Shown in pieces: positions 1 through 53,173 of a stretch of DNA of 53,173 bases (within the stretch, counting starts at the first letter, position 1; the number at the start of each line of letters is the position of its first letter). The translations under genes and the position numbers were made by a program. The notes under the pieces are model-generated. The model searched no databases. It saw nothing but the letters and a program-made list of their open reading frames with translations, and had not been told where the DNA came from. Source of the stretch: a virus (taxonomy: Duplodnaviria; Caudoviricetes); the IMG/VR virus record IMGVR_UViG_3300015024_000005, positions 1 through 53,173 of that record; one strand, written 5' to 3'.

Positions 1-150
1 TATTTAATAGCTGAGTCTGAAGTCAAAGAGTTACGATTAAAACAAGTAGCATTAGAATATGAATTAAAAATCATTAAAGATAAGTATGATAAATTAAATG
101 ATATGTATCAAAAAAACAGTGGTTTATTGCCACTATCGAGGAGTTGGTAA
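1..150 (+). CDS. Partial (5'-truncated) coiled-coil hypothetical protein
   Basis: Frame 1 is open from base 1 (YLIAESEVKELRLKQVALEYELK...) to TAA at 148-150, which overlaps the next ATG (TAATG). Confidence 0.6.
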   Translation, partial: YLIAESEVKELRLKQVALEYELKIIKDKYDKLNDMYQKNSGLLPLSRSW

Positions 151-365
151 TGAAACGATTAATCTTATTATTGTTATTAGCTGGATGTTGCCATCAACCT
201 ACAGTTATCAACTACTTTAAGCTAGGTGATAAAGTCAAAGCACCTGTCGAAGGCATTGTGGTGGATGTTTTAGACGTAAAAAACGAGTGTTATCCGCAGC
301 TTACTTACATTGTTAGATTTAAAGCTACTGAATTTGTTGAATATTGCGGACAGGATTTAAAATGA
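144..365 (+). CDS. Small lipoprotein (likely start at 150)
   Basis: MKRLILLLLLAGC lipobox signal peptide; GAGGAG upstream. Confidence 0.7.
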   Translation: MVMKRLILLLLLAGCCHQPTVINYFKLGDKVKAPVEGIVVDVLDVKNECYPQLTYIVRFKATEFVEYCGQDLK

Positions 366-508
366 TGTTTATAGTAGTTTGTTTCAGCGGTAAGTTTAGG
401 CTTTGCATAATGGACGACGGCTTGTGGTGGTATCAAAGTTTAGGTTTTAACACTCACTACGAAGCCGTCGAGTCTAAGAGAGCCTGGGAAGAATTTATCA
501 AAGATTAA
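362..508 (+). CDS. 48-aa hypothetical protein, not in the ORF track
   Basis: ATGA overlap with the upstream stop; MMFIVVCFSGKFRLCIMDDGLWWYQSLGFNTHYEAVESKRAWEEFIKD. Confidence 0.6.
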   Translation: MMFIVVCFSGKFRLCIMDDGLWWYQSLGFNTHYEAVESKRAWEEFIKD

Positions 509-709
509 GTTTTTCTGCTACTGCTACGACTTCAAAGTAGCTAGTCTGGATCAGTTGATTATCTCGGATAAATTGGTCTCCTAGTAAGTTACTTGCCTAC
601 GAGTACGCGCTCTCATTGCAAAGACGTAGCACATATCGCTAAAGGCTTTAGACTTTTGAGCGTGTTCTTTGATTGTTTCTGCTAAGCTAAACTTGTTTTC
701 TAATTGCAT
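498..709 (-). pseudogene. Small hypothetical gene, apparently frameshifted near 585
   Basis: AAAGGAAG RBS and ATG at 709; stop TAG at 581-583 after 42 aa; the -1 frame continues LLGDQFIRDNQLIQTSYFEVVAVAEKLNL to TGA at 498. Confidence 0.4.
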
Positions 710-758
710 GGTATCTTCCTTTGTTATTTGCCTTAATTGGCTTGTTGATAATTAGTAT

Positions 759-774
759 TTCAACTAATATGCCA
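759..774 (-). promoter_or_regulatory. Possible sigma54 (-24/-12) promoter
   Basis: TGGCATATTAGTTGAA versus consensus TGGCACGNNNNTTGCW; GG conserved, -12 reads GA instead of GC. Confidence 0.4.
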
Positions 775-867
775 TGTCTAAAGCTAATATATAAGGTATG
801 GTGCGTCTAGATACTATTCATGGAGCAAATATTGTAATTGAGGGTGTAAAAATGAAAAAGGAGCTTG

Positions 868-1236
868 TTAAGCTCCTTCATCTTCTCTTTTCAAGGCTTT
901 CTCTTCACTAAACGCGGATGGGAATCTTATGTTTAGCTTATCTATATTTAACAGCATAATTTCTTCAAAATCGCTATCTATAGTTTTTAGCATTAAAGCT
1001 ACATACCAGAGTAAGTCCCCCAGCTCTTCTTTAAGATGCGCCTTATCTAATTCTTTATTAAACTGAGTGTGCTTTTTGATTATATCTACAACTTCTCCGG
1101 CCTCTCCGCTGATGCCTAGCGCCGCATTTATCATTCTGTAACTGTTACCCGTAAAGTTTTTATTCCCATGCTCTAAATATCCTTGATCTGTACGATCCTT
1201 TGTCATTGCCCAGGCTAAATATTTATTGCTATCCAT
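868..1236 (-). CDS. mazG: MazG-like nucleotide pyrophosphohydrolase
   Basis: LGISGEAGEVVDIIKK...LKEELGDLLWY: ExxE...EExGD all-alpha NTP-PPase motifs. Confidence 0.85.
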   Translation of the reverse strand: MDSNKYLAWAMTKDRTDQGYLEHGNKNFTGNSYRMINAALGISGEAGEVVDIIKKHTQFNKELDKAHLKEELGDLLWYVALMLKTIDSDFEEIMLLNIDKLNIRFPSAFSEEKALKREDEGA

Positions 1237-2473
1237 CTAAATCCTCTTCAGTTTCAAATCTAGGTCTTTTTAACAGAGTTTTATTATCTCTCATTTGAAT
1301 GTATCGCCCATAAGCCTCGGATTTAGGCTGTGTAAACGCTAACCCTTTACACCAATAATCATTACGTAGTAATACTTTGCACAATCGTCTCCAAGAAGGA
1401 GCTATTCTTTTGGCCTCTAAAACAGAAGGAACCTCGTCTGGAATCCCATCCGCGTATCCTCTACATTTCCACCATTTAATAAAAACTTTAAATTTCTTTA
1501 TATAATGCTCTTGGGTTGATTTAGGTAAAGAACTGAGTAGTAAGTTACAAAAGGACTTCCATGTATGGTTAGGGGGTTTAGATATCTTAGAGTAACCAGT
1601 CATATTACCAGACTCTTGTATATATAAAGCTCCTGAATTTACTCCATTCACTCTATTTACTACCTTATACCACGTTGCTGGCTCTAAAATATGATATAAC
1701 CATAGTCCTCTACGTTGATCGTCTCCATAGGGTTGACATATCCTCATCTGGGCTGGAGAAAGTCCTGCTTTGTGCATCTGCTCATATATAATATTGTAAG
1801 GCAGTGTAGGATTAAGATAGTGATAGTGCCACAAATCAGCTACAGACCAATCGTAAATTGGATAGATATTATAAACATTTTCAGTAACTTTAGTAGTGTA
1901 ATTTCTATCTTTAAACTTAATTTTTGATTTTAAAGCTATAGTTCTAAAACGATTCAAACTTTCATCGGTTCTTATACCTACGAAACAAGCGCAAGTTTTT
2001 CCTTCTGCATACCATTCTCCAAACTCAGGTACAAATTCTTCAAATTCAAATCCTCTTTGGAAAAAGTTAAAATACTTCTCATCTGTAATTGCATACGCAG
2101 GGGGCTGTCTAACCCAAGAGTGTTTGGCATCAGGGTCCCAGGCTAACCATTTGGGTTGATAATTAGATACTGCGTTCCTTAATGCTAGCGGTAATGATAC
2201 CCAGAATAAATCAATGTTATCTTTATATAACTCAACGCATTTTTCTGCATGATCAATAGTGAGTTTATACTGAGCTTCTAAATCAACCAATAAAATCCCT
2301 ATCTTCCTATTTCTTTTTATTGCTTCTTTCATAACTAAATGCAACATCAAAGTGCTGTCTTTACCTGCGCTAAAGCTTAGGTATATCTTTTCAAAATTAT
2401 CGAATATAAACTCTATTCGTTGTTGACTAGCCTGCATTACATTTATCTCTTGATATTTTTTAAGTATTGACAT
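1229..2473 (-). CDS. ibrA: IbrA/YbdN-like PAPS-reductase-fold (PP-loop) protein with DUF3440
   Basis: SFSAGKDS PP-loop, GIRTDESLNR, YPIYDW, MRICQPYGDDQRRGL, PSWRRLCKVLLRNDYWCKGL. Confidence 0.9.
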   Translation of the reverse strand: MSILKKYQEINVMQASQQRIEFIFDNFEKIYLSFSAGKDSTLMLHLVMKEAIKRNRKIGILLVDLEAQYKLTIDHAEKCVELYKDNIDLFWVSLPLALRNAVSNYQPKWLAWDPDAKHSWVRQPPAYAITDEKYFNFFQRGFEFEEFVPEFGEWYAEGKTCACFVGIRTDESLNRFRTIALKSKIKFKDRNYTTKVTENVYNIYPIYDWSVADLWHYHYLNPTLPYNIIYEQMHKAGLSPAQMRICQPYGDDQRRGLWLYHILEPATWYKVVNRVNGVNSGALYIQESGNMTGYSKISKPPNHTWKSFCNLLLSSLPKSTQEHYIKKFKVFIKWWKCRGYADGIPDEVPSVLEAKRIAPSWRRLCKVLLRNDYWCKGLAFTQPKSEAYGRYIQMRDNKTLLKRPRFETEEDLDG

Positions 2474-2843
2474 TATTACTCCTTGTTCCTAACCATAAGT
2501 CTAAATAAGTTTGAGCCAACTTATTTGCTATAAGTTGTTCTTCTTGTGTCAAAGTGTTGTAAGCACCCATACTTACTGAAGCAGGTACCCCTAAAACTAA
2601 AGCACAAGCTGCTTGACCTAGATATGCAATTCTATTCATACCCACGTTAGTCAAATTATGTTCACAGGAATTAGGCCATTTAGTTATTATGTTATATAAA
2701 GCTGCCTCAAACTTATTACTATCCTTAAGTAAATCTGCACATAGTTGAACTGTATTTTGAGTTGGGTAACTTGACACCCCTCCATAAAAGTTATGTCTAT
2801 AATCTTCCCACTTATCAAAAGAATGGAATACTCTATTAATCAT
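2460..2843 (-). CDS. Hypothetical protein between ibrB and ibrA
   Basis: 127 aa overlapping both neighbours; CEHNLTNxxMNRIAYLGQAAC motif. Confidence 0.8.
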   Translation of the reverse strand: MINRVFHSFDKWEDYRHNFYGGVSSYPTQNTVQLCADLLKDSNKFEAALYNIITKWPNSCEHNLTNVGMNRIAYLGQAACALVLGVPASVSMGAYNTLTQEEQLIANKLAQTYLDLWLGTRSNNVNT

Positions 2844-3514
2844 ATAGAATCCTCATCTAATTCTACCGTGGTAGAATCATTATCATTATTTTCAATATCC
2901 CAAGCTTTACTAAAATCCGTCGTACTGAACATTTCTACTAACCCACTAACTTGACACAGTCGTAGGACCTCATCTGAATCCATTCCTAGATGTTTAGCAA
3001 TCCATTCTTCACTTCTATTTCTTTTCTTAAGGTCTACTACTATATCAGACATTGAGTCTACTCCATGCTTACCTCTTGCTCGATTATGTCTAATAGTCGA
3101 TGCCATGCGATCTGATAAATCTGATCTATCTCCGTTAATAACAACCAAAGGTAAATACCCTTTAATTCTTTTTTGTATCTCTTTTGATTCCTTACCTACT
3201 CGATGCCTATGAAAACCATCAATAACTTCATACTTACCTTCTCGTTCCCAAGATACGATAGGCTGTGTATACCCATCTGACTGAATAGAAAGTTCAAGAA
3301 GTTTCATTTCTGGAGGAGCTACCGTATTTGGATTGTAATCGTTAGCCAACACCTCTGTATTTAGTACCCATTGAACGCAGTCTACTGGCTCAGTATTGAA
3401 AGGCGAATACTTGGCTAATTCTAGGCGAATTTTATTAATTGTATCCACTTTTTGCTTTACAGGTAAATCCTCAATACCTCTAAATATCTCTGAACATTTT
3501 TCTATTATAGACAT
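2840..3514 (-). CDS. ibrB: IbrB/YbdM-like ParB/Srx-fold protein with C-terminal HTH
   Basis: ANDYNPN, PPEMKLLELSIQSDGYTQPIV, VIDGFHR, ASTIRHNRARGKH, IAKHLGMDSDEVLRL. Confidence 0.9.
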   Translation of the reverse strand: MSIIEKCSEIFRGIEDLPVKQKVDTINKIRLELAKYSPFNTEPVDCVQWVLNTEVLANDYNPNTVAPPEMKLLELSIQSDGYTQPIVSWEREGKYEVIDGFHRHRVGKESKEIQKRIKGYLPLVVINGDRSDLSDRMASTIRHNRARGKHGVDSMSDIVVDLKKRNRSEEWIAKHLGMDSDEVLRLCQVSGLVEMFSTTDFSKAWDIENNDNDSTTVELDEDSI

Positions 3515-3537
3515 AAAACAACCTTTCTTTTTGTATA

Positions 3538-3566
3538 AGTATACAATACTTTTATAGAATAGGCAA
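3538..3566 (-). promoter_or_regulatory. Sigma70-type promoter of the ibr cassette
   Basis: TTGCCT-17 nt-TATACT just upstream of the ibrB RBS. Confidence 0.65.
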
Positions 3567-3574
3567 TAAATAAT

Positions 3575-3602
3575 AAAAAACCCTCTTTTTTAAGGAGGGT
3601 TA
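3575..3602 (-). terminator. Rho-independent terminator after the capsid gene
   Basis: AACCCTC-loop-GAGGGTT followed by a T-run. Confidence 0.8.
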
Positions 3603-3642
3603 AAATCTTACGATTTTTATAATAGTTAGTTATACTACACGA

Positions 3643-4941
3643 TTACGCGGATAACTGAACCACGCAATTCCAACCTGGTGCACTACAAATCAAGTTACCA
3701 TAGTAACCGATACGAATCTCTAAAGCATCCGCATTACCGACGCGAAGTCCTTCTAAACCTTCCATACCGTATGTAAGGATATGAGGTACTTTACCTAAAG
3801 AGCGTAGTTTAAACGTGCTCATAGTAAGTAAGTAAGCTGTTTGTGGAGGACATGAACGGTCAGCTAAGACAGTTACACGTCCATAAGCAGATTGAAATGT
3901 AATACATTAAAAAGATACTTCAACTTCATCATGGTTAACTTGTACATATTGTACTTTAGCGCCTAAAGCATTTACTAAAGCAGCATACGATGCGAAGTCC
4001 ATAACGCAAAGATCTGGTTTTCCACCTTCACGATTTAAGAATGCTAATGCATTCGTAATACCTTCTTCGATAGTGAACGCTTGAGCGTTGTATCGTAGTC
4101 CAGCAAGACGTGTAGGGTCAGCAGAGCGGTTAACTCCCCAGAAGTTATCATTAGCAGCAGGTGTAGTTACTGGTAACCAAGCAGCTAAGCCTGATAATGC
4201 CAAGAAAGATCCTGTGTTAGTAGCTCCTGTTAAAGGGATATCACCTGATACTGATAAGTATGACAAACCTGTACCGATAGCCCAGTTAGCAGATAATGGA
4301 CCTGCTGAAGCTGTACCAGTGATGATACCGTTTGCGCGGTCAACACCTGTAACGATAATTGAATCTGAAGAAGGTGCTCCACCGTCTGTAGCAGAAGCTA
4401 CTAACAGTTGTCCAACTTCGATTGATACGATTTGTTGTGAATTTGTAATAGTGATTGATACTCCACCTGGAGCGGTACCTGATTGAGAAGATACTGCTGA
4501 TCCAATAGCACGAGTAGCTGTACCTGATCCAAACAATTCAAATGCGATATTGTTTGTTAAGTTACGGAAACCACCATCCATTTGTAATTTAGCTGCGTCT
4601 ACGAACGCACCAGCTGAAGTCTTAGTTTGTTCCATTAACAAATTAGTAATAGTTACTAATTGGTAATCTTGGATTACATAGACAAAGTAACTAACTAAAG
4701 CTACTGCTGTTTGTTGTTGTTGAGCATTTTGGAATGTATGTGAACGACCTTGTGGTGCTCCATATTCTAATGGTACTGGAATGTATTTTCCTGCGAAACC
4801 ATCTGGACTCTCGTCTTTAGGTACTAATGCCAAGAATGGATTTTCCTTGTAAACTAGATCCTTCATGTACTCTTTATCATCTTTGTATAGCTCTTTTAAT
4901 GAAGCTATCTGGTTCGAACTGTTAGCAAATTGTGCTGCCAT
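3643..4941 (-). CDS. Major capsid protein (~432 aa; in-frame TAA at 3907-3909)
   Basis: Follows portal and scaffold and precedes a terminator; the same frame continues 87 codons past the TAA (CITFQSAYGRVTVLADRSCP...EIRIGYYGNLICSAPGWNCVVQLSA), like an HK97-fold C-terminus. Confidence 0.85.
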
Positions 4942-5067
4942 GTTATATTCCTATGTTATTTTACATACTTAGCTAAATGTTACCCAATGTAATATCTATC
5001 TTTTTATGTATATCTAAGTGACCTGCTTACTGCGCTTTTACACGACTCACCGAGGTGTTAGATGTTA

Positions 5068-6093
5068 TTAGTACTTCTCACCTTTAAACGCTAATATAGC
5101 TCTTTCCTTAGCTGATAACTGTCTATTGGAAGATGCTGCATTCGTTAAAGTCTTCATTGTTTGTTGTGGCTGCTGTGTTTGAGTAGCTCCTGGTGTCTTC
5201 TGGGAGTTGGTTGCAGGTCGCGTTGCACTCGCTTGCTGTATCCGGTTCTTAATCTTATTGATGTTAGCTACCTTGGTATACTCATCTGCTAGGTAGTCTT
5301 CTACTTGTTGCGCTGCTTCTTCAACTGTTAATAGATATCCGTCTTTTTCGTATGTTTGAGTGATTAGCTCAACTACATCTCTAGTAGCTCGAGTAGCTTT
5401 AATAGTTTCAAAATTAGGGTCATTCTTTACTAGGGCTTTTACATCTAGTTCAATCTGTTTAACTGCTGCTTGATACTGAGCGGTTTGCTGCTCTTCATAG
5501 CTTTTTTGCGTTGTCTTATTAGATTCTTCTAATGCTGCAATCTTAGCTTCCAGCTTTTGAATGGTAGATTGTACTCGAGGGTCTGTAGGTTGTTGATTAA
5601 TGATTTGCTGAGTAAGCTCTTCATAACTAACACCTGCTTCTGCAAGGGCTGTTAAAGCGTCTTGTTTCAGCATATCTCTAGAAATATACTTAGACATATC
5701 TGTTTGAGGTGTCTGTAAACTAGCCTCTTTAGCTTTAAAAGCCTCTTCACGAGTCTTAAATTGCTGTTCTTGCTGCTGTGCTCGTGCTCTTAAAGCCTTT
5801 TCTTGTCTGGCTAACTGAGCAAATTGACGGCTTAACGCTGGGTCTTCAGCTTTTTCAGGTGGAGCTTCTTGTGTATCTACCTGATCTTGCTCGTCATTAG
5901 AGGCTATCTGTTCATTTCTAGCTCTAATCGCACCCATTTCTTCTGGCTGTACCTGGTTCTGGTTTTGTACTGGTGATTGCTCAGGGGTTTGTTGGCCACC
6001 CATAAACGCTTGTACTGCTCGAGCTTTGGCGTCTACTTGAGGTGCTACTGGTGTTGCTGGAGCTGTTGGCGCTCCCATTGGCTTGATATTCAT
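5068..6093 (-). CDS. Capsid scaffolding protein
   Basis: Between portal and capsid; Q/E/A-rich coiled coil with disordered ends and a short C-terminal helix (LSAKERAILAF). Confidence 0.7.
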   Translation of the reverse strand: MNIKPMGAPTAPATPVAPQVDAKARAVQAFMGGQQTPEQSPVQNQNQVQPEEMGAIRARNEQIASNDEQDQVDTQEAPPEKAEDPALSRQFAQLARQEKALRARAQQQEQQFKTREEAFKAKEASLQTPQTDMSKYISRDMLKQDALTALAEAGVSYEELTQQIINQQPTDPRVQSTIQKLEAKIAALEESNKTTQKSYEEQQTAQYQAAVKQIELDVKALVKNDPNFETIKATRATRDVVELITQTYEKDGYLLTVEEAAQQVEDYLADEYTKVANINKIKNRIQQASATRPATNSQKTPGATQTQQPQQTMKTLTNAASSNRQLSAKERAILAFKGEKY

Positions 6094-6111
6094 GTTGTCT
6101 GTCCTTTGTTG

Positions 6112-8022
6112 TTATTGTTGTGGGTTACCGTTTGGAATTAAAGGTGATTGTTGTTGTGGTTGTGGTGCAGCTTGTGGTGTTGGAGAAGGACCGCCTTGTG
6201 GTGGGGTCATGCCTGGCTGTGGTGCCATAGCTGCTTGTTTTAAGGTTTGAATTTGATTAAAGAAATCTCTTAGTTGGGAAGCTTTTTCTTCTTCTAGTTT
6301 AGCTTGAGAGTATAGGTTAATATACTGCACCGTAAGCTTAGTAGCTAAGTCTAGATCCATGAATGGATCGGGAGGTGTATATTTACCATCGTCGATGATA
6401 TCGTCTAATAGCTGGAATATGCGCTCTTCACCTGCATTAGCTAGCTTTTCAACTTGATCTAAGTCAGGGTAATCTAATAGTCTACGGCCTTCTTGTAGTG
6501 TAATCATCCCTGACTGCACCATCTCTGTAATCTTAGATAGGCGTCCTGCTGGATCTTTAGGTAGTGATGATTGAGTAAAACATTGGATAACAAATGCATC
6601 GTTAACTAGGTCTGCTTTAGATAGATCTATTTCTTTAGTACCATTTTTGTTAGGAAATACGGTTGAGTATTTACCATCCCGATCGACGATGTCTTTGGCA
6701 AGACCAACAATTTGGTATGTAATGTCCACAAACATATTATCATAACGACGGCTAAGACTAGCAAAGCGGTCCGTACTGATGTCGTCATACGTCCTAATCG
6801 CTTCGCCCGAATCCAAGCCTTGTGGCTTCTGACTAGACGCTTGCAATGCAGACACACCACATTGTTGATATCCGTATTGGATAAGTTTATCTCGTTCTGC
6901 ATACAATTCAGGTGCGTTACATGGTGCGACTTCATAGATTGGCTTTATACCTCTGTATTTAACAATAACTCCAATGTCATTGTTATGATGAGCTGAAGTA
7001 ACTTTAGATCCTTCTTCTTGAAATACTCTAGGTACTCCAATTAGTTTAATAGCTTTAGAAATAGTAAATAGTATGCTGTTTAGTTCTATCTGGGTGCCCA
7101 TTAGTTGTTCAGCTAGTCCTTGTGACCAGAAACCTAATAGACGTGGTGAGTAATGTAGAAATGTAAATGGGAATCGGTCCTTAGTGTAATCTTCGTCTAA
7201 TAATGATCCAGCAGAGCAAACAATCATGTGACGACCGTCTTTAGCGTTCTTACCTGATCTTAAGTGCCAGCCTTCTACTACCATTACTAAGTCAGATACG
7301 GTCTTAGATGCATCTGCTGAGTTGTCTGGGTATGCTTTAGCTGCAGCTTCTAGCTTTTGTCTAAGCTTAGGAAAACTAGCTATTAATACATCTCTATCTA
7401 CAAGCTTCATACGGTATATCTGTCTAGGCTCTCCGTACATAGCTTCATTTGGATCTACTAATAGCTCTGTTAAAAGCACTCGCTCTAAGCCGACTCTGTT
7501 ATCAGGGGTCTCGTAGGTATGTAACACTCCTGTCCCTGTTACTAAAGAATCTCTTAGGCAAGTTTGAGCAAGATCATAGGTTTTGGTAGCATAGAACTCA
7601 CCTTGTACGAAGTTATTAAGCTTCTTAGCTAGGTTACGTTCTTTATAGTTACCCATCTCCGTTAAGAACACTGGTTGAGGTCTTGACTGAGATATTCTTG
7701 ACACTAGTGTATCTGTAGCAGATTGCACTAGGTTGAATGTAGGACGGTCTTGAGGTAGACCTGAAGTTTGATCAATCTTTGACATATTACTACCAGCAAA
7801 CGAGTATAGACTCTGATTGCCGTATAGTTTAGCGTAGATTGCTGTTTGTCTGTATCTGTAGGCTTGAGACTCTTTAAGGTAGGCAGCAGTTGATAACATC
7901 TGCATTGCAGCTTTATCGTCGTCCTTCTCAGGCCACCACTGCTGCAGAGTCATAGACTCATTAACAGCTTTAGTCTTCATTGTGATTTTAGACTTAGGTC
8001 CTTGTGATGCTGTGACTTTCAT
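6112..8022 (-). CDS. Portal protein (P22-like)
   Basis: 636 aa downstream of terminase; FNLVQSATDTLVSRI...P, DSLVTGTG, VVEGW, DSGEAIR, P/Q-rich tail. Confidence 0.85.
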   Translation of the reverse strand: MKVTASQGPKSKITMKTKAVNESMTLQQWWPEKDDDKAAMQMLSTAAYLKESQAYRYRQTAIYAKLYGNQSLYSFAGSNMSKIDQTSGLPQDRPTFNLVQSATDTLVSRISQSRPQPVFLTEMGNYKERNLAKKLNNFVQGEFYATKTYDLAQTCLRDSLVTGTGVLHTYETPDNRVGLERVLLTELLVDPNEAMYGEPRQIYRMKLVDRDVLIASFPKLRQKLEAAAKAYPDNSADASKTVSDLVMVVEGWHLRSGKNAKDGRHMIVCSAGSLLDEDYTKDRFPFTFLHYSPRLLGFWSQGLAEQLMGTQIELNSILFTISKAIKLIGVPRVFQEEGSKVTSAHHNNDIGVIVKYRGIKPIYEVAPCNAPELYAERDKLIQYGYQQCGVSALQASSQKPQGLDSGEAIRTYDDISTDRFASLSRRYDNMFVDITYQIVGLAKDIVDRDGKYSTVFPNKNGTKEIDLSKADLVNDAFVIQCFTQSSLPKDPAGRLSKITEMVQSGMITLQEGRRLLDYPDLDQVEKLANAGEERIFQLLDDIIDDGKYTPPDPFMDLDLATKLTVQYINLYSQAKLEEEKASQLRDFFNQIQTLKQAAMAPQPGMTPPQGGPSPTPQAAPQPQQQSPLIPNGNPQQ

Positions 8023-8031
8023 TTATATACC

Positions 8032-8286
8032 TTATTGTTGTTCTTGATTAGAGGCAGAATAGAATAGTAGTTCGTCTTCTGTAAGGGAATCTGTTTCTAT
8101 TTGTGTTTCTTCTGTTATGCCGCCTGGTGCGTACATAACCTTTTTGTTAGCCTTAGGTGCTTTAATCTCTTTACGAGGTTCTGCACCTAAATGTAGCTCT
8201 ACATTGTCTATTTTAATTGATTCGACACCTGTCTTACGACATAACTTGATGATTAGCTCTAGTTGCTTAATGTCTATAATAGTCAT
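8032..8286 (-). CDS. Hypothetical protein; N-terminus resembles the AccB/BCCP N-terminal domain
   Basis: IDIKQLELIIKLCRKTGVESIKIDNVELHL; coupled to the upstream gene. Confidence 0.7.
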   Translation of the reverse strand: MTIIDIKQLELIIKLCRKTGVESIKIDNVELHLGAEPRKEIKAPKANKKVMYAPGGITEETQIETDSLTEDELLFYSASNQEQQ

Positions 8287-9218
8287 TATTTACCTTTAAA
8301 TTGTCGTTTAACACTCATTTGTGAGCGGATCTTAGATACCATGTCGTGAGAGTCTTCGTCTTCAATGTCGTGTCCATGCTCATTAGAGTCCATTGGCTCA
8401 TCTAATTCTTCTGTGTAGTTTTCTTTTAAAGATGCTTTATTAGCTTTATAGTAAGCATTAGGCTGTTCTTTGTTGTTTGTAGATACTCCAGCCATTCCAC
8501 CATTAGCAAACATCTCTGCTTCGTCGTCGTCATGAGATCCAGATGCTTGTTTTAATGCTTTATGCATTTTAGCCATTACAGCAGCTACGATAGAATCGTG
8601 GTGGTCTTCCTGCTCTTCGTCTTCAGGCTGCTCCATGTCGTCTTCTACAGCTCCGCCTCGAGCAAAATGATCTTCCATAATCTCTTCTTCAGAGGGCTTC
8701 ATTTGATCGTCGTCTTGCTCTAAATGCTCTGGATGTACTTGCTCGTCTTGTTCTGCATCTTTCATAGATACGTCTTCGTTAATCATTCCACCTTTAGCGT
8801 AAGGTTTTCTGTGGTTATTATGTTCTTTAGACATATCTGGGTCACTACCCATTTTATGTGCTTCTAACTCACTGTCTTCTTTAATAGGAAGTTTTTTACC
8901 GTGTAGATCGCCTTCCTCAAGGATATGAGATCTTTCTCTTACTGAAAAAGAGTCACTTCCCATGATTTTAGGTCTAGAAAGAGGCGTTAAAGAAACTTTA
9001 CCGGCTTGTTTTACTGTCGGATTGTCGGTCCATTTATCTTGAGGTAGGGACTTTTTAGAGTCGTTTTCTTTGATGTCTTGTTTGTCCGCATCCATTTCTT
9101 CGGGCATAGGACGTTGTTTAGCTTTAGCGGAGTCATTGATCATCCCGCCTTTAGCCATCTTTTTCTTGTTACGGCTTTGCATATCGTAAGCTACCATCAT
9201 GTTCTTCATTGACTTCAT
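8286..9218 (-). CDS. Acidic disordered protein with four AxGG motifs; probable internal head protein
   Basis: D/E/K/H-rich; MAKGGM, YAKGGM, FARGGA, FANGGM; lies between terminase and portal. Confidence 0.7.
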   Translation of the reverse strand: MKSMKNMMVAYDMQSRNKKKMAKGGMINDSAKAKQRPMPEEMDADKQDIKENDSKKSLPQDKWTDNPTVKQAGKVSLTPLSRPKIMGSDSFSVRERSHILEEGDLHGKKLPIKEDSELEAHKMGSDPDMSKEHNNHRKPYAKGGMINEDVSMKDAEQDEQVHPEHLEQDDDQMKPSEEEIMEDHFARGGAVEDDMEQPEDEEQEDHHDSIVAAVMAKMHKALKQASGSHDDDEAEMFANGGMAGVSTNNKEQPNAYYKANKASLKENYTEELDEPMDSNEHGHDIEDEDSHDMVSKIRSQMSVKRQFKGK

Positions 9219-9221
9219 TGT

Positions 9222-9482
9222 TTATTCTTCCCCTGTTTTTTGTGAATCGTAAGAATGAGGCTCTGAAGCTTCATCGTCGTTATCTAATAGTTCAAATGCG
9301 TCTTTTAAAGCTTCTGCCACTCGTTTAGCGTCTTTAGCTTCTACTGCGTCTATAATTTCTTGAGCACAAGCTTCAATACCTGCTGAGCTATCATCTTGAT
9401 TTTGTTCAGCTTTTGGGTCTGGATGACGTTTTTGTGATAAAACTCCAGAAATTGATTGATCTTTTTTCGAAAAAGGTAACAA
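9222..9482 (-). CDS. Small acidic head-module protein
   Basis: GGAGG RBS before TTG start; helical core ACAQEIIDAVEAKDAKRVAEALK. Confidence 0.7.
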   Translation of the reverse strand: MLPFSKKDQSISGVLSQKRHPDPKAEQNQDDSSAGIEACAQEIIDAVEAKDAKRVAEALKDAFELLDNDDEASEPHSYDSQKTGEE

Positions 9483-9512
9483 AAAGCCTCCAAAAATACC
9501 TAAATTGGTATC

Positions 9513-9533
9513 ATAGAAGGCTATTCGTTCATT
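9513..9533 (-). promoter_or_regulatory. 21-bp repeat, copy 1 (putative late promoter)
   Basis: AATGAACGAATAGCCTTCTAT, identical in four places, each upstream of a structural operon. Confidence 0.75.
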
Positions 9534-10959
9534 ATTCTTCGCCTTTCATCCATTTATCGAACTCAGCTTCTTTGGTATACCCTTCTAATTCAGCTTCAAA
9601 CATGGTATCGTGCTGAGCGTCTGCCCATTCCTTAGTGCCCCACTTCGGTTTAGCTGCTTCTTCCTTGTGTGTATAGGCATAGGACTCTTTAAAGGCATAT
9701 AGGACAGCGTCAATGATGTCACTGTGTGGTTTCTTCTTAATCACTATCTTATTAGGGGTAGACTTATCCCAATCAATTTGGACGATATACGAGTCTTGAG
9801 CAAACCTTGAGTTTTCAAATGCTTTAAACTTACCTAACCGCATAGCATCATTAAGTAATTCAACATTTGTTTGTTTCTTAGCTTTATCTGCAGCTTCTAA
9901 TGGCACTCCAAACCGTTGTCTAAGGTCTTCAGCTACCTTCTTACCTAAAGCACCTTCGTCCATAATGATCTTATAGGCATTGTATTTCTTCTGCATTGTC
10001 TCAATCTGAGTGGTTAGTGCTGATATACCTTGCTTAGATTTAATGCTCTCTTCTACCAGGTACGTTGTAGGGCACGTTTCAGACCAAGCTAACACAGCAA
10101 TAGCATCTGCATCGTTAAATCCAATATCTACACCTAGTATGTAATTCCATTTATGATTTACTGGTAACTCATTGTAATCATTAGTATTTTTAGAATATCT
10201 GATCCATAATGATTGAGCATCTAATACCCACTTGTTACGATATTCTCGTAGTAATGTTGGGTTATCGTGCTGCCATTCTCTTTTTTTAATCAACTCAGCT
10301 ATAAACAGCTCTGGGTTTGGCATATATGGATTATCTAGTAAAGTCCATTCGTGATGAGAATACCCATATTTATGGTTATTTGTAACGTCAAAGAAATAAC
10401 CTTGTGGAACTGGCCCTGGAGTACCTGTTAAAGCAAGCCAGCCATCTGCATAGTCTGAGATAGAAGGTGTTAATACGTCGTCTACCAAGGATTGTAAATG
10501 CACTCCAAAATCTTGTGCTTCGTCAATCCCTACACCTGGGTACTTACGTCCTTTTAGACGTTTAATGAAGTTCTTCATATCTGCCCCAAATAGCTTAAGA
10601 TTAGAGCCGTTTGGATGTTTCATTGTTAATTTAGATTCTAGAAAAGTACAGCCTATTTTATACTTGTCGTTAATTTCTTGTAATACTGGCCAGAGGATCT
10701 CTCTAGCTGAGTCTAAGGTTAGTCCTAGGTATATACACTGGCTCTTTGGGTACTTCTCTAGTGTTCTAAAAAACCTTAATGCTAGCCCATTAGTCTTACC
10801 TGCCCGACGTGAGCACTGAGCATCTATGAATCTAGCCGTATCCTCTACAAAAGCGTTTTGCTGTGGAAAGTCACCACTTAGTTCAACTGAATTGGTAGGT
10901 GCTTGCGACTTCCTAGATAACGCTTCTACTAATAGGCCAGACTTACTTACTAAGCTCAT
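9532..10959 (-). CDS. terL: Terminase large subunit
   Basis: Walker A CSRRAGKT, Walker B VGIDEAQ, motif C LTGTP, nuclease ILGVDIG...HSDIIDA. Confidence 0.95.
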   Translation of the reverse strand: MSLVSKSGLLVEALSRKSQAPTNSVELSGDFPQQNAFVEDTARFIDAQCSRRAGKTNGLALRFFRTLEKYPKSQCIYLGLTLDSAREILWPVLQEINDKYKIGCTFLESKLTMKHPNGSNLKLFGADMKNFIKRLKGRKYPGVGIDEAQDFGVHLQSLVDDVLTPSISDYADGWLALTGTPGPVPQGYFFDVTNNHKYGYSHHEWTLLDNPYMPNPELFIAELIKKREWQHDNPTLLREYRNKWVLDAQSLWIRYSKNTNDYNELPVNHKWNYILGVDIGFNDADAIAVLAWSETCPTTYLVEESIKSKQGISALTTQIETMQKKYNAYKIIMDEGALGKKVAEDLRQRFGVPLEAADKAKKQTNVELLNDAMRLGKFKAFENSRFAQDSYIVQIDWDKSTPNKIVIKKKPHSDIIDAVLYAFKESYAYTHKEEAAKPKWGTKEWADAQHDTMFEAELEGYTKEAEFDKWMKGEE

Positions 10960-11209
10960 TCTTAGCGCCTTCTGCTACCATTTTCTCCATTAGCTCTTTA
11001 GCATTCTTTTGAACTAATAACATATATTCTTTAACTTCTTCTACTGTTTGAAAATACTTATAACTAGATGATTCTGGGTTAGCCTCAACTTCACCTCTGG
11101 TCTTCTTAACGCCTTTTTGTACTAAATTCTTACGGTACCAATTAGTCTTACCAAAGATTGCTTTTGATAGTTCTTCTAGTTCTTTACGCTCTTCTCGATT
11201 AATATACAT
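10943..11209 (-). CDS. Hypothetical protein
   Basis: 88-aa ORF coupled to both neighbours. Confidence 0.7.
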   Translation of the reverse strand: MYINREERKELEELSKAIFGKTNWYRKNLVQKGVKKTRGEVEANPESSSYKYFQTVEEVKEYMLLVQKNAKELMEKMVAEGAKNELSK

Positions 11210-11523
11210 TATTCATCCTGGGTTAGTGTTTTACGAGCTTCTAGCATCTCATTGATCTGCTCGTCTGTAAGTCCTTTTAACGACTCACCTTCTCGGTCTT
11301 TTAACTCAAATAATAGCTTTAAATTGTCTCTTAAATCTCTAGCACTAGGGGCATCTAGCTTGCCTTTAGCTGATAGTATTAACAAGTTCTTAACTTCACG
11401 ATATAAGACTGATAAGCTATCGTCTATTAGTCTCTGTATTGATATCTCAGAAATTAAAGGAGCCTCAATTTGAGGCCCTTTTAAACTTGATAAGTCTGTA
11501 GTTAATTTACTATAGCGTTTCAT
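11209..11523 (-). CDS. Hypothetical protein, candidate terminase small subunit
   Basis: Helical, two genes upstream of terL; C-terminal LTDEQINEML resembles TerS tails. Confidence 0.45.
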   Translation of the reverse strand: MKRYSKLTTDLSSLKGPQIEAPLISEISIQRLIDDSLSVLYREVKNLLILSAKGKLDAPSARDLRDNLKLLFELKDREGESLKGLTDEQINEMLEARKTLTQDE

Positions 11524-11774
11524 TACTTAGTCTTTAAAGTTACTTGTTCTACTGGCTTAGAAGCTGCCTTCATTACCTCAATGTTTGACGCTGGTGTAAT
11601 CACTTCCTCACCTTTTAGTGTAGTAATGAACAATAAGCCATCTTCTAATTGCATTGATTTAATCTTACTGCCTGGAGCGCCAATAGACAATGTTGGTCCA
11701 ATAGATCCGCCAAACTCACCTGCTACAAAGATAGGACCTGTTAGTTTTGCGTATGTAATAACACGATTAGACAC
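11523..11774 (-). CDS. Hypothetical beta-rich protein
   Basis: 83 aa, GTG start, coupled in the operon. Confidence 0.65.
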   Translation of the reverse strand: MSNRVITYAKLTGPIFVAGEFGGSIGPTLSIGAPGSKIKSMQLEDGLLFITTLKGEEVITPASNIEVMKAASKPVEQVTLKTK

Positions 11775-12015
11775 TAGGGGCCGCCTGTTCTTCTTGCTTA
11801 GGTGTTTCTTTATCTAACTGGTTACGAGCTGCAGCTTCTTTATTAACGTCTTCTAGTAATTCATTTAAAGTTTCTAAATCTTTAGTTAATACATAGATTT
11901 GATACTGTACTTGACCTGCATTAAAAGCTTTTTCTTGATAGTCTTTTTGAATATCAATTAATTGCCTAGGTGTAACAGATTTAGGTTTTGCTGGGCGCGA
12001 TGACTTTGCTGACAT
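11767..12015 (-). CDS. Coiled-coil hypothetical protein
   Basis: AAGGAG RBS; heptad pattern. Confidence 0.7.
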   Translation of the reverse strand: MSAKSSRPAKPKSVTPRQLIDIQKDYQEKAFNAGQVQYQIYVLTKDLETLNELLEDVNKEAAARNQLDKETPKQEEQAAPSV

Positions 12016-12030
12016 TGTTTTATCTCCTTG

Positions 12031-12381
12031 TTATAATTTGAACGGGTTAAATATACACCCATTAAATTTAGTTATTAATTTCTTACCTAATTCAGTTAAG
12101 TGGCTAACTGCGCTAGGGTATTGCGGTAATAGTGACCTTGCTATACCTTTTAGTCTCCAATTTGCTTTGACGTAAACAAAATGAATGGTCTGATAGTCGT
12201 TACTTAAAATGCTATATCCGATAATAACGTCTTCTTCGTCCTTTAAGCAAGCTACTTTTATGGTAGCTCGTGTCACTAATGCTTCAGCTACTAACTTATA
12301 ATTGTCCATAAAAATCTGTTTAGGTATTAAACTAAACCATGAATCACCATAGTATAGCCCTCTAAGAAAAGTAGCTAACAC
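12031..12381 (-). CDS. GNAT-family acetyltransferase (true start probably further upstream, near 12438)
   Basis: IIGYSI, IHFVYVKANWRLKGIARSLL acetyl-CoA motif A; frame is open upstream (KFIGLYTVRDFKVEDTNFV). Confidence 0.75.
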   Translation of the reverse strand: MLATFLRGLYYGDSWFSLIPKQIFMDNYKLVAEALVTRATIKVACLKDEEDVIIGYSILSNDYQTIHFVYVKANWRLKGIARSLLPQYPSAVSHLTELGKKLITKFNGCIFNPFKL

Positions 12382-12434
12382 AAAATTAGTGTCCTCTACT
12401 TTGAAGTCTCTTACTGTATATAATCCTATAAACT

Positions 12435-12800
12435 TTACGGGCTTAAGTACTTCAACTTCATTATTACTATCAACTTGATTATAATTTTCGATACTGTCAC
12501 ATACTTTCTTTTTTTAATGCCACTTTTAATTAATACGTTTGAAATTTCTTTTAGTGATAAACCTTCTGCATGATATGCCCAAATTGTTTTATCTACTTCA
12601 TTGTCAAACTTATAATCATTTAGTAAAGCCATTGCCATCGAATAATAATGCTGTATAACTTCAATCTCAATCGGTTCTTTTTTGTTTTTAGTATAACTTC
12701 TGTCTAAAAGTCCAGACTCGTGCTCTATGTCTTTAAAACCATCATCTTTAAGCTTATCGTACCAATGCTTTTGTAATTTACTAAACTTGGATTGGTTCAT
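12435..12800 (-). CDS. Sigma70 region-4-like HTH protein, candidate late transcription regulator
   Basis: DKTIWAYHAEGLSLKEISNVL...VSKII HTH pattern. Confidence 0.65.
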   Translation of the reverse strand: MNQSKFSKLQKHWYDKLKDDGFKDIEHESGLLDRSYTKNKKEPIEIEVIQHYYSMAMALLNDYKFDNEVDKTIWAYHAEGLSLKEISNVLIKSGIKKRKYVTVSKIIIKLIVIMKLKYLSP

Positions 12801-13146
12801 GGCTAGCTACTGCATCGGGTGACGTAGTAACTTCTACTGGTTTATTAGCTTCTTCAGCTTGCTTTTTAATAAGCTCTTCTTGACGTGCTTTACAATCTTG
12901 CATAATAGCTTGAGCAATCTGAGACGCTGCTCCTTTTAATAAGATATTACCGAAGTAAGCTTTAGGCTTAGAACCTTCATCTGACTTCAAATGTAATATA
13001 GCTACTGCAATGGCAAATTTAACGCTATCGTTATTGGGCATTTCATATGTGTCAATAATATCGTTAGCCCATGTCTCAAACTCAGTCATGCCTTGTGGAA
13101 GCTTAGTTGGTATATGGTTTAGTAAACGCTTAATAGCTCTATTCAT
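12781..13146 (-). CDS. Hypothetical protein
   Basis: 121 aa with AAGGAG RBS. Confidence 0.75.
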   Translation of the reverse strand: MNRAIKRLLNHIPTKLPQGMTEFETWANDIIDTYEMPNNDSVKFAIAVAILHLKSDEGSKPKAYFGNILLKGAASQIAQAIMQDCKARQEELIKKQAEEANKPVEVTTSPDAVASHEPIQV

Positions 13147-13166
13147 GGTGTAATCTCCTTATACAC

Positions 13167-13195
13167 ACTATGTCTTATTATAATGCACCTGTCAA
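13167..13195 (-). promoter_or_regulatory. Possible sigma70 promoter of the regulator-terminase operon
   Basis: TTGACA-17 nt-CATAGT. Confidence 0.45.
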
Positions 13196-13204
13196 GCTTT
13201 TTGT

Positions 13205-15268
13205 TTACACTTCTGCTAAATTCTTTCCTATCTTTGGTATAGCTTCCAATGGAACACCTGGTAGTATAGTTGTGTTTTCCATAGCATCTTGTAATAGCAG
13301 GCTAACTGTCTCTGCATCTGTCTCATTACACTCTACTATAAGGGAGTCGTGTACCTGGGCTACAAAGTTAGCTGAAATACCAGCTTGTTTTATGTGTTCA
13401 TTAAACCTAATAGCTGCTCTATTAACGATATTAGCCGCCGTTCCTTGAATCTTATGATTAACAGCTAAATTTAAAAACCCTCTGGCCTCGTAAGGAAGGT
13501 CTGCGTGAGCTTTTTTACCATAAATACGATCAATAGCTTTAGCCTCTGGTATTCGTCGAACGCGCCCATATAGACTAGTGACGTAGCCTTTAGATTTAGC
13601 CTCTGCGTGGCTGTCTAGCATCATTTGTGCTACTCCAGGAAAGGCGTGAAAATACGAGTCGATGTCTTCCTGAGTATCTTCCTTGCTCTTCTTAGTAGTC
13701 TTAGCCAGCTGACTAGCTGAGGCACCATACGTGCTAGCTAATGCTATTACTTTTGATAGATCCCTTAGATTAGGATACTTGACTCCAAAAGCTTCGGGAC
13801 TTCCTTCCTTCTTAGGGGTGCAGTCTGTTTTACCATAGACTCGCATCCCAATTACTGAGTAAAAGTCGTCCGTACCATTAAAAGCAGTCATTAAATTCTT
13901 ATCTTGACTCATGTAAGCAAATACTCTAGGCTCTAGCTGAGAATAATCCGCCCCTACAAACACTTTACCCGGTCTAGAAACAATACACTGTTTGACTCGC
14001 TTATCTTTACGAGGTAGATTTTGAAAATTAGGGTTAGAACTAGAGTACCTGCCTGAAGACGTGCCGATCTGCTTAAAACTGGGCTGTATAATGCCATATC
14101 TTAACTTTTCCTCAATTCCCTCTACATAAGTATTAAGGATTTTAATCTTTTGCTGGTATTCTAGCAGTTTGGCTATCCATTTGTACTTATGAGCTATCTT
14201 TCCGAGTGTCTCTTTGTCGCAAGCTAAATATCCCCATGGCTCTTTTATCTTCTTTTTCTCTGTATATAAAGTTCCTGCCTGGGCTATGCATTCTTTTATA
14301 AATTTATCTTTATCCGATACCTTATAGGGAAGTTTGCCTATAAGGTAATTACAGACTACCTTACCTTCCTTGGTAAGTGTCGAAAACTCTAAACCAAGCT
14401 CTCCAAATATAAGCCAAGATAGCTGACTAGAAGAGCCAATGTTAAATACGTTTTTTTTCTTGTCCCCAGGGTATTTTACTTTAATATAACTATCAATCTC
14501 ATGGTATATATATGCTTTGGCTTCTTCACACTCTGCTTGTAAAGTCTTTTTTAAAGAAGTTAAAGATTTAATATCTACTTTAAGACCTACTGTATTTAGC
14601 TGGTATGTTGGTCCTTTAAGAAGTGGCATAGATTCTTCCTCATAAAAGAATTTATCTAAACCTTGCTCATATAATTGAGGCACTAGCTCCATAAATAGCT
14701 TATATGTTAATAATGCGTCTTTAGCTCCATACTTGCCAAGTAGACTGCTGTCTGCTTTGTACATCTCATAAAGAGACTTGGTTAAAGATCCCTCATTGTC
14801 TGCTACGCTCTGTTTCATCTCAGACTGCTCTGCTGCTGAATCCTCGCCAAACATACTGACTGACAGATCTTTTAGACCAACTCGTCTATTCTCATCCAAT
14901 AGATGCGCTAAAACTACTGTGTCTGTATGGATAGACTCGATCAAACTTACTTTAAAATAAGCCTGTACCATCATACAATCATAGACAGCGTTGTGCATTA
15001 TAAGCTGCTTACCTTTTAAGCTTTTAATTAGATCTATTGATGGTTCTTTTGTGCCTGTGTAGTCAAGTTTTTTAGTCTCTTTGTTCCATTTAGATATAAC
15101 AACATAATAGGCTTTGTTTTCTTCTGCACATACCGAATATCCTACAATCTCGTCTGTGGAAGATAGTCCCGTAGTCTCTGTATCAAAGGCTATTAAATCT
15201 TTGTCTTTTAAATAGTGCTTTAAATCGCTAATGCTTTGCGGAGTGTCCAATACTATCAACTGTGTCAT
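13205..15268 (-). CDS. polA: Family A DNA polymerase with 3'-5' exonuclease
   Basis: Exo I DTETTG, Exo II HNAVYD, Exo III YGAKDA; motif A DYSQLEPR, motif B RDLSKVIALASTYG, motif C QVHDS. Confidence 0.95.
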   Translation of the reverse strand: MTQLIVLDTPQSISDLKHYLKDKDLIAFDTETTGLSSTDEIVGYSVCAEENKAYYVVISKWNKETKKLDYTGTKEPSIDLIKSLKGKQLIMHNAVYDCMMVQAYFKVSLIESIHTDTVVLAHLLDENRRVGLKDLSVSMFGEDSAAEQSEMKQSVADNEGSLTKSLYEMYKADSSLLGKYGAKDALLTYKLFMELVPQLYEQGLDKFFYEEESMPLLKGPTYQLNTVGLKVDIKSLTSLKKTLQAECEEAKAYIYHEIDSYIKVKYPGDKKKNVFNIGSSSQLSWLIFGELGLEFSTLTKEGKVVCNYLIGKLPYKVSDKDKFIKECIAQAGTLYTEKKKIKEPWGYLACDKETLGKIAHKYKWIAKLLEYQQKIKILNTYVEGIEEKLRYGIIQPSFKQIGTSSGRYSSSNPNFQNLPRKDKRVKQCIVSRPGKVFVGADYSQLEPRVFAYMSQDKNLMTAFNGTDDFYSVIGMRVYGKTDCTPKKEGSPEAFGVKYPNLRDLSKVIALASTYGASASQLAKTTKKSKEDTQEDIDSYFHAFPGVAQMMLDSHAEAKSKGYVTSLYGRVRRIPEAKAIDRIYGKKAHADLPYEARGFLNLAVNHKIQGTAANIVNRAAIRFNEHIKQAGISANFVAQVHDSLIVECNETDAETVSLLLQDAMENTTILPGVPLEAIPKIGKNLAEV

Positions 15269-17087
15269 TGGATTGTTCTCCTTCCAAAAAATATGCTGAT
15301 TTATATGGTATAATCTCAGTTTTTCTATCCGCGCTACGCTTTTTAATTGCTTGAGTTAAAAAATAATCAAAAGACTTTTTATTCTCTTCTGTCATCTGTT
15401 TGACTAATTCGGTTTCTGTGTCGAAAAATAAAGTATAGCACTCATCCTCTTTAATTGCATCTTTTAATTGATTTTTATGTCGTATTTTACAAAACTTATA
15501 AGCTATTACCGTAGGTGCCCCAGAAGAGTACATACGCTTTACTGGCTGCCACATAGTTACCAAGTAGTCTACGAAGTGCTCAAACGAGCTTGTATCAATA
15601 GCGGCGTCTTTGTTTAATTCTAAATCCCCTACGCCTGCTTTTTCTCTAGATGTTTGAGACTGCATAATAAGGAAAGTATTAGTTTTAACAGCAAAGGACT
15701 TCATAGCCTTAGAAATATGCTTTTTACCTTCGGCTATTCCTAACTTATTGTCGTTTTTTAATACTCCAATATGATCTATTACTACGCATCCGATCTTTTT
15801 TTCGGTTTTCTTCTGGAACCTTATAATATAGTCCTGAATTTCAGTTAAAGATAAATCCCTAAAATCACCATTCTTGTCATAGTTTGATATGATATGAACT
15901 TTGCTATATAAAGCCTTATTGTCTCCACACATTTTCTGCCATCTCATAGCTATTTCACGTCCAGGCTGCTCTAGGGGTACGAAGAAGTGATCATACCCTG
16001 GATTACTCGCTACAAAGCCTTTAAACATGTTTAATGCTAGTGCTGTTTTACCTACTCCAGATCCAGCTACAAGACCTAGCACCTGGCCTAAGCGAAAGCC
16101 TGCGTGAGTATTATCTATCCAAAGGTGACAAGGAAACCTCTCCCCTTCAATATTGTCTTCAGAATTAAGCATCTCTTCTACAGTAGAAGATAATAATAAT
16201 TCATCTAAACTTAGGTCAAACGTCCATATTTTATTAACAATGTTTTCTGCGTATCCTAATCTATGAACTGGAGAGCGTTGCGAAGCTTTAGCTGTGTTCA
16301 CTAACACGCTCATGGCTTCTTCTCTAGAAAAACCTTCTAATAGTAGTACATTAGCCAGTCTGTAATCTCCGCCCGATCTATCATCGGATTGGGCTGCGTA
16401 AAGACGCTTGACTTCAGGGTTAGATAGCAGTAGCTTGCCAAATTTGATAGGTAAGGCTTCGTCCAAAGCTATGGTATTTTGATTAAGACCGTGAGTTTTA
16501 TCATAATGCTGCTGGCAATAAGTTTCGTCTTCTGCTGTTATTGCAGGAAGTAGTTTATCCAGCTCTTCTGAAGTATATTCTATGTCTTGTTCTAGTAAAA
16601 GCTCACATTTGACGTGTTTATGCTCGTATTTTGTATTGATAGTTCCCGGAACCCTCATTAATTGGAATATTTGACCTACTGCCGGGTCTGTTTTAAATAG
16701 ACTCACAAGGCGTCTCTGGAACCTTAAATAGCTCATTGAGTCCAGGTCGGACACCTTCCAGTAGACATGAATGCCGTTGCCTGAATCTACTACCCTAGTT
16801 GGAGGTATGTCGGCTACAGCTACGGCCTCTAAAAAAGAGTCTTTATCTTTATATATCTGATCTTTAATGTCACAATCAACAAAAACGTAATTAAACTGAT
16901 CTATCATCGAACCATCAACAGGTGTCCCAGGGTGATATTCTTTAGGATGATTTGGAAGATAGTAAATATTGTATAGTTGTTTGTTATATTTCTTTATCTC
17001 TGCATCTGTAAATTGACCTTCTAAAACACGTTTCATAGAAGAATTTTTACCTAAAACGTATTGTGGAGCAATTAATCTATATATCAT
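15228..17087 (-). CDS. Primase-helicase (RepB/AEP-type primase fused to DnaB-like SF4 helicase)
   Basis: FVDCD, DSGNGIHVYW, MRVPGTINTK; AGSGVGKT, VVIDHIG, SQTSR. Confidence 0.85.
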   Translation of the reverse strand: MIYRLIAPQYVLGKNSSMKRVLEGQFTDAEIKKYNKQLYNIYYLPNHPKEYHPGTPVDGSMIDQFNYVFVDCDIKDQIYKDKDSFLEAVAVADIPPTRVVDSGNGIHVYWKVSDLDSMSYLRFQRRLVSLFKTDPAVGQIFQLMRVPGTINTKYEHKHVKCELLLEQDIEYTSEELDKLLPAITAEDETYCQQHYDKTHGLNQNTIALDEALPIKFGKLLLSNPEVKRLYAAQSDDRSGGDYRLANVLLLEGFSREEAMSVLVNTAKASQRSPVHRLGYAENIVNKIWTFDLSLDELLLSSTVEEMLNSEDNIEGERFPCHLWIDNTHAGFRLGQVLGLVAGSGVGKTALALNMFKGFVASNPGYDHFFVPLEQPGREIAMRWQKMCGDNKALYSKVHIISNYDKNGDFRDLSLTEIQDYIIRFQKKTEKKIGCVVIDHIGVLKNDNKLGIAEGKKHISKAMKSFAVKTNTFLIMQSQTSREKAGVGDLELNKDAAIDTSSFEHFVDYLVTMWQPVKRMYSSGAPTVIAYKFCKIRHKNQLKDAIKEDECYTLFFDTETELVKQMTEENKKSFDYFLTQAIKKRSADRKTEIIPYKSAYFLEGEQSNDTVDSIGHSAKH

Positions 17088-17111
17088 ATATTATATCCCC
17101 AAATTAAAAAT

Positions 17112-17251
17112 AGACAGGCACTTATGGCTCGAAATAGAATTTAGTGCGGTTTTGTCCTAGGTGGACACAGAGACACAATTCTATCCCTCAGATCCTTACA
17201 ATCCTACATTAAGTCTTTAGCAATGCGTCAAAACTCCCTAAATGCCCATCT
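17112..17251 (-). ncRNA. Putative structured RNA (multi-stem, G-U rich)
   Basis: 13-bp closing helix AGAUGGGCAUUUA/UAAGUGCCUGUCU; 11-bp GGGAUAGAAUU/AAUUCUAUUUC with nested GUGU/GCAC and UGUCC/GGACA. Confidence 0.55.
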
Positions 17252-17252
17252 C

Positions 17253-17302
17253 AAAAATAAAAAAATAGCCGCCTAGCAACCACCACAGAAAACTAGACGG
17301 CC
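17253..17302 (-). terminator. Rho-independent terminator after ssb
   Basis: GGCCGTCTAG...CTAGGCGGCT followed by ATTTTTTT. Confidence 0.7.
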
Positions 17303-17311
17303 TACCTTTAA

Positions 17312-17857
17312 TTACTTGCGATTTGTAGAGCCTTTATTACTTTTAAGTAATGCATCTACCTTTGCTTTACGCTCTGCTGCTGCTAAAGCTGCTTGCTGCT
17401 CTGCTTCTTCTTCTTCATAGTTATTCTCGGGGATATCCTCGTTTGATTCATACTCATCGTTATTGCTGCTAGCCTCGGTTTTATAAGAATTAGTCTTTGG
17501 GGCTGCTGAAGAAACCTCAATGGTGTTGTCTGCATCAACCTCAACTTTAAACTTATACATCTCACCATTTGGTGTAGCTACCATTTTATCAAAAGAAGCT
17601 CGTACCATATGACCGGGCTGTACGGATTCCATTTTACGGTCTAGGTCTGTCTTACCCCAAACTCCAATATTACCCTTAGAGGTCTGTAGAGTGTAAATAA
17701 AAGCATATCCACTCTTAGCTTTCTTGCTCTCAACCTTTCTTGCTCCTAAAAAGTAGCCTTCGACGCTAGTAGGATTGTTCTTACCAGTCTTCTTGTTGAA
17801 GCCTCCTAGTGAAATTGTTGTGTCTGTGCTTAAATCGGTTACAGCTTTAAAAGCCAT
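17312..17857 (-). CDS. Single-stranded DNA-binding protein (putative)
   Basis: OB-like beta core plus long acidic tail; adjacent to primase-helicase. Confidence 0.65.
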   Translation of the reverse strand: MAFKAVTDLSTDTTISLGGFNKKTGKNNPTSVEGYFLGARKVESKKAKSGYAFIYTLQTSKGNIGVWGKTDLDRKMESVQPGHMVRASFDKMVATPNGEMYKFKVEVDADNTIEVSSAAPKTNSYKTEASSNNDEYESNEDIPENNYEEEEAEQQAALAAAERKAKVDALLKSNKGSTNRK

Positions 17858-17872
17858 AGTGTTCTCCTTCGG

Positions 17873-18079
17873 TTAGTTTAACTTAGATCCGCGTGATTGC
17901 AGAGCAGTTATAAAATCTTTTAAATTCTCATTAGCTTCTGAAAACTTCAACAAAGAATTGATAGTCTCATCACTAATATACCTATCTTCTGACTTAATAT
18001 CAGTAACTAAATTCTCTACCAAATCAGCAATAGAATCCATGAATTTGTCTAAACTGTCAAGTCCTATTTGTTCGTTCAT
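17873..18079 (-). CDS. Hypothetical protein
   Basis: 68-aa helical ORF, TAATG coupling. Confidence 0.65.
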   Translation of the reverse strand: MNEQIGLDSLDKFMDSIADLVENLVTDIKSEDRYISDETINSLLKFSEANENLKDFITALQSRGSKLN

Positions 18080-18405
18080 TATTTATTCCCTTCTCCGTTA
18101 TATCTATCATCTTTTAAAGTACCTAATTCTTTTTGTCTTAATATCATAGAAATACAAGCTTTTACAGCCCCTAAGTGATGTTGCCCGTCGATAAGGTCGT
18201 GTTCCTCACCTTGAAACCAAGCTAATAAATGTCTTTGTGCTGCTGCTACTAGCTGGCTAGCTTTATGCCCTTTACAATAATTGTATCTACCATATTTCTT
18301 CTCGCCTACCATAAATGCCCTAGCTTCTTCTAATTGAGCTATTAATGGTATTAACGATAAATCAGCTTTTTCTTGATCATTCTTAGATGCTTTACCATCT
18401 GACAT
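18079..18405 (-). CDS. DUF5664 / dATP-dGTP diphosphohydrolase N-terminal-like protein
   Basis: KNDQEKADLSLIP, GEKKYGRYNYCKG, AAQRHL, GEEHD...HHLGAV. Confidence 0.8.
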   Translation of the reverse strand: MSDGKASKNDQEKADLSLIPLIAQLEEARAFMVGEKKYGRYNYCKGHKASQLVAAAQRHLLAWFQGEEHDLIDGQHHLGAVKACISMILRQKELGTLKDDRYNGEGNK

Positions 18406-18782
18406 TATTTATTATCTCCCCATTGTTTGTTAACTTTATCAGAATAAATAGAACGAGTCAACTTATTAGAGTTACCTCTGTTATAAGCTACAATACCCTT
18501 ATTTATATCATTATACCTTAAAATCTGCTTTTGTAAATACTTACCTGCATAATAAATATTTATTTTTGGATTCATTAATTGTTCTACCGTACCTTTAAAA
18601 CCTAAATATTTAGCTGTCTCTAGCTTAACCTGGCATACACCGTAAGAATGAGAACTGCCATCGTCTATATGCACTACAGAAGCTATATGTCTTGTTTCTA
18701 CAAAACATAGTGATGATAGTAATCCATTTGGTAAGTTAAATTGTATGCTAGTTGTTATAAATAAGGCAGCTAGTATTGTCAT
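18405..18782 (-). CDS. SLT-type lytic transglycosylase
   Basis: Catalytic Glu in FVET, SYGVCQVK, LMNPKINIYYAGKYL, AYNRG. Confidence 0.85.
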   Translation of the reverse strand: MTILAALFITTSIQFNLPNGLLSSLCFVETRHIASVVHIDDGSSHSYGVCQVKLETAKYLGFKGTVEQLMNPKINIYYAGKYLQKQILRYNDINKGIVAYNRGNSNKLTRSIYSDKVNKQWGDNK

Positions 18783-18790
18783 ATAACAAT

Positions 18791-18819
18791 ATACTAATTG
18801 CTATTACGCTAAAAGTCAA
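18791..18819 (-). promoter_or_regulatory. Sigma70 promoter giving a near-leaderless transcript of the transglycosylase
   Basis: TTGACT-17 nt-TAGTAT, ATG 8 nt after the -10 box, no RBS. Confidence 0.55.
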
Positions 18820-18829
18820 CGATTAAAGC

Positions 18830-19135
18830 TTATTTTAATGGTACTGGTAAATACGTTCCACAAAAACCGTTTCCTTTCAATACGCTTGCTAAAAAAGGAT
18901 TGGCTTGAAATACTAAATCTCTAAATAGCTCAAAACTATATAATGCTTTTAATAAAATATCTAATGGTATTGAACCCCAATGTCTAATTTTCTGCTCATA
19001 TTGAGACACCCATCTGTTTTTGTGTTTTATGTAAAAAGAAATAGGAGCCTTACTGCCGGATCTGCCAGATTTATATATTTCTACCCTATTCCCTACTCCT
19101 GCTTGATTTATTACACAACTACCTATTAAAATCAC
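18830..19135 (-). CDS. Small protein ending in a copy of the major capsid N-terminal segment
   Basis: GTGA coupling to the upstream gene; C-terminus DLVFQANPFLASVLKGNGFCGTYLPVPL aligns with capsid DLVYKENPFLALVPKDESPDGFAGKYIPVPL. Confidence 0.75.
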   Translation of the reverse strand: MILIGSCVINQAGVGNRVEIYKSGRSGSKAPISFYIKHKNRWVSQYEQKIRHWGSIPLDILLKALYSFELFRDLVFQANPFLASVLKGNGFCGTYLPVPLK

Positions 19136-19842
19136 AGCTTACCCGTCCATCGACCTTTTGAATTTAAAGTCATAGGTATTAAAACGGGTTTGGAGTCAAT
19201 TATAATAGATGTTCCAATAATAGGACGGTTCAAATTGAGCTTATCATAAGCAAATGCTAGTGATTTTCTATCTATTAGACATCCTGATTGTAAAGACCAT
19301 AGTAAAGCATTTGGGTTACCAATATAGTCAATTCTAAAATCGGTATGAAAGTGAAATTGTACTACATTAGTACCACGCTGCGCTGCTAGCTTAATGCCTT
19401 GCTTACTCATACCATGGCAAAAGTATACTGGCTGGCCATTAGGTAGTGTTAGCTGTAGATCGTTAACCCACTGCCATTTAGTAGATACACCGTAGATTTG
19501 ATGCTGAGTAGCTAGGTACTTCATAGGAATGCCATTATGCTTCATCTTGCGAAGGGCTAAACTACCATGATTTGAATCTAAGATAATCATATTAGGAAAC
19601 ATCTTTTCGAGACGTTTAAGCACTGTGGTAGCTTTTACTAGCTCGTCCCCTGCTGATGGTAAGTCACTGTCAGAGTCGTGAAAACTAAGGCAGTGCGCGT
19701 CAACCTCGTCGCCTCCATTAATGATTAAAGTTGGCTTATATTTCTTCTTAATAGCGGCTAAGAATTTAAACATATCTGGGTGTTGGTATGGAGCATGTTG
19801 GTCACTAATGCAAAGTATTCGTCTAGTATCTAATTTCTTCAT
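19132..19842 (-). CDS. Calcineurin-like metallophosphoesterase
   Basis: ISDQH, GGDEVD, DSNH, FCHG, FHFH. Confidence 0.85.
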   Translation of the reverse strand: MKKLDTRRILCISDQHAPYQHPDMFKFLAAIKKKYKPTLIINGGDEVDAHCLSFHDSDSDLPSAGDELVKATTVLKRLEKMFPNMIILDSNHGSLALRKMKHNGIPMKYLATQHQIYGVSTKWQWVNDLQLTLPNGQPVYFCHGMSKQGIKLAAQRGTNVVQFHFHTDFRIDYIGNPNALLWSLQSGCLIDRKSLAFAYDKLNLNRPIIGTSIIIDSKPVLIPMTLNSKGRWTGKL

Positions 19843-19876
19843 TGTATCCCCTTGGTTACACTATAGGCAATTAGTA

Positions 19877-20272
19877 TTACTTTTTTGCCTTTTTAAGTCT
19901 ACGTCTCTCTTTATTTTCTTCCTTAGTTTTAGACTCATGGCAAGGCTTACACAAAGCCTCTAGGTTACGCTCGTCGCACCATATACCATCTATTACTTGA
20001 TCCCAGGACATCTCTTCTAAAGAGCTATTAACAGGTATTAAAGGCTCTTTGTGATCTATCTGTAATAAATATGCTGGCTCTAATTTTTGACAATTAGCGC
20101 ACTTACCCCATCTAGTAACGCGCTTTCTGCTAGGATCGCTATAGTCTTTAATTACAGCGGCGTCTAGTGCTTGCCTTCTTAGCTCAGACCTGGAAAATAC
20201 TCTTCTTAGAGCACCTTTTATTAAATTGCGTTCTTTTGGATTTTTAGGATTCTTCAATGGTAGATTCTCCAT
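19877..20272 (-). CDS. HNH endonuclease
   Basis: CANC, QIDHKEP, NLEALCKPCHESKT. Confidence 0.85.
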   Translation of the reverse strand: MENLPLKNPKNPKERNLIKGALRRVFSRSELRRQALDAAVIKDYSDPSRKRVTRWGKCANCQKLEPAYLLQIDHKEPLIPVNSSLEEMSWDQVIDGIWCDERNLEALCKPCHESKTKEENKERRRLKKAKK

Positions 20273-21932
20273 TAGTATTAGTTACTATAAAGCGTTTTGG
20301 AAACATAGCCTTAAGGCTCTCATTATGTTCGACTACAAATACGCTATCATACTCTAATGCTAATGTCTGTAATAATGTATAAGATTTAACTTTTAAATTA
20401 TCATCTAAACCGTCTAAGCTCTCATCTAGGAATATAGAATTGAATTTGACTGAGTTATTATTACTAACAGCCTTCATTATAGATAAACCAAAACATAGCT
20501 TTAATAGCTGTCTCTGGCCTTTACTAAGCTGAGTGTATACGCAAATGTTTGAGTCTTTATATATGGATACCTCAAGCTTATCCGCATCTACCACTTCAAA
20601 ATTAACAGTTAACTCAGCATCAAAGTGAGTAGATAACAGTTTATTAGTGTTATCTTGCACCTGGTTAATAGTGTTTATTATTGTTCTACTGCGTAAGGTG
20701 TCTGTCACTTCAGATAATAGCTCTAAGTCTGCTAGTACTTGCTTAGCGATTAATAGCCTATCAGAGCGTAAAGTCTCTTCTGCTATCACCTTAGCTAAAC
20801 CTGTCGTATTATTTTCAATCTGCTCTTCATAGGGATTTTTCTCTGTTTTAAGCTCTGTAAGCAAACCATGATAAGTATTTTTTCTAGCAGCTTCAGTAAG
20901 GCTAGCCTGTTCTAAGGATTTAATCTTAAGACTTAACTGGCTACCCTGCCATAATGTATGCTCAACTGCTAGTTTTTGTAAATTATAGCTAAAAATAATG
21001 TTCTGAAGCTCTTTATTCTTAGTATGATCCTTAGGGCCTCCGCATTCTCCACAAATACCTTCTGCTGCTTGCGCAGAACTTAGAGTATTAATAGTACCCC
21101 GTAGACTTTTTATTCTATCTACGTCCGCTCTAAGATTGCCTAAATTTGCTATCTCTGCGCGTACTCGATCTTTTTGAGCAGATAAGTCTATTAGTGTCTT
21201 ACTTTGTGTTTCTTCAAAATTATCTCTTAATTTCTTATAATTCTTAATCTTTTGACTGAGTTCATTAAGGTACTCGCTCTCCTGATTTGATAGCCCTTCT
21301 AAATTATCAGTAAGATGCCCTATTCTATCTTGAGCCTTTGTAAGCTGAGCTAGTTCTATATCTACTACCTTTTTAGCGTCTTTCTTCTTAATAACTAATT
21401 CTGCCTGTATTTTCTTAGGAAGTGTTAAATCTACTATCTGCTCACATATGGCCCTACGCTCTTTAGCTGAGCTTATGAAAAAAGAAGCTGTAGCAGAAAA
21501 CTCATGGAAGTAGGCACCTGAGAGGTATGTCTCATAATTGAGACCTAGTAGATTGTTGATCATTTTCTGAGTATCTGCTAAGTCTTTACCTCTTACAGGG
21601 CTTTGATTTATAAAAGCATCTGTAAAATATAAATCATTACTCTTATTCCCTCTAATTCTAGTAATATCGTAAATAACTCCTGGTTTAGTCTCTATAGTAA
21701 TAAGGCTTTTAGTTATGCCCTTATTATTCCAAGATATAACCTCATCTGCTGCTCCACCTTTAGCTGTCTTACCAAACAGTACCCAGGGTACTAGATCACA
21801 TAGAGTAGATTTACCTGATCCAGTGGCTCCTTGTATTAAGGCTAAACCTTCAGAGTCAAAACTAAACTCAAGTTTTTTATAACTAGCAAAGTTTTCAGCA
21901 GTACATGAGATTATGCGCATAGTGCCTTCCAT
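20244..21932 (-). CDS. sbcC: SbcC/Rad50 (T4 gp46-like) ATPase
   Basis: GATGSGKST, CGECG zinc hook in coiled coil, LSKGQ signature, FLDESLDGLD, VVEH. Confidence 0.9.
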   Translation of the reverse strand: MEGTMRIISCTAENFASYKKLEFSFDSEGLALIQGATGSGKSTLCDLVPWVLFGKTAKGGAADEVISWNNKGITKSLITIETKPGVIYDITRIRGNKSNDLYFTDAFINQSPVRGKDLADTQKMINNLLGLNYETYLSGAYFHEFSATASFFISSAKERRAICEQIVDLTLPKKIQAELVIKKKDAKKVVDIELAQLTKAQDRIGHLTDNLEGLSNQESEYLNELSQKIKNYKKLRDNFEETQSKTLIDLSAQKDRVRAEIANLGNLRADVDRIKSLRGTINTLSSAQAAEGICGECGGPKDHTKNKELQNIIFSYNLQKLAVEHTLWQGSQLSLKIKSLEQASLTEAARKNTYHGLLTELKTEKNPYEEQIENNTTGLAKVIAEETLRSDRLLIAKQVLADLELLSEVTDTLRSRTIINTINQVQDNTNKLLSTHFDAELTVNFEVVDADKLEVSIYKDSNICVYTQLSKGQRQLLKLCFGLSIMKAVSNNNSVKFNSIFLDESLDGLDDNLKVKSYTLLQTLALEYDSVFVVEHNESLKAMFPKRFIVTNTNGESTIEES

Positions 21933-22924
21933 AATGTCTTAAGTCGTTCTTTTTGTTCAATAGACGTATTCTGTAAATTGTCTATTAAACCGTCTAATGT
22001 ATGCTCAGAGGATACAATAGTATGCTCAGGTAATACAGAAGTACTTTGTAATGGTATCAATTCGAGACGAAAGTCATGTATGCCTAGGGCATTGCCAATA
22101 AAATCTTTGCTAATCTTAGATAGCTCCTCTTTGATGCCAGTGGCTTTAACTTTAACTAAGTCTCCAGGGTTAACTCCTTCAAAATGAGTTATTCCTAAAT
22201 GCCCTGCTACAGTAATATTAATTACTACGTGCTTCCTAAGATTAGTAGGTACAAAATCTAACGTACCATCTTCATTTAATATCCTAAAGCCCTTCTGGGG
22301 ATCATTGGCTTCTCCAAAATTCAAGGTATATGGATTTCCTATGAAAGACATAAGCCCTGCAGCACCTTTACGAGGTCTACCGCATTTGATGTCTTGTCTA
22401 GTATGGTAATGGCCTGAGATAACTCTGTAGTCAGCTAATAGGTCTTTATCAATAGCTGTAGGATCTTGCATATAATCACCTGCATTAGAGCCTTTAACTC
22501 CTTGATGCATAATGATTGTAGAGCCTTTATCTATTTGATCTAAATAGAATTTAAACATCTCTAGGTCATGCTGGTAGGGTATAAAGCTTAAGCCAATATG
22601 CTGAGTAAAATGATCTATTACTGTAACATTTTCTATTAAATCTAAAAAGTTTAATGAATGTTTATTGCTTTTTTCGTTAATTTGATCGTGATTTCCTCTA
22701 AGTATAAAACAAGATACTTTTAATATACAAAATGTATTAATCATAGCCTCAATACACTCGCCTCTCATATTAGCTTTAGTGTCGTGTAAGTCTCCAGCTA
22801 CTATTAATGGTACCTGTAACTGATTGGCCTTCGCTATAGCTAGACGCATTGCTGCGTCTGCTAATTCTAAAGTTTGTAAGTTATAATGTACATCACTAAT
22901 AATAACCGCTATTGGTTTACTCAT
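21911..22924 (-). CDS. sbcD: SbcD/Mre11 (T4 gp47-like) nuclease
   Basis: ISDVH, AGDLHD, RGNHD, MHQ, SGHYH. Confidence 0.9.
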   Translation of the reverse strand: MSKPIAVIISDVHYNLQTLELADAAMRLAIAKANQLQVPLIVAGDLHDTKANMRGECIEAMINTFCILKVSCFILRGNHDQINEKSNKHSLNFLDLIENVTVIDHFTQHIGLSFIPYQHDLEMFKFYLDQIDKGSTIIMHQGVKGSNAGDYMQDPTAIDKDLLADYRVISGHYHTRQDIKCGRPRKGAAGLMSFIGNPYTLNFGEANDPQKGFRILNEDGTLDFVPTNLRKHVVINITVAGHLGITHFEGVNPGDLVKVKATGIKEELSKISKDFIGNALGIHDFRLELIPLQSTSVLPEHTIVSSEHTLDGLIDNLQNTSIEQKERLKTLWKALCA

Positions 22925-23792
22925 CTAAAGCCTCCGAAGCTCCTACTAGTTCAATACCTTTAGCTGTAATGTCTAACTCAAACGACTTAGGCCCTGGATT
23001 GCTCTTATCTAAATGATTCTTAAATAGTTTCCAAGTTACCTTAGCACCTATGCGTTGTTTTTCGCCTTTAACCGTGCGCTCAAGCCATTGTTTTCGACTA
23101 GTCTGATAAGTTAAACAACTAAAGAAATTAACTGCCTTACCTCCAGCATTAGTCTTACCTGGGCTACCGATATTGTCGTATGTGTAATTTATCATTAACA
23201 CAGCTACGTCGTGTTCATCACGTTTAGAAATAAGTTTATTAAGCCCTAAGCGATTAATCTGACCCTTACCACCTGGCTTTTGATTTTCAGATGTTAAATC
23301 AATCTGAGCGTCACGTTTAGACACTACATTACCTAATGAGTCAAAAACCACTAGTAGTTTACCTTCTGGAGCTACTGCAAAGAAACCATCCCATAGTTTA
23401 AATAACAACTCAAAAGCCTCTTCTGCTACGGACGATTGAACAAGCATGATTTGAGAAGCGTCTACACCCCAGGCTGTAAGATCTTGAGTAGTAGTCTTGC
23501 CTTCTGTTTCAACGTAAATTACATTAACGTCTTGAGACTGAGCTGCTTTCATAGCTGCTACTGCACACGATGTCTTACCTGAGTCTGAGTCTCCAGCTAC
23601 CATTACTAGCTTACCAAATGGTATTCCCTTGGTATTAGTGCCTTGTTGCCACCACTCAGGCATAATAATAAAGTCTTTATCTTCTAAACCGCGTAGATTA
23701 TTACCTACTCCAATTTTATCAGCTTTTTTTGAATCCTTAGCGTAAAGTTTTTGTACGTTTGCTACTACCTTTGATATATCTACTTTAGACAT
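22917..23792 (-). CDS. recA: RecA/UvsX recombinase
   Basis: GIPFGK, GDSDSGKT, YVETE, VFDSLG, AGGKAVNF, KLFKNH. Confidence 0.9.
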   Translation of the reverse strand: MSKVDISKVVANVQKLYAKDSKKADKIGVGNNLRGLEDKDFIIMPEWWQQGTNTKGIPFGKLVMVAGDSDSGKTSCAVAAMKAAQSQDVNVIYVETEGKTTTQDLTAWGVDASQIMLVQSSVAEEAFELLFKLWDGFFAVAPEGKLLVVFDSLGNVVSKRDAQIDLTSENQKPGGKGQINRLGLNKLISKRDEHDVAVLMINYTYDNIGSPGKTNAGGKAVNFFSCLTYQTSRKQWLERTVKGEKQRIGAKVTWKLFKNHLDKSNPGPKSFELDITAKGIELVGASEALDE

Positions 23793-23985
23793 CTTGCATC
23801 CTCACTAGCGTTTGTTTAACTTGATTTAATAACTCCAGATACAAAGTAAAATCTCCTGCCTGAAACCACTCTAGGTCCAAATCAATATCTTTATGCAGAT
23901 TATTTAGTTTCACAGTTACTACAAAATAATCAGAACTTTTATCGTATCTCATAGAAATTGTAAATTTATGATTAACCTCTGACAT
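23785..23985 (-). CDS. Hypothetical protein
   Basis: 66 aa, coupled in the operon. Confidence 0.6.
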   Translation of the reverse strand: MSEVNHKFTISMRYDKSSDYFVVTVKLNNLHKDIDLDLEWFQAGDFTLYLELLNQVKQTLVRMQDV

Positions 23986-24311
23986 TATAATTCTCCAATG
24001 TAATGATAATTACTGTTATTTGTAGTCAATGATTCCCAATGATAACAAAATATTTCTAGTTCATCCGCTACAGTATTATAATAAACATATTTTTTATCTC
24101 CTGAATATATAAAACTTGTAGAAATAATTCCTGGTAGTGAAGGTTTAATCTCTGCAGGTAAACTAACTTCTAAATATTTTTCTTTATTTTCTTGTTCTTT
24201 TAATTTTTTAAATATTTTTCTAGTTAATATAAACCCATAAATCAAATAGCAAAAAACAGCTGCCATTAAAAATACTACAAATATTCCCATTGCTAATTGT
24301 ATACTCATCAC
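23985..24311 (-). CDS. Membrane-anchored hypothetical protein
   Basis: N-terminal hydrophobic helix. Confidence 0.65.
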   Translation of the reverse strand: MMSIQLAMGIFVVFLMAAVFCYLIYGFILTRKIFKKLKEQENKEKYLEVSLPAEIKPSLPGIISTSFIYSGDKKYVYYNTVADELEIFCYHWESLTTNNSNYHYIGEL

Positions 24312-24703
24312 TGCCCCTTGCTTACTTGTCTATAATAAACGTGTGCATTAGTAAAAATGTCCATATAACGCTCTAAATTTGCCTTTTTAGACTCTGCCTC
24401 ATCAAATGCCTGCTGTTCGCTAATAACGATTGCATCTACGTCTACCATAGCTTGTAATAATACGTCTGAAGGCTTCTTGTCACCTTTAGTAGCGCCATCT
24501 AGATAAACGGCTGCTCTAATAGCTTTAACTCCAGACTTACGCATACGACTATCTAAATCAACTTGATACAGCTCTTTAGATACTCGCATCTGAGCGTGTA
24601 AAAACTTAGCAGATAACTTCTCAGCGTCTGCTAATGTAATTCCTTCATCGTAAGACGCTATAATTTCAGATTCAAGACTCTCACAAAGCTGTAAAAAGTC
24701 CAT
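24308..24703 (-). CDS. UvsY-like recombination mediator (putative)
   Basis: 131-aa all-helical protein near recA; VYL...KKPSDVLLQAMVDVD followed by a long coiled coil. Confidence 0.5.
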   Translation of the reverse strand: MDFLQLCESLESEIIASYDEGITLADAEKLSAKFLHAQMRVSKELYQVDLDSRMRKSGVKAIRAAVYLDGATKGDKKPSDVLLQAMVDVDAIVISEQQAFDEAESKKANLERYMDIFTNAHVYYRQVSKGQ

Positions 24704-24990
24704 TATTTACCCTTAAAAAAGTTAAGTATTTTAGCCATAGCTCCAGGAGTAGTATCTACAGGAGTCTCAACAACAGGTGTTTCTACGACATTCTTCACTA
24801 CTTGTAAAGGTACCGGAGTTGCATTTTGATATGCTTCTTCAAAATCACCTTCTTGTACATTAATGCGACCATCAATACCTTGAAATGTAATCCCACCGTT
24901 AACGTCTACTACGTTATAAATACCACCTTGTACAATGCCTGGTAAACTATTTGTCAATGCTCTTACTATCATCCCACGCTCTAATTTCAT
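24703..24990 (-). CDS. SH3/KOW-like hypothetical protein
   Basis: LERGMIVRA...GGIYNVVDV; VVETP repeat. Confidence 0.6.
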   Translation of the reverse strand: MKLERGMIVRALTNSLPGIVQGGIYNVVDVNGGITFQGIDGRINVQEGDFEEAYQNATPVPLQVVKNVVETPVVETPVDTTPGAMAKILNFFKGK

Positions 24991-25410
24991 CTAAAACTCC
25001 ATTCCCAGGCTTACGCCAAATGTTTTGTTTGTTAATCCAAATGCACCTACGTTAATAGGTCCTATAAACTTCTTTGAAACCATAATACCATACGTCGCTT
25101 TATCTTGATGAAAATCATAACCTAATAATGCGTTAACATGAACTTTAGATAATGCTGTCGTACTTTCAACTGTTTTTACTATTTTAGTCTCTTCAGATCT
25201 TAACACACTATCTTTAATAGTAACAGTTCTAATATTACCTCTTACATCTTTAGTCGTTACAGTCTCTACATGAGTATCTACTTCTTTATCTTTAACATCG
25301 TTTGATACTACCGTAGTTTGCGTGTTAGTTTTAGGTTTACCTTCATAAAAACCAAACGCATAGGCACTAATCACTAGTAATGCTCCTAATAAATATTTTA
25401 GTTTATCCAT
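24991..25410 (-). CDS. Exported or membrane protein with amphipathic beta C-terminus
   Basis: N-terminal TM/signal, Thr-rich linker, beta strands ending in terminal Phe (GVSLGMEF). Confidence 0.65.
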   Translation of the reverse strand: MDKLKYLLGALLVISAYAFGFYEGKPKTNTQTTVVSNDVKDKEVDTHVETVTTKDVRGNIRTVTIKDSVLRSEETKIVKTVESTTALSKVHVNALLGYDFHQDKATYGIMVSKKFIGPINVGAFGLTNKTFGVSLGMEF

Positions 25411-25787
25411 TATTTACCGTACATCTTTCTAATTCTAGTCTTTTCAACTTCAGATATCACTGGGCACACAACATGATCTTTAACCTTAATGGAACTTACT
25501 TTTCCTTGAGCTAGCTTAGGAATCTCGTCTTCAATACCTTCGTCCCATCCAAACAATCCATAATTACCGTTATTACGACCGTATTCTTGACCTGGACGTA
25601 AATCTTCGGTAACACTTGTAACTTTAAAATACTCAGCTTTAGTGATGCCACAACCAACATTAGCGCAACACTCATAAGGCTCACCTCTAAATGGTGTATA
25701 CATAACCCATTTATGACTACAAGGCTTATTTCCGCCATCACTGGACATGGCGGTTATATACATATCAAGCATATTTGTCTCCTTCAA
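25410..25787 (-). CDS. Cys/His-containing hypothetical protein
   Basis: CSHKW...CCANVGC putative zinc ribbon. Confidence 0.65.
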   Translation of the reverse strand: MKETNMLDMYITAMSSDGGNKPCSHKWVMYTPFRGEPYECCANVGCGITKAEYFKVTSVTEDLRPGQEYGRNNGNYGLFGWDEGIEDEIPKLAQGKVSSIKVKDHVVCPVISEVEKTRIRKMYGK

Positions 25788-25899
25788 AATAAATAGCTGC
25801 CCCTAATAAAATAATAGCTATTACATTAAATGTTGAAAATACGCTTAATGGTAAAAACGCCAATATTGCAAGATTCATCAAAAATAAAAATAGTTTCAT
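25765..25899 (-). CDS. 44-aa two-helix membrane protein, not in the ORF track
   Basis: GGGGG RBS; MKLFLFLMNLAILAFLPLSVFSTFNVIAIILLGAAIYFEGDKYA. Confidence 0.5.
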   Translation of the reverse strand: MKLFLFLMNLAILAFLPLSVFSTFNVIAIILLGAAIYFEGDKYA

Positions 25900-26049
25900 A
25901 ATACCCCCAAAAATTGTAGTTTAAATGTTCTTACTAATATATTAAACATTGATTTACTAATCCCTGCATTTAATTTTAAATTAACTAAAATATTATTTTT
26001 TACATCGTAAATAATTATTTCATTTGCCGTGAGCAATACCATATCTGAA

Positions 26050-26529
26050 TCATATAATCCTATCTATTAGCCCTAAAGCTAAACATTGTTCTGCGTTTAA
26101 ATACGTTGTTTCTTTATGCATCGCTGTCCAAATACTAGCTTTTGTACCAGTTAATTCTTCTAATATGTTTGCCCATTGTACTTCTAAACGTCGTAATTGT
26201 CCAGCTTCTCTTTCTAATTCTAACACATTGCCTTCTAACGTACCGCTGTTTTCGTGTACCATCACCCAGGCCTCTTTACTCATAAACCTAGTATTACCGC
26301 TGGCAAGCACTAATACGGCTGCTGATGCTACTAGCCCATAAGCTTGAATACAAACATCGAGATGCATTTCTCTAATTAAAGACGCATACGCTAACGCTGC
26401 ATAACTATCTCCACCTGGGCTACTAAGCTCTATGGTAATGCTATCTACTTTTTCATGTCTATTAGCAATCTTCTTACTAAACTTTTTAAAACTCTCCATA
26501 CTTAAGTCACTACTAATCCGGATAACCAC
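26050..26529 (-). CDS. clpP: ClpP-like protease
   Basis: SSPGG, AYGLVASAA (Ser), VMVHE (His), YLNAEQCLALGLIDRII. Confidence 0.85.
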   Translation of the reverse strand: MVIRISSDLSMESFKKFSKKIANRHEKVDSITIELSSPGGDSYAALAYASLIREMHLDVCIQAYGLVASAAVLVLASGNTRFMSKEAWVMVHENSGTLEGNVLELEREAGQLRRLEVQWANILEELTGTKASIWTAMHKETTYLNAEQCLALGLIDRII

Positions 26530-26966
26530 TAAATACCCCCATTTAACATCTGATTTATCAATTTCAATCTATTCTCTAATACACTGAAATCTAAACCAAT
26601 ATTGTTGTTACCATTCATTATGCCAGGTCCAGCGATATGATTCAAGTTATAAGAACAATGCCCCAACTCGTGTATCACAATGAAATATGTCCTATAGTCA
26701 AACACCGTTACATCGTCTGTAACGACACTAACTTTATACCCGTCTGCACCTTTGCTACAAATACCATCGTACATATGATCAATAGACTCCGAAGCTTTAT
26801 AAAAAGTAATATAACTTAAATCAACATTACGATAGCCGTCCATAGCCAACTCACTGTTAAACTTATTAATATAAATACTAAAATCAGCTTTAACACCATA
26901 AGATTTAGCGTTTGGATACACTATAGGTTTACACCCAACTAATACCAACAATAATAACCATTTCAA
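26529..26966 (-). CDS. Lipoprotein zinc metalloprotease (metzincin-like)
   Basis: LVGC lipobox; HELGHCSYNLNH and GIMN Met-turn. Confidence 0.75.
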   Translation of the reverse strand: MKWLLLLVLVGCKPIVYPNAKSYGVKADFSIYINKFNSELAMDGYRNVDLSYITFYKASESIDHMYDGICSKGADGYKVSVVTDDVTVFDYRTYFIVIHELGHCSYNLNHIAGPGIMNGNNNIGLDFSVLENRLKLINQMLNGGI

Positions 26967-27145
26967 AATACACCTCTGACAACTAAAGCTATTTCTATAA
27001 TATACATCAAAACCTTAGTAAAACCAATGTATAAATAACTATCTAATATAGAATATATGTGCATAGCCTTAATAGGTGATATAATAGCTAATATAAAATA
27101 TATAATTAAAAATAATGTGATAAGTCTTAATAAACGCATAAACAT
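26963..27145 (-). CDS. Small membrane protein
   Basis: Two hydrophobic segments; AAAGG RBS. Confidence 0.55.
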   Translation of the reverse strand: MFMRLLRLITLFLIIYFILAIISPIKAMHIYSILDSYLYIGFTKVLMYIIEIALVVRGVF

Positions 27146-27160
27146 CCTTTAACTAAAGAT

Positions 27161-27210
27161 AAGCTGTTAGTAGTATATGATCGGAGGGGAGGTCCTACTA
27201 CTAACAGCTT
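27161..27210. repeat. Perfect 15-bp inverted repeat with a 20-nt loop
   Basis: AAGCTGTTAGTAGTA ... TACTACTAACAGCTT. Confidence 0.9.
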
Positions 27211-27241
27211 GGATGGGCTATCATGATGTTTGTCTAGTATT

Positions 27242-27270
27242 AGAATATAATAAAATTTATTAAAAGTCAA
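27242..27270 (-). promoter_or_regulatory. Sigma70 promoter of the leftward recombination operon
   Basis: TTGACT-17 nt-TATTCT. Confidence 0.6.
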
Positions 27271-27494
27271 GTGATATTTATCATTATATAGTAGTATTTT
27301 TAACTAATATGGTATAAGCTAATAACTATCACATCACATATTAAGCACATAGAGTAGGTATAAATGTTGCACATGAAAACAAAAACAGTAAAAAAGAATA
27401 TAAAGATATTATAACTATTAGCTATAAGGGTGTCTAGTCATTAATATTTATACTAATCATAAGAATAACTAATGATACAAAAGCTTAGTAGGTA

Positions 27495-27503
27495 TGTTAA
27501 GAT
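27495..27503 (+). promoter_or_regulatory. Extended -10 promoter, leaderless helicase mRNA
   Basis: TG-T-TAAGAT with ATG 6 nt downstream and no RBS. Confidence 0.45.
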
Positions 27504-27509
27504 AAGAAC

Positions 27510-28817
27510 ATGATAACACTGAACATACACAACAGCTATAGCCAGGTAACAGGATTAGACGCTAAGAGCCTATCAGCACTCAGAAAGCTACTAAGCTATG
27601 AGATTGACTCCAGCGCTAAGTACTTTTCTAACAACAACTTTAACACGACTAAGTACCTTATTGACAACAAAGGTAACTTCCCTAGTGGACTATTAACCGA
27701 CGTAGCAGGGTTTTTACTAGACCATAACATTAAACATATTATTGTAGATAGCAGAAAATGTCCTAATAGCCCCGAGGTTGAGAATAAAGAATTACCCATT
27801 AAACCGTACAGTTCTCAAGTGTTTGCTTGCCTTAGAGCCATTAAAGCTCAGCGCGGCACCATATCAATGCCTACAGGATCTGGCAAGTCCCTAGTAATAG
27901 CTTTAATAGCAAATAGACTAAGCTTATCCACTTTAATCATTGTACCTAACCTTGAGATTAAGAAACAGCTAGTAGATAGTCTTAAGCATTTAATACCTAA
28001 TGCAGATGTTACGGTAGAGAACATAGATTCAAGCTACCTGCAAACTACTAAGAAGAAATTTGATGTGTTAATAATTGACGAAGCGCATCATGCTGCAGCC
28101 AAAACTTATCAAAAACTAAACAAAACTCAGTGGACTGATATTTACTATAGGTTTTTCTTAACTGCCACTCCTTTTCGTAATAATACCGAAGAAGAGCTAT
28201 TATTTAAAGCCATTGCAGGTGATGTTGTATATCGATTAACGTATAAAGAATCTGTAGAAGCCGGGTATATTGTACCTATAGAAGCTTATTACATTGAAAT
28301 GCCTAAGGTTAAGACAGACGCTTATACTTGGCAGCAGGTATACTCAGAGTTGATAGTTAACAATCAAGCTCGTAATGAAGCTATTGCGCTGTTAGCCCTA
28401 CGATTAAACAGTCAGGGTAAGTCAACTTTAATACTAGTTAAGCAAATAGAACATGGCGCAATTCTTGCGCAACTAACAGGAATACCATTTGCTAATGGCC
28501 AGGATGAAGATACCAGAGTTGAAATCAATAACTTTAATAAAGGTAAGATTAAGTGTTTAATAGGAACTACTGGTATTATTGGGGAAGGTGTAGATACCAA
28601 ACCATGTGAATATGTTATTATTGCAGGACTAGGTAAAGCTAAGTCAGCGTTTATGCAACAATGTGGCAGGTCCGTTAGAACATATCCTGGTAAAGAGTCT
28701 GCTAAGGTTATACTCATTAAAGACAATAGCCATAAGTTTACTACTAGGCATTTTAACGAACAGAAAAAGATCTTAAAAGAAGAATATAATGTCATTCCAC
28801 AAAAGATTGAATTATAA
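27510..28817 (+). CDS. SF2 DEAH helicase (UvsW-like)
   Basis: MPTGSGKS, IIDEAHH, LTATP, GEGVD, QQCGRSVR. Confidence 0.9.
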   Translation: MITLNIHNSYSQVTGLDAKSLSALRKLLSYEIDSSAKYFSNNNFNTTKYLIDNKGNFPSGLLTDVAGFLLDHNIKHIIVDSRKCPNSPEVENKELPIKPYSSQVFACLRAIKAQRGTISMPTGSGKSLVIALIANRLSLSTLIIVPNLEIKKQLVDSLKHLIPNADVTVENIDSSYLQTTKKKFDVLIIDEAHHAAAKTYQKLNKTQWTDIYYRFFLTATPFRNNTEEELLFKAIAGDVVYRLTYKESVEAGYIVPIEAYYIEMPKVKTDAYTWQQVYSELIVNNQARNEAIALLALRLNSQGKSTLILVKQIEHGAILAQLTGIPFANGQDEDTRVEINNFNKGKIKCLIGTTGIIGEGVDTKPCEYVIIAGLGKAKSAFMQQCGRSVRTYPGKESAKVILIKDNSHKFTTRHFNEQKKILKEEYNVIPQKIEL

Positions 28818-28820
28818 CAC

Positions 28821-28849
28821 TTGACAATTAATATTTTTTATTATAGCCT
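28821..28849 (+). promoter_or_regulatory. Sigma70 promoter
   Basis: TTGACA-17 nt-TAGCCT. Confidence 0.6.
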
Positions 28850-28883
28850 AAAATAGATTATTAACCCACATAAAGGATGTCAA

Positions 28884-29837
28884 ATGCTAAAGGTTTTGTC
28901 TCACCGAGGTCTTGTAACATTAATCGTAAGCTTTATTTTACTTGTTATTTTAAGTTGTTCACTTACTAAATTAAGTAACGCTAGTGAATATGTTACTAGT
29001 CCTAAGATACCTATTACAGGTTCTGCTGTACTTCCCACAGCAGAAGTTGAAACACCTGATGTAGAAATTACTCAAATTATTGAGCTAACAGATACAAACT
29101 CAGTGGTTATGGATCAAGTATATTCTAACGACTCAGTAGCTTTAGTTATGTTAGAACTTGCCAGAGTATCCGCGTTAACACCTAGAAACAAGCCTATTTA
29201 TTTAGTGCTTAATACTCCAGGCGGTAGCGTAGACGCTGGGTTAAGTTTAATTAGTTTTGCTAAAGCTTTACCTCAAGAAATTAAGACTTTAAGCATTTTC
29301 TCAGCCTCCATGGGATTTCAGACAGCTCAAAACCTAGGCGAGCGTTTAGTATTACCTAGTTCTACGGTTATGTCTCACCGAGCTACTTTTGGACTTAAAG
29401 GCGAAGCTCACGGTGAGTTATTTCAACAATTAGCGTACACCATGCAGATCTTAGACGGTCTTGATAACACAGCGGCTTTTAGAATGGGCATTACTTATAA
29501 GCAATATCAAACATTAATTGCCGATCAGTATTGGGCTAACGGACCTCACGCAGTAGAAGATAAGTCAGCAGACAGACTTGTATTAGCTAAATGCTCTAAA
29601 GATCTTTTAAATGGTACTAAAACTATCAATGTTGAGACTATGTTTGGAGCTTTTGGAGTAGTAGTTAGCAAATGTCCTTTAATCACTGGTATTTTAAAAG
29701 TAACTGCACCAGCTAAAGAATTAACAAACGAAGATTTAGCAACTGCTAATCAATACGTTCATACAATGTTTGTTGACAAAAAAGCTTTTGTGCATGACTA
29801 TATATTAACAAATAAGTTTAACAACTTTAACAAATAA
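28884..29837 (+). CDS. Membrane-anchored ClpP/crotonase-fold serine protease
   Basis: N-terminal TM; YLVLNTPGGSV, SASMGF, VMSH, AVEDKSADR. Confidence 0.75.
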   Translation: MLKVLSHRGLVTLIVSFILLVILSCSLTKLSNASEYVTSPKIPITGSAVLPTAEVETPDVEITQIIELTDTNSVVMDQVYSNDSVALVMLELARVSALTPRNKPIYLVLNTPGGSVDAGLSLISFAKALPQEIKTLSIFSASMGFQTAQNLGERLVLPSSTVMSHRATFGLKGEAHGELFQQLAYTMQILDGLDNTAAFRMGITYKQYQTLIADQYWANGPHAVEDKSADRLVLAKCSKDLLNGTKTINVETMFGAFGVVVSKCPLITGILKVTAPAKELTNEDLATANQYVHTMFVDKKAFVHDYILTNKFNNFNK

Positions 29838-29845
29838 GGGGATTT

Positions 29846-30088
29846 ATGGTAAAATTATTAGTAGTAGCGATGTTGGCTTTATCAGGATGCGGTATTCAAG
29901 GGCAACTTAATAACTTAAAGCATGATAGAGAAGTTCAGGCAGGACTTAACGCAGCAGAGCAAGCTCAAGTTAATACTTTAGCTAACGCAAATGCTACTCT
30001 AGGAGCTACTATTACTATTTTGTTAGCTCAGCAAACTATCATGCAGCAGCAAATTGCTCGTCTAATAGCTATTAATAGGAATTATTAA
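29846..30088 (+). CDS. Coiled-coil lipoprotein (spanin- or Lpp-like)
   Basis: LALSGC lipobox followed by heptad repeats. Confidence 0.6.
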   Translation: MVKLLVVAMLALSGCGIQGQLNNLKHDREVQAGLNAAEQAQVNTLANANATLGATITILLAQQTIMQQQIARLIAINRNY

Positions 30089-30450
30089 TGATAACTTACT
30101 TAGAGTTATTACATGGCCATAACGTAGATGATTTAACAGTACCTCAGCAGCATAATTTAGAGGATCTGCTTAAAGCTATCAACGTAATTAGAGATGCCTG
30201 GGGCAAACCGATGACGGTTACTTCAGGTTTTAGGTCTGTACAAGATCAAGCTCGTATTAACCCTAAAGTTACTAACTCGGCACACATGGTAGGAATGGCT
30301 GTAGATATTGCAGATGATGGTAGTCTCTATAAGTGGTGTGAGGCTAACGTACCATTACTAGAGAAGACAGGACTTTGGATTGAAGCAGGAACTCAAGGAT
30401 GGGTACATTTTCAGATTAGACCTGCACATAACAGGTTTTTTATACCCTAA
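30088..30450 (+). CDS. Peptidase M15 endolysin
   Basis: VTSGFR, SAHMVGMAVD (H-x6-D), WVH. Confidence 0.85.
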   Translation: MITYLELLHGHNVDDLTVPQQHNLEDLLKAINVIRDAWGKPMTVTSGFRSVQDQARINPKVTNSAHMVGMAVDIADDGSLYKWCEANVPLLEKTGLWIEAGTQGWVHFQIRPAHNRFFIP

Positions 30451-30682
30451 TAAACAAGCTAATAATTTTGAATAGTAAGCTACTTGACCTTAAAGTAGCT
30501 ATTTCTTTTTGTATTATAGTTATTTTACCATCAATTCTATCTTTTAATCCATTACGAGCTGCAGCTTCGGCTGCTTGAGGACTTCTAGCTATTAATTCTT
30601 GAATGTGCATAGCTTGATATTTTAAAACTTGTATTTGAGTATTTAATTCTTTTAATTCTTTAATTTTACTTGATAGCTGCAT
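30440..30682 (-). CDS. Coiled-coil hypothetical protein
   Basis: Last gene of the late operon; heptad pattern. Confidence 0.6.
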   Translation of the reverse strand: MQLSSKIKELKELNTQIQVLKYQAMHIQELIARSPQAAEAAARNGLKDRIDGKITIIQKEIATLRSSSLLFKIISLFIRV

Positions 30683-30944
30683 ATACCACCGCTACAAATC
30701 CAATAACTCCACCTAGGGACATTATTACTGTAATTAAGTTTTTTACAAATACAACGTGTTCTTTAACGAGTCTGACTTTTTCTTCTAATAAATCAGTTCT
30801 TTTAATATGATATTCTATATCTTTAGCTTGTTTAGCTAATGTAATATCTACATTATTTATTTTGTTATCTATTTTTTCTAGTATTTCAATTATAGATTTT
30901 ATTTCATACATATCAAGTCCCTGATTCCATGTTCTTTTGAACAA
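30666..30944 (-). CDS. Holin-like / XhlA-like protein (coiled coil plus C-terminal TM)
   Basis: IDNKINNVDITLAKQ...HIKRTDLLE then a hydrophobic tail. Confidence 0.6.
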   Translation of the reverse strand: MFKRTWNQGLDMYEIKSIIEILEKIDNKINNVDITLAKQAKDIEYHIKRTDLLEEKVRLVKEHVVFVKNLITVIMSLGGVIGFVAVVYAAIK

Positions 30945-31128
30945 CTTTAGCGCCTAAACCAAAACCCAAAAACGTACTACAAATGCCGACTACGCTGTTT
31001 AAATCGACACTTTTAATCATAGCCACAATAGCTATAGCACATGACATTAAAACGCAAAGAGCTGACAATAGTCTTGTCATGCTTACTGCCCCTGCTTCAC
31101 TAAGTAAAGAACCTATCCATTGTTTCAT
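30913..31128 (-). CDS. Two-TM holin-like protein
   Basis: SMTRLLS, two TM helices, GAKVVQK basic tail. Confidence 0.6.
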   Translation of the reverse strand: MKQWIGSLLSEAGAVSMTRLLSALCVLMSCAIAIVAMIKSVDLNSVVGICSTFLGFGLGAKVVQKNMESGT

Positions 31129-31619
31129 ATAGTTGATACCCCTGCATCTTGTAATATTTTATCTAAATCTGAAGGTTCTACATAGTCTAATTCTACAGGT
31201 ACCTTAATGTTAACAAAAGAACATATTCTAGCTGCAAATTCAGAACAGATATAAGAATCTCCTCTATTATAGTATTTAATTTCAAAATGTAAAATCTTTT
31301 TAATACCAATAAGAATTAATTGAAGTCTAGAGTATGGTTTACCTAAGTTATTATCAATAAACGTAAGGATATCAAGATGTTGTGCGTCTGTACAAGGTAT
31401 AGAATATTCTTTAATAATAATATTTTCTTCTGTAAATATATCTTTATTAACTAAATTTACAAACCCATGAGATGCTTGAGCTATTAATTCTACTTGAGTA
31501 ATTTTATTAGTATGTCTTATGTAACAATGACTATATTCTCGACAGTCAGTTTTTTGAATAACTGTACTGCCTATTTTAAAGATGCTTTTGGCTTTAGAAA
31601 ATCCTACAATGATTTCCAC
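31125..31619 (-). CDS. Permuted papain-like NlpC/P60 (YiiX/YebB-like) amidase
   Basis: YSHCYI (His), NLGKPY, YICSEF (Cys) in permuted order. Confidence 0.75.
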   Translation of the reverse strand: MEIIVGFSKAKSIFKIGSTVIQKTDCREYSHCYIRHTNKITQVELIAQASHGFVNLVNKDIFTEENIIIKEYSIPCTDAQHLDILTFIDNNLGKPYSRLQLILIGIKKILHFEIKYYNRGDSYICSEFAARICSFVNIKVPVELDYVEPSDLDKILQDAGVSTI

Positions 31620-32101
31620 TAGACTAAAACTTTATGTAAGTTATAGTTTACAGCTAACGAATTAGCCGAAGATCCAACTGAAGTATATATAACTCTAATT
31701 GCAAGTCCAGCATATACCTTAGCTGGGTAAGGTACGGATATAGGTACAATAGAAGGTCCAGTTTGAATATACCAGCCTAAAACAAATTTATTTAAGATAA
31801 AATTAGCTCCATAACCCAGTGTATTATTAACGTCTACTATTTGTAGATCTATTTTATCTCCAAAAGTACCATTACTAACAAGAATTGTACCTCCAGTAAT
31901 TAAACAATCGTCAACTAATAGATAATCTATAGTAGTTACTCCATTTGACGTACAGCTTGCTGTAACTCCAACGCCTAAAAAATTTAATTTTGAAGCTTCA
32001 AAGTCTGATACTTTTAATGGTTTATACGTTGATCCTATCATATTACTCCTCTGTCCATTCAATAAAAATACTATATGATCCGCCGGAAACTGTGGCCGCA
32101 T
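31619..32101 (-). CDS. Putative virion protein (start probably at MIGST near 32041)
   Basis: Beta-rich, in the fibre operon. Confidence 0.6.
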   Translation of the reverse strand: MRPQFPADHIVFLLNGQRSNMIGSTYKPLKVSDFEASKLNFLGVGVTASCTSNGVTTIDYLLVDDCLITGGTILVSNGTFGDKIDLQIVDVNNTLGYGANFILNKFVLGWYIQTGPSIVPISVPYPAKVYAGLAIRVIYTSVGSSANSLAVNYNLHKVLV

Positions 32102-33263
32102 TTAAGTTTACCGATAAACATTGAGCAACACCTCTGAGTGTAACAGGCGCATCAACGTAATCAAGAATAAATTGATACGGATTTACCCCTTTGTCGGTCG
32201 TTGGTATAAACATTTTAAATGAGTTTATAGCACCGACTGGTGTGCCTACGGTAACAGAACCAGTGTTTGAAATCACTGTCGCTGTAGGTACTGGATAATT
32301 AGAATCATAAGGTACATTAATCGCCGTAGTTGGAACTCCACCGCTATTTGCAGTGCTTCGCTTAATAATAAAAGTGGAAACTGTCCCTGCTGTTGTTTGT
32401 GTTGCAGTGATACCTATTCGCAAAACTCGAATTGTTTTTGTAGCAGAACCTGTAATCCAGAAAATGTCTTGTGCAGCAGTTACTGGTATAATTGCAGGCG
32501 ATTGTGCTGAGTAGGTGTTAATAGTATTCGACTTTATAAAGGGTATTGAACCATTTTGTAATTGTGGCATTTTTGTATCTATAGAAGCTAGGGATGTATT
32601 ACCTGTAGTCTGTAGAGTAGCCGTAGATGCGCCTGTTGGTAATGAAGATGAAGAACCTAGCTGGGATATGATCCGCACAGCAACAGCTGGCTGACCAGTA
32701 TCAGTCCCCGGCGCTGCCGACAGCACCGAGGCGATATTTGTACCATCGGTTACTTTTACTGATCCTATTGTATTGATTCCAGTAGCTAATTTTACAATTT
32801 TACTAGCGTTAACTGCATTGCTACTTCTACCATTAATAGTTATTGAGGTGCCCGAAGTCCACGTTACTCTAGCCCTAATTAAATCTATAGCAGTTACAGT
32901 CAAGCGATACAATCCAGGTATTGTAGCTACATTTAAAATATCACCTTGTCCAATTTGAGTAGCTGAAATTGCCACCCAAGTAGCTCCAGCGTCTACAGAG
33001 GCCTCAAAAGCAATACTAGCGACAAAAGTGCCTGTAATTTGAATAATTGATGTCCCATAACCAGTTGTGGGTAAACTTGTTCCATTACCAGTAACAGCCA
33101 CCGCGTTCTGCATGACGATTACAGCGGATGCATTAGCTACATTGACATTGGATGTTACGTTTCCACTAACATCAACACCTAAATAATTTGTTTCATTTCC
33201 AACACTATCGCTGCCAGTAATTTTTGTGTTACCAGCAGCTTGTAATTCTGATAAATCAGCCAT
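32043..33263 (-). CDS. Spike- or fibre-like virion protein
   Basis: T/A/S/G-rich beta protein; jelly-roll-like segment (IQITGTFVASIAFEASVDAGATW); shares the SLASIDxK stalk motif with 34361..34867. Confidence 0.65.
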   Translation of the reverse strand: MADLSELQAAGNTKITGSDSVGNETNYLGVDVSGNVTSNVNVANASAVIVMQNAVAVTGNGTSLPTTGYGTSIIQITGTFVASIAFEASVDAGATWVAISATQIGQGDILNVATIPGLYRLTVTAIDLIRARVTWTSGTSITINGRSSNAVNASKIVKLATGINTIGSVKVTDGTNIASVLSAAPGTDTGQPAVAVRIISQLGSSSSLPTGASTATLQTTGNTSLASIDTKMPQLQNGSIPFIKSNTINTYSAQSPAIIPVTAAQDIFWITGSATKTIRVLRIGITATQTTAGTVSTFIIKRSTANSGGVPTTAINVPYDSNYPVPTATVISNTGSVTVGTPVGAINSFKMFIPTTDKGVNPYQFILDYVDAPVTLRGVAQCLSVNLNAATVSGGSYSIFIEWTEE

Positions 33264-33281
33264 AACGTCCTTAATTAACTA

Positions 33282-34166
33282 TTAAACTTCTTGTCCCATA
33301 ATTGTCGAATACAAATCTTGGGGTGCTTTATCTAAATTAGTTCTAATGATTTGAACGCGTACTCCAGCAGCTACTTGTTTTGGATCATCAAAGTGCATAC
33401 TTAAATTAGTCACTGATGTCGAGTTAAATTGAACTGTTATTGTTGTATAGACACCAGTAGCTACTCCTGTTTCAATTTGAATTTCACTCTTCATTTTACC
33501 AGACGCTGACGCTTCAATTTGTTTTAAAATTAAAGTTTTACCAGCGGACACAGTATAACTATGAATGCTAGTAGCGGACGCTGCAACCGAAGCTACTGTA
33601 TTGTAGTTATCAACCGCAATACCAGCGGACGCTGCACTAACTGCCACGTTAAATGGATTTGTTGCTGAACCATATAGATTACCCGCACTGTCGCGTAAAG
33701 CCATGTCTAGTGGTCTAGTAGCTCCTGCTACAGATGAAGTAATAGCATTACCTAGTCCATCTTTTAGATTAGCACTTACAACATCTGCTGATGTTAAAGC
33801 TCTAATAGATCTAGGGTCAATCTGAACCCCGGCAACATCAATACCCACGTCAAGGGCACGTTGGGCACCGTTGACTTGAGAGGTGATGTTATTACCTGCT
33901 CCATCTTGTAATTTAGATACAACTGTACCTGCTATTGTTTGCGTTCCTGATGGTATATTGCGAACAATTAATGCTTGTTCTGTACCTGCAGGAGTTGTAA
34001 TAGATGATGCTAGGCTATTACCTGCTCCGTCATTGATTTTCGTGGTAACTCGACCACTTGAATCAATAGCTAATTGTTGGGAGGTAATTGTTGCGTCAAC
34101 TACCTTTACTTGTACGTCTCCAGCGGATTCTGTTCTCACTGGTAATGACGAATTATAGTCACTCAT
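33282..34166 (-). CDS. Fibre-like virion protein with DGAGN repeats
   Basis: KINDGAGNSLAS, KLQDGAGNNITS, NLKDGLGNAITS, ALRDSAGNLYGS. Confidence 0.65.
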   Translation of the reverse strand: MSDYNSSLPVRTESAGDVQVKVVDATITSQQLAIDSSGRVTTKINDGAGNSLASSITTPAGTEQALIVRNIPSGTQTIAGTVVSKLQDGAGNNITSQVNGAQRALDVGIDVAGVQIDPRSIRALTSADVVSANLKDGLGNAITSSVAGATRPLDMALRDSAGNLYGSATNPFNVAVSAASAGIAVDNYNTVASVAASATSIHSYTVSAGKTLILKQIEASASGKMKSEIQIETGVATGVYTTITVQFNSTSVTNLSMHFDDPKQVAAGVRVQIIRTNLDKAPQDLYSTIMGQEV

Positions 34167-34185
34167 TGTTTATTCCTATCTGTTA

Positions 34186-34404
34186 TTAGTTAAGTATTTT
34201 AAGTTCTTCTTTTATTTTAATTTCAGTTTGTTCTTGAATAACTATTGCAGCTTTTAATCTCTCAATATCTTTATTCATCTCTTCTATCTTTAATTCTAAT
34301 TCAAACTTTGCAGTTTGAACTCGCATTAATTCTAATTCTTTTCGTTTTCTTTCTATCATACTATGCCCCCAGTATCTGTATTTTAGCGTTATAGTCCGAA
34401 ACAC
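34186..34404 (-). CDS. Short coiled-coil protein (start probably at MIERK)
   Basis: E/K-rich heptads. Confidence 0.6.
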   Translation of the reverse strand: MFRTITLKYRYWGHSMIERKRKELELMRVQTAKFELELKIEEMNKDIERLKAAIVIQEQTEIKIKEELKILN

Positions 34405-34867
34405 TCGGCCTGTTATGTATTACTTTTACTTGCACTATGTCACCTATGGCTAATACCCGGCCAAGGTTGCTAGATCCCTCGTAATCAAAGTTAGTGTTTA
34501 ACTCTGCTCCAAAATATGTTCTGTTTATATCTATAATAGTACCGTTAATATAAACATAGTATTTTGAAATATTATCACCAGAACAACTGATTTTTTGCAG
34601 TCTTTTGGTAGCTGTAGTAGCTGTGTAGCTAATAATGGTAGTTAAAGTACCTGCCCCTACAGCATTTATTTGATTAAATAGGTATAAATTAGGGTATATA
34701 CCGGGTAACTTACTATCAATACTAGCTAAACTAATATTTGTAGCTGCACCTTCATTATCAATATTTGTTAGTTTTTGAATTTCAAGAACTTGATTTCCAG
34801 AAGTAGCATTACCTGCTGCACCTGAAGTTACTGTGTTACTTGAAAGTCTTACATAATTACTAGACAT
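34361..34867 (-). CDS. Putative virion protein
   Basis: ATSGNQ...SLASIDSKLP stalk and beta C-domain. Confidence 0.6.
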   Translation of the reverse strand: MSSNYVRLSSNTVTSGAAGNATSGNQVLEIQKLTNIDNEGAATNISLASIDSKLPGIYPNLYLFNQINAVGAGTLTTIISYTATTATKRLQKISCSGDNISKYYVYINGTIIDINRTYFGAELNTNFDYEGSSNLGRVLAIGDIVQVKVIHNRPSVSDYNAKIQILGA

Positions 34868-35223
34868 TAGGTACCACTTCTTAAGTTAATTCTAGCAGAA
34901 GTTATAGTGCCAGAACCTATTACTACTATACGAACCCACCTATAGGTGCATTCCGCTACGTCATACATAATAGTGCCGTTTGAGCTATCTACTACAGCAC
35001 TTCCAGTTAAATCTGTCCAATTAACCACGCCTTCGTCTGTAAAAGACTGACCTAAAGGCTTACCCATATCATTTGACACCTGTAATTTACAAGTTAAATT
35101 AGTTGTAATGTATGCCAAATGTACAGAATAATCAGATACAGTGCTAACATAAAAAGACACCGACGTATATGGTATTACCGTCGATGTAGCTGGACTTAGA
35201 ATATTAAAATTAGCAATCTTCAT
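34867..35223 (-). CDS. Small jelly-roll-type virion protein, paralog of 36503..36880
   Basis: KLQVSND...WTDL...RWVRIV...GSGTITS. Confidence 0.6.
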   Translation of the reverse strand: MKIANFNILSPATSTVIPYTSVSFYVSTVSDYSVHLAYITTNLTCKLQVSNDMGKPLGQSFTDEGVVNWTDLTGSAVVDSSNGTIMYDVAECTYRWVRIVVIGSGTITSARINLRSGT

Positions 35224-35232
35224 AAGTCCTTA

Positions 35233-36501
35233 TTATATCATGGTAATTGTTTTAGTAACGCCGCCAACTACAAACTTTAAATTTGTACCGTCAAACCATA
35301 AATCACCGTTAACAGGTGTTGTTGGAGCTGTTTGAACCGTTAAATTTAAAACTGTATTTAAATTAATTTTTCTAGAATTTACATCGACAGAAGATCCACT
35401 TAGAATAATTTTACCGCGAGCACCCCCAATAGAAGTGCCAGTATATAATTTTATATTACCAGAATTTCCAGTCCCGCCTTGTTTGTCTCCAGTGAATATA
35501 ATTGCGCTACCCGTTGGTATTGCATCCGTTCCACCATCTGGATTAGTAGATAAAGCAACGTCCACATAAGTAGATCCGCCAGCAGTAATTTCCGGTCCAG
35601 TATATGAAATCCCATCGACAATTTTTGATCTTGCTAAAAAACTACCTTTAGGAGCATTAGATGCGTCAATTAAAGTAACTTTTCCAAGATAGGCAATTCC
35701 TAGCCCGTAAATATTTCCCCATCTATTAGAAAAAGAACCTAGGTTTTGATTTACGTCGAAGTCAGGAAGCAAGGCTTGATTAATCGCAGTAGGAGCTAAT
35801 AAGTTACTTAGCGTTCTATTTGCTCCGACAGGTGGGATTGAGGCATCTACATAGGCCTTAGTTGCTGCGTCTTTAGGATTAACTGGATTAGCTAAATTAA
35901 TTATTGTATTGTTATTTAAATTCAAAGTTAAAGCGTCTATTAATATAGTAGACGTTGGACCTGCAGAAATAATATGTACATAAAGCGATCCCCAGAAAAC
36001 AGAAGGAGAGCCTAAATTGTAAGCGCCATCTACGGCTGCTGTTAAATCTACATTAATAGCTGTCGGAGATGCTAAATTACTTAAAGTTAAATTTGCTTTA
36101 TTTTGATCTGCAGGTATTGACCTCCATAAAACATTAGTTCCATCGGTACTTAAAAATTTATTAAGATTTGTAGTTTGATCCGGCAATAAGTTTTTTGTTG
36201 CAGAAATAGCATTGTTTGCCCCAGTACCACCTAGCCCGACAGACAATACGCCAGTTACACCGGTACTTAAAGAAACATTTGTAATTGTATTATCTAAACC
36301 AGATATACTTTTATTAAGAAAAACACCTGCGCCATCTAATGTAGCTAAAGTTCCAGATATGGTAGGTAAAGCTATAGCGGCCGATCCATTAATAAAATAA
36401 GTAGCTGTGTTTCCAGATAAAGTCTTGTTGGTTAATGTCTGAGCACCATTAAGGGTGACATCACCACCACCAGCTGCAGGGTATTTTACATAAAAACTCA
36501 T
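35233..36501 (-). CDS. Tail fibre protein
   Basis: QTLTNKTL, LGGTG, NLANPVNPKDAATKAYVD, duplicated ANxTLSNLxxPTAIN, NGDLWFDGT. Confidence 0.75.
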   Translation of the reverse strand: MSFYVKYPAAGGGDVTLNGAQTLTNKTLSGNTATYFINGSAAIALPTISGTLATLDGAGVFLNKSISGLDNTITNVSLSTGVTGVLSVGLGGTGANNAISATKNLLPDQTTNLNKFLSTDGTNVLWRSIPADQNKANLTLSNLASPTAINVDLTAAVDGAYNLGSPSVFWGSLYVHIISAGPTSTILIDALTLNLNNNTIINLANPVNPKDAATKAYVDASIPPVGANRTLSNLLAPTAINQALLPDFDVNQNLGSFSNRWGNIYGLGIAYLGKVTLIDASNAPKGSFLARSKIVDGISYTGPEITAGGSTYVDVALSTNPDGGTDAIPTGSAIIFTGDKQGGTGNSGNIKLYTGTSIGGARGKIILSGSSVDVNSRKINLNTVLNLTVQTAPTTPVNGDLWFDGTNLKFVVGGVTKTITMI

Positions 36502-36502
36502 A

Positions 36503-36880
36503 TTAAGCTACCTTGCCTGCAACAATAGCAGTCATACGTCCTGTACCCGAAGTAGGGGTATAAACAATTCTAATAGCATGAGCTGGTAAATCAGCTAATT
36601 GAATAAAGCCATTTCCAGAGTCACCAGATATTAAAGGCACTGCGCTTAAAATCACGCTAGTCCATACTACAGGGCTACCTTGAGGACCGCCTTGTACGTT
36701 AGGGCTAAAGCTATTAGACACCTGTACGTCTATAGAGCCTGCTGGAGCATTTCCAGACCAAGAAATCTCATAAGAAATCATAGATACATTAGTTATTACG
36801 GTAGGGGGGGAAGTGATACTTACTGACATATCACCATTAGTTATTACTTTATGCGCGGTTATTATAGGTCTTGAAGACAT
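36503..36880 (-). CDS. Small jelly-roll-type virion protein
   Basis: DVQVSNS...WTS...AIRIVY..TSGTGRM; first gene after repeat copy 2. Confidence 0.6.
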   Translation of the reverse strand: MSSRPIITAHKVITNGDMSVSITSPPTVITNVSMISYEISWSGNAPAGSIDVQVSNSFSPNVQGGPQGSPVVWTSVILSAVPLISGDSGNGFIQLADLPAHAIRIVYTPTSGTGRMTAIVAGKVA

Positions 36881-36921
36881 TTTTCGTCCTTTGTCTAGGT
36901 TAGGTGCGTGATTACACCACT

Positions 36922-36942
36922 ATAGAAGGCTATTCGTTCATT
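36922..36942 (-). promoter_or_regulatory. 21-bp repeat, copy 2 (putative late promoter)
   Basis: AATGAACGAATAGCCTTCTAT followed by AG. Confidence 0.75.
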
Positions 36943-39900
36943 ACTTACGATTTGAACGGTCAGACTCAGCAGATTGATTAGGAGTCTGGAATTGCTTCTC
37001 AGCTTTACCCACTTTAGATGGGCTACCCTTAGACTTACCTTGAGGCTGCTGTCCGTCTGTTTGTCCACCTTGAGGTTGATGGCTCATTTGAGCTGCCACT
37101 ATGCTCTGGGGGCTCATAGTGCTATCCATAGGCTGACCTAGAAACAAACTAATGCTCATGCGAGTCTTATAAGGTATTGTAACGCCTTTTTGATGCGCTT
37201 TTATCAATTCTTGTGACATTTGAGTCTGCATTTGTTGATAAACAGCCGGATATAAGTGATGTAAGTCTTGTATATCACTAGCTTGCAATGTACCATCTTT
37301 AACGTGCTGCATTACAATAGACGGCTGCTGAGCTATGTTCGAAGCTCTTTCATACCTTTGAAGCTCTGCCTTAGTTGGCTGCACTTCTTTATCTAATGGA
37401 CCAGATCTGTACGGATGGGGCTTTAACTGCCCAAGGTATGCAGCAGCTTGCGTCGTAGCTTGAGACATAGACGTTTGATGACTGCCTAAATAATGGCCTA
37501 AATCACCATTATCAATTTGTTGCAATTTGTTGGGTGTTTTTTGCATTTCACTAATAACCTTATCCAGCTTAGCTCTATCTGCTTTGTCTGGTATTAAATG
37601 GCTAGCTAACACCTGAGCTTCGGGTTTAAATACAGCTTTAACTGCATCTTGCACACGATTAGCGCCTGTATAAGTGTTATGTAAGTAATCTACCATTGAT
37701 TTAAAACCTGAAGCTTTCACTTCAGCGTTGCTACCCATGAACTTTAAGTACGCAAGTCTGATAGCGTCTGGAGCTTGTCTGCCAAGTCTCTGAGCCATCT
37801 CTCCGCCTAAATAACCAGAGATAGGATTATGCCCTGTCATAATAGCTACACCTGCTAAAGCACTAGCTGGCATTTGTTGAGTGATCTTAGATATCCACCC
37901 GGCTGTATTCGAAGACTTAGGGCCTGGAATAGCTCCTGCTACCGTTTGAGCTGCCGTGATCTTTTGTAATGCCTCTGGAGACAATAATGATTCCACGTAC
38001 TCTTTTTTACCTGCCATTGCTTTATCAACAATCTTAGATAACTTATCAATATCTATAGGGTTTTCGCCTTTAGCGGATAATATAGAAGGTTTAATTAATT
38101 GACGTAATTCACTCTGCTTAACGGCATTTAAAGTATCCGGGAAGTTTTTCTGTAGAAATGGTATAAAATCAGCATTATCTCTAATTGAGAACTTTTTTAA
38201 TACGTCTTCAGCAGACACTCTATCAGTCAATTTGTTACTAACTCCTTTAGCGCCTCTAAACTCACCCACACCTAAATGCGTAGTCAGCTCATCACTCATC
38301 TTAGAAAAGTTAGCGTATTCTTTGTTTAGTTGAGCGCGTTCTTCAATTGTTTGTAAACCAAGGTCTTTAGCTCCAGTAACTCCAGCCTTTTCTAATGTAG
38401 ATGCTTGCTTAGTAATCTCTGATTCTTGGAAGTCTTTAATCATAGATTTAATATCACTTAAAGCATTAACAGTGTTCTGATCTCCACCGATCTTTAACCC
38501 TTTGATTCTATTGTTAATTTCAGTATTTAATTTATCCATACCGCCAATAGTATCTTTAGCTAAAAGTCTATTACCATACTCTTCATATAGCTTGTAGTAA
38601 GGACTATCTGTACCTAGCTCATTCATTCCACGCTCAACAATTTGACCATATTTTGCTAGTCGAGCTTCATCTGGTACGCTAATAGTAGACGATAACTCTC
38701 TTTGGGCGGCGTATTTAGCATCAAACGGCTCGTATTTAGTTTTATACTCATTCTTAAAAGCGTCTAATACAGCATGTCCTTCTTCATTATTAGAAGAGAC
38801 TAACACGTCTTCAGGTGTTATACCCAGGGACTTCATAACAGAATTACTTGAATCTGTTTTAAGTTTCTCGATACCTGCTAATATCTCCGGGTGTTGAGTT
38901 TCTTTTAAAACATTAAATGAATTAACCAGCTTAGGGTCTCCCGACAAACCTGCTCTAATAGCTGGAGGTACGTCAATACCTAGCGTAGTAACCGCTCCAT
39001 TCACAGCTTCAGGTAGTATTTCTTTAGCTCCACCATTTAAGTGATTTTTTAAACCAGTGAGTAGTTGTTCTACTTTAGGTCCAGCCGTAGCCTTCCATAA
39101 AGGACTAACTGCACCTATGCCAGCTCCCATAACTCCGCCTAGAGCAGTCGATAGACCTACGTTAGCTATAGCATGCTGAGCACTACTATCTGGATCTTTA
39201 ATGATAGCTTTAGATGCCTCATCACTACCTTGTAGGAATGCCATTTCAGCAGCACTACTAACCGCAGCAGATCCTATTTTAAATCCTAATGATGTACCTT
39301 CAGCAAGTCCAGCAGCTTTAGCAGCTCCTTGACCTACTTTAGCCATTATAGCGCCTTCTCCGACGCCCGTAAACATACTAGCGCCTAAGCCAACTGCTTG
39401 ACCTACACCTTGAGTAATAGGGTTTTCTCTCTTACGTCCTAAGATATCTTCAGGCTTAACGCCTAAAAATCTCTCAGCAGCAGGAGCTAATGGGCCTGCT
39501 ATACCTTCAGCAGCGCCTTCTAGACCTGCTTTAGCTTGTTGACCTAAACTACCATATTTTTCTGATTCTAATTCAAAGCCAGGGGGTATTGGAGGCACTT
39601 CTCCAGACACACCACTGGCTTGTTGACCTTCTAATTGAAAACCTTCAGGAATAGGAGGCATACCAGCCATTCCACCGTCTGCAAAACTCATAACTTTTTT
39701 GTCTTGAGATTTCTTGTTTTCTATCTTTTTCATTACATAGCCAGATTTAGTCTTACTTACTGCTTCTGGATGTTTCTTTTTGAGCTTTTCCCACATTCCA
39801 GTAGCTCCAGGCTCCATAGCGTCTAAATCATCTGATTTTACAAAGCCTGTAGTCTTTGCAACGTGCTTATATAGACCTTCAGATACACCTTGTCTTCTAT

Positions 39901-40126
39901 GCTCAGGATCTACATAAGAAGCTTTAACGCTTCCTTCATCATCTCGACCCAAATGTCCAATAACCTTTTTATTTTTTACTGCGTAGTGGATATCGTCCAC
40001 TGTATTTAATCTGTGATTTTCTCCAACCTCATTATCAATATCTGCTGCTGCTAAATGCTGATCAGGTATTTGTACGCCTTCAGGTAATTCAGATCTATCA
40101 TGGTAAGTAACCTTACTATCAGCCAT
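36941..40126 (-). CDS. Large ejection (internal virion) protein with N-terminal GNAT domain
   Basis: Third and largest of the post-nozzle trio; G/A-rich membrane-like helices; SYVDPEHRRQGVSEGLY GNAT motif A; PPIPxGFxLE repeats. Confidence 0.75.
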   Translation of the reverse strand: MADSKVTYHDRSELPEGVQIPDQHLAAADIDNEVGENHRLNTVDDIHYAVKNKKVIGHLGRDDEGSVKASYVDPEHRRQGVSEGLYKHVAKTTGFVKSDDLDAMEPGATGMWEKLKKKHPEAVSKTKSGYVMKKIENKKSQDKKVMSFADGGMAGMPPIPEGFQLEGQQASGVSGEVPPIPPGFELESEKYGSLGQQAKAGLEGAAEGIAGPLAPAAERFLGVKPEDILGRKRENPITQGVGQAVGLGASMFTGVGEGAIMAKVGQGAAKAAGLAEGTSLGFKIGSAAVSSAAEMAFLQGSDEASKAIIKDPDSSAQHAIANVGLSTALGGVMGAGIGAVSPLWKATAGPKVEQLLTGLKNHLNGGAKEILPEAVNGAVTTLGIDVPPAIRAGLSGDPKLVNSFNVLKETQHPEILAGIEKLKTDSSNSVMKSLGITPEDVLVSSNNEEGHAVLDAFKNEYKTKYEPFDAKYAAQRELSSTISVPDEARLAKYGQIVERGMNELGTDSPYYKLYEEYGNRLLAKDTIGGMDKLNTEINNRIKGLKIGGDQNTVNALSDIKSMIKDFQESEITKQASTLEKAGVTGAKDLGLQTIEERAQLNKEYANFSKMSDELTTHLGVGEFRGAKGVSNKLTDRVSAEDVLKKFSIRDNADFIPFLQKNFPDTLNAVKQSELRQLIKPSILSAKGENPIDIDKLSKIVDKAMAGKKEYVESLLSPEALQKITAAQTVAGAIPGPKSSNTAGWISKITQQMPASALAGVAIMTGHNPISGYLGGEMAQRLGRQAPDAIRLAYLKFMGSNAEVKASGFKSMVDYLHNTYTGANRVQDAVKAVFKPEAQVLASHLIPDKADRAKLDKVISEMQKTPNKLQQIDNGDLGHYLGSHQTSMSQATTQAAAYLGQLKPHPYRSGPLDKEVQPTKAELQRYERASNIAQQPSIVMQHVKDGTLQASDIQDLHHLYPAVYQQMQTQMSQELIKAHQKGVTIPYKTRMSISLFLGQPMDSTMSPQSIVAAQMSHQPQGGQTDGQQPQGKSKGSPSKVGKAEKQFQTPNQSAESDRSNRK

Positions 40127-42204
40127 TAGATATCAGTCCATTTGCGATTAATTAATTGCTGTCGCTTGCCTGTAACGGAGTTGACGATGATAGGGCCTGG
40201 GCCTGAGTCTTGTTGCTGTGTCTGAGGAGCTTGTTTGATTGGTAAACCTTTTTCAGACTTAAGAGTATTTAAACTCATTTGATTGGATTGCATAATAGCT
40301 TTTAGTTGAGGCTGAGTAGTAAATGCTTTAAATGCACCTGCTGGATTCTCTTTAACAAACTTCTCCAATAGAGGTTTTTCAGATTCTCTAAACACAGTTC
40401 CTAATAATCCTTCTCGTACCATTTGTTGAAATGCCATAGCTTTAGTTACTCCAAAGGTATATTCAGGAGTGCCTGGGATTATGTTACTATGAGTTTTAGA
40501 ATATTGCAATAGATCATCTCCAGCATTTTGTAACTTTTGATGACTTAGTATTTGTTCTCTATCTTGACCTGTTAAAGGTACTTTAGCCAAACCTACACCT
40601 GGTATTAAACGACTTTCCATTTCTTTAGCCATTTCAGGGTTAACTAATCGGCTATATCCTATTAAATGCTCAATTTTAGAGGTATCTGAAGGGTCTTCAT
40701 TAGGATCGTTAGCAGCACTAATCATAGCGCGTCTTAAAGCAAACGTCTGTAATTGAGGCGCTACAGACATCATTAACTGACCTTTAGCTTGTTGCGCTAA
40801 CGCTTGAGCCATAGGGCCTTTGTTTTTAGCAGCGGCGGCGTCCAATTGAGTCGCTAAAGCATCTGTCATCATTACTTTAGTCATAGCTGTAGCATCTTTT
40901 AAATTACCAAATTGTCTTAAGTTTTCAGCTAATAGATTATTCTTTTGATTCAAATTGGTTTTTTGAGCATCTAGATTCATATCCATTTGTTTTTGTAAAA
41001 ACTGAACAGCTTGGTTCTGGCCTCCAGCAGGATTAAAACCAGCTAGTATCATACCAATACCAGCGGCTATCTTACTGTGACTGCCGTTACCTTTGCTGTC
41101 GCCTTTCCAGTATTGCTCTGGATCAATATAACCATCTTTAATATCTTGTATGTGATTTTGACGCTCAGTCTCTAATGTATCATAGTGATTTTTAAACTCT
41201 AACATAGCATCTTGCTGAGCTTTAGCCTGTTTATCTAATATACCTTGTTGCGCTTGTCCCAAAATACCAGACTGTTTAGCTACGCCTTTAATACCTTGTA
41301 ATTGACTATTAAGACCCTGAGATACCATGTTCTCAGTAGCGTCTAGTCCTGGCATTCCACTTGTATCTGGAGCTGCTTGTTTTGGAGCTTGCTGCGCGTC
41401 TGGATTAAATATACCTGGGTTAGCTACTGGGGCCGCTGAAGCTACTTGCCCGGGCATTTTAACGCCTAGGCTAGCCGCATCTCTACCGCGCTGTTCACGC
41501 TCAGCCATGTTCTTAGAAACGTCTTCTTGCGTCTGTTTAGTGTCACGTTGTCTGTCTGCTAGTTTATTGATCGCAGCCGCTTCGACTTCGTCTTGAGTTG
41601 GCTGATATACGCCGCTGCCTGTAGGGTCTTCAGACAAAGACTTTAAGTACTCTTTATTTTGATTAAATTCATTTGTCGTATCTTGCTCAGGCATTTTAAC
41701 GTGAGCTGGATCTAAATCTATTGTAGATGCTTCTGTAACTGGGTCTGTTGGGGTTAAAGAATCTGGTATAATGTTTTTTCCAGTCACTCCGCCTTCAGCG
41801 TCTTGCTCAATACCATATTTTTTAACTTTATTTGGATCTACAGTAGGAGTTGGAATAGTAGACTTAGTGTCGCCTTCCATTGCATCGTATCTCTTCTTAG
41901 CAAAATTATCGAGGTAGTCCATAACATCACCACCAAGGCTAAAAGCTTGAGGCGCTTGCATTTGACGGCTAGGTACGCTATTAGGGTCACGAGCTTGCTG
42001 CTCTTGAGCTGCTTGAGATTTATCTTGAGGCTTTTGACTATCTTTTGACATCTGAGCTAAAGCCATTAACTGCTTTTGGCTAGGCTCAGATAACGCTTTA
42101 TGTGCTAAAGTAATAGTATGCCCGTCTTTATGCTGTAAAGTCGTAGACTTATCATCACTTCCGACGTGCTTAAAATGTTTTAAATCAAGCTTAATATTGC
42201 TCAT
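40126..42204 (-). CDS. Ejection (internal virion) protein
   Basis: Q/A-rich helical protein with hydrophobic IAAGIGMILAGF; second of the trio. Confidence 0.7.
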   Translation of the reverse strand: MSNIKLDLKHFKHVGSDDKSTTLQHKDGHTITLAHKALSEPSQKQLMALAQMSKDSQKPQDKSQAAQEQQARDPNSVPSRQMQAPQAFSLGGDVMDYLDNFAKKRYDAMEGDTKSTIPTPTVDPNKVKKYGIEQDAEGGVTGKNIIPDSLTPTDPVTEASTIDLDPAHVKMPEQDTTNEFNQNKEYLKSLSEDPTGSGVYQPTQDEVEAAAINKLADRQRDTKQTQEDVSKNMAEREQRGRDAASLGVKMPGQVASAAPVANPGIFNPDAQQAPKQAAPDTSGMPGLDATENMVSQGLNSQLQGIKGVAKQSGILGQAQQGILDKQAKAQQDAMLEFKNHYDTLETERQNHIQDIKDGYIDPEQYWKGDSKGNGSHSKIAAGIGMILAGFNPAGGQNQAVQFLQKQMDMNLDAQKTNLNQKNNLLAENLRQFGNLKDATAMTKVMMTDALATQLDAAAAKNKGPMAQALAQQAKGQLMMSVAPQLQTFALRRAMISAANDPNEDPSDTSKIEHLIGYSRLVNPEMAKEMESRLIPGVGLAKVPLTGQDREQILSHQKLQNAGDDLLQYSKTHSNIIPGTPEYTFGVTKAMAFQQMVREGLLGTVFRESEKPLLEKFVKENPAGAFKAFTTQPQLKAIMQSNQMSLNTLKSEKGLPIKQAPQTQQQDSGPGPIIVNSVTGKRQQLINRKWTDI

Positions 42205-42212
42205 TTATCACC

Positions 42213-43517
42213 TTATTTAGATTGTTTACGAAGTACAGCAGCAACAAACTCTGCTGCTTTTTTTGGAGCGTTCTTACCTTGAGTAATTGATCTAGGGATA
42301 ACAATACCGCCTGCATCTAAAGTCTTTGGTACGGTATCATTTGCATAACTGTTCTTAGCTCCGCCTACAGCAGGCTTACCTGGGATTTTTTCTCCTACTT
42401 TAATAGGATTAGCCCCCTGTTTAACCGCCTCTACCTTATCTGGAGACAGGTAACGCTCTCCTGGAGATACCATAGCTGGTACTTTACCGCCGTGAGCAGC
42501 AAACATCATAGCCATTTGAGCTAGCTGCATAGGGTTTGGTCCTGAAGATCCTTGAGATTGAGGTGCCGCTTCTGCTTCTTCTGGAGCTTGTTGAACTGGA
42601 GCTAATACTTGAGAATTAGAAGGATTATAGAATGCTTTACCGATGTTAGATCTAGGGCCTGATTGTTGATCTACTTCTCCGCCGTCTGCGTACTTCTTAG
42701 GTACCATACCGCCTTTAGCAAATGGATTAGCCATAGGTACTTGACCTGGACCTGAAGTACCGCCGCCGTTACCGCTAGCGTTGTCTCCAGAGCTTAAGCC
42801 TCCGCCGTCACCGCTTCCACCCATCATACCTGGTATCATTTGAGCGGCAGATCCTAGCCCACCCAATACTCCGCCAAGGATATTACCTTGTTGAGTAGAA
42901 ACACCATGGGCAATATGAGCATTAGCACTATTAGCTTGTTGGGAATTAGATACTCGAGCATTGTTGTTACTACCGATAGCGCCTAAGACGTTTTGTTGAG
43001 CGCCTAAAGCATTATTTGTAAATTGATTAGCTGCTCCGATTTGATTAGAAGCTTGTTGTCCAGCTATGCCGCCCATTTGATTTAGAGCGTTTAAAGACTG
43101 ATTGGCTTGCATTGCTGCGCCTTGCCCGGCAGCTTGTTGTTGGATATTAGCGCCTTGCATCCCTGCTTGCCGGGCCATTAATCCAGCATTTTGTCCTGAT
43201 CCGCGCTGTCCAGCCATCAATGCTGCTTGGTTAGCTACGTTCTGACCTGTACTATTAGCTAGCATAGCTTGAGCAGGGTTTGGGCCCGTTCCGTTAGCTA
43301 TACCTTGTTGTTGATTAAATACGCTAGATTGATTCTGAAGACCTTGTTGCGCTTGTAATGCCCCTAATAGGTTTTGTTGGCCTAAAAGACCTTGATTGAC
43401 ATTACCATATTGAGCGTTAGCTTGATCTGTGGTAGCTGGAGTTTGAAGATCAGCTTGATTGGCTGTGAAGCTAGAACCTCTGTTACTACCTGTTAATGCG
43501 GATACAATAGAACTCAC
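42213..43517 (-). CDS. Ejection (internal virion) protein, P22 gp7 / T7 gp14 position
   Basis: Q/N/A/G-rich with ILGGVLGGLGSAA helix; AxGG motifs; AGGAG RBS, GTG start. Confidence 0.7.
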   Translation of the reverse strand: MSSIVSALTGSNRGSSFTANQADLQTPATTDQANAQYGNVNQGLLGQQNLLGALQAQQGLQNQSSVFNQQQGIANGTGPNPAQAMLANSTGQNVANQAALMAGQRGSGQNAGLMARQAGMQGANIQQQAAGQGAAMQANQSLNALNQMGGIAGQQASNQIGAANQFTNNALGAQQNVLGAIGSNNNARVSNSQQANSANAHIAHGVSTQQGNILGGVLGGLGSAAQMIPGMMGGSGDGGGLSSGDNASGNGGGTSGPGQVPMANPFAKGGMVPKKYADGGEVDQQSGPRSNIGKAFYNPSNSQVLAPVQQAPEEAEAAPQSQGSSGPNPMQLAQMAMMFAAHGGKVPAMVSPGERYLSPDKVEAVKQGANPIKVGEKIPGKPAVGGAKNSYANDTVPKTLDAGGIVIPRSITQGKNAPKKAAEFVAAVLRKQSK

Positions 43518-43575
43518 TTAATTCTCCTATAAATGGAAGGATCACCTAATAGCAATCCTAAACGACTATGCGTCT

Positions 43576-43596
43576 ATAGAAGGCTATTCGTTCATT
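43576..43596 (-). promoter_or_regulatory. 21-bp repeat, copy 3 (putative late promoter)
   Basis: AATGAACGAATAGCCTTCTAT followed by AG. Confidence 0.75.
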
Positions 43597-43993
43597 ATAG
43601 GATTAAACCAATGATTTTCTCTTTAATTTCATGGAAACCGAGGGTTTGAGCTCGTTTTAATACATCTGGGCTAGAGGTGTGAGCTATGATACCCTTAAGA
43701 TTTAAAGCTTTGGCATGGGCTATAAGCTCATCTACTACCATCGTAATACCCTGATGTCTAACAATGCTACCTAAATACTTGTTTGATGTTAAGGTATCAA
43801 TTTGTGCAAAACAAGGTTCTAGTCTCCGTAAGAACCCCACTGCTATTGGTACTTTCCCTAACAATACAATATACCCTATCTTAGGTAGTGTCTTCATATC
43901 TATATGGCATATACCTTCATATAGATTTGAAGCTAATAGTTCATGTAATAATGGTAAGTGCTTGAATTTAAACGGATAAATCGTAGTGTTCAA
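43595..43993 (-). CDS. GNAT-fold protein at the P22 gp14 / T7 gp13 position
   Basis: PIAVGFL...IDTLTSN...LIAHAKALNLKGII...AQTLGF; between nozzle and ejection genes. Confidence 0.65.
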   Translation of the reverse strand: MNTTIYPFKFKHLPLLHELLASNLYEGICHIDMKTLPKIGYIVLLGKVPIAVGFLRRLEPCFAQIDTLTSNKYLGSIVRHQGITMVVDELIAHAKALNLKGIIAHTSSPDVLKRAQTLGFHEIKEKIIGLIL

Positions 43994-43995
43994 AC

Positions 43996-44232
43996 CTATT
44001 TACTCCTGTTACGTTTAGTATTTGGTAAATCAAACTTATAGTCGCATATATTCCAAGAATTAGAAACCTTCTTGTAACTACCACCGTTTGATAAATCAGT
44101 ATCAAGCCTAACAGCTCTATTTGCAAGCTGTTTTGCTTTAGATTTCCATTTAGATTTATAACCATCTACTGCAATAGGTTTACGATAAGATCTAGCCAAA
44201 CGATTGATTCGCTTTTTGCGCTCTGTAACCAC
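43996..44232 (-). CDS. Small basic hypothetical protein
   Basis: RSYRKP...ANRAVR...GGSYKKV..SWNICDY. Confidence 0.6.
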   Translation of the reverse strand: MVTERKKRINRLARSYRKPIAVDGYKSKWKSKAKQLANRAVRLDTDLSNGGSYKKVSNSWNICDYKFDLPNTKRNRSK

Positions 44233-47206
44233 GTTTTGTACCTACGATAACATTAATTCCGCTAAGAGTTAAACCTTCTCCAGCTGGAATATTAAAGCTA
44301 TTGTCGTAGATTTCATTTACAACTAATTGAAATGTCTCACATTTTTGAACTTGTGGAAATAGTCTCATCTCTAATATGTTAGTTACTTTAATGTTAGAGC
44401 CCCCATAAGAGCCCCCGCTACCCCATAACGCTTCGCCACCATAGCTAGGTACATAGTTGTCAGGTATCATAATATTACTTTGTTGTGGTCCTGGATTGTA
44501 ATCATAAGCTATTTGTACTTGTAACTTAAACGGCGTTATATAAGTACCTTCTAAATACAAGAAATAGAAACGCTCAAGACCTTGAATACCTGCTAATGAT
44601 ATCCATCCAGTAGTAAACGACAACAACACTGGTGTACTACCGTCTAAATAAACACCTGGTGTTTCTTGATATACAAACCCTAAATTGTTTAAGTAAGTAT
44701 CTTTACCATTAAATAGTACAGATGAAATACTTCCAACATTGCTAAATGTACCCCATTGCTGGTAAAAGTAGTCAAAAACTAATGTAATAGAGTTATCTAA
44801 TGCAAACCTAACCTGATTAGTACCCGGTATTGACAAAGCACTAGTAACTGTACGCTTGTTATATTTATCTACAGGCGCTCCAATATAAGTCGTTTGTAAA
44901 TCTCTACCCAATAGCCAGATACCTTTATCAGACTGAAACATAATGCCATTAGGCATTAGAACAACTGAGTTAGGATTAGCCGAGCCAACACTAGAAGTAA
45001 TAAATATAGGATCACTGAAGTCACTGTTAGCTCCTGTGTTATCTGGACCAGTACCTGTAATGTAATATATAGCATCTTTTTTAAAGATAATAAGTTTATC
45101 GTCCATTGCAGATAAAGCCTTCATTGGACCTGTAGAGCCTTGAGCACCTGATGTAGGTGCAACATAGATAGTCAATAGATCCGACATCTCAACTGGTACA
45201 GCTTGTATCACTTGTTTACTAAACCATAATAAGTTTTGATCTTCTGCATCAATTAGAAACAATCTGTTCTTAAACAATGTACTAGAAGTAGACGCTGGAG
45301 CTGCAATGTCTTCTAACACTCCACCAGTGGTATATAATAATGTCTGACCTAAGATAGCACTATCAGCTAAAGTGTCTGTAATAGTTACGCTATCAATCGT
45401 AGGGTCATTGATAATAGGACTAGTTAATGGTGTAAACTGATAGTATGTTTGTTGAGCTACAGACCATCTATACCCTACAATGCGAACTCCTGTCTTATAA
45501 GTAAGACGTAGTGTTGGCACGTTTATTGTGATTGAGCTTGTAGCTCCTGTAGTTACAATAGAGCTAGGGATTGAAGGTGCTGAACGATGTAAGTTACCTT
45601 GATTGTCTGTCCACTCATAAGTAAATGCATAGTAATAAGTACCTGCTGTTATATTCCCACCCGTAGCAGATGTTGCTAATGCTACGTTCTCAGGCCATAC
45701 ATGAAATCCATGTTCTACTGGCTTATTACCGTCGTACTGCCATAGCTGACCACCTGTTAAGTGTAGTGTTGCAGCTATCTCACTAGATCGTTGTGTATTA
45801 GAATTAATTTGAAACTTAACTAAATTAATACCTGTTTGAGTATATATGCCATTGACAGGTGTACCATTAGGTAAGTTTGTTAACTTATTAACAGAAGCTA
45901 AGAAGTCTTTAATTAGATATGGAGTGTAAAAGCTACCGTTTAAACTAGTTACGTTAGCTAGCACTTGAGTTGTGTTATATCCACCACCGTTAGCATAAGC
46001 AAGTCTAGCAAATATATTACCATTAGAATCAATTAAGAAGTATGTTGGCTCGTTAGGTCCTCCATAAGTTACTATCATGTAGATTAAACCACTCTTATCT
46101 ATAAACGCTTTAGAGAACAGTCCTACAGACCTTAATATGACTACAGTTGGAGTAATTACACCTGTCTGAGTGATTGTGAGGCTAGATATAAAGTCTGACT
46201 TAGCGTTAGGTGCATAACTATAAGTGTTAACAGTCTCATACATAATGGTTACAAGTCCTGCACTAGCTACTGAAGTAATCTGGGCTAGCGTTGAGCCTGA
46301 TATAATAATTGTTGCTGGAAGTATAGTGGTATTTAACAATAGGTTATACCCTACAATACCCCCTATTTTGGACACACTGTCGTAGTAAGTTGTATATATT
46401 ACGTTATTAATGCTATCTGATGACATTGATATTAAGGTTGCTGTAGCTCCTGCTAATGGGAATGAAGCTTGTAGCACTAAAGAAGGTGTTATATAAGTAG
46501 TAAAGATTTGATTGCTTACAGTAGCATAACTAATGTATAAATTACCGTTAAACCCTAGTACAGCGTCATATCCAGCACTAGCGGGTACTTGAACACTAAA
46601 ATCTTGTGTAATTAAAGGTGCCGTAGGTAATGTAATAGGGATTGGAATGTATTGAAGATGCAATACTCCACCTATATTTGATATAAATGTAACCATAAAA
46701 TAGTTACCTAGTATAAATACTTTAGCCGACGCTGCTGGAAAAGTAGATGCTAATGCCCTACCAACAACTGTTTGCCCTGTAGCACTATCTGATATCTGGT
46801 AGTAAACAAATCCATTATCTAGATAAACAGTGCAAGCTAGTCCATTGAAAGCTACCTGCATATCTGGAGCTGATTGACTAGTACTATTTCTAACTAAAGC
46901 TTGTGTAGATATCTTAACAGGTTGTACAAGCCCCTGGTTTAACCATTGATTTGTATCCGCACTAAACGCATAAAGGTTTGATCCTGTAGCTATTAAGTTA
47001 TTGTTTAAAGTTGTTAAGTTTGTTTGTTGAGTGTTTGGTAGCTTTGTAATGATAGGAAAGCCATTACGCTTAGTTAATGCCCCTTGTTTATCAAAGACAG
47101 AGTTTTGTAGTTCTAAGAATTTACCTACCTGGACTTGTTTAGAGTCTGATTTAGTATCTAAACCTTGAGCAAAGTTAATGTTAATAGGTTGTTTAGTTAA
47201 TGGCAT
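44192..47206 (-). CDS. Tail nozzle / tubular protein B (P22 gp10-like)
   Basis: 1004-aa beta-propeller-like; FKNRLF, LWFSK, LIIFKKDAIY, GIMFQSDKGIW. Confidence 0.8.
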   Translation of the reverse strand: MPLTKQPININFAQGLDTKSDSKQVQVGKFLELQNSVFDKQGALTKRNGFPIITKLPNTQQTNLTTLNNNLIATGSNLYAFSADTNQWLNQGLVQPVKISTQALVRNSTSQSAPDMQVAFNGLACTVYLDNGFVYYQISDSATGQTVVGRALASTFPAASAKVFILGNYFMVTFISNIGGVLHLQYIPIPITLPTAPLITQDFSVQVPASAGYDAVLGFNGNLYISYATVSNQIFTTYITPSLVLQASFPLAGATATLISMSSDSINNVIYTTYYDSVSKIGGIVGYNLLLNTTILPATIIISGSTLAQITSVASAGLVTIMYETVNTYSYAPNAKSDFISSLTITQTGVITPTVVILRSVGLFSKAFIDKSGLIYMIVTYGGPNEPTYFLIDSNGNIFARLAYANGGGYNTTQVLANVTSLNGSFYTPYLIKDFLASVNKLTNLPNGTPVNGIYTQTGINLVKFQINSNTQRSSEIAATLHLTGGQLWQYDGNKPVEHGFHVWPENVALATSATGGNITAGTYYYAFTYEWTDNQGNLHRSAPSIPSSIVTTGATSSITINVPTLRLTYKTGVRIVGYRWSVAQQTYYQFTPLTSPIINDPTIDSVTITDTLADSAILGQTLLYTTGGVLEDIAAPASTSSTLFKNRLFLIDAEDQNLLWFSKQVIQAVPVEMSDLLTIYVAPTSGAQGSTGPMKALSAMDDKLIIFKKDAIYYITGTGPDNTGANSDFSDPIFITSSVGSANPNSVVLMPNGIMFQSDKGIWLLGRDLQTTYIGAPVDKYNKRTVTSALSIPGTNQVRFALDNSITLVFDYFYQQWGTFSNVGSISSVLFNGKDTYLNNLGFVYQETPGVYLDGSTPVLLSFTTGWISLAGIQGLERFYFLYLEGTYITPFKLQVQIAYDYNPGPQQSNIMIPDNYVPSYGGEALWGSGGSYGGSNIKVTNILEMRLFPQVQKCETFQLVVNEIYDNSFNIPAGEGLTLSGINVIVGTKRGYRAQKANQSFG

Positions 47207-48462
47207 TAAGCTATCCAGGTGATAGTAAGTATACCTGATCCACCAGCTCCGCCGACAAAGGCCCCGCCAATACCTCCGCCGCCTCCGCCGCTGCCAGATC
47301 CGCCGTTACCCCCTGCAGATCCTGTATATGCTCCACCAATGCTATACGCAGAGCTAGTACCATCATTTGAAGTACTAAAAACATTACTACCAAAGAAAGT
47401 ACAAGAACTAAACTGAGTAGTCCCTCCAGTATTGCCTCCGCCGCTGCCAGATCCGCCCGCGCCACCACCACCTATGGTAGCCGTTATGACTTGACCAGGA
47501 GTTACTGCTAAAGAGTAGTACCCAGGCATTGCATTAGCTCCACCCAGCCCGGGTGTTAGGCCATCACTAGAGCTTGAAGCTCCTCCATGCCCTCCACCAC
47601 AGCCATTAACTGTTAGAAGGGTTACTCCTGCTGGAACTGTAAAAGTACTAGTAAAGGTAAAGGTTTGAGATTGTAAAGATTTATTAATACCGCTCGCTAG
47701 CTTAGCTGCTGTTACGGAGCCATCGGCTATCTTAGCTGTGGTAACACTTTGGTCAGCCAATTTAGCTGTGGTTACGTTTAAATCTGTTATCTTAGACGTT
47801 ATAATAGCATTTGGGGCTATATTAACTGTATTGATACCAGCTTGAATAGGGATTGTATTAGTAATAATACCTGCATTGTCTATTTGTAAGAAGCTAGGTA
47901 CTGCTGGTACTACAGGTAAAGTAATAGCCGTATTAGAAGACATTCCTGGAGGTGGTTGTAAAGTTAAACTAAATGTGCTATTAGGTAGTAAGTTTCTAAG
48001 TATAGCACTACCAAAGTCCATATTAGCAGCCCGATTAATGTTAGACTGCCACACAAACACACTAGATCCAGCAACGTAAGACGCTGAAGCTGGTGCTACT
48101 AAGTTAGCTATAGATCCTGGAGTACCTGCTACTGAACCAAAAGTAGTTAATCTAATGTTGTTACCAATGCCGTCTACAAAATATAAATCACTGCCTGATT
48201 GATATAAAGTATTTACGGGAGGTACTATAGTTTGAGCTGTAAACTGTAAACCTTTTAAGCTTAAAGCATTGTTATTATTAAAACTTAAGTCTGTATTAAT
48301 ATTAATACTAGCAGCTGTAATCGGAGCACCTTTACCAGGTGTATGATCATGCGCATCTATTAGTGTTAACGAAGCGTTAATGTCTAAAGCGTACGCAGGT
48401 CCGGCTTCAGTACCAACTCCGGGTATTTGAAGACTCATATTAGGTGATAATAGTATTGCCAT
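47206..48462 (-). CDS. Tail needle- or fibre-like protein with Gly-rich C-terminal domain
   Basis: IDAHDH, VTTAKLAD repeats, FTVPAGVT...GGGG...GGAGGSG. Confidence 0.7.
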   Translation of the reverse strand: MAILLSPNMSLQIPGVGTEAGPAYALDINASLTLIDAHDHTPGKGAPITAASININTDLSFNNNNALSLKGLQFTAQTIVPPVNTLYQSGSDLYFVDGIGNNIRLTTFGSVAGTPGSIANLVAPASASYVAGSSVFVWQSNINRAANMDFGSAILRNLLPNSTFSLTLQPPPGMSSNTAITLPVVPAVPSFLQIDNAGIITNTIPIQAGINTVNIAPNAIITSKITDLNVTTAKLADQSVTTAKIADGSVTAAKLASGINKSLQSQTFTFTSTFTVPAGVTLLTVNGCGGGHGGASSSSDGLTPGLGGANAMPGYYSLAVTPGQVITATIGGGGAGGSGSGGGNTGGTTQFSSCTFFGSNVFSTSNDGTSSAYSIGGAYTGSAGGNGGSGSGGGGGGIGGAFVGGAGGSGILTITWIA

Positions 48463-48747
48463 TTAGAACATCCAAACACTAATGACACAAGGAGCATTAG
48501 AAGTTAAAGTTAAAATCTTATCATTAAACGGCTGTGATCTATAGATAACTGCCGCCGCATTGATATCAGTAATGAAAAATCCTGTTTGTTTCTTACTTAA
48601 TAAATGATTTATGTTATTCACTCCATTAATTAATGTTATATTAGATATTAGCTTACCTTGGGTTAATACATTCTTAATCAATGGATCTAAAGATGTAGCC
48701 CAAACAGTTTGAGCCATGTCCCATGTTAATTGCTTAGGTAGACTCAT
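48463..48747 (-). CDS. Small tail-module protein
   Basis: 94 aa, INHLL motif, between adaptor and fibre. Confidence 0.65.
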   Translation of the reverse strand: MSLPKQLTWDMAQTVWATSLDPLIKNVLTQGKLISNITLINGVNNINHLLSKKQTGFFITDINAAAVIYRSQPFNDKILTLTSNAPCVISVWMF

Positions 48748-49799
48748 TAAAAGCCTCCCATTGATCCGTTAGTACCAAACCCAAAGCCATTGCCGCCTGA
48801 GTTACGAACGTCACTAATAGTATCTGGCATTCCAGCGTCACGATTAGCTGCTGATTCTTCAATACGTTGTTTAAGGAATAATATCTCTTCTTTAAGGTTA
48901 TTAGTGTCTGATTCTTCTTTATCTAAAGCAAACTTAGCTGCTCTAACGATAACATATTCGATCCAGCCTGATATACCTATGTCTGTAGTGTCTGTTTCTT
49001 GTAATAACTCTATAAGTCTAGGAATGTACCATAAGCGGTACACTTGTCCTGATGCTGGTAAAGGTATAAACTCAATATTCTTACCTAGTAAACGATATTC
49101 TGTGTTAACTGCACCGTATGCTGTAGGTAAGGTGTTATATGGGTTACGCTTGTTACGTTCAGCGAAGTTAAACTTTCTTAACGTATAATAAGCATTTGGA
49201 GATGAATTAATAGCCAAATCTACACCTAATAGCTTATAGAATGGTCTAGCTACTACTGGTTGATTTGTTATAGCATTGTTAAAAGTTATAGAACCGTCTG
49301 GTAGTGGGTATAGAATAGTAGACCCATTAGCTCTAAATGATACTGGAGTAGCTATAAAGTAATCTTCGTATACTGTAACTAATAAATCATACAATTCAAA
49401 CATAGCTTGGTTTATGTAACTATTCCATTCAGGTAAGGTTACAAAGTTAGAGTTAACCCTATCTGCACGTTGCTGTGCTCTTAAACGTATTTGAGACAGC
49501 GTCATCTCACCTGTAGGCGTTGGTGTCACTGATTGCGATATGGTATTAGAGCTAGTACCTGAGATATTAGACGCTGCTACCATATAATAATAAGTTGTAC
49601 CTAACACAACCGCTGTATCTAAAAAACTAGTTGCTAATGGTGTACCAGTTAATGTAGCTACGATTGTATAGGTAATATCATCTAAAGAACGACTAACAAT
49701 GTAGCTAGTCGAACCTGTAGATAAAGACCAACTAACCAAGTTTTGTTGGTTAGCAGTCTGAACATTAAATTGTTGAGGTGTCCCAGGTATTCCAGACAC
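48747..49799 (-). CDS. Head-tail adaptor (P22 gp4 / tubular A-like) with N-terminal FN3 domain
   Basis: FN3: LVSW...SYIVSR...GTTYYYMVAASNISGTS; adaptor: MTLSQIR..A...EWNSYIN.A..ELYD, YPLPD, LWYIP. Confidence 0.75.
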   Translation of the reverse strand: MSGIPGTPQQFNVQTANQQNLVSWSLSTGSTSYIVSRSLDDITYTIVATLTGTPLATSFLDTAVVLGTTYYYMVAASNISGTSSNTISQSVTPTPTGEMTLSQIRLRAQQRADRVNSNFVTLPEWNSYINQAMFELYDLLVTVYEDYFIATPVSFRANGSTILYPLPDGSITFNNAITNQPVVARPFYKLLGVDLAINSSPNAYYTLRKFNFAERNKRNPYNTLPTAYGAVNTEYRLLGKNIEFIPLPASGQVYRLWYIPRLIELLQETDTTDIGISGWIEYVIVRAAKFALDKEESDTNNLKEEILFLKQRIEESAANRDAGMPDTISDVRNSGGNGFGFGTNGSMGGF

Positions 49800-49803
49800 G
49801 ATT

Positions 49804-51132
49804 TTATTCTCCCTGTACTATGATACTTGAATTACTTAATAAGAAGGCTAAGCTAATTACAGTGCCGTCTACTGGTGCTGCTAAAGCCCCTGAGTAACCG
49901 CGACATTGTAGGATGAATTGAGCGCCAAAGCCTTGATTAGCTGAAGCTAATGGATTGCTAGATAAAGTAGGGTCACCTAATACTTCTATAGTAACTATAC
50001 CTGATCCGGTAGCTTGAGCAGTTACAACTTTAGATATTAAGATGTTACCAGCTCCACCCGTAGACGATGCGATAAAGCTAACGCCAACTGCTGGTTTTAC
50101 TCCAATAGGTACACCGATAGCATACCATTTAGAAGCAGGTGCATTACCTAACACAGAAATTACATACGCTGTACCAATAACTAATACTGAATTATCAATG
50201 CTAGTATTAGTAGGTGCTAATCCTGTGATAACATTAGAGAATCCGCTTAATGATCTATTGTATCCATCTACTAATTTAACTACAATAGTACCTGCCAAAG
50301 GTCCTGTAGTAGTTGACGATGACGATGAAACATTAGTAATGATTGAAGCAGCACTGATAGTGATAGCTCCTGTTAAAGCTACTAGATTGCCATCTACAGT
50401 ACCGCCACCGATAGTGACGCTTACTTGAGCAATTAAATGTCCTTTAAACGCTGAAGCTCCAGTTACGTTAATAGTAGCTGATGAACCGATTGCCCAGTAT
50501 ACGTTTGAAGCTAGTGCCCCACCTGTAAATACCATGGTAGCGGCTCCGCCTGCTCCTGTGGTTAACGTAGATGCAGTTTTTATGATAAAAATATCTGTAG
50601 CTGATCCGCTAAATGTTAATACCCCTGGCGCTGAAGTAGCTAATGTAGCAGCTCCTGAAGCAAAACTATATACACCTGCTGTAAGCACTTGAGCATCTAA
50701 AGCAGAAGGTATTACAGTTGAAGCTAATGCCTGTAATGCAGTATAAGCTGCAGTGGCGTCAATTTGACCTTGATTAGCTACTGAGTCTGTAATATGTTGT
50801 ACACCTATTACTGTACCTGGTGGGAATCCTGTGACAGATGTACCAGCATATAGACCTAAGTCTCCTGTAATTACTGAAGATCCTGTATTAGTTATAGTAG
50901 AAGCTGCTAATATTGCAAAGTTCTTAGATGTACCTAATACTGGAGAACCTGCAGGAGGGTTAGATAAAACTACTCCAGGTCCTCGCATAGTAACGCTCTT
51001 AATAGTAGGGCCTTTTAAAGCTCTAATACCCGATGCTTGAGTTGAATCTACGATAAAATTACAATCTAATAGTACGGGGCTCGTATGCATTGCATAGATT
51101 TTACCCCCGCTTGAAAAATTTCTATTAGCCAT
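49804..51132 (-). CDS. Putative capsid decoration protein with an inserted DUF3494 ice-binding domain
   Basis: Residues ~64-267: LGTSKNFAILAASTITNTGSSVITGDLG, TGFPPG, LTAGVY, IFIIK, GGALASNVYWAIGSSAT, FKGHLIAQVSVT; flanks are paralogous to 51137..51817. Confidence 0.85.
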   Translation of the reverse strand: MANRNFSSGGKIYAMHTSPVLLDCNFIVDSTQASGIRALKGPTIKSVTMRGPGVVLSNPPAGSPVLGTSKNFAILAASTITNTGSSVITGDLGLYAGTSVTGFPPGTVIGVQHITDSVANQGQIDATAAYTALQALASTVIPSALDAQVLTAGVYSFASGAATLATSAPGVLTFSGSATDIFIIKTASTLTTGAGGAATMVFTGGALASNVYWAIGSSATINVTGASAFKGHLIAQVSVTIGGGTVDGNLVALTGAITISAASIITNVSSSSSTTTGPLAGTIVVKLVDGYNRSLSGFSNVITGLAPTNTSIDNSVLVIGTAYVISVLGNAPASKWYAIGVPIGVKPAVGVSFIASSTGGAGNILISKVVTAQATGSGIVTIEVLGDPTLSSNPLASANQGFGAQFILQCRGYSGALAAPVDGTVISLAFLLSNSSIIVQGE

Positions 51133-51136
51133 GGTC

Positions 51137-51817
51137 TTATTCTCCCTGTACTTTAATTGAAGAATTTGATAACAAGAAAGATAAGCTAATACGACTACCT
51201 GGTGTAGGAGCTACTAAAGCTCCAGTAAAATCACGACATTGAAGAATGAATTGAGAGCCGAATCCTTGGCTAGCTCCTGGGTTTGGAGCTATTGATAAGC
51301 TAGGGTCACCTAGAATTTCAATAGTAGCAATAGATGATCCTGTAGAAGCTGCTACTTGAACTGCCCCTGAACCCGAACCTATTCCTGTTAGAGCTGCTAC
51401 GAAAGATACTCCGATAGCTGGAGTAACACCCGCTGGTACCCCTAATTTCTGCCAACTAGCTATAGTTGTAGATCCTAGAAAGGTAATTACATAAGCTGCC
51501 CCTACTGTTAAAGCTGATCCTGAAGCTATTACTAGAATAGGAGTACCACTTAACGCTGGGCTAACTATGTTAAAACCTGTTAAATATTGACTATAATTGT
51601 CTGCCAACTGCACTACAATCGTTCCGATAGCTGGATTTGGGTTACCTGGAGCTGGAGTAGCTGAAGTGTGCATAAATACGTTTGAAATTGCAGGTCCTTT
51701 TAGACTAGTGATGCCTGCTGCACTTGCTGGTGCTACTACAAAATTACAGTCTAATAAGACTGGCATTGTATGCATACTGTAGATTTTACCGCCATTAGAC
51801 CAATTACGATTTGCCAT
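51137..51817 (-). CDS. Putative capsid decoration or minor virion protein
   Basis: First gene after repeat copy 4, upstream of the adaptor; beta-rich; full-length paralog of the flanks of the next gene. Confidence 0.65.
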   Translation of the reverse strand: MANRNWSNGGKIYSMHTMPVLLDCNFVVAPASAAGITSLKGPAISNVFMHTSATPAPGNPNPAIGTIVVQLADNYSQYLTGFNIVSPALSGTPILVIASGSALTVGAAYVITFLGSTTIASWQKLGVPAGVTPAIGVSFVAALTGIGSGSGAVQVAASTGSSIATIEILGDPSLSIAPNPGASQGFGSQFILQCRDFTGALVAPTPGSRISLSFLLSNSSIKVQGE

Positions 51818-51819
51818 TG

Positions 51820-51919
51820 AATATCCTCTTTTATATCCGCTTATGACCGTAGAACATTGTTTTGCGCGGTCTCACCATTTTAGCGCGGATACGGCTTCAT
51901 GGGAAGGTTTGAGGATATC
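51820..51919 (-). promoter_or_regulatory. Structured 5' leader sequestering the RBS
   Basis: GAUAUCCUC pairs with GAGGAUAUU, which contains the SD; nested GUAUCCGC/GCGGAUAU and GACCG/CGGUC. Confidence 0.55.
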
Positions 51920-51929
51920 TCAAGGTCCT

Positions 51930-51950
51930 ATAGAAGGCTATTCGTTCATT
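51930..51950 (-). promoter_or_regulatory. 21-bp repeat, copy 4 (putative late promoter)
   Basis: AATGAACGAATAGCCTTCTAT followed by AG. Confidence 0.75.
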
Positions 51951-52160
51951 TTAACCGTATTTATCAATAATTTTGTTTAAATGCATTAGATTCTCGTGGC
52001 TGGACTGTAACATATACTTCATAATAGCCGTGTGTAGCTCTTTAATGCCTTTAAACTCTTCTAATGGTGCATCTGAATTACTTAAGCTGTTTTTAATCAT
52101 TAACGCTTGTTTATAGGCTTCTAGCTCGTATGGCAACTCATACACTAATGTTACCCTCAT
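51951..52160 (-). CDS. Hypothetical protein
   Basis: 69 aa, ATGA coupling. Confidence 0.65.
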   Translation of the reverse strand: MRVTLVYELPYELEAYKQALMIKNSLSNSDAPLEEFKGIKELHTAIMKYMLQSSHENLMHLNKIIDKYG

Positions 52161-52894
52161 CCTTCACCCCGAACTTTATCTGCTGCGGTTAGTGCTTCGT
52201 TAGCAACGCTAGGACAACCCGCAAAACCTATTGGACTAGTCATTATTTTAATAACTGCCAACCCTTCGCGGAGTATGGCGTTTTCAGCGCGTAGTTTATC
52301 AATTTCAATAGCTTGCTGGTCCACGGCGGCGTTTAACTGATCAACAGTGCGGGCAAACGCATCCTTTGCTTCGTCCATTTGTTTCCAATCGTTGCCTGAC
52401 TTACCCTTCATAGCCGATAGAGCTGCGCGGTTTTGTGAATGCTGCCATCGAGCACCTTCTACAAATGAAGGCACGTCAAGATTGTCCAAAACCTCAATCA
52501 ATTGCTCAGCGATATTCTTAGTCTTGCGACTATTGTAATCATCGTGACACTCGTCAATTTTTGCTGCGGTTGCAATAGTGTTAGACATTGCAGCAACACC
52601 GCAAGCAGCAAGTCGCATTCTTTCTCGTTCTAACTCTGCACGAAGCTTTTCAATTTCATCGAAGGGACCTTCAAACTTGCGATTAAAAAGATTTTCATAT
52701 TCTCTTTTCCATTTTTCAATCTCGGCAAGTGCTGGTTCGGCTTCGATTACGTGTGCTGACAATTGCTTTTCGCGACTGTCTTCCATTGTCGGTCTCAAAA
52801 CATCAATAGTGCCGTAGCCATCATTATTTAGTCCTGCATCACAATAAATCCACCACTCGCGCCACTTTGGTTTCTGGTCTGCATCGTTACTCAT
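52157..52894 (-). CDS. Mosaic coiled-coil hypothetical protein
   Basis: AAGGAG RBS; short modules REWWI...HVIE, ERERMRLAACGV, FVEGARWQ; visibly more GC-rich codons than the core genes. Confidence 0.7.
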   Translation of the reverse strand: MSNDADQKPKWREWWIYCDAGLNNDGYGTIDVLRPTMEDSREKQLSAHVIEAEPALAEIEKWKREYENLFNRKFEGPFDEIEKLRAELERERMRLAACGVAAMSNTIATAAKIDECHDDYNSRKTKNIAEQLIEVLDNLDVPSFVEGARWQHSQNRAALSAMKGKSGNDWKQMDEAKDAFARTVDQLNAAVDQQAIEIDKLRAENAILREGLAVIKIMTSPIGFAGCPSVANEALTAADKVRGEG

Positions 52895-53172
52895 TTCGAC
52901 TCCTTACGATAATATCTAATCATTTCTGTAATTATTTTTTTATTTAGCTTAAACTCGTTTGGTTCCCATTCTGACGTGCAGTCTTTCAATTCAAAACTGC
53001 GTAGCTCATCAAAAGTCATTTTTTTACATCCCCAAATCACATGGTCATCAAATACAGTCACAAAAAATTTAGTGTTAACAATTTGTAGTGGGTTGAATTT
53101 AAAACCTATGGTATAGCGAAGGTCGGCATAGCTAAGGTTGGCATTGCTAAGGTTGGTATTGCTAAGGTCGGC
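52891..53172 (-). CDS. Partial (5'-truncated) pentapeptide-repeat protein
   Basis: ADLSN TNLSN ANLSY ADLRY then ...HVIWGCKKMTFDE...; 15-bp tandem DNA repeats at the window end. Confidence 0.85.
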   Translation of the reverse strand, partial: ADLSNTNLSNANLSYADLRYTIGFKFNPLQIVNTKFFVTVFDDHVIWGCKKMTFDELRSFELKDCTSEWEPNEFKLNKKIITEMIRYYRKESK

Positions 53173-53173
53173 A

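Follow-up and report, generated by a model that had tools for sequence, protein, structure and literature searches.

A small accessory phage protein that ends in a diverged copy of the major capsid N-arm

The window analysed here, a viral record of 53,173 bases that looks complete (37.5% G+C), encodes a small protein, P0001, whose C-terminal end resembles the N-terminal arm (N-arm) of the major capsid protein of the same record. The P0001 gene lies among DNA-metabolism genes and not among head genes. What, then, is a piece of the coat protein doing at the end of a small protein encoded at this place?

The P0001 tail and the capsid N-arm

The P0001 gene (18830..19135, minus strand) is 101 codons long and starts with GTG. 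Residues 1-60 (18956..19135, minus strand) are predicted to form a small beta-sheet domain with the motif GR.G.K.P, and residues 62-101 (18833..18952, minus strand) make up a C-terminal tail, which is paralogous to residues 15-59 of the capsid N-arm and has diverged from them; the P0001 stop codon coincides with the end of the N-arm. An earlier, sequence-only reading of this DNA had matched the last ~40 amino acids of the ORF to capsid residues 15-59 with about half of the positions identical. A BLASTP comparison of the pair bore this out, with 23/45 identities, 29/45 positives, 5 gap positions and a significant score (42.4 bits, E 3e-10). In a six-frame search of the 53,173 bases, the sole second match of the capsid ORF was found at 18830-18952 on the minus strand (E 5.8e-6).

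Over the 40 aligned codons, tail and N-arm share 73/120 nucleotides (61%). Identity is 70% at codon position 1, 70% at position 2 and only 42.5% at position 3, and the 23 identical residues use the same codon in 14 cases and a synonymous codon in 9. The NG86 estimate of dN was 0.37; dS was saturated and could not be computed. Taken together, the saturated dS and the codon-position pattern show that the similarity is an old one, held at the protein level. These comparisons indicate that the tail is under purifying selection, and they agree with the earlier proposal of protein-level selection as opposed to a fresh duplication.

The GTG of P0001 (19135-19133) overlaps the TGA of the upstream metallophosphoesterase gene (19134-19132) as GTGA, which is consistent with translational coupling of P0001 to that gene. 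Local repeats and promoter or terminator signals around P0001 did not exceed those of shuffled sequences, and none of the public runs found to hold the P0001 locus was an RNA run. P0001 had no family match in Pfam, PHROGs or NCBIfam (for NCBIfam, none at E<=1). As a single query in a word-indexed protein search it matched only itself, its relatives emerging only with profiles, and among GenBank phages nothing matched the locus DNA, P0001, P0168 or the capsid in its short or full-length form. P0001 does not belong to NCBIfam NF033394, the family of the capsid (see below), only the N-arm part being present; nor is it a scaffolding protein, since it consists of a 101-amino-acid beta domain plus tail encoded at another locus.

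In the AlphaFold2 model, computed from a 27-sequence alignment, residues 1-60 reached a pLDDT of 85-96 and are predicted to fold as a four-stranded beta domain (strands 2-11, 14-24, 32-38 and 41-43, helix 45-50). The tail is partly helical in the model and has a lower pLDDT (58-76), as expected of a segment that would fold on a partner. Compared with the PDB, the P0001 model had no Foldseek match at E<=0.001; a wide fold comparison with VIA-align gave a best Z of 3.9, and the ESM Atlas returned no usable match.

The major capsid gene (3646..4941, minus strand) has 432 codons and is interrupted in the window by an in-frame TAA at 3907-3909; its N-arm segment (residues 15-59) lies at 4765-4899. 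The 344-codon ORF seen in the window (3907..4941, minus strand) is the front of the 432-codon gene, which the window cuts with TAA at codon 345. Two G>T changes separate TAA TGT at this place in the window from the GAA GGT of six relatives, and a full-length relative aligns to 4941..3646 at 85.6% identity with one stop (tblastn). The TAA could be a sequencing or assembly error, the mark of a defective genome, or a codon that is read through. The assignment to the capsid family rests on the relative L003, whose capsid scores 89.2 bits against NF033394 (phage major capsid protein; curated cut-off 80). The full-length relative also matches phrog_9953 and, weakly, Pfam SU10_MCP.

We found about 2,900 relatives of this capsid at E<=1e-10. 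The N-arm is its best-conserved stretch, with many invariant columns among 37 close relatives and 73-97% identity across relatives, and L15, Y19, V30, P35, A38, K42, G51 and P57 are invariant in 93 capsids down to 32% identity. Capsid profiles compared by sequence with solved structures gave nothing beyond chance, and the structure model of the capsid is poor (mean pLDDT 55.7, residues 1-138 below 50).

A candidate partner of the N-arm is the 341-residue product of 5068..6093 (minus strand), encoded between the capsid gene and the portal gene (6112..8022, which matches phrog_156). This protein gave no family match; the position of its gene and its conserved C-terminus suggest that it acts as a scaffold. 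Its last ~30 residues are strongly conserved, with the block MKTLTN....R.LS.RERAILAF.G.LK in 35 relatives. We submitted the capsid body (residues 60-432 of L003, 92-row alignment) and the last 62 residues of this scaffold-like protein to complex prediction with P0001 as partner; the score was 0.00 against a mark of 0.32, in a prediction made without control runs, and it weighs on neither side of the binding question.

A family of small proteins with a common tail

The sequence-only reading had counted a fusion unique to this genome as a result against its idea, and had suggested looking for the segment in other small non-structural ORFs; the fusion proved not to be unique. A profile built from eight non-capsid N-arm copies was searched against 1.84 billion cluster representatives (50%-identity clusters) and returned 213 of them at E<=0.001. 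We examined 148 sequences (144 newly listed and four known). In 100 of them, small proteins of 66-131 amino acids (median 103), the module stands at the very C-terminus, and the chain ends 21-33 residues past the N of the NPF motif. A further 34, capsids or fragments of capsids, have it at the N-terminus, eight carry it elsewhere, in mid-protein, and the remaining six were missed by the regular expression. The tail thus defines a large family. The tail pattern of subfamily A (defined below), L..(L/M)Y ... (D/N)L(V/I)Y..NPFL.(L/M)(I/V)PK ... G.Y.P(V/I)P, is present in P0001, which ends 22 residues past the N of NPF, inside the family range.

We then grouped the N-terminal parts of the 100 small proteins by BLASTP (E<=1e-3) with the tail core removed. 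They fell into 21 groups, of 28, 26, 13, 11, 3, 3 and 2 members plus 14 singletons, the N-part of P0001 sitting with 25 others in the group of 26. This distribution indicates that the tail is a capsid N-arm homologue common to many unrelated N-terminal parts. P0001 aligns from end to end with 26 other cluster representatives (21-42% identity), which makes its GTG start and the whole of its ORF credible. We define subfamily A as proteins of about 100-124 amino acids with an N-terminal domain carrying GR.G.K.P and a chain that finishes shortly past the tail pattern, and P0001 is one of them. In the subfamily A alignment Y66 and P80 are invariant, and R25, G27, P31, N79 and L82 are kept in at least 90% of the sequences. 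Kinship within it can be faint: the N-parts of P0001 and P0024 taken alone gave no BLASTP match and are seen to be related only in the 27-sequence alignment. In a second large group (P0003-like), two members are 51% identical over their full length (E 2e-46).

NPF and Y.PVP are 16 residues apart in most small proteins, as in a wider set of capsids of 401-421 amino acids, versus 19 in the capsid clade of the window. This difference implies that the tail family is older or wider than that clade.

Four representatives (P0170, P0179, P0180 and P0207) have a Tat-signal-like N-terminus in front of a complete N-arm copy. P0170 (19.7 bits) and P0179 (17.0 bits) pass the TIGR01409 cut-off of 16.7, P0180 has a weak Pfam TAT_signal match (E 0.035), and the signal of P0207 was seen by eye only. 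P0001 has no TIGR01409 match and thus no Tat signal of this kind. These four proteins would fit a module that binds a partner outside the head, for instance a host chaperone or a factor involved in export or the envelope, common to the N-arm and the small proteins. This is speculative, however, and 96 of the 100 small proteins, by reading of their sequences, have no such signal; we regard a non-head partner as distinctly unlikely.

The N-arm-tailed family is unannotated in Pfam, PHROGs and NCBIfam. The sequence-only reading knew of no described case, and our full-text literature search likewise turned up no report of accessory proteins that bear a copy of the capsid N-arm.

Location of the genes and a possible role in head assembly

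In the window, the P0001 gene lies between the metallophosphoesterase gene upstream (19132..19842, minus strand; PF00149 E 3.9e-5, phrog_221 E 3.2e-52) and an SLT-type transglycosylase gene downstream (18405..18782, minus strand; PF01464 E 1.4e-11). It occupies a cassette of 309 nucleotides (18827..19135) that is present or absent among near-identical phages. The borders are two copies of the direct repeat TAAGCT on the minus strand, one upstream (19136..19141) and one downstream (18827..18832), the TAA of the latter being the P0001 stop codon. The best holder of the locus, run X1, carries the form with the gene. In contigs of two other studies (runs X2 and X3 from the first, X4 from the second), 18826 is joined to 19136, so that exactly 309 bases are skipped; the flanks of these gene-less contigs are 95-99% alike, and six letters fit either side of the join. 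Without the cassette, the phosphoesterase reading frame closes with the same two residues, K L, and a stop (AAG CTT TAA). The exact 309-nucleotide absence at a six-base microhomology amounts to a clean gain or loss of a single gene. The P0001 gene is thus a dispensable accessory cassette, and very close phages live without it. In the relatives L113 and L116 the transglycosylase gene directly follows the phosphoesterase gene, and among nine loci fetched via the phosphoesterase no motif-bearing ORF was found at the P0001 slot when the translations were read. This arrangement recalls phage morons: a single small gene between two conserved genes, present or absent in near-identical genomes, with the reading frame of the neighbour preserved. 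A capsid-arm homologue is unusual content for such a cassette. One 57-nucleotide contig of X1 (depth 8.4) joins 18880 to 19094 and skips 213 nucleotides inside P0001; it could be a minor deletion variant or an artefact of the assembly graph.

In related phages the tailed genes are found elsewhere in the genome, in most cases next to the large terminase gene. From the IMG/VR records sharing the capsid we kept 80 loci of 105 confirmed, and whole-record searches of 50 related records revealed clear extra N-arm copies in five. Directly upstream of the large terminase gene there is a 104-residue ORF in G012 and a 124-residue ORF in G013; G003 has, also upstream of it, a tandem of 75- and 82-residue ORFs, the latter being a whole N-arm copy with an insertion of ~30 residues. 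G025 has a 107-residue ORF just downstream of the terminase gene. The fifth copy is placed differently, at about residues 196-238 of a glutamine-rich protein of 300 amino acids in G027 (L179 1799-2701, minus strand), whose gene adjoins that of a 150-residue HNH endonuclease. The queries A8 and P0155 yielded no confirmed locus, and A12 led only to the known record and one 3.1-kb contig. The sequence-only reading had expected P0001 to be made before the capsid. This was drawn from gene order alone, and it is weakened by the equivalents in G003, G012, G013 and G025, which lie beside the terminase gene in the structural and packaging region.

Several minor observations were made at these loci. The small ORF that fills the position immediately upstream of the terminase gene differs in almost every genome. 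In 27 related records (L122-L148) the large terminase is of two types, 58-84% and 36-44% identical to the N-terminal half of that of the window, and a conserved gene of ~100 codons (window 11209-11523) precedes the first type only. A 105-residue ORF in L183 (727-1044, plus strand) begins, by eye, like a DNA cytosine methyltransferase and has a short N-arm-like end (..LYEPNP.LALVKK..); the next gene downstream encodes a subfamily-B tailed protein, and a metallophosphoesterase gene is nearby. Upstream of the packaging genes, the window (12031-12381, minus strand) and its relatives (e.g. L136 2500-2934) encode a conserved protein of 116-158 amino acids that contains FLRG.YYG(N/D)..F.L(I/V)PK. The member in G022 weakly matches the N-arm profile (E 6.2e-4), a resemblance that may be due to chance.

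We propose that P0001 is a two-part accessory protein in which an autonomous beta domain is joined to an ancient paralogue of the N-arm of an NF033394-type capsid. As the phages involved are uncultured, what it does has to be inferred. In our preferred reading, to which we assign a probability of roughly 40%, the tail would share the binding partner of the capsid N-arm, and a variable small domain would thereby be brought to the head as it assembles. Two features make a targeting role the most likely one in our judgement: one tail common to many folded payloads is what a shared address signal would look like, and most of the related copies lie beside a packaging gene. The tail would then be a docking module that engages the partner of the N-arm during head assembly. 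Candidates for this partner are the scaffold-like protein, through its conserved C-terminal segment, and, on neighbouring capsid subunits, the N-arm groove. In phage 80alpha, the C-terminal helix-and-hook of the scaffold touches the N-arm helix of the capsid protein (PMC5644958). With such docking the protein could become a minor or internal head component, its variable N-terminal domain being placed inside or on the procapsid, and the address tag would have been made from a copy of the coat protein's own arm.

Two known systems of addressing resemble this proposal in part. In T4, a short common peptide, the capsid targeting sequence, directs unrelated small proteins into the prohead. That signal is N-terminal and about 10 residues long, has no homology to the capsid protein and is cut off by the prohead protease, whereas the tail described here is C-terminal, ~45 residues long and homologous to the capsid N-arm. 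Encapsulins are cellular compartments in which C-terminal cargo-loading peptides on diverse proteins bind the inner face of an HK97-fold shell. The likeness lies in C-terminal tails on diverse proteins; encapsulin cargo peptides, however, are short sequences that do not copy the shell protein, while here the tail derives from the shell protein itself. If the tail is indeed a docking signal, it would be a marker, recognisable in sequence, for head-riding proteins in a large group of uncultured phages, with ~2,900 capsid relatives and at least 100 clusters of tailed small proteins. It would also reveal a new way for such signals to arise, by copying a piece of the shell protein, and might serve as a natural tag by which foreign proteins are loaded into HK97-type capsids.

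Several points speak against docking: in the window the P0001 gene lies among DNA-metabolism genes and not among head genes, the Tat-like signals of four representatives fit poorly with encapsidation in the cytoplasm, and a tail that copies the N-arm could equally compete with it. The last point leads to a reading of P0001 as a competitive inhibitor or regulator, a free copy of the N-arm that occupies the N-arm site on the scaffold or the capsid. It would delay assembly of the phage's own heads, or poison those of co-infecting relatives or satellites with nearly identical N-arms. The tail does retain the invariant residues of the N-arm, and the 73-97% identity of N-arms among relatives means that a single inhibitor would act on many competitors; the gene is moreover accessory and polymorphic, as competition genes often are. 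There is also a precedent for competition through a copied assembly motif: in the 80alpha/SaPI1 pair, the island protein CpmB competes for the capsid via the same kind of motif as the 80alpha scaffold (PMC5644958). CpmB, like the proteins studied here, is a small accessory protein with a C-terminal copy of a head-assembly motif, by which it enters the assembly pathway, as P0001 and its relatives may do. The difference is that CpmB carries a satellite's copy of the scaffold C-terminus, while here a phage copies its own capsid N-arm onto many small domains. An inhibitor would need the tail only, yet the family keeps folded and diverse N-terminal domains, and, short of a tail that has become specific by divergence, it would strike the capsid of its own phage as well. 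We hold inhibition as such to be rather unlikely, while an assembly-related role together with head targeting is the direction we prefer.

The sequence-only reading had named first, among its ideas, a decoy for a host defence; the sensor would recognise the N-terminal region of the capsid, and the small protein would soak it up or pre-empt it. Capsid-triggered defences exist: with CapRel-SJ46, and with Lit and the Gol peptide, a segment of the major capsid protein acts as the recognised signal. An accessory, polymorphic gene that conserves a capsid epitope at the protein level would suit this role. To our knowledge there is no sensor for capsids of the NF033394 type, and a literature search found no phage-encoded decoy made of a capsid fragment. 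A mimic of the trigger would be expected to set the sensor off, unless it bound without activating. Nor would a decoy need many different N-terminal domains or a tail that always ends at the N-arm boundary. The decoy thus found no direct support, leaves the same tail on many unrelated N-terminal domains unexplained, and seems to us improbable. Were the tail a competitor or a decoy after all, it would stand for a new class of assembly interference or of counter-defence.

Intervening sequences in capsid genes and the source of the tail

In many relatives the first ~60 codons of the capsid gene are interrupted by intervening sequences, some of which carry HNH ORFs. Large insertions of 600-900 nucleotides are found at about codons 35-37, 52-56 and 57-61, and they cluster at codons 52-61, the zone where the tails of the small proteins end. 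This coincidence makes a duplicated first capsid exon a plausible source of the module. HNH-type ORFs were seen in the large intervening sequences of L047 (1617-2126 and 2501-2959) and L038 (2269-2991 and 3239-3637).

A broader form of the docking proposal can be built on this origin. The first capsid exon would have been duplicated, possibly with the help of the intervening sequences and HNH endonucleases of the first 60 codons, and fused behind many small domains as a portable address tag. The tail would insert at the N-arm position in the lattice or on the scaffold, and the domains would be loaded in or on the head, a changing set of accessory proteins thus being delivered to the next cell. 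This extended scheme is possible but tentative. If correct, it would represent a modular cargo-loading system for tailed phages, analogous to the encapsulin peptides and derived from the shell.

The same insertions could suggest that P0001 is a neutral relic: part of the capsid 5' exon that was moved to an ectopic site by intron or homing-endonuclease activity and now lies in a chance ORF. Interruption of the first ~60 capsid codons in relatives, the HNH ORFs in some of these sequences and the clustering of insertions where the tail ends would all be in line with it. Against it stand the conservation of the full-length ORF in 26 representatives and the retention of residues while synonymous sites are saturated. 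The cassette, moreover, contains no ribozyme or endonuclease remnant, the P0001 ORF being the only one present. As an account of the present function, a neutral relic is largely refuted and in our view extremely unlikely; it may still explain where the module came from.

A group I intron or homing-endonuclease remnant at P0001 was considered and rejected, there being no Rfam core and no endonuclease ORF in the cassette. Rfam reported nothing at gathering score in the window or in seven loci, and nothing relevant in window 2300-5100 and nothing in L044. The sole, weak group I intron match was at L038 2070-2342 (16.4 bits, E 0.36). An HNH gene of the window (19877..20272) is kept at the same site in L116, which is without the cassette.

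Finally, short inserts of 31-60 nucleotides were observed in the 5' region of the capsid gene in 13 relatives (L029, L037, L038, L041, L044, L049, L050, L051, L056, L059, L060, L078 and L080), at nucleotides 67, 92, 101 and 137 of the gene. Their lengths are mostly not multiples of three. By eye, no matched take-off and landing codons were seen in them. Each has an in-frame TAA within its first ~10 nucleotides; this TAA falls in a hairpin loop, and the last 6-7 coding bases form the 5' arm of the hairpin, a layout that resembles the coding gap of T4 gene 60, the mitochondrial 'byp' elements or the P1 pairing of introns.
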